Shown here: in pieces, positions 1-64,000 of the stretch | How positions within the stretch are numbered: the stretch's first letter is position 1 | Layout: every line of letters begins with the position of its first letter | Sequence record: MH992123.1 | Origin: Escherichia phage OLB145 | Strand: one strand, 5' to 3' | DNA: 64,000 nucleotides | The notes under the pieces: generated by a model | Told to the model about the DNA's origin: nothing | Seen by the model: only the letters and a program-made list of their open reading frames with translations | Databases searched by the model: none | Position numbers and translations under genes: made by a program

Positions 1-8057: not shown

Positions 8058-8264
8058 ATGTTTAAGTTCTTAGACCTTATCTGGGCAGTCATTTTGCTGG
8101 TTGCTACAGGCTTTGTATATGGCTTCTTGCTCCCATCAATGATGTCTGCTTTAGACAGCATCATTGTTGTTATGGGCTTGATAGTCTGTATTGTGTGGCC
8201 TCTTATCGTAGGCCGTATCGTTTATCTTACAGTTAAGAAAAGGATGAGAAGAAAGCATGTATAA
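8058..8264 (+). CDS. Small integral membrane protein (two predicted TM helices, 68 aa)
   Basis: Track ORF 8022..8264; ATG at 8058 after GGAG; overlaps the start of the SPFH gene by 8 nt. Confidence 0.45.
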   Translation: MFKFLDLIWAVILLVATGFVYGFLLPSMMSALDSIIVVMGLIVCIVWPLIVGRIVYLTVKKRMRRKHV

Positions 8265-9093
8265 GTATATTGCAGTAGCAATTGCAGGGCTAATCATTGC
8301 TCTAAGTTTAACGAGCTGCTATGACCGAGTTGAACCAGGTAATGTAGGTATTATCGTTAACCGTCTCGGTGAAGATAAAGGTGTGGAAAATGAGGTTAAA
8401 GGTGTAGGCCGTTACTGGCTCACTTGGAATGAAGAACTTTATACATTCCCGACCTTTAAGCAGATGAAGACCTATGATGGTCTGTTCTACTTCCAACTGT
8501 CTGATGGTACTCAGATAGGTCACCAGATGGCTATCAGCTATAAAGTGAACCCTACTAAGGTAACTAATATCTTCCAGACGTATCGTAAGGGAGTTAATGA
8601 AATTACCGAGCAGGATTTACGACAACGTATTGCTGATGTACTTAACAGACAGGGTAACTTGATTAACACTGATACCTTTATTGATGGTGGTAAATCTAAG
8701 CTACTGGATAGTGTCACTGACACAATCCGTAAAGAGATGGAACCAGTGGGGATTGATATTATTGCTATCTCCTGGATTGGTGCTCCTGAATACCCTGACA
8801 ACGTTAAACGTGCCATTAATGCCAAAGTAGAAGCTACTCAGAAAACTCTGCAACGTGAGCAAGAGATTCAGCAACGTGTAGCTGAAGCTAATATGGAACG
8901 TGAACAAGCTAAGGGTGTAGCAGATGCTATTCTGATTAAGGCTAAAGCAGAGGCTGACGCTATTCGTTTACGTGGTGAAGCACTCACCGAGAACCCAAAT
9001 GTAATGCAACTGGAAGCCATTAATAAGTGGAATGGTACATTACCTACCACAATGATTCCTGGGGCTACTACACCTTTCGTTAATGTGAAATAA
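8257..9093 (+). CDS. SPFH/band-7 (prohibitin/HflK-like) domain lipoprotein
   Basis: N-terminal signal with LTSC lipobox; VEPGNVGIIVNRLG and a coiled-coil QREQEIQQRVAEANMEREQAKG region typical of SPFH proteins. Confidence 0.65.
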   Translation: MYKYIAVAIAGLIIALSLTSCYDRVEPGNVGIIVNRLGEDKGVENEVKGVGRYWLTWNEELYTFPTFKQMKTYDGLFYFQLSDGTQIGHQMAISYKVNPTKVTNIFQTYRKGVNEITEQDLRQRIADVLNRQGNLINTDTFIDGGKSKLLDSVTDTIRKEMEPVGIDIIAISWIGAPEYPDNVKRAINAKVEATQKTLQREQEIQQRVAEANMEREQAKGVADAILIKAKAEADAIRLRGEALTENPNVMQLEAINKWNGTLPTTMIPGATTPFVNVK

Positions 9094-9099
9094 CTAAGC

Positions 9100-9130
9100 A
9101 AACCCACCATTACGGTGGGTTTATTTTTTT
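9100..9130 (+). terminator. Rho-independent terminator
   Basis: AAACCCACC-ATTA-CGGTGGGTTT hairpin then T7. Confidence 0.6.
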
Positions 9131-9156
9131 GAAGTTATCTAACACTGGGTATTCCT

Positions 9157-9381
9157 ATGAAAGTAAATGTTTTACGTCGTAAGAAAGTTCCTTTCTTTCA
9201 AATCAATTGTGGTTCATGTTTTCAACACGATGATGACTACTATATGAAGTGTAGTTATCAATCTAAAGAACACTTCTACGGTGTGAATTTACAAACAGGG
9301 CATCTGTTCACATTTGATAATAATGACTTTGTTTATCCTGTGACTTTAGAAGCATGTATTCCTGACCCGCTTAATAAATAG
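9157..9381 (+). CDS. Hypothetical protein (74 aa)
   Basis: ATG ORF, weak RBS. Confidence 0.4.
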   Translation: MKVNVLRRKKVPFFQINCGSCFQHDDDYYMKCSYQSKEHFYGVNLQTGHLFTFDNNDFVYPVTLEACIPDPLNK

Positions 9382-9382
9382 T

Positions 9383-9739
9383 ATGGCTCAAGAAAAGAAT
9401 CGTCGTCAGACACTTATCGAACGTATTCAGGCCAGAATCAAATTACAGGACTTAGGCTATACCGTTAATGGTCAGCCTAGTCTCTGTCACATCTGGACTG
9501 GTTCACATTCAGGTAATGGACGTGGTGGGCAATATGGCAGGATTTCCGTGAATGGAGTTACCTCTGCAACTCACATTATTGCCTATACCCATTATCATGG
9601 TTATATCCCCAATAAGATGCAAGTAGACCATCTCTGTAATAACCGTCTGTGCTGTAACCCTGAACATCTTGAATTGGTTACTCACCAAGAGAACCAGAGA
9701 AGAAGGGCTAAGCGTTCTAAATCTAAAGGAAATAAATAA
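9383..9739 (+). CDS. HNH endonuclease (homing-endonuclease-like)
   Basis: H..H...DHLCNNRLCCNPEHLE..HQEN signature of HNH nucleases. Confidence 0.7.
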   Translation: MAQEKNRRQTLIERIQARIKLQDLGYTVNGQPSLCHIWTGSHSGNGRGGQYGRISVNGVTSATHIIAYTHYHGYIPNKMQVDHLCNNRLCCNPEHLELVTHQENQRRRAKRSKSKGNK

Positions 9740-9910
9740 ATGATTAAAAAACTTATTTGTAAACTTATTGCAGCAATCTTAATTAGTATTATTGGTATTG
9801 CATGGGTAATTTCTACGCCAGATAACGTTATGCAACAAATTTATTATGCTGTGTATACATCAACCTCTTTTGTTTGGGTTTATGTAATGTACCGTATTTG
9901 CAGCGACTAA
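9740..9910 (+). CDS. Small hydrophobic membrane protein (about 56 aa), below the track cutoff
   Basis: ATG directly after the HNH stop; two hydrophobic stretches. Confidence 0.3.
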   Translation: MIKKLICKLIAAILISIIGIAWVISTPDNVMQQIYYAVYTSTSFVWVYVMYRICSD

Positions 9911-9939
9911 TACTTAATATAGCTTAACTGGAGAGTAAA

Positions 9940-10998
9940 ATGGCTAGTATTGATTCTATTGCCGTATGTAATCCACGGCAGGTACGTAAATTTGTTGAAC
10001 ACTGTATCCGTTCAGGATTGGTTCCATTTATCACTTCATCCCCTGGCATGGGTAAATCTGCAATTGTTCATCAGATTGCAGAAGATTTTGGCCTGAAACT
10101 GATTGACCATCGTCTGTCTACTTCAGCACCAGAAGACCTGTCAGGTCTGCCTCGTTTTAAAGAAAATGGTCGTGCTGAATTTGCTCCATTTGATGAGCTA
10201 TTCCCACTGGAAGGGGATGCTGTACCTGAAGGATTTAATGGCTGGCTTCTCTTTCTCGATGAGTTTAACTCTGCTCGTAAAGAGATTCAGGCTGCTGCTT
10301 ATAAACTGGTACTCGACCGTATGACCGGTCAGAAGAAGCTACATCCTTATGTAGCTATCGTATGTGCTGGTAACAAAGCAACTGACCGTGCCATTACTAA
10401 TAACCTGTCTACAGCTATGCAATCACGTCTTATTCATCTGGAAATGGAGACTGATTTTGATGTCTTCATGGAAGATGTAGCCATCCCTAATAAGTGGGAT
10501 GAGCGTGTAATTGCATTCCTGAATGCTAACCCAAATAAACTGAATGATTTTGAACCAGACCATCAAGAGAAGACTTTCTGTTGTTCTCGTACATGGGAGT
10601 TCGTTAACAAGATTGTTTCCATTCTCCCACCAGGACCAATTGATAGTGAAATGACTCTACTGTTAGCAGGCACTATCACTTCTGGTGTAGCAACATCATT
10701 CGTCCAGTTTACTCAGGTCTATAGCAACATGGTGTCTTTGAATGAGATTTTGGATAATCCTAAGAAAGCTCGTATGCCTGAAGACAATAACCTGTTGTGG
10801 GCTGTAGTCACTTCACTGATTAACAATACTGACGAAGATAATCATTCGAAAATCTTTGATTACGTTGAACGTATGCCATTTACGTTCAAGGTTTTGTACT
10901 ACCGTTCCGTAGGTAGTCTGGTTCCAGCTTTAGTTAAATTACCGAACTGGCGTGTTGCTGCAATCACATTATCTAAATACGTTCATGGTTCCAATTAA
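9940..10998 (+). CDS. MoxR-like AAA+ ATPase (N4 gp24-like)
   Basis: Walker A SSPGMGKS, Walker B LLFLDEFN; followed by a vWA-domain gene, the usual MoxR partner. Confidence 0.7.
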   Translation: MASIDSIAVCNPRQVRKFVEHCIRSGLVPFITSSPGMGKSAIVHQIAEDFGLKLIDHRLSTSAPEDLSGLPRFKENGRAEFAPFDELFPLEGDAVPEGFNGWLLFLDEFNSARKEIQAAAYKLVLDRMTGQKKLHPYVAIVCAGNKATDRAITNNLSTAMQSRLIHLEMETDFDVFMEDVAIPNKWDERVIAFLNANPNKLNDFEPDHQEKTFCCSRTWEFVNKIVSILPPGPIDSEMTLLLAGTITSGVATSFVQFTQVYSNMVSLNEILDNPKKARMPEDNNLLWAVVTSLINNTDEDNHSKIFDYVERMPFTFKVLYYRSVGSLVPALVKLPNWRVAAITLSKYVHGSN

Positions 10999-11164
10999 TA
11001 AGAAGGGAGTTACAGACCTCCTGTATGTTGCTGGCTTTAACGGTGAAGAAATTACCGTATATGCCCCAAGTCTGGCTGCTGCTAAACAAAAGGCAGTTGA
11101 ATACTTTCGTCCAAAGAAACGTGTAGCCCATACTATTTGGGTTCATCTCGCAGAGGAAAACTGA
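10985..11164 (+). CDS. Small hypothetical protein
   Basis: Track ORF 10952..11164 overlapping the ATPase end; start uncertain. Confidence 0.2.
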   Translation: MVPINKKGVTDLLYVAGFNGEEITVYAPSLAAAKQKAVEYFRPKKRVAHTIWVHLAEEN

Positions 11165-11165
11165 T

Positions 11166-12308
11166 ATGTCCATGACAGATGCTCAATTAACCCGTGAATA
11201 TGACAGATGTCAGGCTAAAGCCTTTATGGGCAAAACTGCTGCATTCTTTGGTTCACTGTTATGTTCCCTGAAGTTCCGTTGGGTAAAAGATGGCTGTGAT
11301 ACAGCACAAACCGATGGTGAGCATCTCGAATGGAATCCTGATTGGTTTGAAAGTCTATTACCTGAATCTCGTGTAACAGTACTTATGCATGAACTATGGC
11401 ATGTTGGCTTACTGCATTCTGTTCGTATGGGTTCTCGTGACCCAGAAGTATGGAATTATGCCTGTGATATTTATATCAACAATCAGCTTATTCAGGATGG
11501 CTACAGCTTTATAGGAATCGAAAATTGCTGGAAAGACCCTAAGTATGCTGGTTGGGCTGAAGAACAAATCTATGATGACCTCATGAGCAAACAGATACGT
11601 CCTCCTAAAGCACATGGTGCTTTTGGGACTGGCTCAGGTGGTGACATGAAATCTTCCACTTCGAAGGCTAGTCAGGTGAATATTGTCAATAATGTAGTAA
11701 GAGCCATGCACCAACAGAAACTATCTGGTGGCTCTTTGCCTGGGGTATTACCTGGAAAAATGGAAGAAGTTATTACTCAATTCCTGAAACCAGTAGTACC
11801 GTGGCAGGTTTTACTTGAACGCTTCTTCAATGACCTGCAAGAAACTTACTACTCATGGCAACGGCCTAATCGTAGATACCCTGATATGTACCTACCATCT
11901 CCTATGGATGATGACGGTAGACTGGAACATCTGGCTTATTTCCTCGATACATCTGGCTCCATTAAACCTAAAGATGCTTTACGCTTTAGCTCTGAAGTGG
12001 CCTATGTAAAAGAGAAATATCAGCCTCAGAAGATGACTCTAGTTCAGTTCACTACAGAGATTGTAGACGAACAAGTCATTGAAGATGGTGATAAGTTTAC
12101 TGATGTCACTATCAAAGGACGAGGTGGTACTAGTCTGGTTCCTGTACGTGAGTGGATTATTAAGCATAAGCCTACTGCTGCCATTATCTTTACTGACTTA
12201 GAAGTCAGACCGATGGAGCCATTGCCATTTGACATTCCTGTCATATGGGTAGTTATTCGTAACCCTGGTGCACAAGTTCCATTTGGGAAAATTATTAACA
12301 TTACATGA
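11166..12308 (+). CDS. vWA-domain protein with N-terminal HExxH putative metallopeptidase-like region (N4 gp25-like)
   Basis: HELWHVGLLH motif; DTSGSI MIDAS-like vWA motif; GAGGA RBS. Confidence 0.65.
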   Translation: MSMTDAQLTREYDRCQAKAFMGKTAAFFGSLLCSLKFRWVKDGCDTAQTDGEHLEWNPDWFESLLPESRVTVLMHELWHVGLLHSVRMGSRDPEVWNYACDIYINNQLIQDGYSFIGIENCWKDPKYAGWAEEQIYDDLMSKQIRPPKAHGAFGTGSGGDMKSSTSKASQVNIVNNVVRAMHQQKLSGGSLPGVLPGKMEEVITQFLKPVVPWQVLLERFFNDLQETYYSWQRPNRRYPDMYLPSPMDDDGRLEHLAYFLDTSGSIKPKDALRFSSEVAYVKEKYQPQKMTLVQFTTEIVDEQVIEDGDKFTDVTIKGRGGTSLVPVREWIIKHKPTAAIIFTDLEVRPMEPLPFDIPVIWVVIRNPGAQVPFGKIINIT

Positions 12309-12314
12309 GGTTTT

Positions 12315-12821
12315 ATGGTTGTTAATGGAAAACTATTGTTAGGTGCTATGCCCATTAAGGGCATGGTTAACAGTAAACTCAGTTCAGGTGAGACTACATT
12401 TGGACTGGGAGAAGCTGGTTATGACATCCGTATTAAACAGGATGTTACCTTCTACCGATTTCTTGGTTTGATTCCCTGCATCAAGATTAAAGATGAAGGA
12501 AAGACCAAGTGGAAGTTTGGCACTTTCACATTAGCTTCTGCAATGGAACGTTTCAATGTACCTGCTGGCCTAGTAGGTATTGTCCATGACAAATCCACAT
12601 GGGCAAGGCGTACATTATCTGTATTCAATACCGTTATTGAACCAGGATGGTCAGGCTATCTGACTTTAGAACTGGTTTATCACGGTCGTAAAAAACTTCA
12701 TATCCCTGCTGGTTCAGGTATTGCTCAGGTCATCTTCCATGAGACAGTAGAGAATACTGCCTACAATGGACGATACCAGAACCAGCCTAATCAACCTGTA
12801 GCTGCTAAGTCAGCTCGTTAA
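12315..12821 (+). CDS. dCTP deaminase / dUTPase-fold enzyme
   Basis: GEAGYDIR and GWSGYLTLELVYHG motifs typical of the dCTP deaminase-dUTPase superfamily. Confidence 0.55.
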   Translation: MVVNGKLLLGAMPIKGMVNSKLSSGETTFGLGEAGYDIRIKQDVTFYRFLGLIPCIKIKDEGKTKWKFGTFTLASAMERFNVPAGLVGIVHDKSTWARRTLSVFNTVIEPGWSGYLTLELVYHGRKKLHIPAGSGIAQVIFHETVENTAYNGRYQNQPNQPVAAKSAR

Positions 12822-12834
12822 TTAAGGAAATATC

Positions 12835-13035
12835 ATGTCTATCTTTACTACTAAGGTTAATGGTCAGAAAGTTACTGTTGTTGCTCGTAACGTAGCTTAC
12901 GTTACTGAAAACAGTGAAGGCCATGGTGTAATTACTTTTACTAACGGTGATTCCATTGATACCCAGGTAGGTTATGACTCTATCCGTCGTAACGTAGCTA
13001 AAGCACTTGATGGTGCTAAAGACATCGCAGAGTAA
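12835..13035 (+). CDS. Hypothetical protein (66 aa)
   Basis: ATG with AAGGAAA RBS. Confidence 0.45.
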   Translation: MSIFTTKVNGQKVTVVARNVAYVTENSEGHGVITFTNGDSIDTQVGYDSIRRNVAKALDGAKDIAE

Positions 13036-13110
13036 GGTGTTTACAGTAATGGGGCTATATAGTAGCCCTATTTATGGAAATTCCTTTCTCCATTGCTTAG
13101 TCCCAACTAT

Positions 13111-13133
13111 GCCCACTTTATGTGGGCTTTTTT
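13111..13133 (+). terminator. Rho-independent terminator
   Basis: GCCCAC-TTTAT-GTGGGC hairpin plus T6. Confidence 0.55.
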
Positions 13134-13148
13134 AATTAGAGACTATGT

Positions 13149-13391
13149 ATGAGCAAACTAGGTATACACGTTTACATAGATGAAGCCGAGAAGATATACC
13201 CCTATACCTTATTTAGTTCCAGTGATTTACTTCAGATGAAGGTAAACTCCATCATCGTAAACTACTGGTATAACGATAAGAATTGGGATTACTGGGCTGC
13301 ACGACAGAAGAGTAAGAACAAGAAAGATATATTCAAAAGCAAATCAACTCCACATATGTTTCCTTGGTATCACAGAAACCGGAGATATTGA
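13149..13391 (+). CDS. Hypothetical protein (80 aa)
   Basis: ATG ORF; stop overlaps the next start. Confidence 0.4.
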   Translation: MSKLGIHVYIDEAEKIYPYTLFSSSDLLQMKVNSIIVNYWYNDKNWDYWAARQKSKNKKDIFKSKSTPHMFPWYHRNRRY

Positions 13392-13852
13392 TGACAAGAA
13401 TACCATTTTTAAAACCTAGAAAACGAACACCAAAGCTGTATCAAAAGACCTCAGAAGACGGTTTAGCCTTGAACCAGAAAGCTATTAAGGCCGTTAGTGC
13501 ACTGGTTCAAGGTAAACAGGATGCTGTTGCTTTACGTCTTGTTGTTGAGCAAATCTTAGTTGCTCTGACACTGGCTCAAGTAGCTAAACAAGAAGGTAAA
13601 CAAGAAACCTGTAAAACAGCATTAGGTGCTTTGTACTGGTTGTATAAAGACCTTGCTGACAACTTTGAAATGTCTATGGATAAGTGGCAGGGCATTTCTT
13701 GTGTACTTGCTCTTAGAGAAGGGCAGGAATTACTGTCTACTCTACCAAAAGCAGAATTTAAACTCGCCTACACTGGAGCACAAAAGATTGTTCTTGGTTC
13801 CAGTAAGGACATCTTTAACCACCTCAAGCTATTCAAGGCTTTCTATGATTAA
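13391..13852 (+). CDS. Hypothetical protein (153 aa)
   Basis: Track ORF 13364..13852 starts at TTG; ATG at 13391 after GGAGA. Confidence 0.45.
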   Translation: MTRIPFLKPRKRTPKLYQKTSEDGLALNQKAIKAVSALVQGKQDAVALRLVVEQILVALTLAQVAKQEGKQETCKTALGALYWLYKDLADNFEMSMDKWQGISCVLALREGQELLSTLPKAEFKLAYTGAQKIVLGSSKDIFNHLKLFKAFYD

Positions 13853-14786
13853 TGCAAAAATCCTCGCTGATAGTATTACTATTTCTGGTGACCGCCTGGT
13901 AACAATGGAACTGGTTTATCCGCGTTTCATTCATTCAGAATTTATGACTCACCGAGCACTTAATCGTAATGCTTCCAGTAGTCGTGCTATTCCTACCCAA
14001 CGCCTTATTGAGCAAGTTCGTAATGAACCAGTAATGCCAGTACATTGGGGTAAGAACCAGAAAGGAATGCAGGCAAGTGAAGAACTCACTCCTATGGAAA
14101 TTAAGGATGCTGAGTTCATTTGGGAAAATGCTGCCTCTGCTGCTGCTGTGTATGCTGAACAACTTCGTCGTGGACAAGTACATAAGCAGATTGTTAATCG
14201 TATTCTGGAACCATTCACGCATATCCGTGTAGTAGTGACAGCTACTCAATGGAATAACTTCTTTGGTTTACGCATTCATCCCGATGCTCAACCAGAGATT
14301 TGTGAATTGGCTACTAAGATGAAGGAACAGTATGACCAATCAAAACCCCGTACCCTGTTGGCTGGGGAATGGCATTTGCCGTACATTACTAATAGTGATT
14401 ACCTCGATGCTTATGATTATTGCAAACATCAACGAATTACTCGTGATGAACCAAGTAGTGATGAGATTAATTGCCTGTTAGTAAAAATCTCTGCTGCTCG
14501 TTGTGCCCGTGCTTCCTATAACAACTTTAAAGGTACTCCTTCTACTATCGAAGAAGACCTGCGTTTGTTCTCTAAATTGGTTGAAAGTAAGCCTGTTCAC
14601 GCAAGCCCTACTGAACATCAAGCAACTCCTCAGCATGTAATGAGTAAAGGCTTAAATGAGCCTACTGACCCATCTACATGGGAAAATGGCATTAGCCACA
14701 TGGACAGAAATTTACGTTTATACTCAGGTAATCTGTGTGGCTGGATTCAATTCCGTAAGCTGCTTGCAGATGAATGCATCCACTAA
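13845..14786 (+). CDS. thyX: Flavin-dependent thymidylate synthase ThyX-like
   Basis: ThyX-like HR-x7-S motif (EFMTHRALNRNASSSRA); start taken at the internal ATG that overlaps the upstream stop. Confidence 0.55.
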   Translation: MINAKILADSITISGDRLVTMELVYPRFIHSEFMTHRALNRNASSSRAIPTQRLIEQVRNEPVMPVHWGKNQKGMQASEELTPMEIKDAEFIWENAASAAAVYAEQLRRGQVHKQIVNRILEPFTHIRVVVTATQWNNFFGLRIHPDAQPEICELATKMKEQYDQSKPRTLLAGEWHLPYITNSDYLDAYDYCKHQRITRDEPSSDEINCLLVKISAARCARASYNNFKGTPSTIEEDLRLFSKLVESKPVHASPTEHQATPQHVMSKGLNEPTDPSTWENGISHMDRNLRLYSGNLCGWIQFRKLLADECIH

Positions 14787-14832
14787 GTAGGTCTTTTGTG
14801 GGTGTAGACCACTCATAATAAACTCCGCTATT

Positions 14833-14859
14833 TGCCCCCTGCATGGGGGCAATTTTTTT
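14833..14859 (+). terminator. Rho-independent terminator
   Basis: TTGCCCCC-TGCAT-GGGGGCAA hairpin plus T7. Confidence 0.6.
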
Positions 14860-14883
14860 GATTCCATGTACATAGGAGGCTAT

Positions 14884-15117
14884 ATGGCTAAACCACGTAA
14901 ATTCCGTATTAAGGATAAGCCTGTAATGGGTAGTGCTGCTGGTCAGTCACACGAGAAAGGAGACATTGTTTATGAATGCCTTCAGTATGATTACGGCGTT
15001 GCTCATGATGACACTCGTGCTACTGGTGTCCCACATACCTCAGTAACTCTTGAAGAAGATGGTAGCTACCCATTCTTCACTGTTCCTACTCATAACCTGG
15101 AAGAAATTCATGATTGA
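14884..15117 (+). CDS. Hypothetical protein (77 aa)
   Basis: AGGAGG RBS before ATG at 14884. Confidence 0.45.
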   Translation: MAKPRKFRIKDKPVMGSAAGQSHEKGDIVYECLQYDYGVAHDDTRATGVPHTSVTLEEDGSYPFFTVPTHNLEEIHD

Positions 15118-15436
15118 CCCAAATATCATCCATGCCAAAACAGGCGAATCCCATAAGCTGTCTGAATATTCCAAAGTAGAAGATATTGCAGTTTGTCCTG
15201 CAAATATTGCTTCTCTTTGCATCTGTATTGCAGAGCTATCTAAAGAACGCCAACTATGGCTATCTCCTAATAAAACAATGGTTCAGGCAGGTCTGGCAGA
15301 AGTACAACGTATGCTGGATGAATGGTCTGAAGACCAGATGTTCATTGATGGCAATGCAGAAGCAATAACCGATGACATGGCCTCTGATATGGCTGTGTTT
15401 GTATTACAAGCAATGGCTGAAAAGCGTAGTAGTTAA
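15110..15436 (+). CDS. Hypothetical protein (108 aa)
   Basis: Internal ATG overlapping the upstream stop; track ORF 15050..15436. Confidence 0.4.
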   Translation: MIDPNIIHAKTGESHKLSEYSKVEDIAVCPANIASLCICIAELSKERQLWLSPNKTMVQAGLAEVQRMLDEWSEDQMFIDGNAEAITDDMASDMAVFVLQAMAEKRSS

Positions 15437-15461
15437 TTAATAATTTACTGGAGAAAATTCG

Positions 15462-17987
15462 ATGCAAGTAGCTGACTCTACTGAACTGACCACATCAGCA
15501 ACGTTGGGTGCTCAAGATGCTATGGCCTTCGGTATTTCTGAAGACCCAGCATTCTTCCAAATACTCAGTGCTAACCTCTATTCTAATCAGAAACTGGCAA
15601 TGGTGCGTGAGACATTGTGCAATAGCTGGGATGCTCATATTGAGGGGAATAAAACAGATATTCCTATCCATGTAACCATTGATAAAGATGGTTTCCTTAT
15701 CTTCCGTGACTATGGTTCTGGTATTCCTAAAGATAAGATTCAAGAGGTCTATGGGGTATATGGTGCATCTACCAAGAAAGCTAATACTGCTTCCACTGGT
15801 GGCTTTGGCTTAGGATGTAAATCCCCTATGGCCTATACAGACAGTTTTACTGTCACATCTATGTGTGACGGAACCAAGACTGTCTATCACATTGCTAAAT
15901 CTTCTGTTGAGACTAACGGTAAACCAGGGATTATTCCTATCGTTAGCGTACCTACTGAAGAATCTGGGCTTGAAGTTAAAATTCAGCTTCAGTCAGAAGA
16001 TATTTTAGAAATTGATTCATATATTCGAGCCATTGTATTACATGGTGAGATTAAATGTATTTACTACAATCAGTATACAGGACCAAATACAGTAGAATTA
16101 CTGCCTGTACTGGGTATGTCTTTTGAACCAGGTAGCTATACCCTAGACCATAGCACATGGCATAAATATTACATGGGCAGTCATTCAATATTTATCCGTT
16201 ATGGTAATGTTATGTACCCTGCTTTGGATACTCCTGCTACGCATGAAGCATTAAAACTGGTTAAACAGTTTATGCAGGTTATTAACTGTAGCCGTATCGT
16301 TGTTCAAGCTGCCCCATCATCACTAGCTGTAGCACCTAGCCGTGAAACACTGTCATCTCAAAAAATGACCGAAGACGGTATCGTAAATTTAGCTGTAGCT
16401 TTAGTAGATAAAATGGAAGCAGATATTAAAGCTCGTCTTCCAAATGCTATTGAATATATTGGGAAGGCTATTAAAGAATATAGTCCTCACCGTTTTGAAG
16501 TAAATAGTTATTTGCCTTACACCAATTTAGTGCCTGATGTTATTGTCAGTCGTTATATGTCTTCTACTTTATTCAGTAAGCAATATGCTCATCTGTGTAA
16601 GAAATGGGGAAATATGGAAATTGACCGTCAACTAGAACATCCTGCACTGGCTCATTTCTCTGGTTCTCAAAAAGCCCATCTCCGTAAGCATTTAAAGAGG
16701 GCTAAGGATTTACGTAATTACAGGGAATTAACTAAAGTATTTACTGATATGGCTATTAAGCCAATGTTCAAAACCTTTGCTAAATTGGGGATTACTAAAG
16801 GTATTTCCCTATTTCATTATCAATATGGTGTTGAACTGTGGCGTAATAATATTGTTAATAGTGTCCGTAGAATACACTCATTAAACTTCATGACTTATAG
16901 TTCTAAGAAGTGCCGTGTATTTGTTACCCCACGTATTACCAATATTGAAGATAGTCTGGCTGGGTATCCAGAGTTTGATAATCTTTCTACTGAGACACTG
17001 GTGAAATATAACTCAATCATTGTCAAAGTTGGAACCAAGAAAGGTGAAGCAGAAGCTATGACTAATCTGCTCACTAAAGCAGGATACGAAGTCATTAATA
17101 TGGCTGAATATCATGAGTGGGATTGTATAGCTCGCAGACGTAAAGAGGAACAAGAGGCTAAATTAGCCATTTCCAAATTACAAGCTAAGAAGGCTACTAA
17201 TAAGAAAAAGGTTAGTCCTAATCGTCTTATTAGTATGAATATCCTTGAAATACCAAAAGAGCATCGTAGCTATTCAAGTGAGGTATGTGGTTCTCACTAC
17301 GCTTCTCGTTCTCATGACCGAATGGTTGATGTAGATACTCCCCAGTATTACATCATGCAGGAAGATATTAATAACTACACAGGAAGGCTTGGTGTTCTTT
17401 CTATGTGGCAATTAACCCCTGCTACCATTAAAGCTGTAACTGTTGTTTGTCGTAATAAAATTGAACGTAATAAAGCTATTAAGCGAGGTGCTGTTCATTT
17501 GGATGAATGGACTGCTCCGTATATTGCTTCAGTTCTTACATCCAAACAATTCATTAAGTATGTCACTAAAGAACGTCAGAAAACGTTAAGTGATATTGGT
17601 ATTTACTCCAAACACCTCAGATTACTGAGAGAACTGGATATTACATATGCCCCATTGAAAGGTCTGCGTTATGACCCAGAACTGGAGAATGCTTATCTCT
17701 TCTTACAAAGTAGTAGCTACCCTAAGCTACGTGCATTGTTAGGGAAGGGTCTGATTACTGAAGAAGAGTATCACTTCCTCAGTGATGTTGATGTGCATTG
17801 CAAGACTTTCAGTAAGTACTCGGAACTTCGTAGGATACCGAAGATGTTCCTTGATATTGATGCTGGGGGTTATATGTTGGCTGCATGTACTGTAGACACA
17901 TTGCTTCGTGAAATCGAACAATTTCCTGAATCAATCCCTGCAATCAAATTGCTTGTAAAAGCTGCTCTTAAACGGAATACAGACTGA
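15462..17987 (+). CDS. rIIA: rIIA-like protein (GHKL ATPase N-terminus)
   Basis: N-terminus closely resembles T4 rIIA as recalled (FFQILSANLYSNQKLAMVRETLCNSWDAH, GGFGLGCKSPMAYTDSFTVTS). Confidence 0.8.
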   Translation: MQVADSTELTTSATLGAQDAMAFGISEDPAFFQILSANLYSNQKLAMVRETLCNSWDAHIEGNKTDIPIHVTIDKDGFLIFRDYGSGIPKDKIQEVYGVYGASTKKANTASTGGFGLGCKSPMAYTDSFTVTSMCDGTKTVYHIAKSSVETNGKPGIIPIVSVPTEESGLEVKIQLQSEDILEIDSYIRAIVLHGEIKCIYYNQYTGPNTVELLPVLGMSFEPGSYTLDHSTWHKYYMGSHSIFIRYGNVMYPALDTPATHEALKLVKQFMQVINCSRIVVQAAPSSLAVAPSRETLSSQKMTEDGIVNLAVALVDKMEADIKARLPNAIEYIGKAIKEYSPHRFEVNSYLPYTNLVPDVIVSRYMSSTLFSKQYAHLCKKWGNMEIDRQLEHPALAHFSGSQKAHLRKHLKRAKDLRNYRELTKVFTDMAIKPMFKTFAKLGITKGISLFHYQYGVELWRNNIVNSVRRIHSLNFMTYSSKKCRVFVTPRITNIEDSLAGYPEFDNLSTETLVKYNSIIVKVGTKKGEAEAMTNLLTKAGYEVINMAEYHEWDCIARRRKEEQEAKLAISKLQAKKATNKKKVSPNRLISMNILEIPKEHRSYSSEVCGSHYASRSHDRMVDVDTPQYYIMQEDINNYTGRLGVLSMWQLTPATIKAVTVVCRNKIERNKAIKRGAVHLDEWTAPYIASVLTSKQFIKYVTKERQKTLSDIGIYSKHLRLLRELDITYAPLKGLRYDPELENAYLFLQSSSYPKLRALLGKGLITEEEYHFLSDVDVHCKTFSKYSELRRIPKMFLDIDAGGYMLAACTVDTLLREIEQFPESIPAIKLLVKAALKRNTD

Positions 17988-20080
17988 TGAAACGAAATTA
18001 TCTCGCCATTATTGCCCTGTCAGTAGACAGCCGTAACCTCACCTTATGGCAACCAGATGGTTCTACTATGGTCATCCCCCAAGGGGATGCCCGTGTACCA
18101 CGTATTGTTGCTGAAGCAAAAGAAAAGAATCTTACCCCAGGTAAGATTATCGAAGTGGATGTCACTATCGAAGCTCAGATTCGTCAGGAGTTTCTGGACG
18201 CTGAACGTGATACAGGTGGCTTTGTTAAATTCTTCCGTATTACCAAGAAGAAGCTACAAGAGTTCTTCTTAGGAGAAGAAGAAGAAGAACAAGTCCCTCA
18301 TGTATCACCTGTAGAGTTAGGTGCTAAACCCACTGCTTTCAATGCTTTTATTGCTAATGCTGTGGGCAAAACTCTTGCTGTACAACATGCATCATTAAAA
18401 GCACCTGAACCAGAAATGACAGTTACTCATGAGCGTTTTTACGGTAACTATGCTGTATGGATTACAGATGTAGACCCACGGAATCATCGTATTGAGGTTA
18501 TTCATGTTATCCGTGAAATCTCAGGAAGAACCAGTGAATATGTCAATAACCTGCTGGCTCAACCAACCCCATTCAAAGTATTTGATTGGCTCACAGAGAC
18601 GCAGGCTAAAGAGTTTGTAATACGTCTGAATAACACTCAGGGTGTTATCTCTGTCTATAACAAACTGGAAGACGGTATTCCTGCTAAGGTTGCTGTAAAG
18701 GCCACAGAGCCAACCAATAAGGAAAAGCTGGAAGCTGCATCAACTAAGCTGAAAGCTATGGGTGCTATCGCTACTGATGCTTATGAGTTTCATACTGACT
18801 TGAATGAGAATGAAGAGACTATTGTAGCTGTAGTGAATGATAAGGTGGTTCCTGATGTTCAGAACCTACACCGTCACATCCGTCAATCTGCAAACCTGAA
18901 AGACTATAAAGGCTTTACTAAGTTCCTTGAACGTCTGTCTACTGTAATTGATAAACGTCGTCACTCTGTTGAAGACCTGATGAAGTTTATGGAAAAAGGT
19001 GACCTGCCCATTGCAGATGATGGCTCCATTGTTATCTTCAAACGTCTGGAAAGCAAAGACAATCCTGAACATCTCAAAGACGTAATGGATGATGTATTTG
19101 TTGATTGCCATTCTAAGAAGATTGAGCAATGCGTTGGTATGCGTGTAATGGTTAAAGAAAACCTTGTAGACCAGAACCGTCGTAAAGACTGTTCTCATGG
19201 TTTGCACGTAGCTTCTCTGCAATACATTCGTAATTTCTCAGGCAACGTAACCATTATTGGTAAAGTTGCTCCAGAGGATGTATTTGCAGTACCAGAATAC
19301 GATGTTACTAAGATGCGTGTATCTGCTTATCACATCATTACCAAGCTACCTGATGCTATTCGTGACCATGTTAATAATGGCAATCCAATCTCCACCATTG
19401 AGGGTGGTACGGAAATCCTGAACATGGTTCTCAGTGGTAATCACCCTGAACCTTCCCGTCAGGTACTGGTTGGTGGTCATTATGGGACCAATCTGATTTA
19501 TTCAGAACTCACTCGTAATTATCTGGATGATGATGAAGACAGCGTTATTCCAGATGAACCAGTAATTAAGAAAACTGCCTTGAATATGGAAGAGAGCTTT
19601 ACGGCAACTAATCCTAAAGCTGAACCAGTGAAGGCAACGGATGTTAAACCTATTAAGAAGACTAAGATGGAAATTCTTAAAGACCTTTGGAACCAGTTCC
19701 TGAAAGCAGAGACTTCTAATGAAGCTATTACGCTGGCCGATGAAATCATTGCTGCTAAGGGCAAATGTAAGAAGTCATGGGCTTCTTTAGGCTTCAGTGG
19801 TGACATGGTTCAGAAACTGATTGATGCTCGTGCTAATAAGCCTAAGCCAGAAAAAGCAGTCAAACAGGATAAAACTGTTGCACCTAAGAAAACTACAGTC
19901 ACTCGTAGTCGGAATGCTGATGTTATTCGTAGTTATCTGAATGACAAAGGTATGTCTGATTACTGTAAAGCTCATGCCATTCACGATGTGAAACGTGCTG
20001 CTAAGAAGTCTTATGCTGCACTGGGTTTGACTCCTGAAGAATGCAGCCAAATTGATAAACTGAAGCATCACCTGAAGTAA
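17987..20080 (+). CDS. rIIB: rIIB-like protein
   Basis: Start overlaps the rIIA stop (ATGA); assigned by position as the rIIA partner. Confidence 0.5.
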   Translation: MKRNYLAIIALSVDSRNLTLWQPDGSTMVIPQGDARVPRIVAEAKEKNLTPGKIIEVDVTIEAQIRQEFLDAERDTGGFVKFFRITKKKLQEFFLGEEEEEQVPHVSPVELGAKPTAFNAFIANAVGKTLAVQHASLKAPEPEMTVTHERFYGNYAVWITDVDPRNHRIEVIHVIREISGRTSEYVNNLLAQPTPFKVFDWLTETQAKEFVIRLNNTQGVISVYNKLEDGIPAKVAVKATEPTNKEKLEAASTKLKAMGAIATDAYEFHTDLNENEETIVAVVNDKVVPDVQNLHRHIRQSANLKDYKGFTKFLERLSTVIDKRRHSVEDLMKFMEKGDLPIADDGSIVIFKRLESKDNPEHLKDVMDDVFVDCHSKKIEQCVGMRVMVKENLVDQNRRKDCSHGLHVASLQYIRNFSGNVTIIGKVAPEDVFAVPEYDVTKMRVSAYHIITKLPDAIRDHVNNGNPISTIEGGTEILNMVLSGNHPEPSRQVLVGGHYGTNLIYSELTRNYLDDDEDSVIPDEPVIKKTALNMEESFTATNPKAEPVKATDVKPIKKTKMEILKDLWNQFLKAETSNEAITLADEIIAAKGKCKKSWASLGFSGDMVQKLIDARANKPKPEKAVKQDKTVAPKKTTVTRSRNADVIRSYLNDKGMSDYCKAHAIHDVKRAAKKSYAALGLTPEECSQIDKLKHHLK

Positions 20081-20147
20081 GTAGGTTAACTATTCAAGTA
20101 GCTCCGGTTGAAATATACTGGAGCTATCTTTGAAGAGGATACATACT

Positions 20148-20543
20148 ATGGCCAAAGTTTATCGTGCTAACCGTAAAGCCCATGATGACGATATTATTCG
20201 TATGAATGCAGTCGGTTTATCATTGGGAACCATTGCTAAAACACTGGGTGTTCACCCCACTACAGTTACCTTACGATTACGCTCTCTTGGTATTGAACCA
20301 GCCGACACACGTCGAACATTTATGGAGAACGTACTAGCACCATTACCTACTCACGTAGCTGATTGGTTATCAGAACAAGTAGGACCAAAATATGAGATTC
20401 GACAATACGTTCGAGACTTATTACTGGAAGCCTACAATAATCGTCATAATCATAAGGAAACTGCTCATGAACGATTCCTCAAAAGATACGTTGGTACAAA
20501 CTCAGAACTGGTTTCTGAAGGCAGTACCCAGCCCAACGAGTAA
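20148..20543 (+). CDS. Helix-turn-helix DNA-binding protein
   Basis: Track ORF 20130 starts at TTG; ATG at 20148; MNAVGLSLGTIAKTLGVHPTTVTLRLRSLG looks like an HTH. Confidence 0.45.
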   Translation: MAKVYRANRKAHDDDIIRMNAVGLSLGTIAKTLGVHPTTVTLRLRSLGIEPADTRRTFMENVLAPLPTHVADWLSEQVGPKYEIRQYVRDLLLEAYNNRHNHKETAHERFLKRYVGTNSELVSEGSTQPNE

Positions 20544-20589
20544 AAACATTAGTACCCAAATTGGTTGTCATCTGGAAGAAGTAGTTGAG

Positions 20590-20922
20590 ATGCTGGAAGA
20601 ATTGGCTCCAAATTCTGGAGAAGCATACGATACACTTCATAATGCCATTGCAGCTTTAACTGAATTGTCAGAATTAATTAAAGAAAATAATGTTTATGCA
20701 CCTAACAGCAATCGCTTAGCTATTCTGGATGCACTGGCAGACCAGATTGTTACAGCAACTGGCATCGGTACTTTCTTGGGTATGAACGTACCTGGAGCAC
20801 TCACTGAAGTGAACCGTTCTAATTATTCAAAATTTGAAGACGGTGAGCCTGTTTTCAATGAGAATAAGAAAGTAATGAAAGGTAAGGATTACACTCCGCC
20901 TGATTTAACCCCATTCATTTAA
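20590..20922 (+). CDS. Hypothetical all-alpha protein, possibly MazG-like NTP pyrophosphohydrolase (weak)
   Basis: Track ORF 20392..20922 overlaps the upstream gene; first non-overlapping ATG at 20590; E-rich helical motifs. Confidence 0.3.
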   Translation: MLEELAPNSGEAYDTLHNAIAALTELSELIKENNVYAPNSNRLAILDALADQIVTATGIGTFLGMNVPGALTEVNRSNYSKFEDGEPVFNENKKVMKGKDYTPPDLTPFI

Positions 20923-20926
20923 AAGA

Positions 20927-20950
20927 GCCGCCCATATAGGGCGGTTTTTG
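20927..20950 (+). terminator. Rho-independent terminator
   Basis: GCCGCCC-ATATA-GGGCGGT hairpin plus T5. Confidence 0.6.
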
Positions 20951-20964
20951 TATCTGGAGAACTC

Positions 20965-22284
20965 ATGTATAAAAGTACTACTAAGCTGCCACTAAATCCT
21001 GGTCAAGAGGCAGCGGCAGAAGGTTTCTTCGACTTTCTGCTCGACCCCAATGCTTCTGAACTTCGTATTAGTGGACCTGGTGGTACAGGCAAGACATTTA
21101 CAATGGCTCATATGATTGACGAGATTATGCCTCGTTATCATGAGACATGTAGTCTGATGGGAATCCCTGCCCTCTATAACGAAGTTATTATGACTGCTAC
21201 TACTAATAAGGCAGCAGAAGTATTAGCCCGTGCAACAGGACGTCCTACGTCTACCTATCATTCCTTTCAAGGTCTGACAGTACGGAATAACCTGAAGACT
21301 GGGGAAGCAGACCTGATTCCATCTAAGTCCTTCAGTATCAAAAAGAATAAGGTCATTTTTATTGATGAAGCATCAATGATTGACCGTAAACTGAAGAAGT
21401 TTATTAACGAAGGTACTCACCAAAGTAAGATTGTTTACTTAGGTGATAAATGCCAATTGTTACCTGTAAAGGAAACTTCTTCCCCTGTCTACAATGACAG
21501 TAGCATTAAAGAGTTTATGCTGACCCAGCAGATGCGTACTGATGTCCCTGAACTCCATGCACTGCATGAACAGCTTCGTGGAACCATTGAAGGTAAGCAC
21601 GGATTCCTGCCTATTAAAGCAGTTCCAGGTATTATCGACTGGATTGAAGATGGTGATGAAATGAGAAAAGAAGTCGAAGGTCATTTCATGACTAAGACTG
21701 ACACTCGTATTGTTGCCTATACCAACCAACAGGTCGTTAACTATAACACCTTCATTCGAGCCATGAATGGATTCCACGGAGAGTTCTGTATTGGCGAAGA
21801 GTTAGTAAGTAACTCTGCTATTCATATTGGTGCTGGTGACCGCCTTAGTATTGAACAGGAATGCCAGATTGTTGACCAGGATTCTGCTACTCGTAAGATT
21901 CTGATTGATTCCTCTGGTATCGAATTAGAAGTACGTGATTGCACTCTAGATACTGGTTATGGTGGTGTCTTTGAAGGTATCCCTATTCCGGTAGATATGG
22001 ATTATTTCATTCGTTTGCAAAAGTACTATGCACACCAAAAGAACTGGGAACGTCATTTCTATTTGAAAGAAACATTCCCTGAACTTCGAGCATTACATGC
22101 TTCTACTGTGCATAAGTCGCAAGGTTCTACCTACGACACCATCTTTATTGATGCTACTGATTTATCTACTTGCCGTCAGCCTGATGTAGTAGCACGTCTG
22201 CTTTATGTAGCAGTATCTCGTGCTCGTCATCGTGTTGTGTTCTATGGCTCTTTGGCAGAGAAATTAGGTGGTCTGGTTCGCTAA
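20965..22284 (+). CDS. SF1B (Dda/RecD-like) DNA helicase
   Basis: Walker A GPGGTGKT, motif II IFIDEASM, C-terminal TVHKSQGSTYD. Confidence 0.8.
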   Translation: MYKSTTKLPLNPGQEAAAEGFFDFLLDPNASELRISGPGGTGKTFTMAHMIDEIMPRYHETCSLMGIPALYNEVIMTATTNKAAEVLARATGRPTSTYHSFQGLTVRNNLKTGEADLIPSKSFSIKKNKVIFIDEASMIDRKLKKFINEGTHQSKIVYLGDKCQLLPVKETSSPVYNDSSIKEFMLTQQMRTDVPELHALHEQLRGTIEGKHGFLPIKAVPGIIDWIEDGDEMRKEVEGHFMTKTDTRIVAYTNQQVVNYNTFIRAMNGFHGEFCIGEELVSNSAIHIGAGDRLSIEQECQIVDQDSATRKILIDSSGIELEVRDCTLDTGYGGVFEGIPIPVDMDYFIRLQKYYAHQKNWERHFYLKETFPELRALHASTVHKSQGSTYDTIFIDATDLSTCRQPDVVARLLYVAVSRARHRVVFYGSLAEKLGGLVR

Positions 22285-22293
22285 GGAGAACTT

Positions 22294-22821
22294 ATGCAAC
22301 TGGGTGAAAAACAAATCCGTGAAATGACTAATAGTAGTGAACTGGTTCAGGAATTATTCTTAGCCGAGTTACGTCGGCTAGATAAAGTGCTGGATAGTAT
22401 CATTACACGTAATGGGGAAACATTCGCTGTATACAACTCAACAGGATTCCTGTATTTAGGGGAGTTCTATTCGAGTTCCCGTTCATCACAACAACCTCCT
22501 TCTGGTCATCGTCTGGCTCTAGCTAATCACCTACTGGATGATATGCGGGAGTATCTGGAACAAGCAGGTAAACTTCTGCTAGAAGTCCATATGGTAAATC
22601 AGATGGTCTTTCGTCTGGTTCAGGGCTGTAAGACTTATCAAGACGTTCGTGATGCATTGCCAGAATGCCTCATTGCTATGGATAAACAGGGTCATCTGAA
22701 ATCCTTACAGAGAACCAGAAAGGCAGCATTTACTCTGGATAATGATGCTATGGCTCTCCGTCAGTATGAGAAAATCTTGCCGATTATCGAATACTATGCG
22801 GGAACCCATCTTATCTTTTGA
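22294..22821 (+). CDS. Hypothetical protein (175 aa)
   Basis: AAGGAGA RBS, ATG start. Confidence 0.5.
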   Translation: MQLGEKQIREMTNSSELVQELFLAELRRLDKVLDSIITRNGETFAVYNSTGFLYLGEFYSSSRSSQQPPSGHRLALANHLLDDMREYLEQAGKLLLEVHMVNQMVFRLVQGCKTYQDVRDALPECLIAMDKQGHLKSLQRTRKAAFTLDNDAMALRQYEKILPIIEYYAGTHLIF

Positions 22822-22828
22822 GGTCTGT

Positions 22829-25408
22829 ATGCGTTACATTACATTCAACAATGAGGGTATCTACCCTATTGCTATCCTTACTACAACGTTACGTAAGGAT
22901 GATATTGTCAAAGCATACATGGAACCCTGGGATGTAGATAAAGATTCAGTAATGATTCTTGAACTTCATACAGCCCCAGGGAAAAAGAAAACTCCTGCTA
23001 AAGAGATGCAGGAGTTTATTACCCAAGAATTAGTGCCAGCATTCGAAGCAGCACAAACTCAGTATATCATCTGTGGTGATTCTGAATATTACAAACAGCT
23101 AACCAAACAAGGTAAAGCTGATGCCAATATTGGCTATGTAATGGATTGTGCTTATGGGAACCAGAAAGTTATTTACGTTCCCAATTACAGACAAATCTTT
23201 TATGACCCGGATAAGGTAAAGACTAAGATTGCTTTATCCATGCAGGCTCTGATTGATTATGTCTCTGGTTCTTATGTTGAGCCAGGAACTAAGATTATCC
23301 ATTATGCTGATTATCCATTAACTCCAGAAGCTATATCTAAGTGGTTAGATAAGTTACTGGAGATGAATGTTCCATTAGCAGTAGATATAGAAACCTTCAG
23401 TCTGAAGCATTATGACTGTGGTATAGGCACTATTACATTCTGTTGGAACAAGCATGAAGGGATTGCATTCCCTGTGGATTATGAACCAATTGAGGGGGCT
23501 ACTGAAGCTCCTTATGGTAGACAAGTTCACAACATGCTTGTTCGTTCTATGCTCAGGGACTTTTTTATTAAGTATCTGAACAGGCAGATGTATCACAATA
23601 TTGCCTTTGACGTATATGCACTCATTTACCAGTTATTTATGACAGACCTTCTGGATACAGAAGGGTTGTTGCATGGCATGAGTATCATGCTAAGAAACTG
23701 GGATTGCACTAAGTTAATTACCTATCTGGCTACTAACTCTTGTGCTGGTAATAAGCTAAGTCTTAAAGACCAGGCTCAAGAATATGCTGGTAACTATGCT
23801 CAAGAAGAAATCAATGACATTACCAGAATCCCATTAGCAGAGTTGTTGGAATACAACTTAGTGGATGGATTATGTACCTGGTATGTCTATGAAAAGCATT
23901 GGGATACTCTGGTTAATGACCAACAGTTAGATGTTTATACAAACATCTTTAAACCTGCATGTGAAGATATTATTCAAATGCAGTTAACTGGTATGCCTAT
24001 CAATATGAAGACAGTATTGGAGGTAGAAGAGGCATTAACCCAAGACTATAACAATGCGTTAAAAACAATTGCTGACAGTAAAGTAATCAAAGATTTTACC
24101 CGTCTTCTTAATGAAGAATGGGTAGAAAAACAAAACCAGATTCTGAAGAAGAAACGAGTAACTTTAGCTGATGCTAAAGAGCAGTTTAATCCAAACTCAG
24201 GTATTCAATTACAGAAGCTACTTTTTGAGTTTCTGGAGTTACCTGTACTGGGTTTGACTGCAAGTAAACTACCTGCTACTGGTAGTGGCATACTCAAGTC
24301 TTTGAAGAACCATACTCAAGATACCAGTATTCTGGAAATTCTTGATGCTCTGATTGATTACAAAGCTGTAGATAAAATTCTGACAGCATTTATTCCAGCA
24401 TTAAAAAATGCCAGACAAGGACCAGATGGTTGGCATTATCTCTTTGGTAATCTGAACTTAGGTGGGACTGTATCAGGCCGTCTATCCAGTAGTGAACCAA
24501 ACCTACAGAACCTACCTTCTGGTTCCAGATATGCCAAGATAATTAAAAAGTGTTTTGAGGCTCCCCCTGGATGGATATTTTGTGGGCTAGACTTTGCTTC
24601 TCTCGAAGACCGTATATCTGCTTTAACAACCAAAGACCCTAATAAACTAAAGGTGTATACCGATGGTTACGACGGGCATAGTCTTCGTGCATATGCTTAC
24701 TTCGGTGAGATGATGCCTGACATTGAAGATACGGTAGAGTCTGTTAATTCTATTCAGGAGAAGTACAAAGCATATCGTCAGGATTCTAAAGCACCTACCT
24801 TTGCTCTTACCTATCAGGGCACATACATCACTTTGATGAAGAACTGTGGTTTCCCTGAACAGAAAGCTCGAATGGTTGAGGAACGTTATCATACACTTTA
24901 TAAGGTAAGTGATGACTGGGTTCAGGCTAAACTAGACCAAGCTGCAAAAGATGGTTATGTAACCGTAGCATTTGGCCTGAGAGTCAGAACCCCCTTACTT
25001 CAACAAGTTATTCGTGGAACCAGTAAAACTCCTTATGAAGCTGAAGCTGAAGGACGTACTGCTGGTAATGCATTAGGCCAAAGTTGGTGTCTTCTGAATA
25101 ACCGTGCTGGTTCAGAGTTCATGCGTAAGGTACGGAATAGTAAGCATCGTCTTGATATTCGTCCAAGTACCCATATTCATGATGCTCAGTATTTCCTTAT
25201 CCGTGATGATATGGATGTTGTGATATATACCAATACTCATTTGGTGAAAGCAGTACAATGGCAAGACCATCCTGATATTGCCCATCCAGATGTTCATTTG
25301 GGTGGGGAACTCTCCTTATTTTACCCAACGTGGGCTAACGAGATTGAGATTCCAAACTACGCTACGCCCGAACAAGTCCATGAAGCAATCCAAAAGGCAT
25401 TTAAATGA
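22829..25408 (+). CDS. Family A DNA polymerase with 3'-5' exonuclease region
   Basis: Motif A GLDFASLEDR, motif B RQDSKAPTFALTYQG, motif C HIHDAQ; start moved to the ATG after the upstream stop. Confidence 0.85.
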   Translation: MRYITFNNEGIYPIAILTTTLRKDDIVKAYMEPWDVDKDSVMILELHTAPGKKKTPAKEMQEFITQELVPAFEAAQTQYIICGDSEYYKQLTKQGKADANIGYVMDCAYGNQKVIYVPNYRQIFYDPDKVKTKIALSMQALIDYVSGSYVEPGTKIIHYADYPLTPEAISKWLDKLLEMNVPLAVDIETFSLKHYDCGIGTITFCWNKHEGIAFPVDYEPIEGATEAPYGRQVHNMLVRSMLRDFFIKYLNRQMYHNIAFDVYALIYQLFMTDLLDTEGLLHGMSIMLRNWDCTKLITYLATNSCAGNKLSLKDQAQEYAGNYAQEEINDITRIPLAELLEYNLVDGLCTWYVYEKHWDTLVNDQQLDVYTNIFKPACEDIIQMQLTGMPINMKTVLEVEEALTQDYNNALKTIADSKVIKDFTRLLNEEWVEKQNQILKKKRVTLADAKEQFNPNSGIQLQKLLFEFLELPVLGLTASKLPATGSGILKSLKNHTQDTSILEILDALIDYKAVDKILTAFIPALKNARQGPDGWHYLFGNLNLGGTVSGRLSSSEPNLQNLPSGSRYAKIIKKCFEAPPGWIFCGLDFASLEDRISALTTKDPNKLKVYTDGYDGHSLRAYAYFGEMMPDIEDTVESVNSIQEKYKAYRQDSKAPTFALTYQGTYITLMKNCGFPEQKARMVEERYHTLYKVSDDWVQAKLDQAAKDGYVTVAFGLRVRTPLLQQVIRGTSKTPYEAEAEGRTAGNALGQSWCLLNNRAGSEFMRKVRNSKHRLDIRPSTHIHDAQYFLIRDDMDVVIYTNTHLVKAVQWQDHPDIAHPDVHLGGELSLFYPTWANEIEIPNYATPEQVHEAIQKAFK

Positions 25409-25743
25409 CCAAACAAATTGAAGAGAAAAAGCATCACTGGTTAGTAGCAGCTCAACTGACTTTTGTTATTCCTGATAACAAAGATGGTCAGGAAGGTGCT
25501 GTTATTGTTCAGAACACTATGCTGCTTACTGAAGAGAAACAGGTAACTTTCCGTGACCTGGGACGTGCTCAGTCTGCTCTATTTCAGAATCTGAATGACC
25601 GTTTTGGTCAAGTGGTAGATGTACGGGATATTGTATTCCTGAACGTCAGCTACCTGGGTCATATGAGCCAGCCTGACTTTCAGCAAAATCTGGTAACTAA
25701 AGATACTGCTGCGAAGAAAGCTAAACTGAAAGCTGTGGAGTAA
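25405..25743 (+). CDS. Hypothetical protein (112 aa)
   Basis: ATG overlapping the polymerase stop. Confidence 0.5.
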   Translation: MTKQIEEKKHHWLVAAQLTFVIPDNKDGQEGAVIVQNTMLLTEEKQVTFRDLGRAQSALFQNLNDRFGQVVDVRDIVFLNVSYLGHMSQPDFQQNLVTKDTAAKKAKLKAVE

Positions 25744-25745
25744 TC

Positions 25746-26354
25746 ATGTCTGAAAAACTATCAGGTGGTTTTAATAACTACTATCTGGTTCAGGTAACCA
25801 ACCCTCAACGTATGGAACAGCCTCCATATCAGGCCGAGTGTGAGGATATTATCCAAGCACTAAATATGACCTTTGATGAAGGGTGTCTGTTCAAGGCATT
25901 GTGGCGTAATGCTGCTGCTCGTTTAGGTAACGGTAAACCAGGTAACAATGCCGTTTATGATGCAGAGAAGATGGTTCATTATGCTAACCGTATTTTTATT
26001 AAAGAATCCGGTGGGCAGAAAAAAGAAGCAGAAGAACCAGTTTCTGAAGCTCTGAAGAAGGGTGAAGAGATTCATATGTCTCTGTCTGAATTATTCACCC
26101 TGTTAACTGGTGAAGCAGCAGAAGGTGAAGTAATGAGCCTTGCTGGTTGGCATACTCACGTACCAAACCGTTTGGGTGTTATGCCTATTGCTGTTGCAAT
26201 GAGCAAAGCAGAACAAGTTGATGTAGTACGTGCCGATGGAATGACTATTACTCATGTATTTCCTCATGAGATTGACTGGTCTGATAAGATTGCCCCCTTT
26301 GCTCGAATCACTGCATGGCGTTTCAGTAACCCATCTAAGGTCGCTTCTAAATGA
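25746..26354 (+). CDS. Hypothetical protein (202 aa)
   Basis: GGAG RBS, ATG start. Confidence 0.5.
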   Translation: MSEKLSGGFNNYYLVQVTNPQRMEQPPYQAECEDIIQALNMTFDEGCLFKALWRNAAARLGNGKPGNNAVYDAEKMVHYANRIFIKESGGQKKEAEEPVSEALKKGEEIHMSLSELFTLLTGEAAEGEVMSLAGWHTHVPNRLGVMPIAVAMSKAEQVDVVRADGMTITHVFPHEIDWSDKIAPFARITAWRFSNPSKVASK

Positions 26355-34543: not shown

Positions 34544-37500
34544 TTAGTGGGTAAGGTTGAACCAAGGATTGAGGGTAGGTGCTCTTAGTCCTTGTCCGAA
34601 GCCTAATGAATAATCCAGTCTTCCTTCAGCCAGCATGGTTAACATGTTGTCCTGAATTGGCAAACCTACATTACCAAACATGGCAGGAGCAGGTACTACT
34701 GTAGCAATCAGAGAATGTACTGGGTTGTTTCTAATCATGCTCATAGCAACTTTAATGGAACGAATCTTAAAGTTGTAGAACCACATCAGACCCATGCTTT
34801 CCATATAACCACGGAAACGACCAGGCAATCTGTCATAGTTAACAAACTCTTCAGTTACTTGACCTAATGCTTCAGAAGAGGATTTCTTCTTACGTTTCAC
34901 TAAATCATCATAAATGATGGCTTTAGCAATGAAGTCCGAATACTCTACTGTTTTCTGGATACCCTGGAACAGAGCAGTGTCCTTAGCAATAAGAGCATAA
35001 CGGCCAGCATTGCGTACTTTTTCTGGAAGTTTATTAGCAAGTTTTTCCATGTACTCATGAATCTTACCTTCAGCTACTAACAGGTCATCACGACTAATAC
35101 CAGCATCAGCAATAGAAGAGAACTCACCTGCTTCAATCAAAGGCCAGATGCTCATACGACGATGGCTATCAGTAATAGATTGAATCTCGGTTTTAAGTTT
35201 ACGAACCAGATTAGGATTGCCTTCAGCAGCACGTAATTCTGCTTCTGCATCAATCTGACGTAAGCGAGATTTAATGTACTGATTAATCTCTGACGTCTTA
35301 CGAGGAATATTCACAGCAATATCCTTAACAGGAACACCACGTCCAATCATCTGGTAGATGTTAGCAAGGAAGTTAACTGCCGGTACTACAACAGATTTAA
35401 CAACAATTACTGTCTTAGCATCCTTCACCAAGTTCTGAATGGTATTTTCAGCATTCATTACTACATGATATGCCTTATTACCAAATGCACCGAGGAACAT
35501 CTTTTTAACAGTATCAAGGGTGCTGGGTGACCAACGAGAGTTACCAGTCCATACATCACCAATAGATGCAGCACGATAGCCAAGTGCATCATTCAGCATA
35601 TCCCTACGAACCCATAACTCATCTTTACCAAAGAGTTCTTCGGCCTTATGACGAGTCTCAATGTTCATCAGGTTAATTGCATCAGCCAGTACTGGGTCAT
35701 CAATTTTACCTAACAGGTTTACATATTGAGATTTATTAGCACTGGAGTCTTTAATGTCTTTCTCATACATAGCATGTAATTGCTCGATGAGAATGTCATT
35801 AAAACGTTGTGCTTTAGCCTCTTCCACCTGACGACCACGCCATACACCAACCATCTTAGCAAAATGATTGTCTTGGTTTAGATGCTTCAACATATTAGGG
35901 TCAATGGATTGTTCATAAGCAACTACCTGACCTTTGCTGTTATAAATTGGCATCAGTGGTTCACGTCCACGTTCACCTTTAGCCAGAGCTTTGGTAATAC
36001 GCTCTACGGTTGGTTTGTCAGTAATACGACCAGCAACCATAGTACCTAACGTAAAGCCAGTACCAATATCCACGCCACCAGCAGTATTACGAACGTTCTG
36101 AAGAATACCTTGAGAGTATGGGGCACGAGCAGCTACTGGGCTGAAGTAATAACCTTTAGAACCAGTACGGAAACCAGTGCTTCCCTGATAAGTACCAATA
36201 CGAGTAAAAGATTGGCTATTTAACTTAGCAAACTCTTTATCGTCAGCAATAATCAAATTCACACCTTGCTGGTTCTCTACAGGGATATAGCCCTTAAAGT
36301 GATTCAGCAAAGTACGGTTATCACCTTTAGCTTTACGCATCTCTTCAGTACGTTGACCCACCATATAAGCAATGGAGAACTCCATACCTTCCACTTCTGA
36401 TTGAGCCAATTCTGACAAAAGGTCACGGTCAGACTTATTCATCAATTCCAGAGAGTACAAAGTAATGAGCTTATCAATAGCAGCTACATCTGCCACAGGA
36501 CCATTAGTAATACGTTCACCTAACAAACGACTAATAGCATGGGCATTACGAAGGAGGTTATTACCTACTTCCCCTGTAATCATGTATTGAGCCAGTTGCT
36601 TAGATTTCTTCTGAACCAGATTCCAGTTTCTACCTGCTTGGTTCTGAATCTCTTTTTCCAGAGTAGAGATTTCATCTTTCACTTTCTTAGGTGAAGAGAG
36701 TAAATCTCTAATTTCAGCCATGCTCATAGTTTCACGTAGAACAGCTAAATCTGTTTTACCTAAACCAGTATGCATTGCAGACCACTCGGTATCAGTCAGT
36801 TTACGGGAAAACTTACCAGCAATGACTGTAGGTAAATGCTCACGGAATTGTTGACGGTCTTGAGAAATCTGGCTCTTAACCAATTTGATTAAGTCGTAGA
36901 CATTGGCATTAGTCTTAGTACGGCCAACAATGTCATTAACTAAGTCATGGAAAGGTTGCCATACTTTACCCTGGTTCATAGCAGTCATAACACCCTGAGC
37001 CACTATTTCACCTTGTTTTTCAGATGCAATAGCAGCAGTCAGTTTAGCCAGATGAGCAACACCTTTAGCAGCTACATTAGAAGGGTTAGCAATTACCTTA
37101 TCTGCCTTTTCAATAACAGTTTCAGATAACCGTTCAATGCTATCCGTTACGTACTGATTAGCACGGTCAATGAAGTTACCGGTAGGGGTTGCTACAGCAT
37201 CATAGAAGGACTCTCGTTTCAGAGCAGCAGTCATGATTGTTTCTGACAGAGCATCAATACTGTCCTGAACATTAGTAGCTTTCTGGTCACCAGCCATACG
37301 ACGGTTCAGAGATTCCATTACCTGAGTGCCTGCATTGGTAAGCAGAGTATCTACATCATTCCCTAATTTCTTATCTGCTTTAGGTACAGGCATTTCTTTA
37401 ATGATTGAACGTAGTTCTTCATTAACCATAGCCAGACCCAGGAATGTAGGTAACAGACTGGTTCTACCTTTGGCATCTACTTCAACCAGATTAGCACCAG

Positions 37501-40500
37501 AGATAGTGTCATATTTCTGTTGAGCGTAGTAACGGTCAGCAGGGTTAGTACTATCAGGGTCAGTCATGAAATGTTCTACCGTAAGGTGTTTCATTACATG
37601 GGTATAAAGTTCCTGAGCACGAGCCATAGCGTGTGGGTCAATTGCAGCTTCAGTTGCTAATGCAGCAGTAACCATCTGGAATACAGATTGTTCCTGAGCA
37701 GTCATATTGAAGCCACGAGACTGAACATCACGAACCAGTCGAGTAGCACTCATTAATGCATTAGCCACATTGCCACGACGTTCTACTTCTGTAACTGGGT
37801 CAGTACGAAGGTAATCAGTTACCAGTTTATCGAAGGTCTGATTCAACTGAGACAGACGTTCATTGTTACCATATGCTTTGCTATGAAACAGTGTGCCATC
37901 TTTAGCTACTGCCTGAGTTGTAGGTTGGCTACGCATCAGAATTGCAGAATTAAACAGCAGATTAGAGAACATATCTTCTCCCAATGCAGGAGCTTGTTTA
38001 CGTCCCCAAATCAATTTCTTAATAGCCTGATAAACATCTTTCACCATTTGAACCAGTGAAGATGTTCTCTTCTGTTTATCAGTCAGAGCACGGTTAGCTA
38101 ACCCCCAAGCCATAAACTCATTAAGAGCAGCAGCTTTAGAAATAGCTGGGTCAACAAAGCCATTACTCAAATGACCTTCAATAGTTGCAATAGCATCAGC
38201 ATATGCTTCTCTCATTTCTGGAGAATCTTTGGAAATATCCAGAGAACGGAACTGTTCCATCAGACCTTCAAGGTTCTCAATAGCCTGCTTAGAAGTAGGG
38301 CTTACTTCATTACCCTGATAGAAGGAATAAACTTCCTCGAAGGTAGAAGCATGAACCAGTTCATGAATGAGGGTTTCCATAGAGGGGCTAACCAGATAAA
38401 TGGTCTTATCATCGAAGTTAGTCCAGCCATAAATATTACCTGCCTGAGCTTCTTCCATTTCCTGAGAAGTCAATTCAGTAACATTCTTCTGACGAGCATA
38501 CTCTGCAACCTGAGTAGGTGTACCGTAGATAATCTTATAGTCTTTAGCTGCCAGTGATTTCTGAATCTCTGCAAGAGTAGCTGCCTGAGTAGATGGCAGA
38601 TTACTAATCTTAGCCAGATTACGAATAGCAGTAGCAGACAGGATACGAACACCGGATGCCTTATGCTCACGGCCTACCATACCAAAGTCTGGATTCACTG
38701 GTTCTTTTTCAGAAACAGTTTCTTCTTTGACTTCAGCCTTAGCCTTAGCGACTTTTTGTTTACGGGCTTCTAACTCTTCACGGAAAAGTTTATTCAGTTC
38801 ATCAGCCTGTTGTTCAGGGGTCATATTGCTGAGGTCAATCTTACCGTTGTTCTGATAAGGAGCACCTACAGCAGCCATCTGGTCAATGGACAGATTTACC
38901 TTATCCAGTACCTTATGGCGAATATCTACCCCCAGTGCAATATTACGTAAGTTACGTTCAATCAGAGATGCAGCATTAGCAATATCATCTACAGTAGCAT
39001 TCTCACGTTGGTCATATTCCAGAGCAGATTTACCAATTGCTTCCAATGCTTCAGGGGACAACTTGCTGAAATCTACATTCTTCATGAACTTAGCATATGA
39101 TTCGTAAACATTCTTAATAGGGTTACCCTGCCAAGAAGTGTAAACAGCCTCATTAGCCTTACGACTAGCATCAGTAATGTCATTCAAACCAATGTTCATA
39201 CCATCAAAGATTTTGAGGGTATTCTTTGGTGCACCTTTCATAGTGGAAAGAGTTTGCATCATCATGCCATCACCAGTACCAATAGTCATAAATGGAATAC
39301 CTGCTACACCGGCCTGTGCTGGGGCATAGATACTCATTGGTACACGCATACGGTCATCAAGGTTAGTAGCTAATACCTGATTTGCTACTTCTGCATTTTC
39401 TGAGCCAGCAATGTAGAAAGTCTGAGAACCAGTCTCAATCATAGGAGCTAAGTTATTCAGAGAAGCCTGAATATCATTCAGTTCTTTCTGAGTAAGGAAA
39501 TCGCCTTTCTTCCATGTCGGGTCTTTAGCCTTCTCTGTCAGTTTTTCCTGTACTCGCTGTTTGAACATATCTTCCAGCACTACAGATTGAATCTGAGTAG
39601 CTTTCTGTAATTGTTCAGTAGAGTACACCAGACTTTCACCTACAGTCTGAGTAATACCATTACGTAGTGGTTCTACAAAGAAGTGCAGCATATTTTCCTG
39701 AAGTGCCTTCAGTTGCTCACCCTTAATGGTATAGGTCTTAGGATTGATTTTCCCTTTGGCTCCTGCACCTGTGGATTGTAGTTCCAGTACACCTTTACGT
39801 TTAACAGGAACAGTAGAAGTCAGTGTTTCCATATCTTTCAGGAAACGAGCAAGAAGTTCTTCAGCATGTGCTTCTGAAGCAGCTTGCTTACCAAACATTG
39901 CCATAGCAGCAGAGATGTTTGGGTCTTTAGCACGAGCTTTCAGCACATCAGACATACGCTCATAGATGGCATCAGTAACAGAACTAACCAGCTTACCTGC
40001 AATACCACGAGCACCAGAACCATAGATAGTAATAGTCAGTGGGTTCTTAGCAATACCACGTTTAAGTTCTAAAGCACCATTCTCGCCGAGATTAATATCC
40101 GGTAAGAACAAATCCATCAGAGAAAGAAGACTATCTATCTGGGACTGAATAGGCATATTAGAAGCGTAGTTACTACGTAACTTACCCAACGATTCCATCA
40201 AAGCATTAGTGGATGCTTGATATAAATCATTATTGTCAGCAGTAGAACGATGCTCATTCATGGTCTTATTTGGAGAACCAATGAACAAGCCACCTTTGGC
40301 AATGTTACGAATCCAGTCAGGGGTAAACAGGCCACCTGTCATTAGCATCATGGCATTGATTGGACCATTAGTAACACCATCTGCTTCTACATACAGTGGG
40401 GTTACAAATGCAGATTTATCCTCTGCTACTAAGTAACGGGAATACTCCATAAGAGCCATCAATGCTACGAATGACTTCCTATCTCCTAATGCTGTATTCA

Positions 40501-43500
40501 GAACATCAACTGCATTTTCTGGTAAGGAACCAGTGGTATTAAACTCAACCATCATATCAATGGCTGGTTTCAGATTACCTTCCAGTAATTTAGTTAACTC
40601 ATCTGACATAACCTCACGAGTCATAGTATGGACTTTAATGTCCAATGCCTGAGCCAGACCTAACTGGAATGCAGAGAAGTCTTCATTGTTCTGGTTCGAT
40701 AAATCCAAAGTAGCTTTAGTAGGTAGGATAGCCTCACGAACCAGTTTGGCTGATTGAGGATTGTATTTACCTAACATCTGCATACGACCAACACGGGTCA
40801 TATTGTATGCATAGTGAATAGGCACAGTAGAGATGTCTTCACTCTGTGCTCTTACCTGCTCAATGACGGAGAACAGTTGGTTGTAAGAGTCCTCTACTGA
40901 ACGGTTCTTACCTTCCAGAGATTTAGCATGGTTATCATTAAGTAACTCTTTATTCAGAGTACCAGCACCCATCAGTTCGAGAATACGGTCTTTACCTAAC
41001 GTCTCATAGAATTGAACCATTGGAGTGTGTACATAGAACTCTGTAGTCTGCTCTGCTTTCAATGCAGCCTTCTGTTCTGGAGTATTACGAACAGCAGGAT
41101 TACGAAGCTGAGTATTAGCTACAGGAGGAATGTCATTACCAAAGAACATCTTCTCTGTAGGATTTACTAAAACAGCTTCTTCAATAGCAGTAGGGAAGCT
41201 ATTAATTGGGTCGAAGGAATCCAGTTCAGTAATGGTGTACAGACCAATCGTCTTCTTATTATCTGGGTCAATTTCTGACATATCCACGATGTTCTCTACA
41301 ACATCAGTAGACTCTACAAATGCAGCCAGAATTTCAGCAGCCATTGCTGTAGGGATACCTTTGGTATAGCCCAATGGAGCATTTGGATTACGAGATAATC
41401 CCCAGTAAGACTCAATTTTCTGAGCCAGGGAACTAACTGCTTCAGTGAGTGTCATACCAGTATCAAATTGCTCTACTAAACCTTCTGGCAGCAAGGCTTG
41501 GTCAATACCAGTAATAGCAGCAACATCTTTTGCATCTTTGATAGCAGTATTGCTGGTAGCAGTAAGTCTCCACTGAAGACCCGCTAATACAGCAGTCTGT
41601 AGCAATTGCTCATTGTACTTAAAGGTATCCCCATCCTGTTCAACGATGTTAAGTAACTTACCACCTACCCAACGGTTGGCTTCTGTACCCTGAGCAAAAC
41701 GTTTACCAACATCCTTAGTGTTAAGGAACTTAGCCAGACGGGAACGAAGAATATCAGCAATACCTTCCCCATGTTCCATGAGTTCTTTATATCGCTTAAT
41801 AACTTCCCCATTAAAAGCAGGATTAGCAACTTCTTTCTCAGTAAAGAGTTCATAACGAGCACGGGAAGATAGAGCTTGAGCTACATCTTTTAGAGGTGCT
41901 TCTGAACCAACAGTACGGGATTTCTGTTCTTCCGGTAAGGTAAAGGACAATTTGAAATAGTTCTTAATACCCTCTGCTTTAGAATCAGCAGTACCTACCA
42001 ATGAGGGGTAAACAGCATCGATACCTTCTCTTAATTCTTCTGTAACTGTACGTTCTTTTACAGAAGTTTCAGTTTCTTTAACAGATTCAGTAGGTTGCTC
42101 GATGGTATCCTCATTAGTGAGGGTAGCATCCTGTTTTTCAGACTGGCTCACAGGTTCTTTTATAGCCTGTGGTCTAGACTCTTTAGTAGTAGGTTCTGTT
42201 TTAACAGGTTCACTAACAGGAGTCTTAGTCTGTACAGTAGATGTAACTGGTTCCTGTTTTGTAACAGGAGTTTCTTTAACCTGATTCACGGAGTCAGCTT
42301 TCTGTTGAGAAGAAGCAACGTCTCGATTGCCTTGACGGAATGCCTTGACCACCTCAGCAGCAGGGGCGTTAAGCCGTGAATCCAATGGAGTAACTTTTAT
42401 ATGACTGACCTTCAGTTCCGGGTAAGCCGAAGCGAGGGCATTAGCAATATCCGCTACCGTTTTCGCTTCAAGAGCAACTTGCTGGGCAAATTTAACCGAC
42501 TTAGTGTCATAGGGATTGACCCCCAATCCGGTACGGCTACGAACCCATTCTCTGTCGGCAGTAAGAGCTTGGTAGTGGACAGACTTATTCTTATCCGCAT
42601 TCCCCGTAACAAGATGCTCATTCAACGCTCCAACCTTATTCTGCATGTGCTGGGCGAACTGCATAAAGTCGTTCAGGTAAGCGGAGGCCAACTCGAAATT
42701 ACCAGAGTTATACGCAGACCGAATCCTATTCGCATGCTGCAACGCAGAGTATTGTCCTTCCTGAGTTCTGCTCTCATCCGTCTTAATCTGTTTACTCACA
42801 ATGTCTTGAGGACGTAATCCAAGACGGGCAGCTTCTGCATCATATTCCCGTGCCCCCTTCAGGATTGCAGCAGCATTCTGAAGGGCAGCAATTTGGCGAT
42901 TATTCAGTTTAATACGACCATCAGCAGCATGTTTAAGAACAACATTTACAGATTCTGGATTGAGCTTTTCAGGAGCTACTTCAGCAGCTAATGCTACGTT
43001 CTGCATTTCCTGTGGACTGGATTCTTCAGTCACATCCAAAGAACCATTCTGGGCAGATTCATTAATCATTCGATTAATAACATTCAGTGCACCAATTACT
43101 TTTGGTGTGTTCTGAATATTAGCTGTCAGATTTGTATAACGATTGAGTAACTCAATAGCCGGAGAATCTTTAGGAATGCTATCCAGTGCAGCAGGGTCAC
43201 GGTTAATGAATTGCTCAAACTCTGAAACAGCATCATACATATAAGATGCAGCTTCCATCAGTGCTTGAGGATTAGATTCATCTAATGTGTTAACTAGGTC
43301 TGCTAACTTTTGAATAACCTGTACTTGGTCAGTAGAACCAGCTACAGCATTACGAATATGCTCTGGTGCTTCCTGATAATTTTCAGGATTAAAACGAGTA
43401 GCATTCATTAAGTCAGAAACATACTGGTGTGCTGCAACTTTCTGTTCTGGAGTAGCATCAGTTGCTTCAACAGCATCACGAATAGTAACTTCTGCTTCTG

Positions 43501-45046
43501 GTGCTTGAGCCATAGCTTCTTGTGCTGCCTGTGCAACATAGTCATCAGCAACAGGAGATGCTTCTTCATTCTGCTTCATAACCCGCTCACCACGAGCTAC
43601 CAAAGTGTTCTTAATAGGGGAAACAACCTTACCTGCTACACTACCAGCAGCTTTAACACCAGCCATTGTGGTACGCAATACAGGAGCAGTTGCAGCACCT
43701 GCTAAACGAGCAGCACCAGCCGGAGCCTGTACAACACCAGCAGAGCCAAAGCCATAAAGAGCACCTAAACCAGCTTGTGTACCGACACCTTTAAGCAGGT
43801 CTTGGTTCTTATCAATGTTTTGTTGCTGTGCAATATTCTGAGCCAGTTGTCCTGTAGCACCCTGAACACCTTCTTCCACTGTTTCACGGGCAAGGTTCAT
43901 ACCTACAGCACCTAAAGAACCAGCACGGAAAGGGGCCATCTCAAAACGAAATACCAGAGGACCAGTTGCAGCAGCAATAGGTAATTGAATAGCAGCAGCA
44001 GTAAGACCCGTTTCAGATGCAGTCTGACGACGAGCCTGTTCTGGAGACATACCATCTTTAATATGTTGCTGATAAACAGGAGACTTCTCTAAGTCTTTAA
44101 GACTCATCTTCATAATTTCATCAGCAGTTTGTTGGTATGCACCACCAGCTTCTATTGCACCAACACCAACCATACCCGGTGCAGCTCTACCTACAGTAGA
44201 GGCAATACGAGCCAGTGACTGAGTACCAGTACCTGCATCAATAGCACCAGCCAATGCAGCACTACGAAGAGTATTTGCTGGAACAACTGCTTTACCCAGT
44301 AAAGATGCACCCCTTAATACAGGACCAGCACCTAATAGAGAACCTACCCCTTCTGCTAACCCATCGGAAATAATGGAGTCAGTTTGAGCAGCATTCTCAA
44401 TTGAACCTACAAAATCACGTCCAAATTTAGATAAGGAAGCTACTATGTCATTAGTGCCTTCTTTCTTATCTGTTTGATACTGACGTTCACTCTCTACTTC
44501 ATTCATTAAGTTACGAGCAGCAAAGAGCTTACGTTTATCTTGTAATGCCTGGCTTTGGGTAGCATGAACAGCATCATTAAACTTACTCAATTGTTGAGCA
44601 ACAACAGCACCTGCATCATCGTTGAGTAAGCCTGCCCCAAGAGCACCAATGCCCCCAAGGGTATTAACAAAACCAAGACCAACACCAGTAGCAATATCAC
44701 CCAGTTCTTCCCCAGGAGTTCTTGTAGTAACTGAATCATTGAATACCTGGTTCCCTGCATCAGCACGAGCATTGATAAGTTGTAAGCCTTGCTCAACCCC
44801 ATACTTATTCATGATTTGCATTGGAGTCAGATTCATGAAATCTGATTGCACTGTCCCTGGTTCAAATGCATTAGCCCCAACATTACCAGTACGGGCAGCT
44901 TGCATTTGATAAGCAGCATCAGGAGAAACAAGAGGAGTAGTGACACCTTGTTCAGCTTTCTTCTGGGCGGTTGCAGTAGAGACGTCAACTTGCTTTGCAT
45001 TGGTTACGCTGTCTGCGAACCCAGCCAGTCTATCAAATACTGACAT
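34544..45046 (-). CDS. Virion-encapsidated RNA polymerase (N4 gp50-like vRNAP, 3500 aa)
   Basis: Single ORF of about 10.5 kb; track ORF starts at TTG (3506 aa), the RBS-supported ATG at 45046 gives exactly 3500 aa, the N4 vRNAP length. Confidence 0.85.
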   Translation of the reverse strand: MSVFDRLAGFADSVTNAKQVDVSTATAQKKAEQGVTTPLVSPDAAYQMQAARTGNVGANAFEPGTVQSDFMNLTPMQIMNKYGVEQGLQLINARADAGNQVFNDSVTTRTPGEELGDIATGVGLGFVNTLGGIGALGAGLLNDDAGAVVAQQLSKFNDAVHATQSQALQDKRKLFAARNLMNEVESERQYQTDKKEGTNDIVASLSKFGRDFVGSIENAAQTDSIISDGLAEGVGSLLGAGPVLRGASLLGKAVVPANTLRSAALAGAIDAGTGTQSLARIASTVGRAAPGMVGVGAIEAGGAYQQTADEIMKMSLKDLEKSPVYQQHIKDGMSPEQARRQTASETGLTAAAIQLPIAAATGPLVFRFEMAPFRAGSLGAVGMNLARETVEEGVQGATGQLAQNIAQQQNIDKNQDLLKGVGTQAGLGALYGFGSAGVVQAPAGAARLAGAATAPVLRTTMAGVKAAGSVAGKVVSPIKNTLVARGERVMKQNEEASPVADDYVAQAAQEAMAQAPEAEVTIRDAVEATDATPEQKVAAHQYVSDLMNATRFNPENYQEAPEHIRNAVAGSTDQVQVIQKLADLVNTLDESNPQALMEAASYMYDAVSEFEQFINRDPAALDSIPKDSPAIELLNRYTNLTANIQNTPKVIGALNVINRMINESAQNGSLDVTEESSPQEMQNVALAAEVAPEKLNPESVNVVLKHAADGRIKLNNRQIAALQNAAAILKGAREYDAEAARLGLRPQDIVSKQIKTDESRTQEGQYSALQHANRIRSAYNSGNFELASAYLNDFMQFAQHMQNKVGALNEHLVTGNADKNKSVHYQALTADREWVRSRTGLGVNPYDTKSVKFAQQVALEAKTVADIANALASAYPELKVSHIKVTPLDSRLNAPAAEVVKAFRQGNRDVASSQQKADSVNQVKETPVTKQEPVTSTVQTKTPVSEPVKTEPTTKESRPQAIKEPVSQSEKQDATLTNEDTIEQPTESVKETETSVKERTVTEELREGIDAVYPSLVGTADSKAEGIKNYFKLSFTLPEEQKSRTVGSEAPLKDVAQALSSRARYELFTEKEVANPAFNGEVIKRYKELMEHGEGIADILRSRLAKFLNTKDVGKRFAQGTEANRWVGGKLLNIVEQDGDTFKYNEQLLQTAVLAGLQWRLTATSNTAIKDAKDVAAITGIDQALLPEGLVEQFDTGMTLTEAVSSLAQKIESYWGLSRNPNAPLGYTKGIPTAMAAEILAAFVESTDVVENIVDMSEIDPDNKKTIGLYTITELDSFDPINSFPTAIEEAVLVNPTEKMFFGNDIPPVANTQLRNPAVRNTPEQKAALKAEQTTEFYVHTPMVQFYETLGKDRILELMGAGTLNKELLNDNHAKSLEGKNRSVEDSYNQLFSVIEQVRAQSEDISTVPIHYAYNMTRVGRMQMLGKYNPQSAKLVREAILPTKATLDLSNQNNEDFSAFQLGLAQALDIKVHTMTREVMSDELTKLLEGNLKPAIDMMVEFNTTGSLPENAVDVLNTALGDRKSFVALMALMEYSRYLVAEDKSAFVTPLYVEADGVTNGPINAMMLMTGGLFTPDWIRNIAKGGLFIGSPNKTMNEHRSTADNNDLYQASTNALMESLGKLRSNYASNMPIQSQIDSLLSLMDLFLPDINLGENGALELKRGIAKNPLTITIYGSGARGIAGKLVSSVTDAIYERMSDVLKARAKDPNISAAMAMFGKQAASEAHAEELLARFLKDMETLTSTVPVKRKGVLELQSTGAGAKGKINPKTYTIKGEQLKALQENMLHFFVEPLRNGITQTVGESLVYSTEQLQKATQIQSVVLEDMFKQRVQEKLTEKAKDPTWKKGDFLTQKELNDIQASLNNLAPMIETGSQTFYIAGSENAEVANQVLATNLDDRMRVPMSIYAPAQAGVAGIPFMTIGTGDGMMMQTLSTMKGAPKNTLKIFDGMNIGLNDITDASRKANEAVYTSWQGNPIKNVYESYAKFMKNVDFSKLSPEALEAIGKSALEYDQRENATVDDIANAASLIERNLRNIALGVDIRHKVLDKVNLSIDQMAAVGAPYQNNGKIDLSNMTPEQQADELNKLFREELEARKQKVAKAKAEVKEETVSEKEPVNPDFGMVGREHKASGVRILSATAIRNLAKISNLPSTQAATLAEIQKSLAAKDYKIIYGTPTQVAEYARQKNVTELTSQEMEEAQAGNIYGWTNFDDKTIYLVSPSMETLIHELVHASTFEEVYSFYQGNEVSPTSKQAIENLEGLMEQFRSLDISKDSPEMREAYADAIATIEGHLSNGFVDPAISKAAALNEFMAWGLANRALTDKQKRTSSLVQMVKDVYQAIKKLIWGRKQAPALGEDMFSNLLFNSAILMRSQPTTQAVAKDGTLFHSKAYGNNERLSQLNQTFDKLVTDYLRTDPVTEVERRGNVANALMSATRLVRDVQSRGFNMTAQEQSVFQMVTAALATEAAIDPHAMARAQELYTHVMKHLTVEHFMTDPDSTNPADRYYAQQKYDTISGANLVEVDAKGRTSLLPTFLGLAMVNEELRSIIKEMPVPKADKKLGNDVDTLLTNAGTQVMESLNRRMAGDQKATNVQDSIDALSETIMTAALKRESFYDAVATPTGNFIDRANQYVTDSIERLSETVIEKADKVIANPSNVAAKGVAHLAKLTAAIASEKQGEIVAQGVMTAMNQGKVWQPFHDLVNDIVGRTKTNANVYDLIKLVKSQISQDRQQFREHLPTVIAGKFSRKLTDTEWSAMHTGLGKTDLAVLRETMSMAEIRDLLSSPKKVKDEISTLEKEIQNQAGRNWNLVQKKSKQLAQYMITGEVGNNLLRNAHAISRLLGERITNGPVADVAAIDKLITLYSLELMNKSDRDLLSELAQSEVEGMEFSIAYMVGQRTEEMRKAKGDNRTLLNHFKGYIPVENQQGVNLIIADDKEFAKLNSQSFTRIGTYQGSTGFRTGSKGYYFSPVAARAPYSQGILQNVRNTAGGVDIGTGFTLGTMVAGRITDKPTVERITKALAKGERGREPLMPIYNSKGQVVAYEQSIDPNMLKHLNQDNHFAKMVGVWRGRQVEEAKAQRFNDILIEQLHAMYEKDIKDSSANKSQYVNLLGKIDDPVLADAINLMNIETRHKAEELFGKDELWVRRDMLNDALGYRAASIGDVWTGNSRWSPSTLDTVKKMFLGAFGNKAYHVVMNAENTIQNLVKDAKTVIVVKSVVVPAVNFLANIYQMIGRGVPVKDIAVNIPRKTSEINQYIKSRLRQIDAEAELRAAEGNPNLVRKLKTEIQSITDSHRRMSIWPLIEAGEFSSIADAGISRDDLLVAEGKIHEYMEKLANKLPEKVRNAGRYALIAKDTALFQGIQKTVEYSDFIAKAIIYDDLVKRKKKSSSEALGQVTEEFVNYDRLPGRFRGYMESMGLMWFYNFKIRSIKVAMSMIRNNPVHSLIATVVPAPAMFGNVGLPIQDNMLTMLAEGRLDYSLGFGQGLRAPTLNPWFNLTH

Positions 45047-45105
45047 AGTAGGTTTCCTATACAAACTTATATCTATTAGAAATCACACTATACCTAGTGT
45101 AAGGA

Positions 45106-45131
45106 CGAGAAAAAAGCCCCGAAGGGCTTTT
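45106..45131 (-). terminator. Rho-independent terminator (minus strand)
   Basis: GCCC-CGAA-GGGC hairpin with U-run on the minus strand just downstream of the 618-aa gene. Confidence 0.5.
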
Positions 45132-45146
45132 GTATTATGGTAGAAA

Positions 45147-47003
45147 TTAACGAGGAAATATATCAGGGATACCCAATCGACGTCCGGCATCTCTGCCTAA
45201 ACTTCTCCGGTTTGCCTCGCTCTCTTCCTGTTTAATATTTTGTAGGCTCTTAATATCCAAATTCTGAGGGTCAGCAGCTACAGCACTACGAGCACCATCA
45301 AGAAGACGTTTAGCAGTATTAACTCGCTCCTGATAGCGAGGTAGTACACTTCTAAGGTTTTCCTGACCGGTCTGAATTCGACGCTGTACTTCACGTAAAT
45401 CAGCAAGTGCAGTATCTAACGTATTCTGTGCTGCATAGATGTTTGATTGAATTTGTGCAGTAAGCTGATTACGAGCATTCTGTTCAATAGCAGTACCAGT
45501 AGTTGCAAGTTTTGCATTTGCTTCTACGGCTGCTTTATCCAGTTGGTAATCACCACCCAAATCAATAACATCAGTATCAAAGGCATTTCGAATACCACTA
45601 AACCATCCCTCTGGTTTACCAGTGATACTACGTTGAATGATTGCCCCTGCCATAGCGGGAGAAATAGCATTCTGTTTTGCTACCTCATTGATTTGTCGAA
45701 CCAGTGCACCTTGGTTAATGCCTTTCAGTTCATTGCTATCAATAATACGTTTAGCCACCTGACCGGTCGTAGAGGGGTCAACAGTAGCAGCTTGGTATTC
45801 TGGCAGCAGAGTATTACCAATATTCTGCATATTACGAGTACCAACAGTATTACCAGCAACAGAAGTGAATGCTTGTTCTTGTAATGGATTAATAGAATTA
45901 CCTGTTTCTGCTTGAGCAATGTAATCCTTCATTTCATCCCATGACAAGTTCTTATAAGCACCAGGAGTATCATCCGGTAAAGCAGCCCATGTACTCTTCA
46001 GATTGCCATTCTTACGGGCATTAAAAATAGCTTCACCCAGTTTGTCTTGATTCTCCGGAGACATAGGAATGTTCTGCCAATCTTCACCAAATACCTTTGG
46101 AGCAAAGTCTTTAAGGGTATCTTGGTTAATCTGGTATGCACCAACAGGAGAAGCACCTAGTGTCTTCTTCATAGTGTCTTGATGCTGAACCACCTCACCT
46201 AAGTTCATCTGAGTAATAGGTACATCAGTTGGTGTGAACTTATAGGTAGTGTCATATGCAGAACCATTCCTAGTACCCTGAGTACCAGGAGGGGATAGAG
46301 ATGCAGAACCAGTTCCCGGAGTATATGCACCTGGATATGCTCTATCTAACTGAGATAGTGCACGACTTACTGCTCCTGGTGACATTTGGTCGAACGTACC
46401 CTCTGCAAGCATACGAGCATCGTCAGCACTGTATGCACCACGACGAATATTATTCAGTAACTGCATAGCAGCCTGAGTATCCGCATCGTTACGCATATCA
46501 ACACCTAAGTTGAATAAGCTGCGACGTTGACCAATACCAGCAGTACCCTGTCCTTGAAGGTTGTTCATGTAGTCCATAACAACACCAGCAGGAAGGGTTT
46601 TTAATACATCCCCATACTGAGCCTGTGCTGCCTGAACCTTTCTTGGGTCACCAGATTGATAGGCCAGAGCCAATTCCTGTAATGCAGGGGCAGCAGCATC
46701 AGTAGCTGCATTTACCTTCATGGTTCTGTCATTACTGTATCGAGTGAAATCCAGATTTTGTTGTTTAGATGCTTGGTCTAACAGATTGCCAGCACGATTA
46801 TCTAAGTTCTCCATAGTACGAGAAGAAATTAGAGAAGGGTCATAGCCAGCAAATAATGCTCCAGAAGCTAAGGCATTACGATACTCATTAGGGTCTTGGT
46901 AACGCATGGCTTCAGCCATAATTGCATCACCAGCTTGCTGTCTTGCAGAGTTTCGAAAATCACCTAATGCATTACTCAATCCGGCAGTGGCATTACCCAG
47001 CAT
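45147..47003 (-). CDS. Virion internal/ejection protein with lytic-transglycosylase-like (SLT) motif (N4 gp51-like position)
   Basis: LGEVV...ASPVGAYQINQDT resembles the E-S...SPVGA.GLMQI core of SLT domains; adjacent to vRNAP. Confidence 0.45.
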   Translation of the reverse strand: MLGNATAGLSNALGDFRNSARQQAGDAIMAEAMRYQDPNEYRNALASGALFAGYDPSLISSRTMENLDNRAGNLLDQASKQQNLDFTRYSNDRTMKVNAATDAAAPALQELALAYQSGDPRKVQAAQAQYGDVLKTLPAGVVMDYMNNLQGQGTAGIGQRRSLFNLGVDMRNDADTQAAMQLLNNIRRGAYSADDARMLAEGTFDQMSPGAVSRALSQLDRAYPGAYTPGTGSASLSPPGTQGTRNGSAYDTTYKFTPTDVPITQMNLGEVVQHQDTMKKTLGASPVGAYQINQDTLKDFAPKVFGEDWQNIPMSPENQDKLGEAIFNARKNGNLKSTWAALPDDTPGAYKNLSWDEMKDYIAQAETGNSINPLQEQAFTSVAGNTVGTRNMQNIGNTLLPEYQAATVDPSTTGQVAKRIIDSNELKGINQGALVRQINEVAKQNAISPAMAGAIIQRSITGKPEGWFSGIRNAFDTDVIDLGGDYQLDKAAVEANAKLATTGTAIEQNARNQLTAQIQSNIYAAQNTLDTALADLREVQRRIQTGQENLRSVLPRYQERVNTAKRLLDGARSAVAADPQNLDIKSLQNIKQEESEANRRSLGRDAGRRLGIPDIFPR

Positions 47004-47091
47004 ATTGGAGAAAGTACGAATACTATCCCCAACACCAGAGAAAGAAACTAACTAAACAATACCCAAATCTCAATGACTCATACGATACCTC

Positions 47092-47544
47092 TTAACGAGT
47101 TAAGCGATTGGCTGCAATGTAAGCATCAGCCGTAGATTGGTCACGATTTTCTGCAACAGCACGACTACGAGCACGGTCTTCCAGAGCAGTGTTATAGGAC
47201 TTAATCTGGTTATTCAGATTAGTGTTAGTAACATCTTTAGCAAAAGAGAACTGATTCTTAGCTAACTTGTTAGCCTGTAATGCACCATAGATATTACCCA
47301 GTGCATTAAGACCACCTAACCCCAACTGGAAGGTGGGAATATTCAGACCCAGTTGGTCAGTAAGCCCCCGAGTCTGCCCACCGGTATTCCCTGTAGCACC
47401 ACCAGTAATATTCTGAAGCCAGTCATTACTAAGGATGCCGGATTGCATAGGGTTATAGTTCATGGTTGGGGTATTAAAGGAACCATACCCATAGCCAAAA
47501 TTGCTTTGTGCAGATGGGGTTCCAAAAAGGAAATTAGTATCCAT
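47092..47544 (-). CDS. Gly/Asn-rich small virion protein (150 aa)
   Basis: AGGAG RBS, ATG start; G/N/T-rich N-terminus. Confidence 0.5.
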   Translation of the reverse strand: MDTNFLFGTPSAQSNFGYGYGSFNTPTMNYNPMQSGILSNDWLQNITGGATGNTGGQTRGLTDQLGLNIPTFQLGLGGLNALGNIYGALQANKLAKNQFSFAKDVTNTNLNNQIKSYNTALEDRARSRAVAENRDQSTADAYIAANRLTR

Positions 47545-47557
47545 AAGGATTCTCCTG

Positions 47558-50215
47558 TTACGTATCTAAATCAAGCTGCAACGTTATATCTGCAAAGTTG
47601 GTAATCATGTTGTTAGACATGTCAGCTATATCATGACCAGTCATAAGAGTACGGCTAAGGAATGAATCCAGTGGTTCAAATTGTTGGCCTACATTAGTTA
47701 GGTTCATTGGGTCAATGTAACCCATGCCCTCAGTGCCAAACATTTCCTCGTACTTTTCCTGAATGGTTTTCATCTGGTCACGGTACTCTGCCATAAGTTT
47801 CTCTGTCTTTTTGACAGTTTCCATAGCAGAAGCATTGATGTAATCACTTATGCCATTTCCTACAGATGAAGTGAGTTTAATGATGTTGTCTGCTTTCATC
47901 ATTTCACCCAGCATCGTAGACATGGATGAACCAGTGGATAAAGCTGTACCAACATTCATGGCTACCATAGAGGCAATAGTAGCAACAATGATTCCAATCT
48001 TATCCCCAAGCAGACTAACAGAGACTGTTTGAATAATGGACATCAGAATCATAGCTGCAATGGCATTAGCCACAGCCCCAACGATAATAGCAGCTAACCC
48101 TGCAAAACCTAATGCAGCACCAATAGAAGCAGCAGTACCCATTACCCCAGCACCAGCAGCAGGAGTAAAGAACACAGACACTACTACTGCAACAACAACC
48201 ACTACTACTTTAAAGATGCCAGACTGATACCATTTCTTCTTAACTTTCTTATATGAGTTAAGAACCAGATAACAACATGCAGTAGATAACTGAGTACCAT
48301 TTACCAAAGACATACTACGATAAATGTTGTTATGAAGAGGGATGATAAATCCGGACTCTTCATCATCATTTAGTGCATCTACACCAGAAATGCTTACAGA
48401 TTTATTCTTGTAAACATTATTGTTATGGTTCAGGCCATAGACAGAAATCTTCCTCCATGAATTATCCCCATCCTGCCAATACATTGTTATCTTATCTAGC
48501 CTGTAGATAGTAAACCCAACTTTGTCATTACCTTTTTCAGAGTACATAACGGCTTTCTGCATAAGGACTACAGTACCTTCATAAGCAAACTTGAGCTGCC
48601 CTTTCTTGGCTCCAGAGAATGCTTTACCTGAACCAACTGATTCTTCAATGAAGTTCCAACTAATAGTCATGTTGTAACGGTATCCACCGTTAGAACGAAT
48701 ATTAATGGATTTAGAAGGTATTGTTGGATATACGGGTCTTTTAGGAGGCTTCCCTATGGGAATATCCCTATTACCACTGCGAGATTTCCACCATTCCTGG
48801 TAAGCATCAAAGTCCCTGTTAGCCTGAGCAAAGCCTTCTACCAAAGCATCCATAGTTGGGTAGTTTGGGTCAGCAGGCATTGACTGATTCACTAACTGGA
48901 AGAATCTGTATATGTACTCTTTAGCTGTATTTTCAGGACTATTAAGAGAACAACCAAATACAGCATAGATATACTGAATATCACCAATATCTTTGTTCTT
49001 CTTCAGGTCATCCATAATGTCAGAAATCTTACCCCCTGTAGCCTTCTTAAAGGCTCTCTTACAAAGAGTATACGTAGAGCCAGAAATCCAGTTCTTATCA
49101 CTACGGATAGGGATAAATGAATAGAATCTGTTATTGGTCGTCTTATTAATAAACAAAGCATCAAGAACGGCATTGCCACTATTCTGTTTATAAATAAACA
49201 ATTGAGGCATACCACCAGCAGACAAAGTAGTAACTACATCTGTATTCTGATAAGACCATGTATAACCTAAAGTATCTTTAGTTACTGTAGTAGTTCTGGT
49301 TTCAGTAACCCCACCGCCTAAATCAATAACTTCAGTGTTTGTAGTGGAACCAGTAGATACAGTACCAGTCTGTACCTGGGTCATTGTAGTCTTACGAATA
49401 ATGATTAAGCCTACTTCACTTGGTTCACGAAATTCTTTCTCGTAAACATCTGAGAAGTTAGTCCAACTAACCTGTTCTTCTTCAGTATTGGTACTTTCCT
49501 CATCAGGTCTGCCATCAGAGAATACACTCTTAATATGAGTAACTGTCTTCAGGGTAGCTGACTTAGGAGTATGGTTCTGAGATACCTGAGTCCATTCAGA
49601 AGTAGAAGGTAAGTCATCAGCAGATGATACAGATACAACAGGATGAACTACTGGGTCTGCAACACTAGTAGGCTGTATGTAGTAATAGTTCACATACAGA
49701 TACATTGCATCCTGACTGAAATTCTCTGGGTAAAAGGATAACTCACTACCATCAGTAGCAGTGAGTACAATCCTGTCATCATCCATGATGTCTATTTCAA
49801 ACTCTTCAGTAATACGGTCTGGATAATTCTCATAGAGGAATTTATCAGCCCATTCCTCAAAATCACCAAATCCAATCCTACTGCTCTGAACCTGTACCTC
49901 ATAACCTGCTTTTTGAGGAACTTGCCATTTAACTACTTCAGGGTCTATCTGAGACAGTATTGACAAGTTCCCATAAGCAATACCAATTGAAGGGTCATAG
50001 TTAGTTGCAGCCCAACCAGGGAATCTACGTAAACGAATACCAGGTCCATTTAAATAAGAGTTAGTGATGGTATCACCCATACTAAAGTCAGATTTACTGA
50101 CGATGTTACCAATCACCGTAGTCTTTAAATAATTTGGACGTTTATGTATATCCCCTGCCAAATTGTAGACAGAGGATGCTACGTAGATTTTAGTCTTACT
50201 GCTAAACAGTCCCAT
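47558..50215 (-). CDS. Large virion protein with Val/Ala/Gly-rich hydrophobic C-terminal region (putative membrane-inserting ejection protein)
   Basis: 885 aa; about 90-residue stretch VVVVVVAVVVSVFF...AAIIVGAVANAIAAMILMSII predicted membrane-spanning. Confidence 0.55.
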   Translation of the reverse strand: MGLFSSKTKIYVASSVYNLAGDIHKRPNYLKTTVIGNIVSKSDFSMGDTITNSYLNGPGIRLRRFPGWAATNYDPSIGIAYGNLSILSQIDPEVVKWQVPQKAGYEVQVQSSRIGFGDFEEWADKFLYENYPDRITEEFEIDIMDDDRIVLTATDGSELSFYPENFSQDAMYLYVNYYYIQPTSVADPVVHPVVSVSSADDLPSTSEWTQVSQNHTPKSATLKTVTHIKSVFSDGRPDEESTNTEEEQVSWTNFSDVYEKEFREPSEVGLIIIRKTTMTQVQTGTVSTGSTTNTEVIDLGGGVTETRTTTVTKDTLGYTWSYQNTDVVTTLSAGGMPQLFIYKQNSGNAVLDALFINKTTNNRFYSFIPIRSDKNWISGSTYTLCKRAFKKATGGKISDIMDDLKKNKDIGDIQYIYAVFGCSLNSPENTAKEYIYRFFQLVNQSMPADPNYPTMDALVEGFAQANRDFDAYQEWWKSRSGNRDIPIGKPPKRPVYPTIPSKSINIRSNGGYRYNMTISWNFIEESVGSGKAFSGAKKGQLKFAYEGTVVLMQKAVMYSEKGNDKVGFTIYRLDKITMYWQDGDNSWRKISVYGLNHNNNVYKNKSVSISGVDALNDDEESGFIIPLHNNIYRSMSLVNGTQLSTACCYLVLNSYKKVKKKWYQSGIFKVVVVVVAVVVSVFFTPAAGAGVMGTAASIGAALGFAGLAAIIVGAVANAIAAMILMSIIQTVSVSLLGDKIGIIVATIASMVAMNVGTALSTGSSMSTMLGEMMKADNIIKLTSSVGNGISDYINASAMETVKKTEKLMAEYRDQMKTIQEKYEEMFGTEGMGYIDPMNLTNVGQQFEPLDSFLSRTLMTGHDIADMSNNMITNFADITLQLDLDT

Positions 50216-50218
50216 GTA

Positions 50219-51127
<909 letters not shown>

Positions 51128-51150
51128 TCATTGGTTCATTAAAAGAAAAC

Positions 51151-51180
51151 GGCTCACGGTTTTACCCAGTGAGCCGTGCT
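51151..51180 (-). terminator. Hairpin, possible terminator (minus strand)
   Basis: 9-bp stem ACGGCTCAC/GTGAGCCGT with 11-nt loop followed by a T-rich run on the minus strand. Confidence 0.35.
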
Positions 51181-51197
51181 AACTTACAGATTAACTC

Positions 51198-51824
51198 TTA
51201 TTGAGAGTCTACGCTACCAGCAGCAATCTGAGCAGCAGCCAGAGTTTGTAATTCTTCCTTAGTCAGTGGAGGCAGAACTTCAATGGCAAACTCACGTACC
51301 CATGCAGATGTAATATTAGGCTGACCATTCTTACCTTTGGTAACTCGAATGTTCAGGAACTTACGTTCTTTGAGGAAATTATAAATACAGTAAGGGATGT
51401 GATAGCCCTCATCAGTAGCTTCACCAAATGGAACGAATTTACGAACAGTACCAATATATTCGTTAGCTACTGTAATAATCTCACCAGGCAGGTCTTTCTT
51501 CTTAGGGTCAAGGTTCTGAATACGTACTCGAACCAGCTTTAATTGTTCTAAGCGTTGCTGGTGACGTAAAGAAGTTGCCGTAGTTACTGTACCTGTAGAC
51601 AGAGCCAGAGGATTAGGCTGAGGTTCTACTGGTTCCTGAGCTTTATTTTCCTGTGCTGCTTCAATCTTCTTACGAAGAGTTTCAGCACTAATATTATTTG
51701 AGTATGAAATACCCATCATATTAGCTCGTTGTTTCAGCAGAGAAAGTTCATCAACCTTAACTTCATCAACGGTGTCATCGTTGCCCTGAGTTAAATCAGC
51801 GGTCGGTTTATCGTTAATGCTCAT
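51198..51824 (-). CDS. Structural protein (208 aa)
   Basis: ATG ORF between the capsid gene terminator and the next structural gene. Confidence 0.5.
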   Translation of the reverse strand: MSINDKPTADLTQGNDDTVDEVKVDELSLLKQRANMMGISYSNNISAETLRKKIEAAQENKAQEPVEPQPNPLALSTGTVTTATSLRHQQRLEQLKLVRVRIQNLDPKKKDLPGEIITVANEYIGTVRKFVPFGEATDEGYHIPYCIYNFLKERKFLNIRVTKGKNGQPNITSAWVREFAIEVLPPLTKEELQTLAAAQIAAGSVDSQ

Positions 51825-51844
51825 GTGTATATATCCTATTCATA

Positions 51845-51869
51845 AAGTAAGGGGAGGTTTCCCTCCCCC
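51845..51869 (-). terminator. Rho-independent terminator after the major capsid gene
   Basis: GGGGAGG-loop-CCTCCCC hairpin immediately downstream of the capsid gene on the minus strand. Confidence 0.5.
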
Positions 51870-51886
51870 TGATGTTAGCCCAACTA

Positions 51887-53092
51887 TTACAGCGGAGCTA
51901 CAGTTTTAATAAGAGCCAGACGTTCTGGACGTTTAACCAGAATACCGTAGTACCATTTGATGCTGGAGAACCCAGTTTCACCATATGGGTCATTACGGTC
52001 AGCAGTTTCTTTACCAGGCATCTTAGTCATAACGGTAAATTTAAGTGACTTACCGTCAGTCTGGAAGCCAATAGAGGTAAAGGAATCATCACCTACTACC
52101 AGCATTGGGTAAACGTCATAGTGCTCTTGACCAGATACCATAGAGGTACGGTAACCAGGGTTAGCTCCAGTAGCCTGTGCACCAGCACCTGCCCAGTGCA
52201 GCATTTCTGGAACCTGAATGATACGGAACTTATCAATAGAACCGACTTCACCATTCATGATAGTACCTGCATCAGCATAGTGCTGAGTTTCGATAAAGGC
52301 TTTATTACCGAACAGGTCTTTCATTGCTTTCAGTTCCGGAACCAGTTCAGAACCTACATACATAACACGAGTAGCACCGATGACTTTAGTATCAATCATA
52401 CGGGAACCAGTGATAATGGTAGTCTGAGTAGGAGTACGGTTCTCTGTCAGAATCTGGTCAAGACGCATCAGGTTCTTATAAGAAACGATAGACGGAGTAG
52501 AACCTTCACCAGTGATGGTGGCATCAGAAGTAGCAGCACCAGCATACAGAACAGTACCAGCAGCAGCCAGCAGGTCTTTTTGCAGTACAGCTTCAGTAAT
52601 CTGAGTAGCACCATTCATCAGTTCACGGGACAGGTGTTCCATCAGGCCATCATCAGAATCGAAGTCAATAGATTCCTGAGTGAACTCATAGAAGAAGCCA
52701 AACTTGTGAATAGAACCTTCACGAGCAATACGAGTAAAACCAACACGGTTAACTCGACCACCGTTTTCAGTCAGTAGAGGCAGTTTGGAAGTAATGTTAC
52801 CGATGTCTTTGCTGGAACCATACAGGTTACCATTAACGATAGTAGCACCACTTGCATCAATACCCTGGTCATTGATGTTACGGTCATCCAGCAGAGGAAC
52901 ATATTCATATACCTTGATGGTCTTACCGTAATGCTTCGGCATGTTAGTTACAGAGGCCAGTGGCATGAAGTACTGCTCTTTACGGGCAGTGATGATTGCT
53001 TTCTTCAGCCAGAAGAAGGTTTGCATCTGGTCAGAGTTAGCACCATCAATACTAGATTTCTGACCGTCAATAGGAGCGTTATAGTTCAACAT
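51887..53092 (-). CDS. Major capsid protein (401 aa, N4 gp56-like)
   Basis: AAGGA RBS, ATG; length equals N4 major capsid as recalled; strong terminator downstream; order portal-scaffold-capsid. Confidence 0.7.
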
Positions 53093-53103
53093 GTCTCAAT
53101 TCC

Positions 53104-54321
53104 TTATAGGCCGTTCAGCCGAGGTAGTTTCATAAAGTCCTCGTCACTCATTGCAAGAGGGTTAACAAGGACTTCTGTCTTACGCGGTGTAACCCGTGAT
53201 GGGGATGCCGCTGCTGCCTGTTGAGTATTAGTGATTTCAGACTTAGGAGTTGCAACACGAGTTGCTACTGGCTGAACCACTGGTTTAGGTTGTTCAACAG
53301 GTTTCTGCTTAATCAAATCATTAAAACCACCATTAGCAGCAAGGTAGTTACCGACTTGATTATAAGCATCAAGGAATGCTGTACCGATTGGGATTTGGCC
53401 TAAGATTTTGAGTCGTTCAATTTCAGAAACAATACGGTCGTAAATACCGTTAGCTTTCTGTTCAACGATGGTATTAACCAGACCACGATTTTCCAGCAAT
53501 GCCTGTTTGCTGTGGTCATCCCACGTAGTCGAAATTAACTGAAGAGTAGCTTGTCCTTCTGGAGTGGATTTAGCATCTTCCAGTTCGGTTGCAAATGCTG
53601 CTTCAGCATCTGACACACGGTGATTACCAGCTTGGTATTTAACTTCCTCTTCCGGATTAATATCCAGAACATCAATACCAGATTCTTTAACCAACTTCTT
53701 AATAGCATCAGGATTCCCTTTAACTAAATCGATAGCATAAGAGAGTTGCCCTTCATCTAATAATCCGTTGTTTTCTAACATCAGAAGATACTTACGATAC
53801 GGCTGAATCTCCTGCATTTTACGGGTATAGTTAGCTCCCATTTGCATCAAGCTAATGACCTCTTCAGGACTCTGAGGAGTAATCATTTTGCCGTTAGCTT
53901 TAAACGGAGCCATTATCCGTTCATAACCAGCCTTATAGTCGAAGTCAGTTTTCTGGTCTGATACCTGCTTGTCTTCTTCTACTTTTGCTTGGCCTTGCTC
54001 AGTAGTAGAAGGTGCATTATCAGTAGCAGGCTTACTGTTGCTGTCAACCTTATTTGGGTCAACTGTAGCACTATCATTACCAGTTGTGAATGCATCTGAA
54101 TTGCTTTCTGATTCAGAAGTATTTTCTACTTCAGTTGGTTCAGTAGTTACTTCTGGTTCATCAGTTTGTTCAACTTCAACAATTGGGTCTGGTTGTGCAG
54201 GAGTATTATTTTCTACCGGTTCCGGGTTGTTCTGAATGCTTGATGGACCAGGCATGTTCAGAATCTCTTCATCCGACATTTTAAAAATGTCGGAAGCTGT
54301 TTTTGCAGCTTCCGTAGTCAT
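53104..54321 (-). CDS. Putative scaffolding protein (acidic N-terminus)
   Basis: GGAGA RBS; very acidic N-terminal third; located directly upstream of the capsid gene. Confidence 0.45.
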   Translation of the reverse strand: MTTEAAKTASDIFKMSDEEILNMPGPSSIQNNPEPVENNTPAQPDPIVEVEQTDEPEVTTEPTEVENTSESESNSDAFTTGNDSATVDPNKVDSNSKPATDNAPSTTEQGQAKVEEDKQVSDQKTDFDYKAGYERIMAPFKANGKMITPQSPEEVISLMQMGANYTRKMQEIQPYRKYLLMLENNGLLDEGQLSYAIDLVKGNPDAIKKLVKESGIDVLDINPEEEVKYQAGNHRVSDAEAAFATELEDAKSTPEGQATLQLISTTWDDHSKQALLENRGLVNTIVEQKANGIYDRIVSEIERLKILGQIPIGTAFLDAYNQVGNYLAANGGFNDLIKQKPVEQPKPVVQPVATRVATPKSEITNTQQAAAASPSRVTPRKTEVLVNPLAMSDEDFMKLPRLNGL

Positions 54322-54346
54322 GGGAGTATCTCCGAGTTAGGATTAA

Positions 54347-54694
54347 TTAAACTTCTTCAGGTTCACCACGAGCAACATCCAATGCATTCTCAATATCTGA
54401 TTGGACACCTACCAGTGTTTCTGCTTTCTGAAGAGTAATTTCCAGATAACGTTTTAAACAACCAGCAGCTTGAGCCATAGCAAGAGCATCAGCACGTTGA
54501 CGGTCTTCAAGCAATGGGTCACAGGATTCTTGTACATAACGAGCACAGTCTACAGTACAGAATTGCTCAAGAATTACTTTACGGAAAAGGGAATTACCCA
54601 TCAGCTTACGAACATCTTCTGCATAAGCACGAGCAGCTTTAATACCCTTCAGTTGGTGTTCCAGTCCTTCAATTTCTTTTTCTTTGCTGTACAT
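54347..54694 (-). CDS. Hypothetical protein (115 aa)
   Basis: ATG ORF between portal and scaffold-like genes. Confidence 0.5.
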   Translation of the reverse strand: MYSKEKEIEGLEHQLKGIKAARAYAEDVRKLMGNSLFRKVILEQFCTVDCARYVQESCDPLLEDRQRADALAMAQAAGCLKRYLEITLQKAETLVGVQSDIENALDVARGEPEEV

Positions 54695-54696
54695 AA

Positions 54697-57539
<2,843 letters not shown>

Positions 57540-58093
57540 TCCATCCTGTAGTGTACTCAGGCATATTAAGAGATAAATAGTAGTTTAACTGTTTACCATC
57601 CAGAGACTTCAAAATGAGCTTACAGGCTTCTACTTTGCCTCGTTTATTCTGAAGGCTTTTATATGCACTTAGAGTTCCAGAACCGACTTTACCATCAACT
57701 TGTATTTTAGGGTAGTCTTTGCCATTTCTGGAGAAAGCATTAAGAGATTCTTGTAACCAACGAGATGGTCTTGCAGGTCCAGTATTAACACCAGCATCTA
57801 CTAGTTTTTCTGTTACCGCTGGTGATACATCTGCAAACTTAACAAAGCCAGGCTTCAAGATGTAATCGTTGTAATAAATACTTGATGCCATTTCCTGAGT
57901 TAAGTTCTTCATTGAACCATCCCAGTTATACATCGACTCTAGTTCTTGCTTATGCTTTTGAGCAACCTGAATAGTTACACCATGATTAGTTTCACCTCCT
58001 GGGTCTTTGGGGTCATTAACGTATCCGCCCTCAACAGCAAATACAGCAGCAATGATTGCTGCAATAACCCCTCCAACACCACCAACTTTCTTC

Positions 58094-58357
58094 TTACTTA
58101 TTGCCACACCAATCCTCCTTTGGTTTCAAACGAACCAATCGGCAAATAATATTCAGCACAAAGAGTGCTATAGCAATGTTATTGCCATGTGGAATATCTT
58201 TGAGGATATGTTGGGGTAATGCAGAGAAAGAACTGGATAAGACATCCACACAAGAGAAGAACAATATTGCTAATGTGCTAATCTGAATAGATGCCCATTT
58301 CCAACAACGTTTCCAATTAGGAACCATTTCCACATGTTTGGTTAACTTGCGAACCAT
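58094..58357 (-). CDS. Candidate holin (two TM helices; possible dual start)
   Basis: Track ORF 58094..58423; GGGAGA RBS before Met23, second Met 10 codons later with basic residues between; two hydrophobic helices. Confidence 0.4.
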   Translation of the reverse strand: MVRKLTKHVEMVPNWKRCWKWASIQISTLAILFFSCVDVLSSSFSALPQHILKDIPHGNNIAIALFVLNIICRLVRLKPKEDWCGNK

Positions 58358-58674
58358 GCAAAAATCTCCCGTCTGGCAGCAGCCAGTATACCAATAATGA
58401 TACCTGCTCCGGCCCATACCCATTTACCAAACAATCCAGCACCAACAACTTTGTGTTTGATGGTAATGAACTCTTCAATAGTAGGGGCAGACTCAGCCAG
58501 AGACTTTTCTACATTCTCTAGTCGAGTGTCCATCTTATTAATAGACAGTTGAAGGTTACGTACAGCATCATCTAAATCTTGCCGAGATTTAGCATCACGG
58601 GCATTATTTTCGAAGAGTGTCTTCATACGTTCCTCCATTCGAGCTAGGAGCACCTCTACGGATTCATGACTCAT
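58342..58674 (-). CDS. Coiled-coil protein with single C-terminal TM anchor (holin/antiholin-like or lysis regulator)
   Basis: AAGGA RBS, ATG; soluble charged N-terminus then GAGLFGKWVWAGAGIIIGILAAA TM segment. Confidence 0.4.
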   Translation of the reverse strand: MSHESVEVLLARMEERMKTLFENNARDAKSRQDLDDAVRNLQLSINKMDTRLENVEKSLAESAPTIEEFITIKHKVVGAGLFGKWVWAGAGIIIGILAAARREIFAWFAS

Positions 58675-58702
58675 GCTAAATCCTTATCGAAAAAGCCGGG
58701 TA

Positions 58703-58723
58703 TCCCCGGCTCTGTTAGTCCTA
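58703..58723 (-). terminator. Rho-independent terminator (minus strand)
   Basis: AGCCGGG-loop-CCCGGCT hairpin followed by U-run on the minus strand. Confidence 0.45.
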
Positions 58724-58777
58724 ATGAACAGAGAGTGTGTTTATACACCCGTCAAATAGTACCGATATTTACTAGTA

Positions 58778-60034
<1,257 letters not shown>

Positions 60035-60063
60035 TTAATACCCCCATTGCTGGGGGTTCCTTG

Positions 60064-63999
<3,936 letters not shown>

Positions 64000-64000
64000 T

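Follow-up and report, generated by a model that had tools for sequence, protein, structure and literature searches.

SPFH proteins are widespread in bacteria, and their functions are poorly understood. In Escherichia coli, two SPFH paralogues, HflK and HflC, are held on the periplasmic face of the inner membrane by transmembrane helices and cage the FtsH protease. Prohibitin (PHB1/PHB2) is a eukaryotic hetero-oligomer of two paralogues, also with a transmembrane anchor and with no small partner gene, that forms a cage on the mitochondrial inner membrane and faces a compartment topologically equivalent to the periplasm. Prohibitin-2 and HflK thus both lie on the non-cytoplasmic side of the membrane, and both partner FtsH-family proteases. 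Stomatin, a further member of the superfamily, regulates ion channels. In the SPFH–NfeD operons (QmcA–YbbJ in E. coli; the stomatin PH1511 with the NfeD protein PH1510 in Pyrococcus) an SPFH gene is accompanied by a gene for a small membrane protein; QmcA faces the cytoplasm. Among phages, Kayvirus (Staphylococcus phage K) carries abutting genes for a small membrane protein, MbpV, and an SPFH protein, MbpS. Other phages make small early envelope proteins, some of them lipoproteins (T4 Imm/Sp, T5 Llp and Cor), which are monomeric blockers. Phage genome papers repeatedly mention an SPFH gene and call its role unclear, and according to a 2026 paper the reason for its presence in a phage still ‘remains unclear’ (PMC13239085).

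The window analysed here, a stretch of 64,000 nucleotides from Escherichia phage OLB145 (MH992123.1), is by its sequence that of an N4-type coliphage. Positions 8058–9093 are N4 genes 19 and 20 (gp19 and gp20), and here the window shares 99.8% identity with Escherichia phage vB_EcoP_3HA13 and 98.2% with phage N4. The genes are not new: GenBank and RefSeq already annotate both, RefSeq as ‘membrane protein’ (gp19) and ‘lipoprotein’ (gp20), and further public records use the label ‘SPFH domain protein’. Both reading frames lie on the plus strand, at exactly the places given by the original prediction. The gp19 gene (8058–8264; 68 amino acids) starts with an ATG at 8058, 6 nt after a GGAG ribosome-binding site read from the sequence (8049–8052). 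The gp20 gene (8257–9093; 278 amino acids) has its start codon within the 3′ end of gp19, giving an 8-nt overlap (ATGTATAA, 8257–8264), which implies that translation of the two genes would be coupled. The small upstream frame is missed in several public records. The SPFH protein is misnamed in several as a ‘serine protease’, ‘ion transporter’ or ‘transposase fusion protein’, and homologues in some phage records are already named ‘prohibitin family protein’. We rejected the ‘serine protease’ label, which is attached to several homologues, as gp20 has no protease domain; the label seems to have been inherited from names of the type ‘membrane protease subunit’ and ‘regulator of protease activity HflC’. 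A search of the literature turned up neither functional data nor phenotypes for N4 gp19 or gp20; two phage transposon-mutagenesis preprints treat neither N4 nor SPFH genes.

The N-terminus of gp20 (8257–8319) has a basic n-region, a hydrophobic core and the lipobox L-T-S-C (MYKYIAVAIAGLIIALSLTS-C21), and it fits the lipobox pattern [LVI][ASTVI][GAS]C (MYKYIAVAIAGLIIALS-LTS-C21). Cys21, encoded by the TGC at 8317–8319, is predicted to carry the lipid and to become residue 1 of the mature protein. The SPFH domain begins right after it, with no linker, its first strand being Y-D-R-V-E-P-G. This SPFH/Band-7 domain occupies residues 24–210 (8326–8886) and matches PF01145 with E = 1.7e-23 and 84 bits, far over the cut-off of 23.6 bits; an HMM search with this family was the check put forward with the original prediction. 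The PHROGs profile match is to phrog_200 ‘lipoprotein’ (E = 6.8e-95). The AlphaFold (AF2) monomer model of gp20 has an overall pLDDT of 78.5, with low values (about 50) over the C-terminal 30 residues, as would be expected where folding may need the oligomer. It contains a single long helix of ∼65 residues (181–245; 8797–8991), which corresponds to the wall-forming coiled-coil helix of the prohibitin and HflK/C cages. The C-terminal segment (9025–9090) carries the motifs K-W-N-G-x-L-P (9025–9045) and P-F-V-x-V-K, both of which are kept from crAss-like phages to N4; Trp258, Gly260, Pro263, Pro273 and Phe274 are invariant in the homologue alignment. Foldseek aligns the model over its whole length (245–300 columns) to cage-forming SPFH proteins, with a probability of 1.0 for prohibitin (8rrh), HflK/C (7vhq and 7wi3), erlin, stomatin and QmcA (8z5g); flotillin and the major vault protein also give a probability of 1.0. 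The profile matches, the LTSC lipobox and the fold comparison together bear out the proposal that gp20 is a lipobox-bearing SPFH/Band-7 protein.

gp19 matches phrog_1130 (‘membrane protein’) with E = 2.7e-20 in the PHROGs profiles. It has two hydrophobic stretches and a C-terminal tail with a charge of +6, and its AF2 model (mean pLDDT 80) consists of helices 2–29 and 34–67 with a four-residue turn between them. The protein is predicted to be an inner-membrane helical hairpin in the N-in/C-in orientation, with the basic tail KKRMRRKHV in the cytoplasm and the conserved turn S30-A-L-D33 on the periplasmic side; Ser30 and Gly40 are almost invariant between lineages of the family. An NfeD-like partner had been suggested, and here the original prediction failed: Pfam gives gp19 no match except a sub-threshold transmembrane-segment hit, and none to PF01957. 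Since the two helices fill the 68 residues, there is no space for the OB-fold of NfeD. gp19 belongs to its own small family, phrog_1130, apart from NfeD, and the NfeD-type trait that it does share is a gene that adjoins an SPFH gene in the same direction. Nor does gp19 qualify as a holin by family or gene position; the class II shape fits, but there is no holin-family match in Pfam or PHROGs and the gene lies ∼49 kb from the lysis cassette.

Compared with the known systems, gp20 shares with HflK/HflC the Band_7 domain, the order of parts (N-terminal anchor, SPFH1/2, long helix, C-terminal segment) and, as predicted, the orientation on the periplasmic face of the inner membrane. The identity in structural alignments is only 16–17%, the anchor is a lipobox rather than a transmembrane helix, and the N4 pair combines one SPFH gene with a separate 68-residue hairpin in place of two SPFH paralogues. 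In NCBIfam the only match of gp20 is a sub-threshold one, to TIGR01932 (hflC), with 19.6 bits against a cut-off of 134.4 bits; gp20 thus fails the model for HflC equivalogs. Prohibitin is the best Foldseek match (8rrh_B, E = 7e-14, probability 1.0) and also the best sequence-profile match, over the coiled-coil helix of prohibitin-2 (E = 2e-4); prohibitin-2 and HflK are the nearest solved relatives by sequence profile. gp20 has about 18% identity to prohibitin and differs from it in being a phage protein with a lipobox anchor, a single SPFH chain and a partner gene. The pairing of an SPFH gene with a small membrane-protein gene resembles the SPFH–NfeD operons, and QmcA is a significant structural match; gp20 is, however, predicted to be exported, and gp19 lacks the NfeD OB-fold and belongs to a phage-specific family. 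The Kayvirus pair has the same layout, and homology between MbpS and gp20 is detectable (30% identity, E = 3e-15). MbpS, from a phage of a Gram-positive host, has a transmembrane-helix anchor instead of a lipobox, and MbpV has one transmembrane helix with a cytoplasmic coiled coil and falls into phrog_3667; unlike the N4 genes, the Kayvirus genes are placed within the lysis region. T4 Imm/Sp, T5 Llp and Cor have no relation to the pair in sequence or fold and are not SPFH scaffolds. The PADLOC defence profiles gave no match for gp18, gp19, gp20 or gp21.

The phage SPFH gene and a gp19-type partner form a conserved two-gene unit. A gp19-family frame abuts the SPFH gene in 96 of 103 fetched loci, and matches to phrog_1130 or related profiles with a common loop motif occur in at least seven unrelated phage backbones. 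The pair is found in N4-like phages, SSU5-like phage-plasmids, PolA-type prophages, Stx2 phages and jumbo phages, and in Pseudomonas, Rhizobium, Burkholderia and crAss-like phages; in other lineages than N4 the genes overlap by 1 to 11 nt or are 2–3 nt apart. Counted by lineage, a membrane-protein gene lies immediately upstream of the SPFH gene in 17 of 21 and downstream in 6 of 20 (Fisher p = 0.0016). The four lineages of the 21 in which the upstream neighbour is not a membrane protein speak against the scaffold model described below. So do phiCbK-like phages, Kayvirus and Bruynoghevirus, whose upstream membrane proteins have no detectable homology to gp19. Single-sequence searches with gp19 reach just 2–5 relatives, or 22 phage records, and a profile is needed to go further. 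The reverse look-up, from gp19 relatives found by profile search to their contigs, showed a Band_7 gene directly downstream at five of six loci, the sixth being cut by a Tn3 insertion. The overlapping two-helix frame of the original prediction is thus a genuine partner gene, with its 8-nt overlap and a linkage that is kept across lineages.

The anchoring of gp20 also varies among its homologues. Among the 120 closest clusters, 107 retain the lipobox cysteine and 12 have lost it, and in these 12 an uncleaved helix probably serves as a transmembrane anchor; in one cluster the SPFH protein is fused in frame to a gp19-like protein, with a topology that agrees with an inner-membrane location. Versions from phages of Gram-positive hosts have a transmembrane-helix anchor and an SPFH domain outside the cell. 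The SPFH domain of gp20 is predicted to lie outside the cytoplasm, as those of HflK/C and prohibitin do. In E. coli, Asp at position +2 of a lipoprotein is the signal for retention in the inner membrane (the ‘+2 rule’). Positions +2 and +3 after the cysteine are Y-D in N4 gp20, and among the 120 closest clusters they are Y-E in 51 and D-R in 49. The C-D-R sequence in 49 of 120, the clusters without the cysteine, the gp19-like fusion and the transmembrane-anchored versions support an inner-membrane location for the family. The Tyr at +2 in N4 gp20 itself speaks against this reading and, not being Asp, leaves the sorting of this protein ambiguous from sequence.

The pair had also been described as a self-contained unit flanked by terminators. 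Hairpins followed by T-runs, of the kind found in intrinsic terminators, are indeed present on both sides, on the plus strand. The upstream hairpin (GCCCTCC-ATA-GGAGGGC followed by T6, 8024–8046; 7-bp stem, 8024–8040) has a folding energy of −13.6 kcal/mol (z = −2.75), and the downstream one (9100–9130; stem-loop 9100–9122, 9 bp) has −14.3 kcal/mol (z = −4.2). The record of vB_Eco_Jura marks both sites as terminators. Similar hairpins follow gp16, gp17 and gp18, and the 5 kb region holds 11 terminator-like sites against 2.8 expected; as the neighbouring genes carry them too, the bracketing is a trait of the whole region and not of the pair. About 12 nt, including the ribosome-binding site, separate the upstream T-run from the ATG of gp19, and the upstream hairpin is either the end of the gp18 unit or the 5′ leader of the gp19–gp20 mRNA. 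No σ70-like site was found in 7984–8057 by a scan that gave fewer sites than in shuffled sequence and whose reach does not extend to N4 middle promoters. The flanking hairpins of the proposed unit stand; its self-containment does not follow, with no promoter found and the same hairpins at neighbouring genes. Of the two marks of a moron, an autonomous cassette bounded by its own promoter and terminator, the pair shows the terminator.

The unit is present in 702 of 50,697 phage records (about 1.4%), and a megablast search found the Stx-type pair in 536 of 5426 complete E. coli genomes (about 10%); the Citrobacter-type prophage pair gave no match to E. coli genomes in the same kind of search. The N4 pair has 62–65% identity to copies from enterobacterial prophages and plasmids to which N4 is otherwise unrelated, a pattern suggesting an accessory cassette that moves horizontally between phages with common hosts. 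Within phage genera its distribution is sporadic (PMC8540360). In N4 the pair belongs to the early/middle block on the plus strand, on the opposite strand to the lysis cassette (gp60–63); its neighbours in prophages and phage-plasmids are replication genes.

The reading that we favour, in which we have about even confidence, is that gp19 and gp20 make up an extracytoplasmic two-protein SPFH scaffold that the phage puts into the inner membrane of its host ahead of the late phase. gp20 would be exported, lipidated at Cys21 and kept on the periplasmic face of the inner membrane, and because no linker follows Cys21 the SPFH domain would rest directly upon the bilayer. Through the 65-residue helix and the C-terminal motif it would oligomerise into a ring or cage that fences in a patch of membrane, as prohibitin and HflK/C do. 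The proposed translational coupling would supply gp19 in matched amounts. We infer that the gp19 hairpin would lie at the foot of the gp20 ring or within it, in the place taken in cellular systems by the transmembrane helix of the SPFH protein itself or by an NfeD partner; the short conserved turn alone would reach the periplasm, and contact with gp20 could occur there. The favoured effect would be control of inner-membrane clients, for which an FtsH-type protease is the precedent in this clade and orientation; FtsH is, by analogy, a candidate client of gp20. A more general alternative is that the scaffold would hold the membrane intact and energised until programmed lysis.

A scaffold on the periplasmic face could also act on lysis timing by restraining an exported, membrane-tethered SAR endolysin or holin, and so add to the very late lysis of N4; we regard such a role as unlikely. 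The N4 endolysin gp61 begins with a Gly/Ala-rich SAR-like helix, and the Stx2_95 endolysin is likewise SAR-like. In crAss-like phages the module lies directly 5′ of a multi-TM protein (91–121 amino acids; about three hydrophobic segments in the one protein scored) and of a glucosaminidase with an N-terminal transmembrane helix. In Kayvirus, mbpV/mbpS lie between lysK and the gene for the Sec-secreted lytic enzyme Tgl, and a link to Tgl export has been proposed by the authors of that work (PMC7150955). These four cases fit an association with exported endolysins, but Pseudomonas phage Ostro has the module and a soluble endolysin, and SAR endolysins are common anyway, so that the association is not significant in the sample. 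The distance, strand and earlier expression block that set the N4 pair apart from the lysis cassette also count against it, as does the position of the module amid replication or nucleotide-metabolism genes in most lineages. In a different version of membrane control, which we think improbable, gp19 would be a holin-like or toxic pore that gp20 would gate, much as stomatin regulates ion channels. In size and shape gp19 resembles a class II holin (68 amino acids, two transmembrane helices, a highly basic C-terminus), and Kayvirus MbpV was noted to ‘resemble holins’ (PMC7150955). The lack of a holin-family match in Pfam or PHROGs argues against a pore, the N4 lysis cassette has its own annotated holin (gp62), and a pore-former made before the late phase would be harmful.

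Superinfection exclusion, in which the pair would block genome entry or receptor use by later phages in the manner of T4 Imm/Sp at the inner membrane or of T5 Llp/Cor masking an outer-membrane receptor, has in our view a rather small probability. The pair adjoins gp18, which matches PF17420 ‘superinfection exclusion gene product 17’ (E = 1e-55), but terminators split gp18 from the pair and the two are not linked in other lineages. An accessory, mobile envelope cassette is typical of competition genes; the prophage pair is nonetheless found within a lytic early operon and not in a lysogen-expressed position, and the module occurs in phages with very different receptors and hosts, Gram-positive ones included. 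The Tyr at +2 of N4 gp20 would permit outer-membrane sorting, and a prophage HflK/C-like protein of Pasteurella multocida, possibly related to gp20, has been reported in outer-membrane vesicles (PMC9872710), which also counts against the inner-membrane scaffold. An outer-membrane site conflicts with the Asp at +2 in 49 of 120 clusters and with the Cys-less and transmembrane-anchored variants, and the linked inner-membrane hairpin gp19 would expose just ∼4–9 residues to the periplasm. The same P. multocida protein, encoded on a prophage island, activates TLR1/2 and contributes to virulence (PMC9872710). Together with the sporadic occurrence within phage genera, this favours a pair with no lytic role, which would either be carried along selfishly or supply a lipoprotein for lysogenic conversion or virulence whose target is the animal host, for instance through TLR2 agonism. 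We consider this very improbable: the pair stays coupled, with strong purifying patterns, in phages of soil, gut, marine and plant-associated bacteria that are strictly lytic, and it is located in lytic operons.

For the SPFH family, what is added by the N4 locus is a conserved two-gene phage unit, a partner family distinct from NfeD and an SPFH domain that is predicted to face outward. Taking the scaffold reading further, we offer tentatively that the pair may be the prototype for two-component SPFH systems specific to phages, in which an exported cage is joined by a dedicated mini-hairpin in place of NfeD. Phages that infect Proteobacteria and Bacteroidota would use it to take over a universal inner-membrane function, and phages of Firmicutes would have analogous pairs. 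If this were true, FtsH or another quality-control or secretion machine would be caged, or exported lysis proteins would be restrained, and the unit would represent a general step of host takeover that had gone unrecognised, present in ∼1.4% of the phages sequenced so far and in ∼10% of the complete genomes of E. coli. For studying the effect of a minimal SPFH scaffold on a bacterial membrane, N4 infecting E. coli K-12 offers a tractable system, and the N4 pair could reveal whether phages manipulate FtsH, lysis timing or exclusion.

The window comes from an N4-type coliphage, and the stretch 7600–9400 has 99.8% identity to Escherichia phage vB_EcoP_3HA13 and 98.2% to phage N4. The two genes are known and already annotated in N4 as gp19 (8058–8264, 68 aa) and gp20 (8257–9093, 278 aa), with exactly the coordinates of the original prediction and an overlap of 8 nt (ATGTATAA). 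RefSeq labels them 'membrane protein' and 'lipoprotein', respectively; in other records gp20 is an 'SPFH domain-containing protein' or, in some and wrongly, a 'serine protease'. The SPFH gene has been remarked on in phage genome papers, where lysogeny or DNA entry was guessed and the role was called unclear (PMC8540360, PMC4936722, PMC13239085). Our literature search found neither a functional study on the two N4 genes nor a phage-wide screen that includes them.

An HMM search of gp20 matched Pfam Band_7 (PF01145) with E = 1.7e-23 (84 bits against a cut-off of 23.6 bits), and the protein also matches the PHROG family phrog_200, 'lipoprotein' (E = 7e-95). At the N-terminus, a signal peptide ends in a lipobox (MYKYIAVAIAGLIIALSLTS-C21), confirming the lipobox-bearing SPFH protein originally predicted. 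Cys21 leads straight into the first SPFH strand (YDRVEPGNVG), and gp20 therefore has no tether. The AF2 model (pLDDT 78.5) has two β-rich SPFH subdomains, a single 65-residue helix (181–245) and a low-confidence C-terminal tail. Using Foldseek, this model gave near full-length matches to every solved cage-forming SPFH protein at 13–18% identity: prohibitin (the best, E = 7e-14), HflK/C, erlin, stomatin, flotillin, QmcA and the major vault protein. By sequence profile, the closest solved relatives are prohibitin-2 (E = 2e-4) and HflK (E = 3e-3). An HflC orthologue is ruled out (19.6 bits against the 134.4-bit cut-off of the HflC model), and gp20 matched no defence family.

Of the original idea, the partner gene is what the analysis strengthens most. 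In gp19, two hydrophobic helices are followed by a KKRMRRKHV tail; AlphaFold places the helices at 2–29 and 34–67 with a four-residue turn between them (mean pLDDT 80), so that the overlapping two-helix membrane ORF stands as described. From the positive-inside rule, both ends would be cytoplasmic and only the turn periplasmic. The suggested likeness to NfeD is rejected: gp19 has no PF01957 match and is too small for an OB fold. Its family, phrog_1130, is also matched by the short ORF that precedes the SPFH gene in SSU5-like phage-plasmids, PolA/Enc34-type prophages, a Stx2a phage, jumbo phage 7t3 and Klebsiella phage BIS47, and more weakly in Pseudomonas phage Ostro. The Rhizobium, Burkholderia and crAss-like counterparts have the same layout and a loop motif, approximately P-x-[LM]-[IV]-S-x-x-[DN]-[ST], with Ser30 and Gly40 nearly invariant across lineages. 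Other families supply the upstream membrane protein in phiCbK-like, Kayvirus and Bruynoghevirus phages; of these, mbpV/mbpS of Kayvirus is a pair already described, with its function left open (PMC7150955).

Of 103 loci collected through gp20 relatives or phage records, 96 have a gp19-family ORF abutting the SPFH gene, and a membrane protein is encoded immediately upstream in 17 of 21 lineages compared with downstream in six of 20 (p = 0.0016). The reverse test gave the same neighbour: a gp19 profile search returned 118 gp19-like proteins, and a Band_7 gene lies directly downstream at five of the six loci looked up. At the sixth (L113 2001–3187, an Ostro-type Pseudomonas prophage) the gp19-like ORF meets a Tn3-family resolvase/transposase insertion exactly at the expected SPFH start. 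One cluster among the closest to gp20, P0074 (347 aa, eight member sequences), is an in-frame fusion of a gp19-like hairpin protein to the SPFH lipoprotein, with a self-consistent topology in which two membrane helices precede the signal helix and, after it, the exported domain; a natural fusion of the genes would explain it, as would a frameshift recurring where the two overlap.

Several public annotations differ from the sequences at these loci. The small upstream membrane ORF is missing from five phage records: Stx2a phage Stx2_95 (L098 2256–2444), crAss phage cr128_1 (L101 1254–1457), PhiCrAssBcn1 (L107 939–1154), Burkholderia phage vB_E264 (L103 1304–1453) and Mesorhizobium phage Cp1R7A-A1 (L112 802–957). 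In Pseudomonas phage Clew-1 (L095 1950–2780) the annotated SPFH CDS is about 35 codons short; the in-frame signal peptide and lipobox (ITAGC) precede the annotated ATG and require initiation at a non-ATG codon. The SPFH CDS of vB_PaS-HSN4 (L106 1099–2097) ends in an unrelated C-terminal sequence, suggestive of a frameshift.

Asp at position +2 after the lipobox Cys is the classical Escherichia coli inner-membrane retention signal. Among the 120 clusters closest to gp20, the residues following this Cys are Y-E in 51, D-R in 49, Y-Q in three, Y-D in two (N4 included), W-Q in one and E-R in one. In 12 of the 120 the Cys is replaced by Tyr (GY-DRVEPG versus GC-DRVEPG): the fusion P0074 and P0081, P0082, P0084, P0085, P0088, P0089, P0091, P0100, P0104, P0109 and P0120 (for example L004 6001–6831). 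The change is found in SSU5-like phage-plasmid copies and some others, with P0088 alone on 175 contigs. Lipidation of these variants is impossible, and their signal helix probably stays on as a membrane anchor. For Cys-less and transmembrane-anchored versions the cytoplasmic membrane is the only possible site, and a protein that lacks a tether has to sit at the inner membrane to reach the short periplasmic turn of a hairpin embedded there. From these points and the Asp at +2 we infer that gp20 is located at the inner membrane, facing the periplasm. Against this, the +2 Tyr of N4 gp20 itself is ambiguous, and a possibly related HflK/C-like protein of a P. multocida prophage has been reported in outer-membrane vesicles (PMC9872710). 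The orientation would be that of HflK/C and topologically the same as that of prohibitin.

Hairpins with T-runs follow gp18 (8024–8040, + strand) and gp20 (9100–9122, + strand), and both are terminators in the vB_Eco_Jura annotation. The hairpins of the predicted terminator-flanked, self-contained unit are thus present; the unit itself is only half established, because gp16, gp17 and gp18 are likewise trailed by hairpins (strong examples of this set with T-runs lie at 6681–6706 and 7621–7639, + strand) and no promoter can be seen in the space from the upstream hairpin to the gp19 ribosome-binding site. The intergenic spaces around these hairpins are too short for obvious promoters, and terminator-like sites number 11 over the 5 kb region against an expected 2.8. 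The hairpins may be partial terminators, or RNA-stabilizing or processing hairpins of N4 middle transcripts.

Superinfection exclusion is a possible role, for which the sole support is the neighbour gp18 (7669–7983, + strand), which matches PF17420, 'superinfection exclusion gene product 17' (P22 gp17-like; E = 1e-55), and phrog_1510. However, gp18 stands alone between two hairpin terminators of its own, just upstream of gp19–gp20, and has no linkage to the pair in other lineages. An alternative role would be restraint of exported lysis proteins by gp19–gp20. The N4 endolysin gp61 (about 57461–58087, − strand, read from locus L122 15461–16087) starts VAISKKKVGGVGGVIAAIIAAVFAVEGG, a Gly/Ala-rich SAR-like N-terminal helix that suggests a Sec-exported, membrane-tethered enzyme, and the module adjoins membrane-tethered lysins in crAss-like phages and Kayvirus. 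Four crAss-like contigs (L114, L117, L118 and L120; 65–99 kb) share one fixed gene order, namely the two-helix protein, the SPFH lipoprotein, a 91–121 aa multi-transmembrane protein and a glucosaminidase with an N-terminal transmembrane helix, so that the module is contiguous with what looks like a lysis cassette. The soluble endolysin of phage Ostro is at odds with this explanation. N4 also has rIIA/rIIB homologues, gp33 and gp34.

In the mechanism that we consider most likely, gp20 would be exported, lipidated and kept on the outer face of the inner membrane, assembling into an SPFH ring or cage via the long helix and the conserved KWNGxLP/PFV tail; gp19, produced in matched amounts through translational coupling, would be the membrane-embedded foot of the cage or its enclosed partner. 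In N4 the pair belongs to the early/middle block, with the late lysis cassette gp60–63 about 49 kb away, and in temperate elements it is found among replication genes; it would therefore be installed before late functions. By analogy with the prohibitin/HflK clade, and given the orientation, the precedent for a cage client would be an FtsH-type protease.

Relatives of gp20 were found by tblastn in 702 of 50 697 phage records, from N4-like, Vequintavirinae, jumbo, Stx-converting, Pseudomonas, Burkholderia, Rhizobium, Caulobacter, crAss-like and Staphylococcus (Kayvirus) phages. Close homologues (62–65% identity) occur in enterobacterial prophages and phage-plasmids of about 110 kb, and the Stx-type pair is present in 536 of 5426 complete E. 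coli genomes. From this distribution, the module is accessory and moves horizontally. Starting 2 nt past the end of gp21, gp22 (9383–9739, + strand) is a free-standing HNH homing-type endonuclease (PF13392, E = 9e-20), a pseudogene in vB_Eco_Jura, and points to mobile-element traffic right beside gp19–gp20.

The original observation is thus confirmed and its interpretation partly supported. gp19–gp20 is a variant of the known SPFH-plus-partner theme, differing in its phage-specific, non-NfeD partner, its predicted lipid anchor and its probable extracytoplasmic orientation. Nothing in these findings would shock a specialist; what they describe is a widespread, conserved and putative host-takeover cassette in a tractable phage.

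Follow-up and report, generated by a model that had tools for sequence, protein, structure and literature searches.

A MoxR-type AAA+ ATPase paired with an HExxH-carrying vWA-like protein in an N4-like Escherichia phage and across mobile elements

The gp24/gp25 locus of phage OLB145

The window analysed here comprises 64,000 nucleotides of Escherichia phage OLB145 (sequence record MH992123.1), a relative of Escherichia phage N4, and is 99.6% identical to vB_EcoP_3HA13. Two open reading frames (ORFs) on the plus strand, 9940-10998 (352 aa) and 11166-12308 (380 aa), lie where a preliminary description had placed a MoxR-type ATPase and a vWA protein with an HExxH motif. They are orthologues of the N4 Schitoviridae core genes EPNV4_gp24 and EPNV4_gp25, with 98% DNA identity and equal gene order and spacing; nothing of substance differs between the two pairs, and the names gp24 and gp25 are used throughout. 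An 'AAA+ ATPase' (gp24) and a 'vWFA domain' protein (gp25) have been reported as core genes of N4-like phages (PMC4193335, PMC7650795), and the annotation of phage AlfredRasser calls gp24 a 'MoxR ATPase'.

The interval 9940-12308 also holds a small ORF absent from the preliminary description (10985..11164, plus strand, 59 aa; phrog_19202, E 2.1e-33), which shares its first 14 nt with the end of gp24 and leaves a single nucleotide between its own end and the gp25 ATG. This ORF is annotated in AlfredRasser (bas69_0056) and missing from the N4 record EF056009.

Terminator-like hairpins at 9100 and 13111 bracket the N4 pair together with a dCTP deaminase gene, and the gp24/gp25 transcripts of N4 have been described as middle class (PMC4193335). 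A sigma-70 promoter scan gave matches no commoner than in shuffled sequence and was left unused.

gp24 is assigned to the MoxR class by modelled fold and motifs

The gp24 product (9940..10998, plus strand) matches phrog_1297 'ATPase' at E 1.4e-136, while its Pfam matches stay below threshold, with 19.8 bits for AAA_5 (cut-off 22; E 8e-4) and 19.7 bits for AAA (cut-off 21.2). NCBIfam and PADLOC searches gave no matches, and a PDB sequence search with gp24 or gp25 gave nothing meaningful.

The ATPase motifs, all on the plus strand, are invariant or almost so among 37 phage and 64 bacterial homologues. G38, K39 and S40 of the Walker A motif SSPGMGKS (10036..10059) are invariant in the phage set and found in 63/64 bacterial sequences. 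The Walker B motif LLFLDE (10246..10263) has D107 in 64/64 bacterial homologues, with position 108 being E in 48 and D in 16. N145 of the sensor 1 motif AGN (10366..10374) is likewise present in 64/64, as are R163 (10426-10428) and R217 (10588-10590), which we infer to be the arginine finger and the sensor-2 residue, respectively. A further motif, PEDLSGLP (10129..10152), directly precedes the helix-2 insert hairpin, and its residues P64, D66, G69, L70 and P71 are kept in at least 58 of the 64 bacterial homologues.

In the AlphaFold2 (AF2) model of gp24 (pLDDT 86.5), a beta-hairpin at residues 70-82 (strands 70-73/79-82) forms the helix-2 insert, and a strand pair (132-134/138-145) lies ahead of sensor 1. 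The top Foldseek matches in the PDB were CbbQ (6l1q), NorQ (9qh4/9qhd/9qh8) and cso-CbbQ (5c3c), the values for MoxR ATPases being E 9e-9 to 1e-6 and TMt 0.63-0.68, while MCM, dynein and Lon ranked below them. By predicted fold and motifs gp24 is thus a MoxR-class AAA+ ATPase, as had been proposed.

gp25 carries a conserved HExxH motif and a minimal vWA-like domain

A Pfam search with gp25 (11166..12308, plus strand) returned DUF2201_N (E 6.4e-86) followed by the DUF2201 VWA-like domain (E 2.2e-46), and the protein is described here as having zincin-like and vWA-like domains. Its AF2 model has a pLDDT of 80 and a pTM of 0.54, at which the inter-domain geometry of the model is unreliable.

The HELWHVGLLH segment pointed out in the preliminary description is located at residues 75-84 (11388..11417, plus strand), on a helix spanning residues 66-81, and reads as HExxHxxxxH. 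An HExxH is expected by chance about 0.01 times in a protein of this composition. H75, E76, H79 and H84 are invariant in 38 phage homologues; among 78 bacterial homologues of about 27-30% identity, H75 and H79 are kept in 78/78, H84 in 76/78 and E76 in 70/78. Given this conservation across phage and bacterial homologues, the motif is not a chance occurrence. Downstream, WNYACDIYIN (11451..11480, plus strand) lies on a helix of residues 93-110, where W96, N97, A99, D101 and N105 are invariant in phage and bacterial homologues; D101 (78/78 bacterial) is a candidate extra metal ligand. In two homologues an intein splits the WNxA|CD motif between A99 and C100, and such insertion sites suggest that the putative active-site region is important.

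In one clade of eight bacterial loci, the position of the presumed catalytic Glu (76) is occupied by T, L or I with the putative His ligands retained. Because E76 is replaced in 8/78 sequences while the His ligands are kept, metal binding rather than catalysis may be the universal feature of this domain.

The modelled N-terminal domain runs through strands 36-39, 47-49 and 53-56 to the HExxH helix and then the D101 helix, an order that fits a zincin fold. The HExxH helix and its preceding strand align weakly with HtpX, M48, SprT and M78 zincins. The corresponding sequence links are sub-threshold and mutually consistent (HtpX 3cqb, E 0.054; minigluzincin MJ1213, E 0.27; SprT-like, E 0.003; M48, E 0.004; M78, E 0.11; overall E 0.003-0.5). 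Both whole-model structure searches listed vWA matches only, so that the zincin fold was not recovered. Of the suggested metallopeptidase-like N-terminal domain, then, the conserved HExxH on a helix within DUF2201_N stands, while the zincin fold itself is tentative.

RefSeq and PHROG label gp25 an 'HNH endonuclease'. We rejected this label, as the Pfam search found no HNH domain; it probably spread from the intein-containing members of the family.

The two domains are joined by a variable, low-confidence linker with helices (about residues 150-250; 11613..11915, plus strand), whose pLDDT ranges from 48 to 83 in blocks of 10 residues and stays under 62 from residue 191 to residue 250. Its length varies greatly among homologues, with G/S/P/D-rich inserts. 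The C-terminal domain (residues 256-380; 11931..12305, plus strand) has the Rossmann-like alpha/beta fold of a vWA domain, stripped down to 125 residues. Its MIDAS is complete (DxSxS...T...D) in the 38 phage and 78 bacterial homologues, apart from one bacterial sequence at the last position: D261, S263 and S265 of DTSGS (11946..11960, plus strand) and T322 (12129-12131, plus strand) occur in 78/78 bacterial sequences and D344 (12195-12197, plus strand) in 77/78, and all are invariant in the phage set.

The pair is a widespread module of mobile elements

The domain interpretation given in the preliminary description is therefore supported. This reading had already been published, and the published annotation gains no new biology from it. 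What is new here is that the gp24/gp25-type pair is a widespread mobile-element module, together with the genomic company it keeps.

The pair was found in 674 phage records, 75 plasmids and more than 570 bacterial loci, and the DUF2201 family comprises about 21,000 clusters at 50% identity. The proposed pairing of the two genes is not fortuitous, since about 65 of 80 bacterial loci have a gene for a gp24-type ATPase upstream on the same strand, and such a gene accompanies the gp25-type gene in every phage examined. The ATPase is upstream in N4, LUZ7, a roseophage and a jumbo phage; in rV5-like phages it lies at most 3.5 kb away on the opposite strand.

Genes next to the pair encode a DNA helicase and polymerase in LUZ7, a dCMP deaminase and thymidylate synthase in a roseophage, and a thymidylate synthase in a jumbo phage. 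Bacterial copies adjoin type IV secretion genes, a PRTRC cassette and genes for RadC, beta-clamp, DNA ligase, RecT, Rad52, RNase H and Sipho_Gp157.

Bacterial versions of the pair are usually accompanied by a third, helical protein, which gave only weak DUF3150 matches and apolipoprotein-like helical-repeat matches. An iterative HMM search found no phage counterpart of this protein in the window or in the rV5-like locus. Two candidates were rejected: LUZ7 ORF38, which fills the slot equivalent to that of the 59-aa ORF, shows no relationship to either the N4 59-aa ORF or the third protein of bacteria, and the gene labelled 'anti-sigma factor' that lies upstream of the peptidase gene in rV5-like phages is unrelated to the third protein and matches PHROG HNH/Srd-type families.

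Possible function of the gp24/gp25 pair

With roughly even odds (a probability of about 0.5), we propose that the pair is an ATP-driven protein remodeller of the MoxR-vWA kind, made of two parts and equipped with its own zinc protease, which acts in the cytoplasm while a mobile element becomes established or replicates. What we observe is a predicted ATPase fold with its motifs, a predicted vWA fold with an intact MIDAS motif, invariant putative metal-binding residues, strict pairing and the genomic company described above. By analogy with NorQ/NorD and CbbQ/CbbO, gp24 would form a hexameric AAA+ ring on which gp25 docks via its vWA domain; the MIDAS metal site would grip an acidic residue of a target protein, and ATP hydrolysis would pull on the flexible gp25 linker and the target. 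The N-terminal HExxH domain, judging from its conserved motifs, could then cut the target or a partner of gp25 itself. We place the action in the cytoplasm, rather than in virion building, because the neighbours of the pair belong to the middle-gene block of replication and nucleotide metabolism in N4-like phages and, in plasmids and integrative elements, to conjugation and DNA processing; as the bacterial elements with the pair build no virion, their context counts for a non-virion role. Such genomic context is guilt by association only.

A role as an assembly chaperone, in which the pair would fold or assemble structural proteins of the virion or another large machine and trim them proteolytically, as reported for the MoxR-vWA pair of Acidianus two-tailed virus, is unlikely in our estimate. 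Virion assembly has been proposed for group 2.2 jumbo phages, which have this architecture too (PMC7824862); a jumbo-phage pair falls in the gp24/gp25 families (E 2e-41 and 1e-44), and some virion-protein genes lie near the homologues in N4-like roseophages (PMC4193335); in a conjugative Burkholderia plasmid, the module is directly upstream of type IV secretion genes. However, N4 gp24/gp25 are reported as middle class rather than late (PMC4193335), and in four phage lineages the pair adjoins replication or nucleotide-metabolism genes, not the structural module. Moreover, most bacterial copies sit among DNA-processing genes in elements without a virion, and the module is not consistently beside secretion genes.

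Alternatively, though in our view rather improbably, the pair could be a counter-defence or host-takeover protease that acts shortly after entry of the element and recognises and disables or destroys a host protein, for example an immunity factor or a protein bound to DNA. The spread of the module across unrelated virulent phages (N4-like, rV5-like and jumbo), conjugative plasmids and integrative elements would suit such a role, as would neighbours there that include RadC, a Mom-like protein, helicases and PRTRC genes, all gene types typical of the establishment regions of conjugative elements. Anti-defence genes, on the other hand, are usually variable accessory genes, which counts against this explanation. 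The pair belongs to the strict core of all N4-like phages, which infect very different hosts (PMC4193335, PMC7650795). Host-protein targets have been suggested by Iyer et al. for other jumbo-phage zincins, SprT-like and ArdC-like (PMC7824862), but neither escape nor sensitivity phenotypes have been reported for the pair, and gp24, gp25 and the small ORF had no match to PADLOC models at E <= 0.01.

A more speculative reading, to which we give a low probability, is a general 'arrival' machine of mobile DNA, in which a MIDAS-targeted, AAA+-powered zincin protease would strip off or destroy a protein bound to the incoming DNA so that replication could start. One candidate target would be a pilot protein or an injected one, for instance the N4 virion RNA polymerase or a conjugative relaxase; another would be a conserved DNA-binding factor of the host. 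The helical third protein of the bacterial versions might be an adaptor or a substrate. If true, prokaryotes would have in this module an equivalent of the Cdc48-Wss1/SPRTN-type removal of proteins bound to DNA.

It is quite improbable that gp24 and gp25 instead insert a metal cofactor, with HExxH, H84 and D101 holding a metal for a phage or plasmid enzyme and no peptide being cut. The MoxR-VWA pairs NorQD, CbbQO and CobST do serve to insert metals or to activate enzymes (PMC9976466, PMC13036017). Conservation is also stricter for the putative metal ligands than for the presumed catalytic Glu (T, L or I in 8/78), and several phages encode metallo-enzymes of nucleotide metabolism next door. Yet E76 is kept in 38/38 phage and 90% of bacterial sequences, the surroundings of the motif resemble peptidase active-site helices, and phages and plasmids have no conserved client enzyme in common. 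Finally, a conflict or exclusion module carried against competing elements is highly improbable: vWA-MoxR ternary immunity systems with peptidase domains fused to the vWA component have been described (PMC7159879), and the bacterial versions do have a third conserved component, but this is a plain helical protein without an effector-like domain, PADLOC gave no match, and the genes have core status in strictly virulent phages.

All N4-like phages (Schitoviridae) share about 14 genes, gp24 and gp25 among them, and this large group serves both phage therapy and research on defence systems. Identifying the substrate would close a genuine gap in our picture of the N4 life cycle and show what a MoxR-vWA motor does with a protease of its own, and the value of the present finding lies in pointing to this well-posed experimental question on the role of the pair.

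Comparison with known systems

In Pfam, gp25 is a full-length, high-scoring member of DUF2201_N/DUF2201 ('VWA-like domain-containing protein', 'predicted metal-dependent peptidase'). Our literature searches (DUF2201, DUF3150, PRTRC, N4 gp24/gp25, Schitoviridae MoxR/vWA/metallopeptidase) found no experimentally characterised member of the DUF2201 family and no experiment on any member of the gp24/gp25 families.

A close published description outside the N4-like phages is that of group 2.2 jumbo phages by Iyer et al. 2021 (PMC7824862), where the MoxR-(metallopeptidase-vWA) architecture and the adjacency of the two genes are as in gp24/gp25. In jumbo phage EC.P1 the ATPase matches the gp24 profile at E 2e-41 and its partner matches the gp25 profile at E 1e-44, with HExxHxxxxH and DxSGS kept, whereas the jumbo-phage proteins are larger (442 and 469 aa) and only about 26% identical to gp24/gp25. 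The published guess for them, virion assembly, is disfavoured by the N4 and plasmid contexts.

Among characterised MoxR-vWA systems, the layout of NorD (N-domain, linker and vWA domain) is mirrored by gp25, and NorQ remodels the NorD linker (PMC13036017). The N-domains of NorD and CbbO have no peptidase-like description in the NorQ/NorD and CbbQ/CbbO papers, whereas that of gp25 carries HExxH, and the NorD and CbbO VWA domains are about twice the length of the gp25 vWA domain and have a pore-entering finger. NorQ/NorD and CbbQ/CbbO serve defined cellular metallo-enzymes, while gp24/gp25 sit on mobile elements.

AAA+ motors coupled to zincin proteases are also known from FtsH and from Cdc48/p97 with Wss1/SPRTN. 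The logic of a ring-shaped unfoldase or remodeller joined to an HExxH protease would resemble that of gp24/gp25, as an analogy only and with no demonstrated homology beyond the zincin motif. Unlike in the FtsH/Cdc48-type systems, the predicted coupling in gp24/gp25 would run via a vWA/MIDAS adaptor on a separate polypeptide.

Identity and annotation of the gene pair

An ORF check of the window recovered both genes of the preliminary description, gp24 (9940-10998, + strand, 352 aa) and gp25 (11166-12308, + strand, 380 aa). Across 9900-12400, the sequence shares 99.6% identity with Escherichia phage vB_EcoP_3HA13 and 98% with phage N4. In the N4 records, gp24 (9938-10996) and gp25 (11164-12306) are described as "similar to S. 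coel. protein 1" and "similar to S. coel. protein 2", with the RefSeq labels "ATPase" and "HNH endonuclease", respectively, and the record of phage AlfredRasser (Bas69) labels gp24 "MoxR ATPase". Comparative genomics has placed both among the core genes of N4-like phages (PMC4193335, PMC7650795), listed as "24 Unknown; 25 vWFA domain" and transcribed in the middle class (PMC4193335, Table 3), or as "AAA+ ATPase EPNV4_gp24; gp25" (PMC7650795, Table 2). The preliminary observation and its interpretation were right, and the pair was already known, annotated and published. What we add is limited: several phage families share the module with conjugative elements, bacteria encode a further component with it, intein insertions pinpoint the WNxA|CD site of gp25, and the genes around the pair speak against an exclusively structural role.

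gp24 is a MoxR-type ATPase

The gp24 protein carries Walker A (SSPGMGKS), Walker B (LLFLDE) and sensor-1 (AGN) motifs together with conserved R163 and R217, and its sequence scored below threshold against both Pfam AAA_5 and AAA. The MoxR-type assignment was borne out by the AlphaFold model (pLDDT 86.5), whose nearest solved structures are the MoxR ATPases CbbQ (6l1q), NorQ (9qh4/9qhd/9qh8) and cso-CbbQ (5c3c) (E about 1e-8, TM <=0.68), with MCM, dynein and Lon ranking lower. In this model a beta-hairpin is inserted behind helix 2 (residues 70-82), and two paired strands precede sensor 1. The PxDxxGLP motif and the catalytic residues are kept across bacterial homologues (n=64).

gp25 combines a zincin-like domain with a vWA-like domain

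A Pfam search divided gp25 into DUF2201_N ("putative metallopeptidase domain", E 6.4e-86) and DUF2201 ("VWA-like domain", E 2.2e-46), in line with the two domains proposed earlier. The reported HELWHVGLLH lies at residues 75-84. Since chance would place an HExxH in a comparable protein about 0.01 times, the motif by itself is weak evidence and its conservation is decisive. A full MIDAS, the metal site motif of vWA domains (DTSGS at 261-265, T322 and D344), is also present and was not listed in the preliminary description. H75, E76, H79, H84, D101 and every MIDAS residue are invariant in the phage homologues (n=38). Among bacterial homologues, at 27-30% identity, H75, H79 and D101 are each kept in 78/78, H84 in 76/78 and E76, the catalytic Glu position, in 70/78; D261, S263, S265 and T322 are each found in 78/78 and D344 in 77/78.

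The metallopeptidase-like reading of the N-domain agrees with its predicted order of strands and helices, and each match to a known peptidase was individually below significance. In the model, three short strands (36-39, 47-49 and 53-56) precede helix 66-81 with HExxH and helix 93-110, which bears the invariant WNxACDxxIN motif including D101; this predicted order is compatible with a zincin. When phage and bacterial homologues were combined into one profile, it weakly matched HtpX (3cqb, E 0.054), the minigluzincin MJ1213 (E 0.27) and an M48 peptidase (3c37, E 0.43), in each case over the strand and helix surrounding HExxH, and bacterial homologues gave sub-threshold Pfam matches to SprT-like (E 0.003), Peptidase_M48 (E 0.004) and M78/IrrE (E 0.11). 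These matches are mutually consistent.

Two gp25 homologues, P0249 and P0244, contain inteins (Pfam Intein_splicing E 5e-11; Vint/Hint E 1e-5) with canonical Cys1, C-terminal His-Asn and +1 Cys. Both are inserted exactly within the invariant WNxA|CDxxIN motif, at the position of the A99/C100 junction (window 11460-11465), which marks WNxA|CD as a functionally critical site. The family-wide mislabel "HNH endonuclease" in PHROGs and RefSeq probably arose from these inteins.

Distribution and a third component in bacteria

The gp25 family comprises 21,390 clusters at 50% identity (E <= 1e-3). Homologues occur in 674 phage records, mostly N4-like, with others from rV5-like phages of about 137 kb and from jumbo phages of about 350 kb, and those of gp24 show the same spread (832 records). 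Further gp25 homologues were found on 75 plasmids, 30 of them conjugative, and at >570 bacterial genome loci.

Some records deserve comment. One contig of 69 kb, assigned to an 'archaeon' MAG, encodes a gp25 69% identical to that of the window and is probably an N4-like phage genome that was binned in error. A 727-kb Mesorhizobium yinganensis contig holds an N4-type adjacent pair (46% identity to gp25), perhaps as part of an N4-like element that integrated or was co-assembled. The records of 'Campylobacter phage A140, A13b, A12a' (135-141 kb) encode both homologues, with match coordinates and coverage equal to those of rV5-like coliphages and near-identical scores for both proteins; they may be wrongly labelled, or rV5-like phages.

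In profile searches, ~65/80 bacterial loci had a gp24-type ATPase gene upstream of the gp25 homologue and in the same orientation. At ~60/80, the ATPase and zincin-vWA genes come with a third one for a helical protein, conserved and about 285-315 aa long (for example L014:4991-5932, L083:8013-8942 and L020:5138-5989; alignment A5), which lies mostly between them and at times just outside. The protein shows weak DUF3150 similarity only, with apolipoprotein-like repeats, and no counterpart was found in the phages examined; the bacterial versions are three-component systems. The third gene is missing from all 8 loci of a Desulfobacter-type clade (L012, L027, L033, L034, L035, L042, L051 and L079), in which HExxH reads HTVMH, HLVMH or HIVMH, with the catalytic Glu replaced by T/L/I and all histidines kept. 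In most of these loci the ATPase gene directly adjoins or overlaps the vWA gene; L079 has a 70 nt gap between them.

Genomic neighbourhoods

In the window, strong terminator-like hairpins with T-runs behind them (9100-9122 and 13111-13127) flank gp21 to gp27. This bracketing suggests that gp24 and gp25 are cotranscribed with the dCTP deaminase gene and gp22 (9383-9739, +), an HNH_3 homing-type endonuclease gene (E 9e-20) just upstream of the pair. Ahead of this block lies gp20 (8257-9093, +), an SPFH/Band 7 protein (E 2e-23; lipoprotein in RefSeq). A 59-aa ORF between gp24 and gp25 (10985-11164, +; phrog_19202, E 2e-33) overlaps the gp24 end by 14 nt and stops 1 nt ahead of the gp25 ATG; it is annotated in AlfredRasser and missing from the original N4 annotation. 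An unrelated 153-aa ORF occupies this slot in LUZ7, where the genes for DNA helicase and DNA polymerase come after the pair. In the roseophage, RNAP2 lies before the pair and dCMP deaminase and thymidylate synthase lie behind it, and jumbo phage EC.P1 has an adjacent pair (profile E 2e-41 and 1e-44) with thymidylate synthase 1.6 kb downstream.

The bacterial carriers are mobile elements without virions. Neighbours there include VirB4/TrbE, VirB11, PRTRC/ThiF, a Mom-like protein, RNase H, Sipho_Gp157, RadC, beta-clamp, ATP-dependent ligase, RecT, Rad52, TraM and Strawberry-notch-type helicases. On a conjugative Burkholderia plasmid, PRTRC genes come first. Six genes without names and one for DUF3717 separate them from the module, which runs from the ATPase through the third protein to the VWA-like protein and is followed by VirB11/B2/B3/B4.

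Proposed function and comparison with NorQ/NorD

With the fold, motifs, pairing and context of gp24 and gp25 documented, we propose that the pair may act in the cytoplasm during the replicative phase as an ATP-driven, MIDAS-targeted protease or remodeller. We infer that gp24 would form a ring, gp25 would dock on it, and client capture and cleavage would follow. Metal insertion, by analogy with the other MoxR-VWA pairs considered here, is retained as a rival because the Desulfobacter-type clade keeps the metal ligands after losing the catalytic Glu. Virion assembly with peptidolytic processing, published for jumbo-phage homologues by analogy with Acidianus two-tailed virus (PMC7824862), is possible but fits poorly with the timing, neighbourhoods and plasmid copies of the pair.

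In NorQ/NorD, as recent work has shown, a finger of the VWA domain plugs the hexamer pore, the MIDAS, as mutagenesis indicates, binds the client and not the ATPase, and the motor stretches and twists a disordered linker joining the NorD N-domain to the VWA domain (PMC9976466, PMC13036017). The gp25 protein shares this three-part layout, with a variable, low-confidence linker, and its N-domain bears a zincin signature; together these features favour an ATP-driven protease or remodeller.

Follow-up and report, generated by a model that had tools for sequence, protein, structure and literature searches.

We found that gp51, the periplasmic-tunnel protein of N4-type phages, carries in the middle of its chain a domain whose sequence shows divergent homology to the fold of lambda lysozyme (GH104, a family-4 lytic transglycosylase). 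Homology to this fold is highly probable, and a lysozyme-type domain in N4 gp51 has not been described previously. Lambda lysozyme, the nearest relative of solved structure, is a lytic transglycosylase by mechanism. The gp51 domain has lost the canonical catalytic Glu and retains counterparts of residues that contact sugar in lambda lysozyme, and we give roughly an even chance to the reading that it is a putative peptidoglycan-engaging, non-canonical lysozyme module located at cell-wall height.

The gp51 gene and the published picture of its product

The window (the whole stretch of DNA that was analysed, 64,000 nucleotides) is an N4-type coliphage genome. The gp51 open reading frame lies on the minus strand (45147..47003) and encodes the '66 kDa virion protein', an ejected periplasmic-tunnel protein of 618 aa here and 644 aa in N4. 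This 1857-nt stretch is 99.8% identical in DNA sequence to phage vB_EcoP_3HA13 and 98.1% identical to N4 gene 51, the protein matches PHROG 6126 (virion structural protein) at E 1.7e-256, and its first 333 aa match PDB 11mn ('66 kDa protein', N4 gp51 residues 1-359). The DNA identity and an identical gene order, with the gene placed between a gp52-like gene and the vRNAP/IMC gene, identify the product as the ortholog of N4 gp51. Directly beside it, as the initial annotation had said, is the gene for a giant virion RNA polymerase: gp50, of 3506 aa (34544..45064, minus strand), is the downstream neighbor of gp51 in the ejection operon. The upstream neighbor is gp52, an outer-membrane ejection protein of 150 aa (47092..47544, minus strand; PMC13434306). 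In the window, the gp51 reading frame opens only with Met27 of the N4-type protein: a divergent 37-nt patch (47047..47083, minus strand) introduces two in-frame stops among the 26 codons that normally come first. These codons are conserved, and the patch takes them away from the gene.

In full N4 virions, gp51 surrounds the portal, and it is absent from emptied particles (Bellis et al. 2026, PMC13434306). It inserts into membranes, and the role assigned to it in the ejectosome is that of the periplasmic tunnel used by the vRNAP (PMC13434306), in agreement with the earlier proposal that the flagged gene encodes an ejected internal protein. The N4 ejection proteins are apparently without cell-wall-cutting activity (PMC13434306), and the domain described here bears directly on this open point in how N4 ejection is currently modelled. 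The N-terminal half of gp51 resembles the tunnel proteins T7 gp15 and DEV gp72: residues 52-255 of the N4 protein have a T7 gp15-like 'leg' fold and assemble into a decameric channel, resolved in the cryo-EM structure of N4 gp51 1-359 (PMC13434306). This leg region corresponds to 46317..46928 in the window (minus strand, aa 26-229). The published ΔC-gp51 construct stops at residue 359, which is profile position 106 of 147 and lies inside the lysozyme-like domain; the cut removes W365, L368, W381, I388 and E392 (N4 numbering). A construct end inside the domain may explain the disorder of everything beyond residue 255.

A conserved domain related to lambda lysozyme

The initial annotation had drawn attention to a motif preceded by an acidic residue and had likened the two to the catalytic core of SLT domains. 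We found the motif, ASPVGAYQINQDT, at aa 284-296 (46116..46154, minus strand), with E270 14 aa and D276 8 aa before it. In 151 diverse family members the motif residues G288, Q291 and T296 show no or almost no variation, and the same holds for Q319, L335, W339 and E366 further along the domain. Because G288, Q291 and T296 are conserved and align with S-x-x-G-x-Y-Q of lambda-type lysozymes, the motif is no chance match; its counterpart in lambda lysozyme is S61-T-G-A-G-R-Y-Q68. The domain to which it belongs is about 125 aa long and lies in mid-protein (45900..46274, minus strand; aa 244-368, N4 270-394). We built a small profile from aa 244-372 and searched exhaustively with HMMER; the profile matched 586 cluster representatives at E<=1e-3, most of them proteins of 550-800 aa with the match at about residue 230-330, which is the gp51 architecture. 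When we aligned 118 full-length members to obtain a conservation profile of gp51, mean column conservation was 0.43-0.65 in the domain (N4 261-395) vs 0.17-0.38 elsewhere, the first 20 residues excepted; the domain is the best-conserved part of gp51.

Scans of whole gp51 and of the isolated domain against Pfam and NCBIfam gave no match, in Pfam not even at E<=10, and neither the protein nor the domain passes the curated threshold of the SLT family PF01464. Among 59 gp51 relatives, Pfam gave sub-threshold matches to Rpf-transglycosylase (11/59) and to SLT (6/59, all at E>=0.012). Lambda lysozyme R also has no Pfam match, and those of its relatives that share an 'MT.GEV' helix with gp51 have essentially none, so the silence of Pfam on the gp51 domain reflects the lack of a real Pfam match for lambda R and its relatives as well. 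Used by itself as query in a word-indexed search for homologues, the domain returned no match, which is a limit of that index, and among PDB sequences the domain profile matched N4 gp51 only.

Relatives outside the schitoviruses were found by other routes. With a member of the gp51 family as query, tblastn led to phiM12-type baseplate hubs (annotated COG4678, lambda-lysozyme muramidase), to a Xanthomonas jumbo-phage protein and to the N-termini of internal virion protein D in two Gyeongsanvirus T7-like phages. A homologue search with lambda R and the first viral-contig scan returned near-identical lambda relatives only; the set was then widened by viral-contig scans with phiM12, BUDD and L098 as queries, and these scans, seeded from phiM12-type and related proteins, gave 22 further diverse relatives. 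Two contigs of 73-82 kb (L099 and L100) were considered as sources of schitoviral gp51 homologues with an intact Glu and were rejected, as there is no giant polymerase ORF within 10 kb.

Profile comparison by hhalign placed the gp51 domain among the lambda-type enzymes (98.3%, E 1e-14). Against 17 of the 'MT.GEV' relatives the gp51 profile aligned over 104 columns (99.6%, E 1e-24), and when the same 17 were aligned with lambda R (97.3%, E 2e-11), their invariant Glu fell on lambda E19. Even against lambda R alone, the gp51 domain family gave E 8e-4, pairing GAYQ with GRYQ, SPENQD with SPKSQD and TWAALP with IWASLP. The GH104 motifs Y-D, S-x-x-G-x-Y-Q, S-P-x-x-Q-D and W-A-x-L-P are collinear in the gp51 domain, where G-x-Y is also kept; in lambda R (PDB 1AM7, 3D3D) the shared residues are Y33-D34, S61..G65-x-Y67-Q68, S87-P..Q91-D92, W124-A-S-L-P and Y132. 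The two proteins differ in that gp51 is without helix alpha1 and its catalytic Glu19 and has an extra 'PITQM.LGEV' helix, and in that lambda R is a free endolysin whereas the gp51 domain is an internal part of a 644-aa ejected structural protein. The interpretation in the initial annotation is thus supported in part: the domain belongs to the lysozyme superfamily, as had been suggested, but it is of lambda (GH104) type and not a member of PF01464.

Structure prediction agrees with this placement. An AF2 model of full-length gp51 was poor (pLDDT 55) and therefore does not show how the domain is oriented on the tunnel, but a model of the isolated domain, built from a 59-sequence alignment, reached pLDDT 92.6 and pTM 0.84 and has the two-lobed lysozyme-like fold of GH104. 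Foldseek found nothing significant for this model in the PDB. Among predicted viral structures from outside the schitoviruses, it matched the baseplate hub of phiM12 at E 6e-5, a gp5/Vgr-type protein at 5e-4, a SAR endolysin transglycosylase at 9e-3 and also an M15B-peptidase protein. Within the lambda-lysozyme fold, the gp51 domain groups with a subfamily that occurs in the baseplate hubs of myophages and, in some T7-like phages, in internal virion proteins.

The catalytic helix, E270 and the sugar-contacting residues

In active-type relatives, the catalytic Glu is found at the end of an N-terminal amphipathic helix, 'hLLxxIxxxE[S/G]', where it is invariant (26/26), and G-Y-D/N follows within a few residues. 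In the hhalign comparison with the 17 'MT.GEV' relatives, homology of the gp51 family begins right after this helix. The position of lambda E19 is Q242 in gp51 here and A, P or F in its family relatives, and the 30 residues before this position have the composition of a linker (G 24%, A 16%, P 10%, S 10%, T 8%). In the window, this Gly/Ala/Pro/Ser/Thr-rich linker occupies the place of the catalytic helix (46275..46337, minus strand, aa 223-243). The single catalytic Glu that ends the N-terminal helix in GH104 enzymes, Glu19 in lambda, is not found in gp51. Taken together, the alignments indicate that the canonical catalytic Glu and its N-terminal helix have been lost from gp51 and that a flexible Gly/Ala/Pro-rich linker there joins the domain to the gp15-like leg. 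With that helix gone, the cutting of peptidoglycan by gp51 that the initial annotation had envisaged stays hypothetical. A catalytic helix supplied from elsewhere in gp51 was considered and rejected, as the only other strongly conserved segment, N4 residues 1-20, has no Glu. We also searched for one in another virion protein with a position-specific scoring matrix (PSSM) of the catalytic helix; across 12 virion proteins, just two windows scored above that of E366, both unremarkable and both in the vRNAP.

E270 (46194..46196, minus strand) was the acidic residue that the initial annotation took to be catalytic, and the corresponding model, a canonical SLT-type (GH23, PF01464) core with E270 as its Glu, is in our estimate very improbable. 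The spacing of 18 aa from E270 to GAYQ is near that of SLT E-S...G-L-M-Q, and the weak sub-threshold SLT and Rpf-transglycosylase matches among the relatives point the same way. However, there is no E-S motif at E270 such as SLT enzymes have upstream of G-L-M-Q, the protein has no Pfam match, and the nearest structures and profiles are lambda-type and not SLT. E270 also varies: in 147 family sequences its position holds E in 84, D in 35 and Q in 19 (57%, 24% and 13%). It lies within the 'PITQM.LGEV' helix of gp51, to which an 'MTVGEV' helix is equivalent in the active relatives, and all 26 active relatives with this helix bear their catalytic Glu elsewhere. E270 was therefore rejected as the catalytic Glu.

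The sugar-contacting residues of lambda lysozyme have fared differently in the alignment. Lambda Q68, A125 and Y132 interact with bound sugar, Q68 by a hydrogen bond (PMC6916166). Their counterparts in gp51 are retained as Q291, A340 and Y350, respectively. In the gp51 family Q291 is conserved in 150/151 sequences and Y350 in 125/151, and W339, which stands beside A340, is conserved in 150/151.

A candidate role in the ejectosome and its alternatives

The tunnel that gp51 forms in the periplasm passes DNA and the 3500-aa vRNAP, and in the model that we favor copies of the domain would, after ejection, come to lie at about the height of the cell wall, ten of them if the decamer seen for gp51 1-359 holds. 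The domains would engage the glycan strands of peptidoglycan and in this way fix the tunnel to the murein, as a dock or an anchor, without the activity of a canonical lytic transglycosylase. If they did cleave, a non-canonical acid would be needed, for which the family-invariant E366 is the sole candidate. The model fits the combination of kept sugar-contact counterparts, a missing catalytic helix and a domain that is the most conserved segment of its protein, and it has positional precedents in the lysozyme domains of Autographivirales ejectosomes and in the SLT domain of ZC03 gp16. Against it, an active enzyme would likewise be expected to show very strict conservation and to have an invariant Glu, and the only description published with the AF3 model for full-length gp51 is that it is slender and mostly helical (PMC13434306).

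An active lytic transglycosylase or lysozyme, in which E366 (N4 E392) replaces the lost N-terminal Glu, perhaps by a circular-permutation-like rearrangement, is the stronger of the alternatives but is in our judgment unlikely. Such an enzyme would furnish the murein-cutting activity that the N4 ejectosome is believed to require. E366 (45906..45908, minus strand) stands at the end of the last helix and is the sole invariant acidic residue of the domain: it is Glu in 150/150 domain sequences, never Asp, and in 100% of the full-length alignment, while the equivalent position varies in active relatives. Its surroundings, 'I-x-x-x-E-[S/T/V]-G', resemble the catalytic helix 'hLLxxIxxxE[S/G]'. With the catalytic-helix PSSM, the E366 window ranked 4th in the median among about 650 windows per protein and 1st in 33/139 proteins, and it ranked 3rd of 8898 across the 12 virion proteins of the window. 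When the last helix was moved ahead of the core, the hhalign match extended over the catalytic helix and scored 162.2, compared with 147.3 for the core alone and 148.6-155.5 for 28 control segments. These tests are partly circular, however, since the helix was picked for its invariant Glu, and the median rank of the E366 window falls to 49 when the columns of the Glu and of positions +1 to +3 are left out of the PSSM. The helix sets in 4 residues past Y350, the counterpart of lambda Y132 in the upper lip, and is collinear with lambda helix alpha6, with E366 aligned on lambda E148; in lambda lysozyme, alpha6 runs on from the upper lip (PMC6916166). A circular permutation thus has some support, which is confounded, and is structurally doubtful. 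By analogy with T4 lysozyme, the far end of the E366 helix presumably points away from the cleft and lies well off the scissile bond.

Still less probable, in our view, is that the domain is a fossil of the lysozyme fold without a role at the peptidoglycan, retained because it serves as a rigid spacer, helps the protein oligomerise or offers a surface on which gp52, the vRNAP or the portal can dock. Loss of the catalytic helix would be expected of such a remnant. In addition, DEV gp72, the counterpart of gp51 in another schitovirus, has no copy of the domain that the domain profile could detect among PDB chains, so a lysozyme domain is not obligatory in a schitoviral tunnel. A fossil, however, does not account well for invariant residues that include the counterparts of lambda sugar-interacting residues, for a domain more conserved than the tunnel-forming parts of the same protein, or for a position that active lysozyme domains also occupy in other ejectosomes. 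We therefore favor a peptidoglycan-engaging module over an enzyme with a relocated Glu, over a fossil spacer and over the SLT-type model built on E270. A canonical Glu that is lost and a new Glu that is invariant make gp51 a test case for a pseudo-enzyme turned binding module versus a relocated active site; if E366 does act as a relocated Glu, the domain would have a re-wired, possibly circularly permuted, active site and would supply the peptidoglycan-cutting step now described as missing from the N4 ejectosome. Recognition of the domain gives construct boundaries (N4 gp51 ~262-400) and sites for point mutants (E392, Q317 and W365 in N4) with which to address how a megadalton-scale cargo crosses the murein.

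Comparison with other virion-borne lysozyme domains supports the proposed location at the cell wall. The baseplate hubs of myophages (Sinorhizobium phage phiM12 gp5, COG4678; cyanophage A-1(L) hub, PDB 8KEA) have the 'MT.GEV' helix in common with gp51, and their lysozyme domains, like that of gp51, are carried in the virion and placed to meet the cell wall during infection. Unlike gp51, the hub domains keep the catalytic helix 'hLLxxIxxxE[G/S]', and they sit on a contractile-tail spike whereas the gp51 domain sits in an ejected tunnel. In Autographivirales, lysozyme domains occur at three sites: the inner-membrane protein has one at its N-terminus, and the tunnel protein has one at its C-terminus or, in Dunnvirinae, in its center at about residue 300 (bioRxiv 10.64898/2026.05.18.726046). 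The Dunnvirinae arrangement is that of gp51, with the domain central in a gp15-like tunnel protein at about residue 300. T7 gp15 itself is described as being without a lysozyme domain (bioRxiv 10.64898/2026.05.18.726046). Examples from podophage ejectosomes are the N-terminal SLT domain of T7 gp16, the C-terminal T4-lysozyme-like domain of phiKMV/Ar-KM gp42 and the N-terminal lambda-type domain of Gyeongsanvirus internal protein D. All share the setting of gp51, an ejected protein across the periplasm; they differ from it in having recognisable catalytic residues, with activity demonstrated for T7 and phiKMV, whereas gp51 is without the canonical Glu. A lambda-lysozyme-type module at about residue 300 would bring N4 into line with the T7-like phages, whose ejectosomes have a lysozyme domain at cell-wall height.

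Within the schitoviruses, gp16 of Pseudomonas phage ZC03 ('peptidoglycan hydrolase', 831 aa) occupies the same place in the genome as gp51, between the vRNAP gene and a 150-aa gp52-like gene. Like gp51, it is a virion protein, as seen by proteomics, and has a lysozyme-superfamily domain in mid-protein, although no sequence similarity between ZC03 gp16 and N4 gp51 was detected. Unlike the gp51 domain, that of ZC03 gp16 is a canonical SLT domain (PF01464, residues 336-443, E 2.5e-18) with an A-E-S catalytic motif. The presence of a canonical SLT domain in a schitoviral gene at the gp51 position counts in favor of the interpretation given in the initial annotation.

Annotation and structure of lambda-type lysozyme domains

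When lambda lysozyme (lambda R) was compared with Pfam-A, we found no match, even at E ≤ 10. Among the lambda-like lysozyme domains that share the 'MT.GEV' helix with gp51 (alignment A7, loci L089-L117), only 1 of the 17 diverse members had weak sub-threshold Pfam matches (E 0.006-0.009). Thus, Pfam-based annotation is effectively blind to this subfamily. The construct in PDB 11mn (N4 gp51 1-359) covers the lysozyme-like domain (aa 244-368 in the window gp51) only as far as position 106 of the 147-position profile, and the N4 gp51 structure is disordered past residue 255 (PMC13434306); this disorder is probably explained by the construct ending inside the domain.

Lysozyme-superfamily modules in other virion proteins

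In Pseudomonas phage ZC03, the positional equivalent of gp51 is gp16 (L007, 24492-26987), which carries a canonical SLT domain (PF01464) at residues 336-443 with an A-E-S motif. Therefore, at least two unrelated forms of lysozyme-superfamily module occur at the gp51 locus in Schitoviridae. In the Gyeongsanvirus phages Bordetella phage BB8 (L003, 4357-9012) and Ralstonia phage BOESR1 (L004, 4360-8958), internal virion protein D, which is T7-gp16-like, has a lambda-type lysozyme domain at its N-terminus, beginning FLDFLGKAEGADYDTIVGG, whereas T7 has an SLT-type domain at this position.

When 12 virion proteins were scanned with the catalytic-helix PSSM, the top two matches, SDRDLLSELAQSEVEG and RAAPGMVGVGAIEAGG, were both in gp50, the vRNAP (aa 2878-2893 and aa 293-308); given that this protein is 3506 aa long, both are probably chance matches.

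The divergent 5' end of gene 51

Comparison with phage 3HA13 and N4 revealed a divergent patch at the 5' end of gene 51 (window 47047-47083, minus strand), with 18 mismatches within 37 nt against either phage. Counted from the normal gp51 start, codons 4 and 10 are stops as a result of these mismatches, and the gp51 ORF therefore starts at Met27. The 26 residues missing from the window gp51 include N4 residues 1-20, a stretch that ranks second for conservation in the gp51 family. Public data contain a protein (P0001) that has an intact gp51 N-terminus and is identical in all other respects. The patch may reflect an artefact of sequencing or assembly, local recombination, or a genuine truncation of the gene.

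Within the first 50 kb, differences from 3HA13 are densely clustered at only two other places, 32007-32030 (24 differences) and 19518-19542 (6 differences); outside the dense clusters, the window and 3HA13 are about 99.5% identical.

Follow-up and report, generated by a model that had tools for sequence, protein, structure and literature searches.

Probable timing pinholin and late holin genes at the front of the lysis cassette of an N4-type Escherichia phage

Two overlapping membrane-protein genes lie directly upstream of the endolysin gene of Escherichia phage OLB145 (MH992123.1). They most probably encode a lysis-timing pinholin, gp63, and a late-acting, dispensable holin, gp62, which together form the front of the N4 lysis cassette; we put the probability of this reading at about 0.85. 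N4 yields about 3000 phage per cell through delayed lysis, and to our knowledge the genes setting this delay were not known before a preprint of 2025-26. In that study, Awuah et al. of the Ramsey lab characterised both genes (bioRxiv 10.1101/2025.11.12.688109). The finding reported here is therefore real but already explained, and it adds no new N4 biology. Hole formation by both proteins, the timer role of gp63, the rapid-lysis mutations and the dispensability of gp62 come from the experiments in the preprint, and the present analysis contributes the anatomy, predicted topology, conservation and gene order of the pair, as well as the cases in which gp62 is naturally lost. New here are the appraisal of the proposed dual start of gp62, the breadth of the gp63 family and its conserved block, the endolysin and spanin neighbours of distant family members, the natural loss of gp62, and the analogy with XhlA. 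The right two genes were singled out from raw sequence.

Layout and conservation of the lysis cassette

The window, i.e., the whole stretch of 64,000 nucleotides that was analysed, is the genome of an N4-type phage, with 99.4-99.9% identity to N4 and 3HA13. Positions 56900-58800 share 99.4% nucleotide identity with the N4 reference, with 11 nucleotides differing. The amino acid sequences of gp63 and gp61 are those of wild-type N4 (gp63 versus NC_008720: zero amino acid differences), and the 87-aa gp62 does not differ from its counterparts in two N4-type phages, AlfredRasser and 3HA13. One of the 11 differences turns Trp into Arg in the upstream extension of the 109-aa gp62 ORF (codon 5), a stretch that is not conserved. 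The first-pass annotation had described two overlapping membrane ORFs upstream of the endolysin at 58094-58674, which was confirmed to the base on the minus strand. The cassette runs on this strand in the order gp63, gp62, gp61, gp60/gp60a:

58690..58713, minus strand: intrinsic-terminator-like hairpin between gp64 and gp63 (9-bp stem AGAGCCGGG/CCCGGCUUU, GAUA loop, U-tract)
58681-58685, minus strand: gp63 Shine-Dalgarno AAGGA, after the terminator-like hairpin (from the sequence)
58342..58674, minus strand: gp63 CDS, 110 aa, probable tail-anchored coiled-coil pinholin (ORF list, translation, phrog_5211 at E 3e-50; function from bioRxiv 10.1101/2025.11.12.688109)
58094..58357, minus strand: gp62 CDS, 87 aa, probable two-TM holin (DUF7940 / phrog_1356; start annotated in N4, AlfredRasser and G7C)
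57481..58107, minus strand: gp61 SAR endolysin, N-acetylmuramidase, GH108 + PG_binding_3, GTG start (Pfam and PHROG matches)
58030-58086, minus strand: gp61 signal-anchor-release domain, residues ~8-26 (hydropathy peak VGGVGGVIAAIIAAVFAVE, Gly/Ala-rich)
56997..57500, minus strand: gp60 i-spanin (phrog_6197 at E 1e-67; annotated in N4 and AlfredRasser)
57044-57307, minus strand: gp60a o-spanin, embedded in gp60, lipobox LLTSTIVGC (annotated in N4 and AlfredRasser)

The genes are tightly packed. gp63 and gp62 overlap by 16 nt (82 nt if the maximal 109-aa gp62 ORF is counted), and the 3' end of gp62 overlaps the GTG start of gp61 (58107) by 14 nt. The gp61 gene, 235 nt downstream of gp63, is preceded by the cassette's strongest Shine-Dalgarno (-11.6 kcal/mol), and a SAR endolysin likewise adjoins gp63 in nine relatives. 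The gp64-gp63 intergenic region (103 nt folded) gave a z of -3.7; comparable hairpins were found upstream of gp63 in Axy12 and Ea9-2, and a terminator is annotated in Paxi. No sigma-70-like site turned up in a consensus promoter scan of the coding strand from the terminator to gp63, and an Rfam scan of both strands returned a single chance-level match only. The plus-strand ORFs of the region, antisense to conserved genes, found no support. Judged by their family matches (phrog_5211 for gp63; phrog_1356 and DUF7940 for gp62) and their spread in tblastn, gp63 and gp62 are real genes and not chance ORFs.

The order of tail gene, terminator, gp63, gp62, SAR endolysin, spanins and portal is kept in G7C, KP8, Axy12, Ea9-2, Paxi and Holyagarpour, and gp62 and gp63 occur together in 60 of 65 genomes in the published survey (bioRxiv 10.1101/2025.11.12.688109). 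In Delftia phage RG-2014, the gp63 homologue is followed directly by a SAR-type endolysin, without gp62, and in Pseudomonas phage inbricus gp62 is broken by an in-frame stop while gp63 is retained. Such losses of gp62 in nature favour a minimal core made up of gp63 and a SAR endolysin.

Anatomy and translation starts of gp63 and gp62

The segments of the two membrane proteins, and the gp62 sites relevant to its translation, map as follows:

58489..58659, minus strand: gp63 residues 6-62, cytoplasmic heptad-repeat (coiled-coil) helix, predicted (heptad test; AlphaFold2 helix 3-61)
58450..58491, minus strand: gp63 residues 62-75 SAPTIEEFITIKHK, juxtamembrane block with the published rapid-lysis ('LIN domain') sites (conservation and preprint mutation list)
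58375..58449, minus strand: gp63 residues 76-100 VVGAGLFGKWVWAGAGIIIGILAAA, GAGxxGK motif and single Gly/Ala-rich C-terminal TM helix (hydropathy)
58366..58370, minus strand: gp62 Shine-Dalgarno GGGAG, 8 nt before the ATG at 58357 (duplex -7.4 kcal/mol)
58325..58327, minus strand: second in-frame Met of gp62, Met11 of the 87-aa and Met33 of the 109-aa form (translation)
58220..58294, minus strand: gp62 TM helix 1, residues ~22-46 of the 87-aa form (hydropathy; AlphaFold2 helix 12-45)
58127..58186, minus strand: gp62 TM helix 2, residues ~58-77 of the 87-aa form (hydropathy; AlphaFold2 helix 58-77)

The initial description of gp63 as a 110-aa protein with a coiled coil and a single C-terminal TM anchor is borne out by hydropathy and the heptad test. 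The heptads of residues 6-62 keep a single register (a/d = V L M M L N D R L V L I M L V L S), and their score was matched by 0 of 5000 shuffles. An AlphaFold2 model of low confidence (pLDDT 58) consists of helices 3-61, 66-78 and 82-109. Residues P64-K75 are invariant among 20 N4-like homologues, and all rapid-lysis sites of the juxtamembrane block are wild type in the window. Only 10 residues follow the TM helix. The topology prediction proposed as a check by the first-pass annotation gave one C-terminal TM helix with a predicted N-in/C-out orientation for gp63 and two TM helices with N-in/C-in for gp62. For gp63, this orientation is favoured by the positive-inside rule, because K+R is higher on the N-side in 38 of 43 family members (median post-TM tail, 8 residues). 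N4 gp63 itself has K+R = 2 on each TM flank, and prediction tools disagree according to the authors (bioRxiv 10.1101/2025.11.12.688109).

An internal start of gp63 at Met17 was also considered. In N4, it has a Shine-Dalgarno of -9.3 kcal/mol, stronger than that at the annotated start, and the GGAGGAA sequence in front of it derives from conserved Glu-Glu codons. Nearly all homologues carry Leu at positions 13 and 17, and the start was rejected as a family feature; initiation at Met17 is possible in N4, judging from the sequence, but not family-wide.

gp62 matches phrog_1356 'holin' at E 9.7e-28 and Pfam DUF7940 with 50.4 bits (cut-off 27). A protein-level homologue search returned only 4 proteins; its spread becomes visible by tblastn of phage genomes, which found it in 127 phage records. 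The two TM helices noted at the outset are seen both as hydropathy peaks at residues ~29-47 and ~61-79 of the 87-aa form and in a low-confidence AlphaFold2 model (pLDDT 60), a helical hairpin. The net charges of the N-terminus, loop and C-terminus (+5, 0 and +3) indicate an N-in/C-in orientation, which fits a class II-type holin layout of two TM helices, a short loop in the periplasm and basic termini facing the cytoplasm. Together with the family matches and the reported CCCP-triggered lethality, this layout sustains the original holin assignment.

The proposal of a dual-start holin/antiholin fared less well. Two close Mets do exist, at 58357 and 58327, separated by the basic stretch VRKLTKHVE, but the second has no Shine-Dalgarno before it (duplex +0.9 versus -7.4 kcal/mol at the first) and is not conserved, being Leu in G7C, KP8 and the metagenomic P0122 and P0123, and Met only in P0124. 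The preprint notes alternative starts of gp62 (bioRxiv 10.1101/2025.11.12.688109). The Shine-Dalgarno of the first start sits within conserved Arg-Arg-Glu codons of gp63, and GGAG occurs at matching spacing before gp62 in G7C, Axy12 and Ea9-2. With this site inside the last gp63 codons, gp62 is predicted to be translationally coupled to gp63. The gp62 ORF is open upstream to 58423 (109 aa). Of 7 phages, 5 keep this 22-codon extension open; it is absent in Paxi and Holyagarpour. The extension is non-conserved and rich in Cys, Trp and His, has only weak Shine-Dalgarno sites (-3.1 and -3.6 kcal/mol) and carries the Trp-to-Arg change relative to N4; its ATG/GTG codons are a by-product of invariant Lys-Trp-Val-Trp codons of gp63. 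A conserved 109-aa product is thus unlikely on these sequence grounds.

Lysis timing and competing explanations

A single preprint supplies the functional evidence, with plasmid expression levels and with hole sizes inferred from complementation; there, gp63 is described as the lysis-timing pinholin carrying rapid-lysis (lysis-inhibition-defective) mutations and gp62 as a non-essential, late-triggering large-hole holin (bioRxiv 10.1101/2025.11.12.688109). A plasmid gp60-63 cassette lysed E. coli at about 25 min; lysis came 20 min later when gp63 was removed, and its timing was unchanged when gp62 was removed. Expressed alone, gp63 killed >99% of cells without endolysin and with holin-typical irreversibility, and lethal depolarisation was reported in a CCCP assay. 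It complemented the phage 21 pinholin defect, supported lysis only with SAR endolysins (S21 versus lambda S complementation) and also released the unrelated phage 21 SAR endolysin. For gp62, lethality was triggered by CCCP, and soluble and SAR endolysins were both slowly released; co-expression with gp63 in a SAR-endolysin background gave faster, synergistic lysis. Six rapid-lysis alleles fell within gp63 residues 62-72 (S62F, T65I, I70T/N, T71A, I72L), and none of >60 rapid-lysis isolates carried a gp62 allele. N4 deleted for gp62 was viable and began to lyse about 1 hour before wild type; plasmid gp62 did not complement this early lysis, and excess gp62 left timing unchanged. Phage deleted for gp63 were recovered only with compensating gp61 SAR-domain mutations, and trans complementation failed for both deletion phenotypes. 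The SAR endolysin function of gp61 and spanin complementation by gp60/gp60a were reported as well, and earlier thesis work cited there had named gp63 an activator of gp61 (all bioRxiv 10.1101/2025.11.12.688109).

With these results, the following sequence of events is the most likely. gp63, comprising a cytoplasmic coiled coil of ~75 residues, a juxtamembrane block, one TM helix and a periplasmic tail of ~10 residues, would build up in the inner membrane, presumably oligomerising through the coiled coil, and would then open small depolarising holes at a set time. Depolarisation would free the membrane-tethered SAR endolysin gp61, leading to degradation of the wall, after which the gp60/gp60a spanins would disrupt the outer membrane. 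The two-TM, N-in/C-in gp62 would trigger far later, would be able to make large holes and probably backs up lysis or, as we infer, helps the exit from lysis inhibition. During N4 lysis inhibition, gp63 would be held inactive by a presumed inhibitor acting via the cytoplasmic juxtamembrane block; the conserved block is a concrete target for finding the pinholin inhibitor.

The first-pass annotation cast gp62 as a dual-start holin candidate and gp63 as a possible antiholin or lysis-timing regulator. In its strict form, with gp62 the true dual-start holin and gp63 regulating without forming holes of its own, this explanation can appeal to the non-canonical, tail-anchored coiled-coil topology of gp63, to the clustering of rapid-lysis mutations in gp63 and to the annotated holin family of gp62. 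However, gp63 kills on its own and rescues a pinholin defect, its deletion delays rather than advances lysis, gp62 is dispensable and is missing or interrupted in RG-2014 and inbricus where gp63 is kept, and the second gp62 start has the weaknesses given above. The explanation has largely been refuted already, and we regard it as extremely improbable. What stands of the earlier view is that gp63 sets the time of lysis and is the target of N4 lysis inhibition, with the rapid-lysis mutations clustering in it; it is, however, a hole-former and not an inhibitor, given its lethality alone and the delay caused by its deletion. The obligate two-component holin, in which gp63 and gp62 would be harmless alone and lethal together like PBSX XhlA/XhlB or SPP1 gp24.1/gp26, is if anything even harder to credit. 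Its strikingly parallel architecture next to an endolysin, with possible internal starts in both genes, a weak gp63 match to the XhlA-type phrog_1193 (E 8.6e-4) and the synergistic lysis on co-expression with a SAR endolysin speak for it, but it is already contradicted by the lethality of each N4 protein singly, and the cassette lyses normally without gp62, which two relatives either lack or carry in broken form. A profile-profile probability of 17% between the gp63 and XhlA families, over 25 coiled-coil columns, also weighs against it.

A less remote, though still unlikely, alternative is that gp62 mainly acts as an antiholin or modulator that restrains gp63 and so establishes or maintains lysis inhibition, with its own holes being secondary. 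The early lysis of gp62-deleted N4, the co-occurrence in 60 of 65 genomes and the coupled translation through a 16-nt overlap and a shared Shine-Dalgarno/coding region would agree with this. Yet the early lysis was not complemented and excess gp62 did not shift timing, the rapid-lysis isolates yielded no gp62 allele, removal of gp62 from the plasmid cassette had no effect on timing, and lysis with a SAR endolysin was accelerated by co-expression with gp63. Should one of the two proteins hold lysis back, gp62 is the better candidate on these data. Phage Mu gp25 offers the comparison for a releasin-type extraction of SAR endolysins, and gp63 could in principle be such an activator, extracting the endolysin by direct interaction instead of acting as a generic pinholin. 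It functions with SAR endolysins only, was called an activator of gp61 in the thesis work, adjoins a SAR-type endolysin even where gp62 is missing, and its deletion required compensating mutations in the gp61 SAR domain. This explanation is nonetheless very unlikely, as the unrelated SAR endolysin of phage 21 is released by gp63 too, and gp63 kills without any endolysin, with the irreversibility typical of holins.

The gp63 family and comparison with known systems

gp63 matches phrog_5211 at E 3e-50, its residues 1-110 aligning with profile positions 1-110 of 112, and no holin family in Pfam, NCBIfam or PHROGs matched it. It was found in 147 phage records by tblastn, and its homologues number 394 in 90%-identity clusters and form 173 clusters at 50% identity. 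The family signature, present in N4 gp63, is a PTxxEF...K...GAGxxG(K/R)xxW block followed by one C-terminal TM helix; across 43 distant members, P64 is conserved in 100%, E68 in 91%, G78/A79/G83 in 95% and W87 in 98%. Among the genome contexts of five distant members examined, one member (L015) adjoins an endolysin and two spanins and another (L010) a muramidase, and three were too short or uninformative. The uncharacterised bacterial family DUF1515 (PF07439, ~113 positions) aligns with distant members almost throughout. N4 gp63 itself had no match to this Pfam family, and 8 of the 43 distant members matched at E up to 0.01 (best 6.5e-5); scores of individually inspected members, 17.4-21.1 bits, were all below the 22.2-bit gathering cut-off. 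Near full-length alignments were obtained for P0215 (21.1 bits) and P0238 (profile positions 3-102).

We tentatively suggest, as a possibility short of an even chance, that gp63 represents, as its first characterised member, a wide and so far unnamed class of pinholins with a tail anchor, a coiled coil and a single TM helix, comprising at least 173 clusters at 50% identity, in which the family-wide juxtamembrane block would serve as a general cytoplasmic gate for the triggering time. Such a class would reach non-N4 phages and prophages, possibly with continuity to DUF1515, and if true, lysis inhibition by a cytoplasmic signal would be open to many phages beyond N4. For annotation, it may be useful that the family stretches well past N4-like phages. 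Within N4-like genomes, the label 'tail length tape-measure protein' is routinely given in error to gp63 relatives.

The closest system is coliphage N4 gp63/gp62 itself, with the same genes, gene order, overlaps and neighbouring SAR endolysin and spanins, and no functional difference. The phage 21 pinholin S21 68/71 with its SAR endolysin R21 is the prototype of the same logic, in which depolarisation releases the SAR endolysin. S21 combines two TM helices with an N-terminal dual start and lacks a coiled coil, whereas gp63 pairs a single C-terminal TM helix with a cytoplasmic coiled coil of 75 residues. S21-type features (two TM helices, a removable first helix, sequence similarity) were absent from gp63, which has no sequence or topological likeness to S21 and yet substitutes for it in vivo (bioRxiv 10.1101/2025.11.12.688109).

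PBSX XhlA/XhlB and SPP1 gp24.1/gp26 also place a C-terminal-TM coiled-coil protein and a two-TM holin by the endolysin, and both of their genes contain alternative starts internally. gp63 has the XhlA-type architecture of an N-terminal coiled coil, a single C-terminal TM helix and a two-TM holin partner. No match to PF10779 (XhlA) was found, and phrog_1193 (XhlA-type) gave a weak match in 3 of 43 members. Homology was rejected after hhalign against an XhlA/SPP1 gp24.1 alignment gave the 17% probability cited above, and we keep XhlA/XhlB as an architectural analogue rather than a detectable homologue for this reason. The Bacillus proteins are harmless alone and mutually needed, whereas N4 gp63 and gp62 each kill alone and gp62 is dispensable; unlike N4, these systems serve Gram-positive hosts without SAR endolysins or spanins.

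Like lambda S107/S105, gp62 has two in-frame Mets near a basic N-terminus. The lambda starts are two codons apart, unlike those of gp62, which are 10 codons apart, the second having no Shine-Dalgarno and no conservation. No T4-type antiholin family (RI, RIII) appeared among the gp62 and gp63 matches in Pfam, PHROG and NCBIfam. In phenotype, N4 resembles T4 lysis inhibition (holin T; antiholins RI and RIII), with delayed lysis, larger bursts and rapid-lysis mutants mapping to the holin, but the two have no proteins in common. In T4, the regulators target a holin domain in the periplasm; in N4, every rapid-lysis change found within the lysis cassette maps either to the gp63 juxtamembrane block, on the cytoplasmic side, or to the gp61 SAR domain.

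Layout and transcription of the lysis region

The 1.9 kb at 56900-58800 shows 99.9% identity to Escherichia phage vB_EcoP_3HA13 and 99.4% to coliphage N4, and all genes of the lysis region lie on the minus strand. With the N4 gene names, the features in transcription order are:

60031-58778, minus strand: gp64, tail protein, first in transcription order
58675-58777, minus strand: gp64/gp63 intergenic region, 103 nt
58690-58713, minus strand: strong terminator-like hairpin (9-bp stem, GAUA loop, U-tract)
58674-58342, minus strand: gp63, 110 aa
58366-58370, minus strand: gp62 Shine-Dalgarno sequence GGGAG, duplex -7.4 kcal/mol, within the conserved Arg-Arg-Glu codons of gp63
58357-58094, minus strand: gp62, 87 aa, with the ORF open back to 58423 (109 aa)
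58107-57481, minus strand: gp61, 208 aa, GTG start
57500-56997, minus strand: gp60, with gp60a embedded at 57307-57044
after gp60, minus strand: portal gene gp59

The first-pass annotation had placed two overlapping membrane ORFs upstream of the endolysin at 58094-58674, and this was confirmed: the interval is bounded precisely by the gp62 stop codon and the gp63 start codon, and both are real genes. The overlaps are 16 nt for gp63/gp62 and 14 nt for gp62/gp61. The gp61 protein combines GH108 and PG_binding_3 with a signal-anchor-like N-terminus, and gp60 and gp60a are spanins. Only 11 nucleotide differences from the N4 reference (0.6%) were found across the lysis region. The gp63 and gp61 proteins have no amino-acid difference from N4, and therefore all published rapid-lysis positions are wild type in the window. 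Compared with the 0.6% in the lysis region, gp64 (58778-60031, minus strand) carries 26 differences (2.1%), all synonymous: 25 affect the third base of a codon and one is silent at the first base. This pattern points to very strong purifying selection or to a recombination boundary.

The hairpin at 58690-58713 lies between gp64 and gp63, immediately ahead of the gp63 Shine-Dalgarno sequence. Similar hairpins were found upstream of gp63 in the N4-like phages Axy12 and Ea9-2, and a terminator is annotated at that place in Paxi. No sigma-70-like promoter was found downstream of the hairpin, so the lysis cassette may be transcribed by read-through or from an N4-specific late promoter. A second terminator-like stem (14 bp, then a T-run) at 57432-57462 on the minus strand, inside the i-spanin TM-helix coding region of gp60, probably just reflects Gly/Leu-rich coding.

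The gp63 and gp62 proteins and their start codons

The predicted coiled coil and single C-terminal TM anchor of gp63 were borne out. The hydrophobic residues of positions 6-62 keep a single unbroken heptad register, whose score was matched by none of 5000 shuffles, and hydropathy revealed one hydrophobic stretch, the Gly/Ala-rich residues 76-100 (VVGAGLFGKWVWAGAGIIIGILAAA), followed by RREIFAWFAS and nothing more. The AlphaFold2 model has helices at 3-61, 66-78 and 82-109 with low confidence (pLDDT 58). The protein matches phrog_5211 (E 3e-50), and N4 gp63 falls within no Pfam family. When 1.84 billion representative proteins were searched with a profile, 173 gp63-family clusters reached an E-value of 0.001 or better, almost all of them 100-150 aa long and sharing the gp63 layout. 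All of 43 diverse members have P64; E68, G78, A79, G83 and W87 are conserved in at least 90% of them, and the consensus PTxxEFxxxKxxVxGAGxLGRxLW precedes the TM helix. The published "LIN domain" mutations therefore fall where the most highly conserved block of the wider family begins. Lys+Arg residues are more numerous on the N-side of the TM helix than on the C-side in 38 of the 43 members (means 3.3 vs 1.6), with a median of 8 residues after the helix; N4 gp63 has 2 on each flank. The flank charges of the family are thus stronger support for an N-in/C-out tail anchor than those of N4 gp63 by itself. Distant members gave near full-length matches to DUF1515, a possible relative of the family, that fall just short of its threshold (e.g., 21.1 vs 22.2 bits).

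In public records, gp63 homologues are commonly mis-annotated as "tail length tape-measure protein", and the label is "RIIB lysis inhibitor" or "virion RNA polymerase" for the matching features of some records. One protein (P0034), sharing 69% identity with gp63, comes from a 2.76-Mb contig recorded as Enterococcus faecium; an N4-like gene is unexpected in that host, and either contamination or misassembly may account for it. An unannotated gp63-like fragment (tblastn match H103; 58.5% identity to residues 23-87) at positions 1-195 of the T4-like, 160-kb Salmonella phage SKML-39 (NC_019910.1) may have arisen by chimeric assembly or contamination.

The two TM helices proposed for gp62 agree with two hydropathy peaks and with an AlphaFold2 helical hairpin (12-45 and 58-77, pLDDT 60), and its net charges (N-terminus +5, loop 0, C-terminus +3) fit a predicted N-in/C-in topology. 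It matches phrog_1356 "holin" (E 1e-27), and its match to Pfam DUF7940 exceeds the cut-off. The conserved start is the ATG at 58357; GGAG at equal spacing also precedes it in G7C, Axy12 and Ea9-2. Both Met codons of the proposed dual start are present, with the basic VRKLTKHVE between them. No Shine-Dalgarno sequence precedes the second (58327; duplex +0.9 kcal/mol); G7C, KP8 and two metagenomic homologues have Leu at this position, and one further homologue has Met. The sequence therefore lends no support to a dual-start holin/antiholin, and that proposal is weak. In the upstream 22-codon extension, the Shine-Dalgarno sites are weak (-3.1 and -3.6 kcal/mol) and the ATG/GTG codons are a by-product of the invariant Lys-Trp-Val-Trp codons of gp63. 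The extension peptide is unconserved and missing from Paxi and Holyagarpour; a Trp-to-Arg substitution in it between N4 and the window is silent in gp63. In gp63, Met17 (58626, minus strand) has a GGAGGAA Shine-Dalgarno sequence of -9.3 kcal/mol in N4 vs -6.0 at the annotated start, but almost every homologue has Leu at positions 13 and 17. A 94-aa product from Met17 is plausible in N4.

Roles in lysis and natural loss of gp62

The roles of both genes have been studied experimentally (bioRxiv 10.1101/2025.11.12.688109). The gp60-63 cassette lysed E. coli in ~25 min; lysis was unchanged without gp62, 20 min later without gp63, and slow and gradual without both. Alone, gp63 killed >99% of cells, and it complemented a defect in the phage 21 pinholin, whereas a defect in the lambda holin was not complemented. 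gp62 was lethal only late or upon CCCP and harmless before; once triggered, it slowly released both soluble and SAR endolysin. Among >60 spontaneous rapid-lysis isolates, six alleles fell in gp63 residues 62-72 (S62F, T65I, I70T, I70N, T71A, I72L), two in the gp61 SAR domain and none in gp62. The phage tolerated gp62 deletion, lysing ~1 h earlier (not complemented), and gp63 deletion was obtained only with compensating gp61 mutations. In the authors' model, gp63 is a pinholin and master timer whose inhibition constitutes lysis inhibition, and gp62 is a canonical holin that acts late and may bring the cell out of inhibition.

The CCCP lethality and endolysin release, together with the phrog_1356 match, support the assignment of gp62 as a holin. 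For gp63, the proposed role in lysis timing, with a link to N4 lysis inhibition, holds, but the antiholin role does not: gp63 is the hole-former that is regulated. If either protein restrains lysis, gp62 is more likely than gp63 to do so, because the gp62-deleted phage lysed earlier, though uncomplemented. The gp63/gp62 finding is real and well read, yet already explained for this very phage.

Searches with tblastn found gp63 in 147 phage records and gp62 in 127. The order tail gene, terminator, gp63, gp62, SAR-type endolysin, spanins, portal is shared by G7C, KP8, Axy12, Ea9-2, Paxi and Holyagarpour and broken in three relatives. Delftia phage RG-2014 (L019, 2091-2099) lacks gp62, with 8 nt between the gp63 homologue and a SAR-type endolysin; in Pseudomonas phage inbricus (L020, 2118-2370), gp62 has an in-frame stop past the first TM helix, the remainder still being in frame; Burkholderia phage HN03 retains a divergent 82-aa partner. 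The experiments and these natural cases point the same way: gp63 with a SAR endolysin forms the core, and gp62 can be dispensed with. For distant gp63 members outside the N4-like phages, gene context was read from three contigs, the remaining ones being too short to judge. One member follows an endolysin and two spanin-like genes (L015), a second is one gene away from a muramidase (L010), and a third stands at the end of a prophage, following a tail-fibre gene.

Comparison with Bacillus two-component holins

Bacillus XhlA/XhlB and SPP1 gp24.1/gp26 are the closest architectural precedent for gp63/gp62; the preprint (bioRxiv 10.1101/2025.11.12.688109) mentions neither XhlA nor DUF1515. Homology of the gp63 family to XhlA was rejected, as profile-profile comparison gave only 17% probability. 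Like the N4 pair, both systems join a C-terminally anchored coiled-coil protein to a two-TM holin, and both have internal starts in the two genes. However, the Bacillus proteins are harmless singly and lethal together, whereas N4 gp63 and gp62 are each lethal alone.
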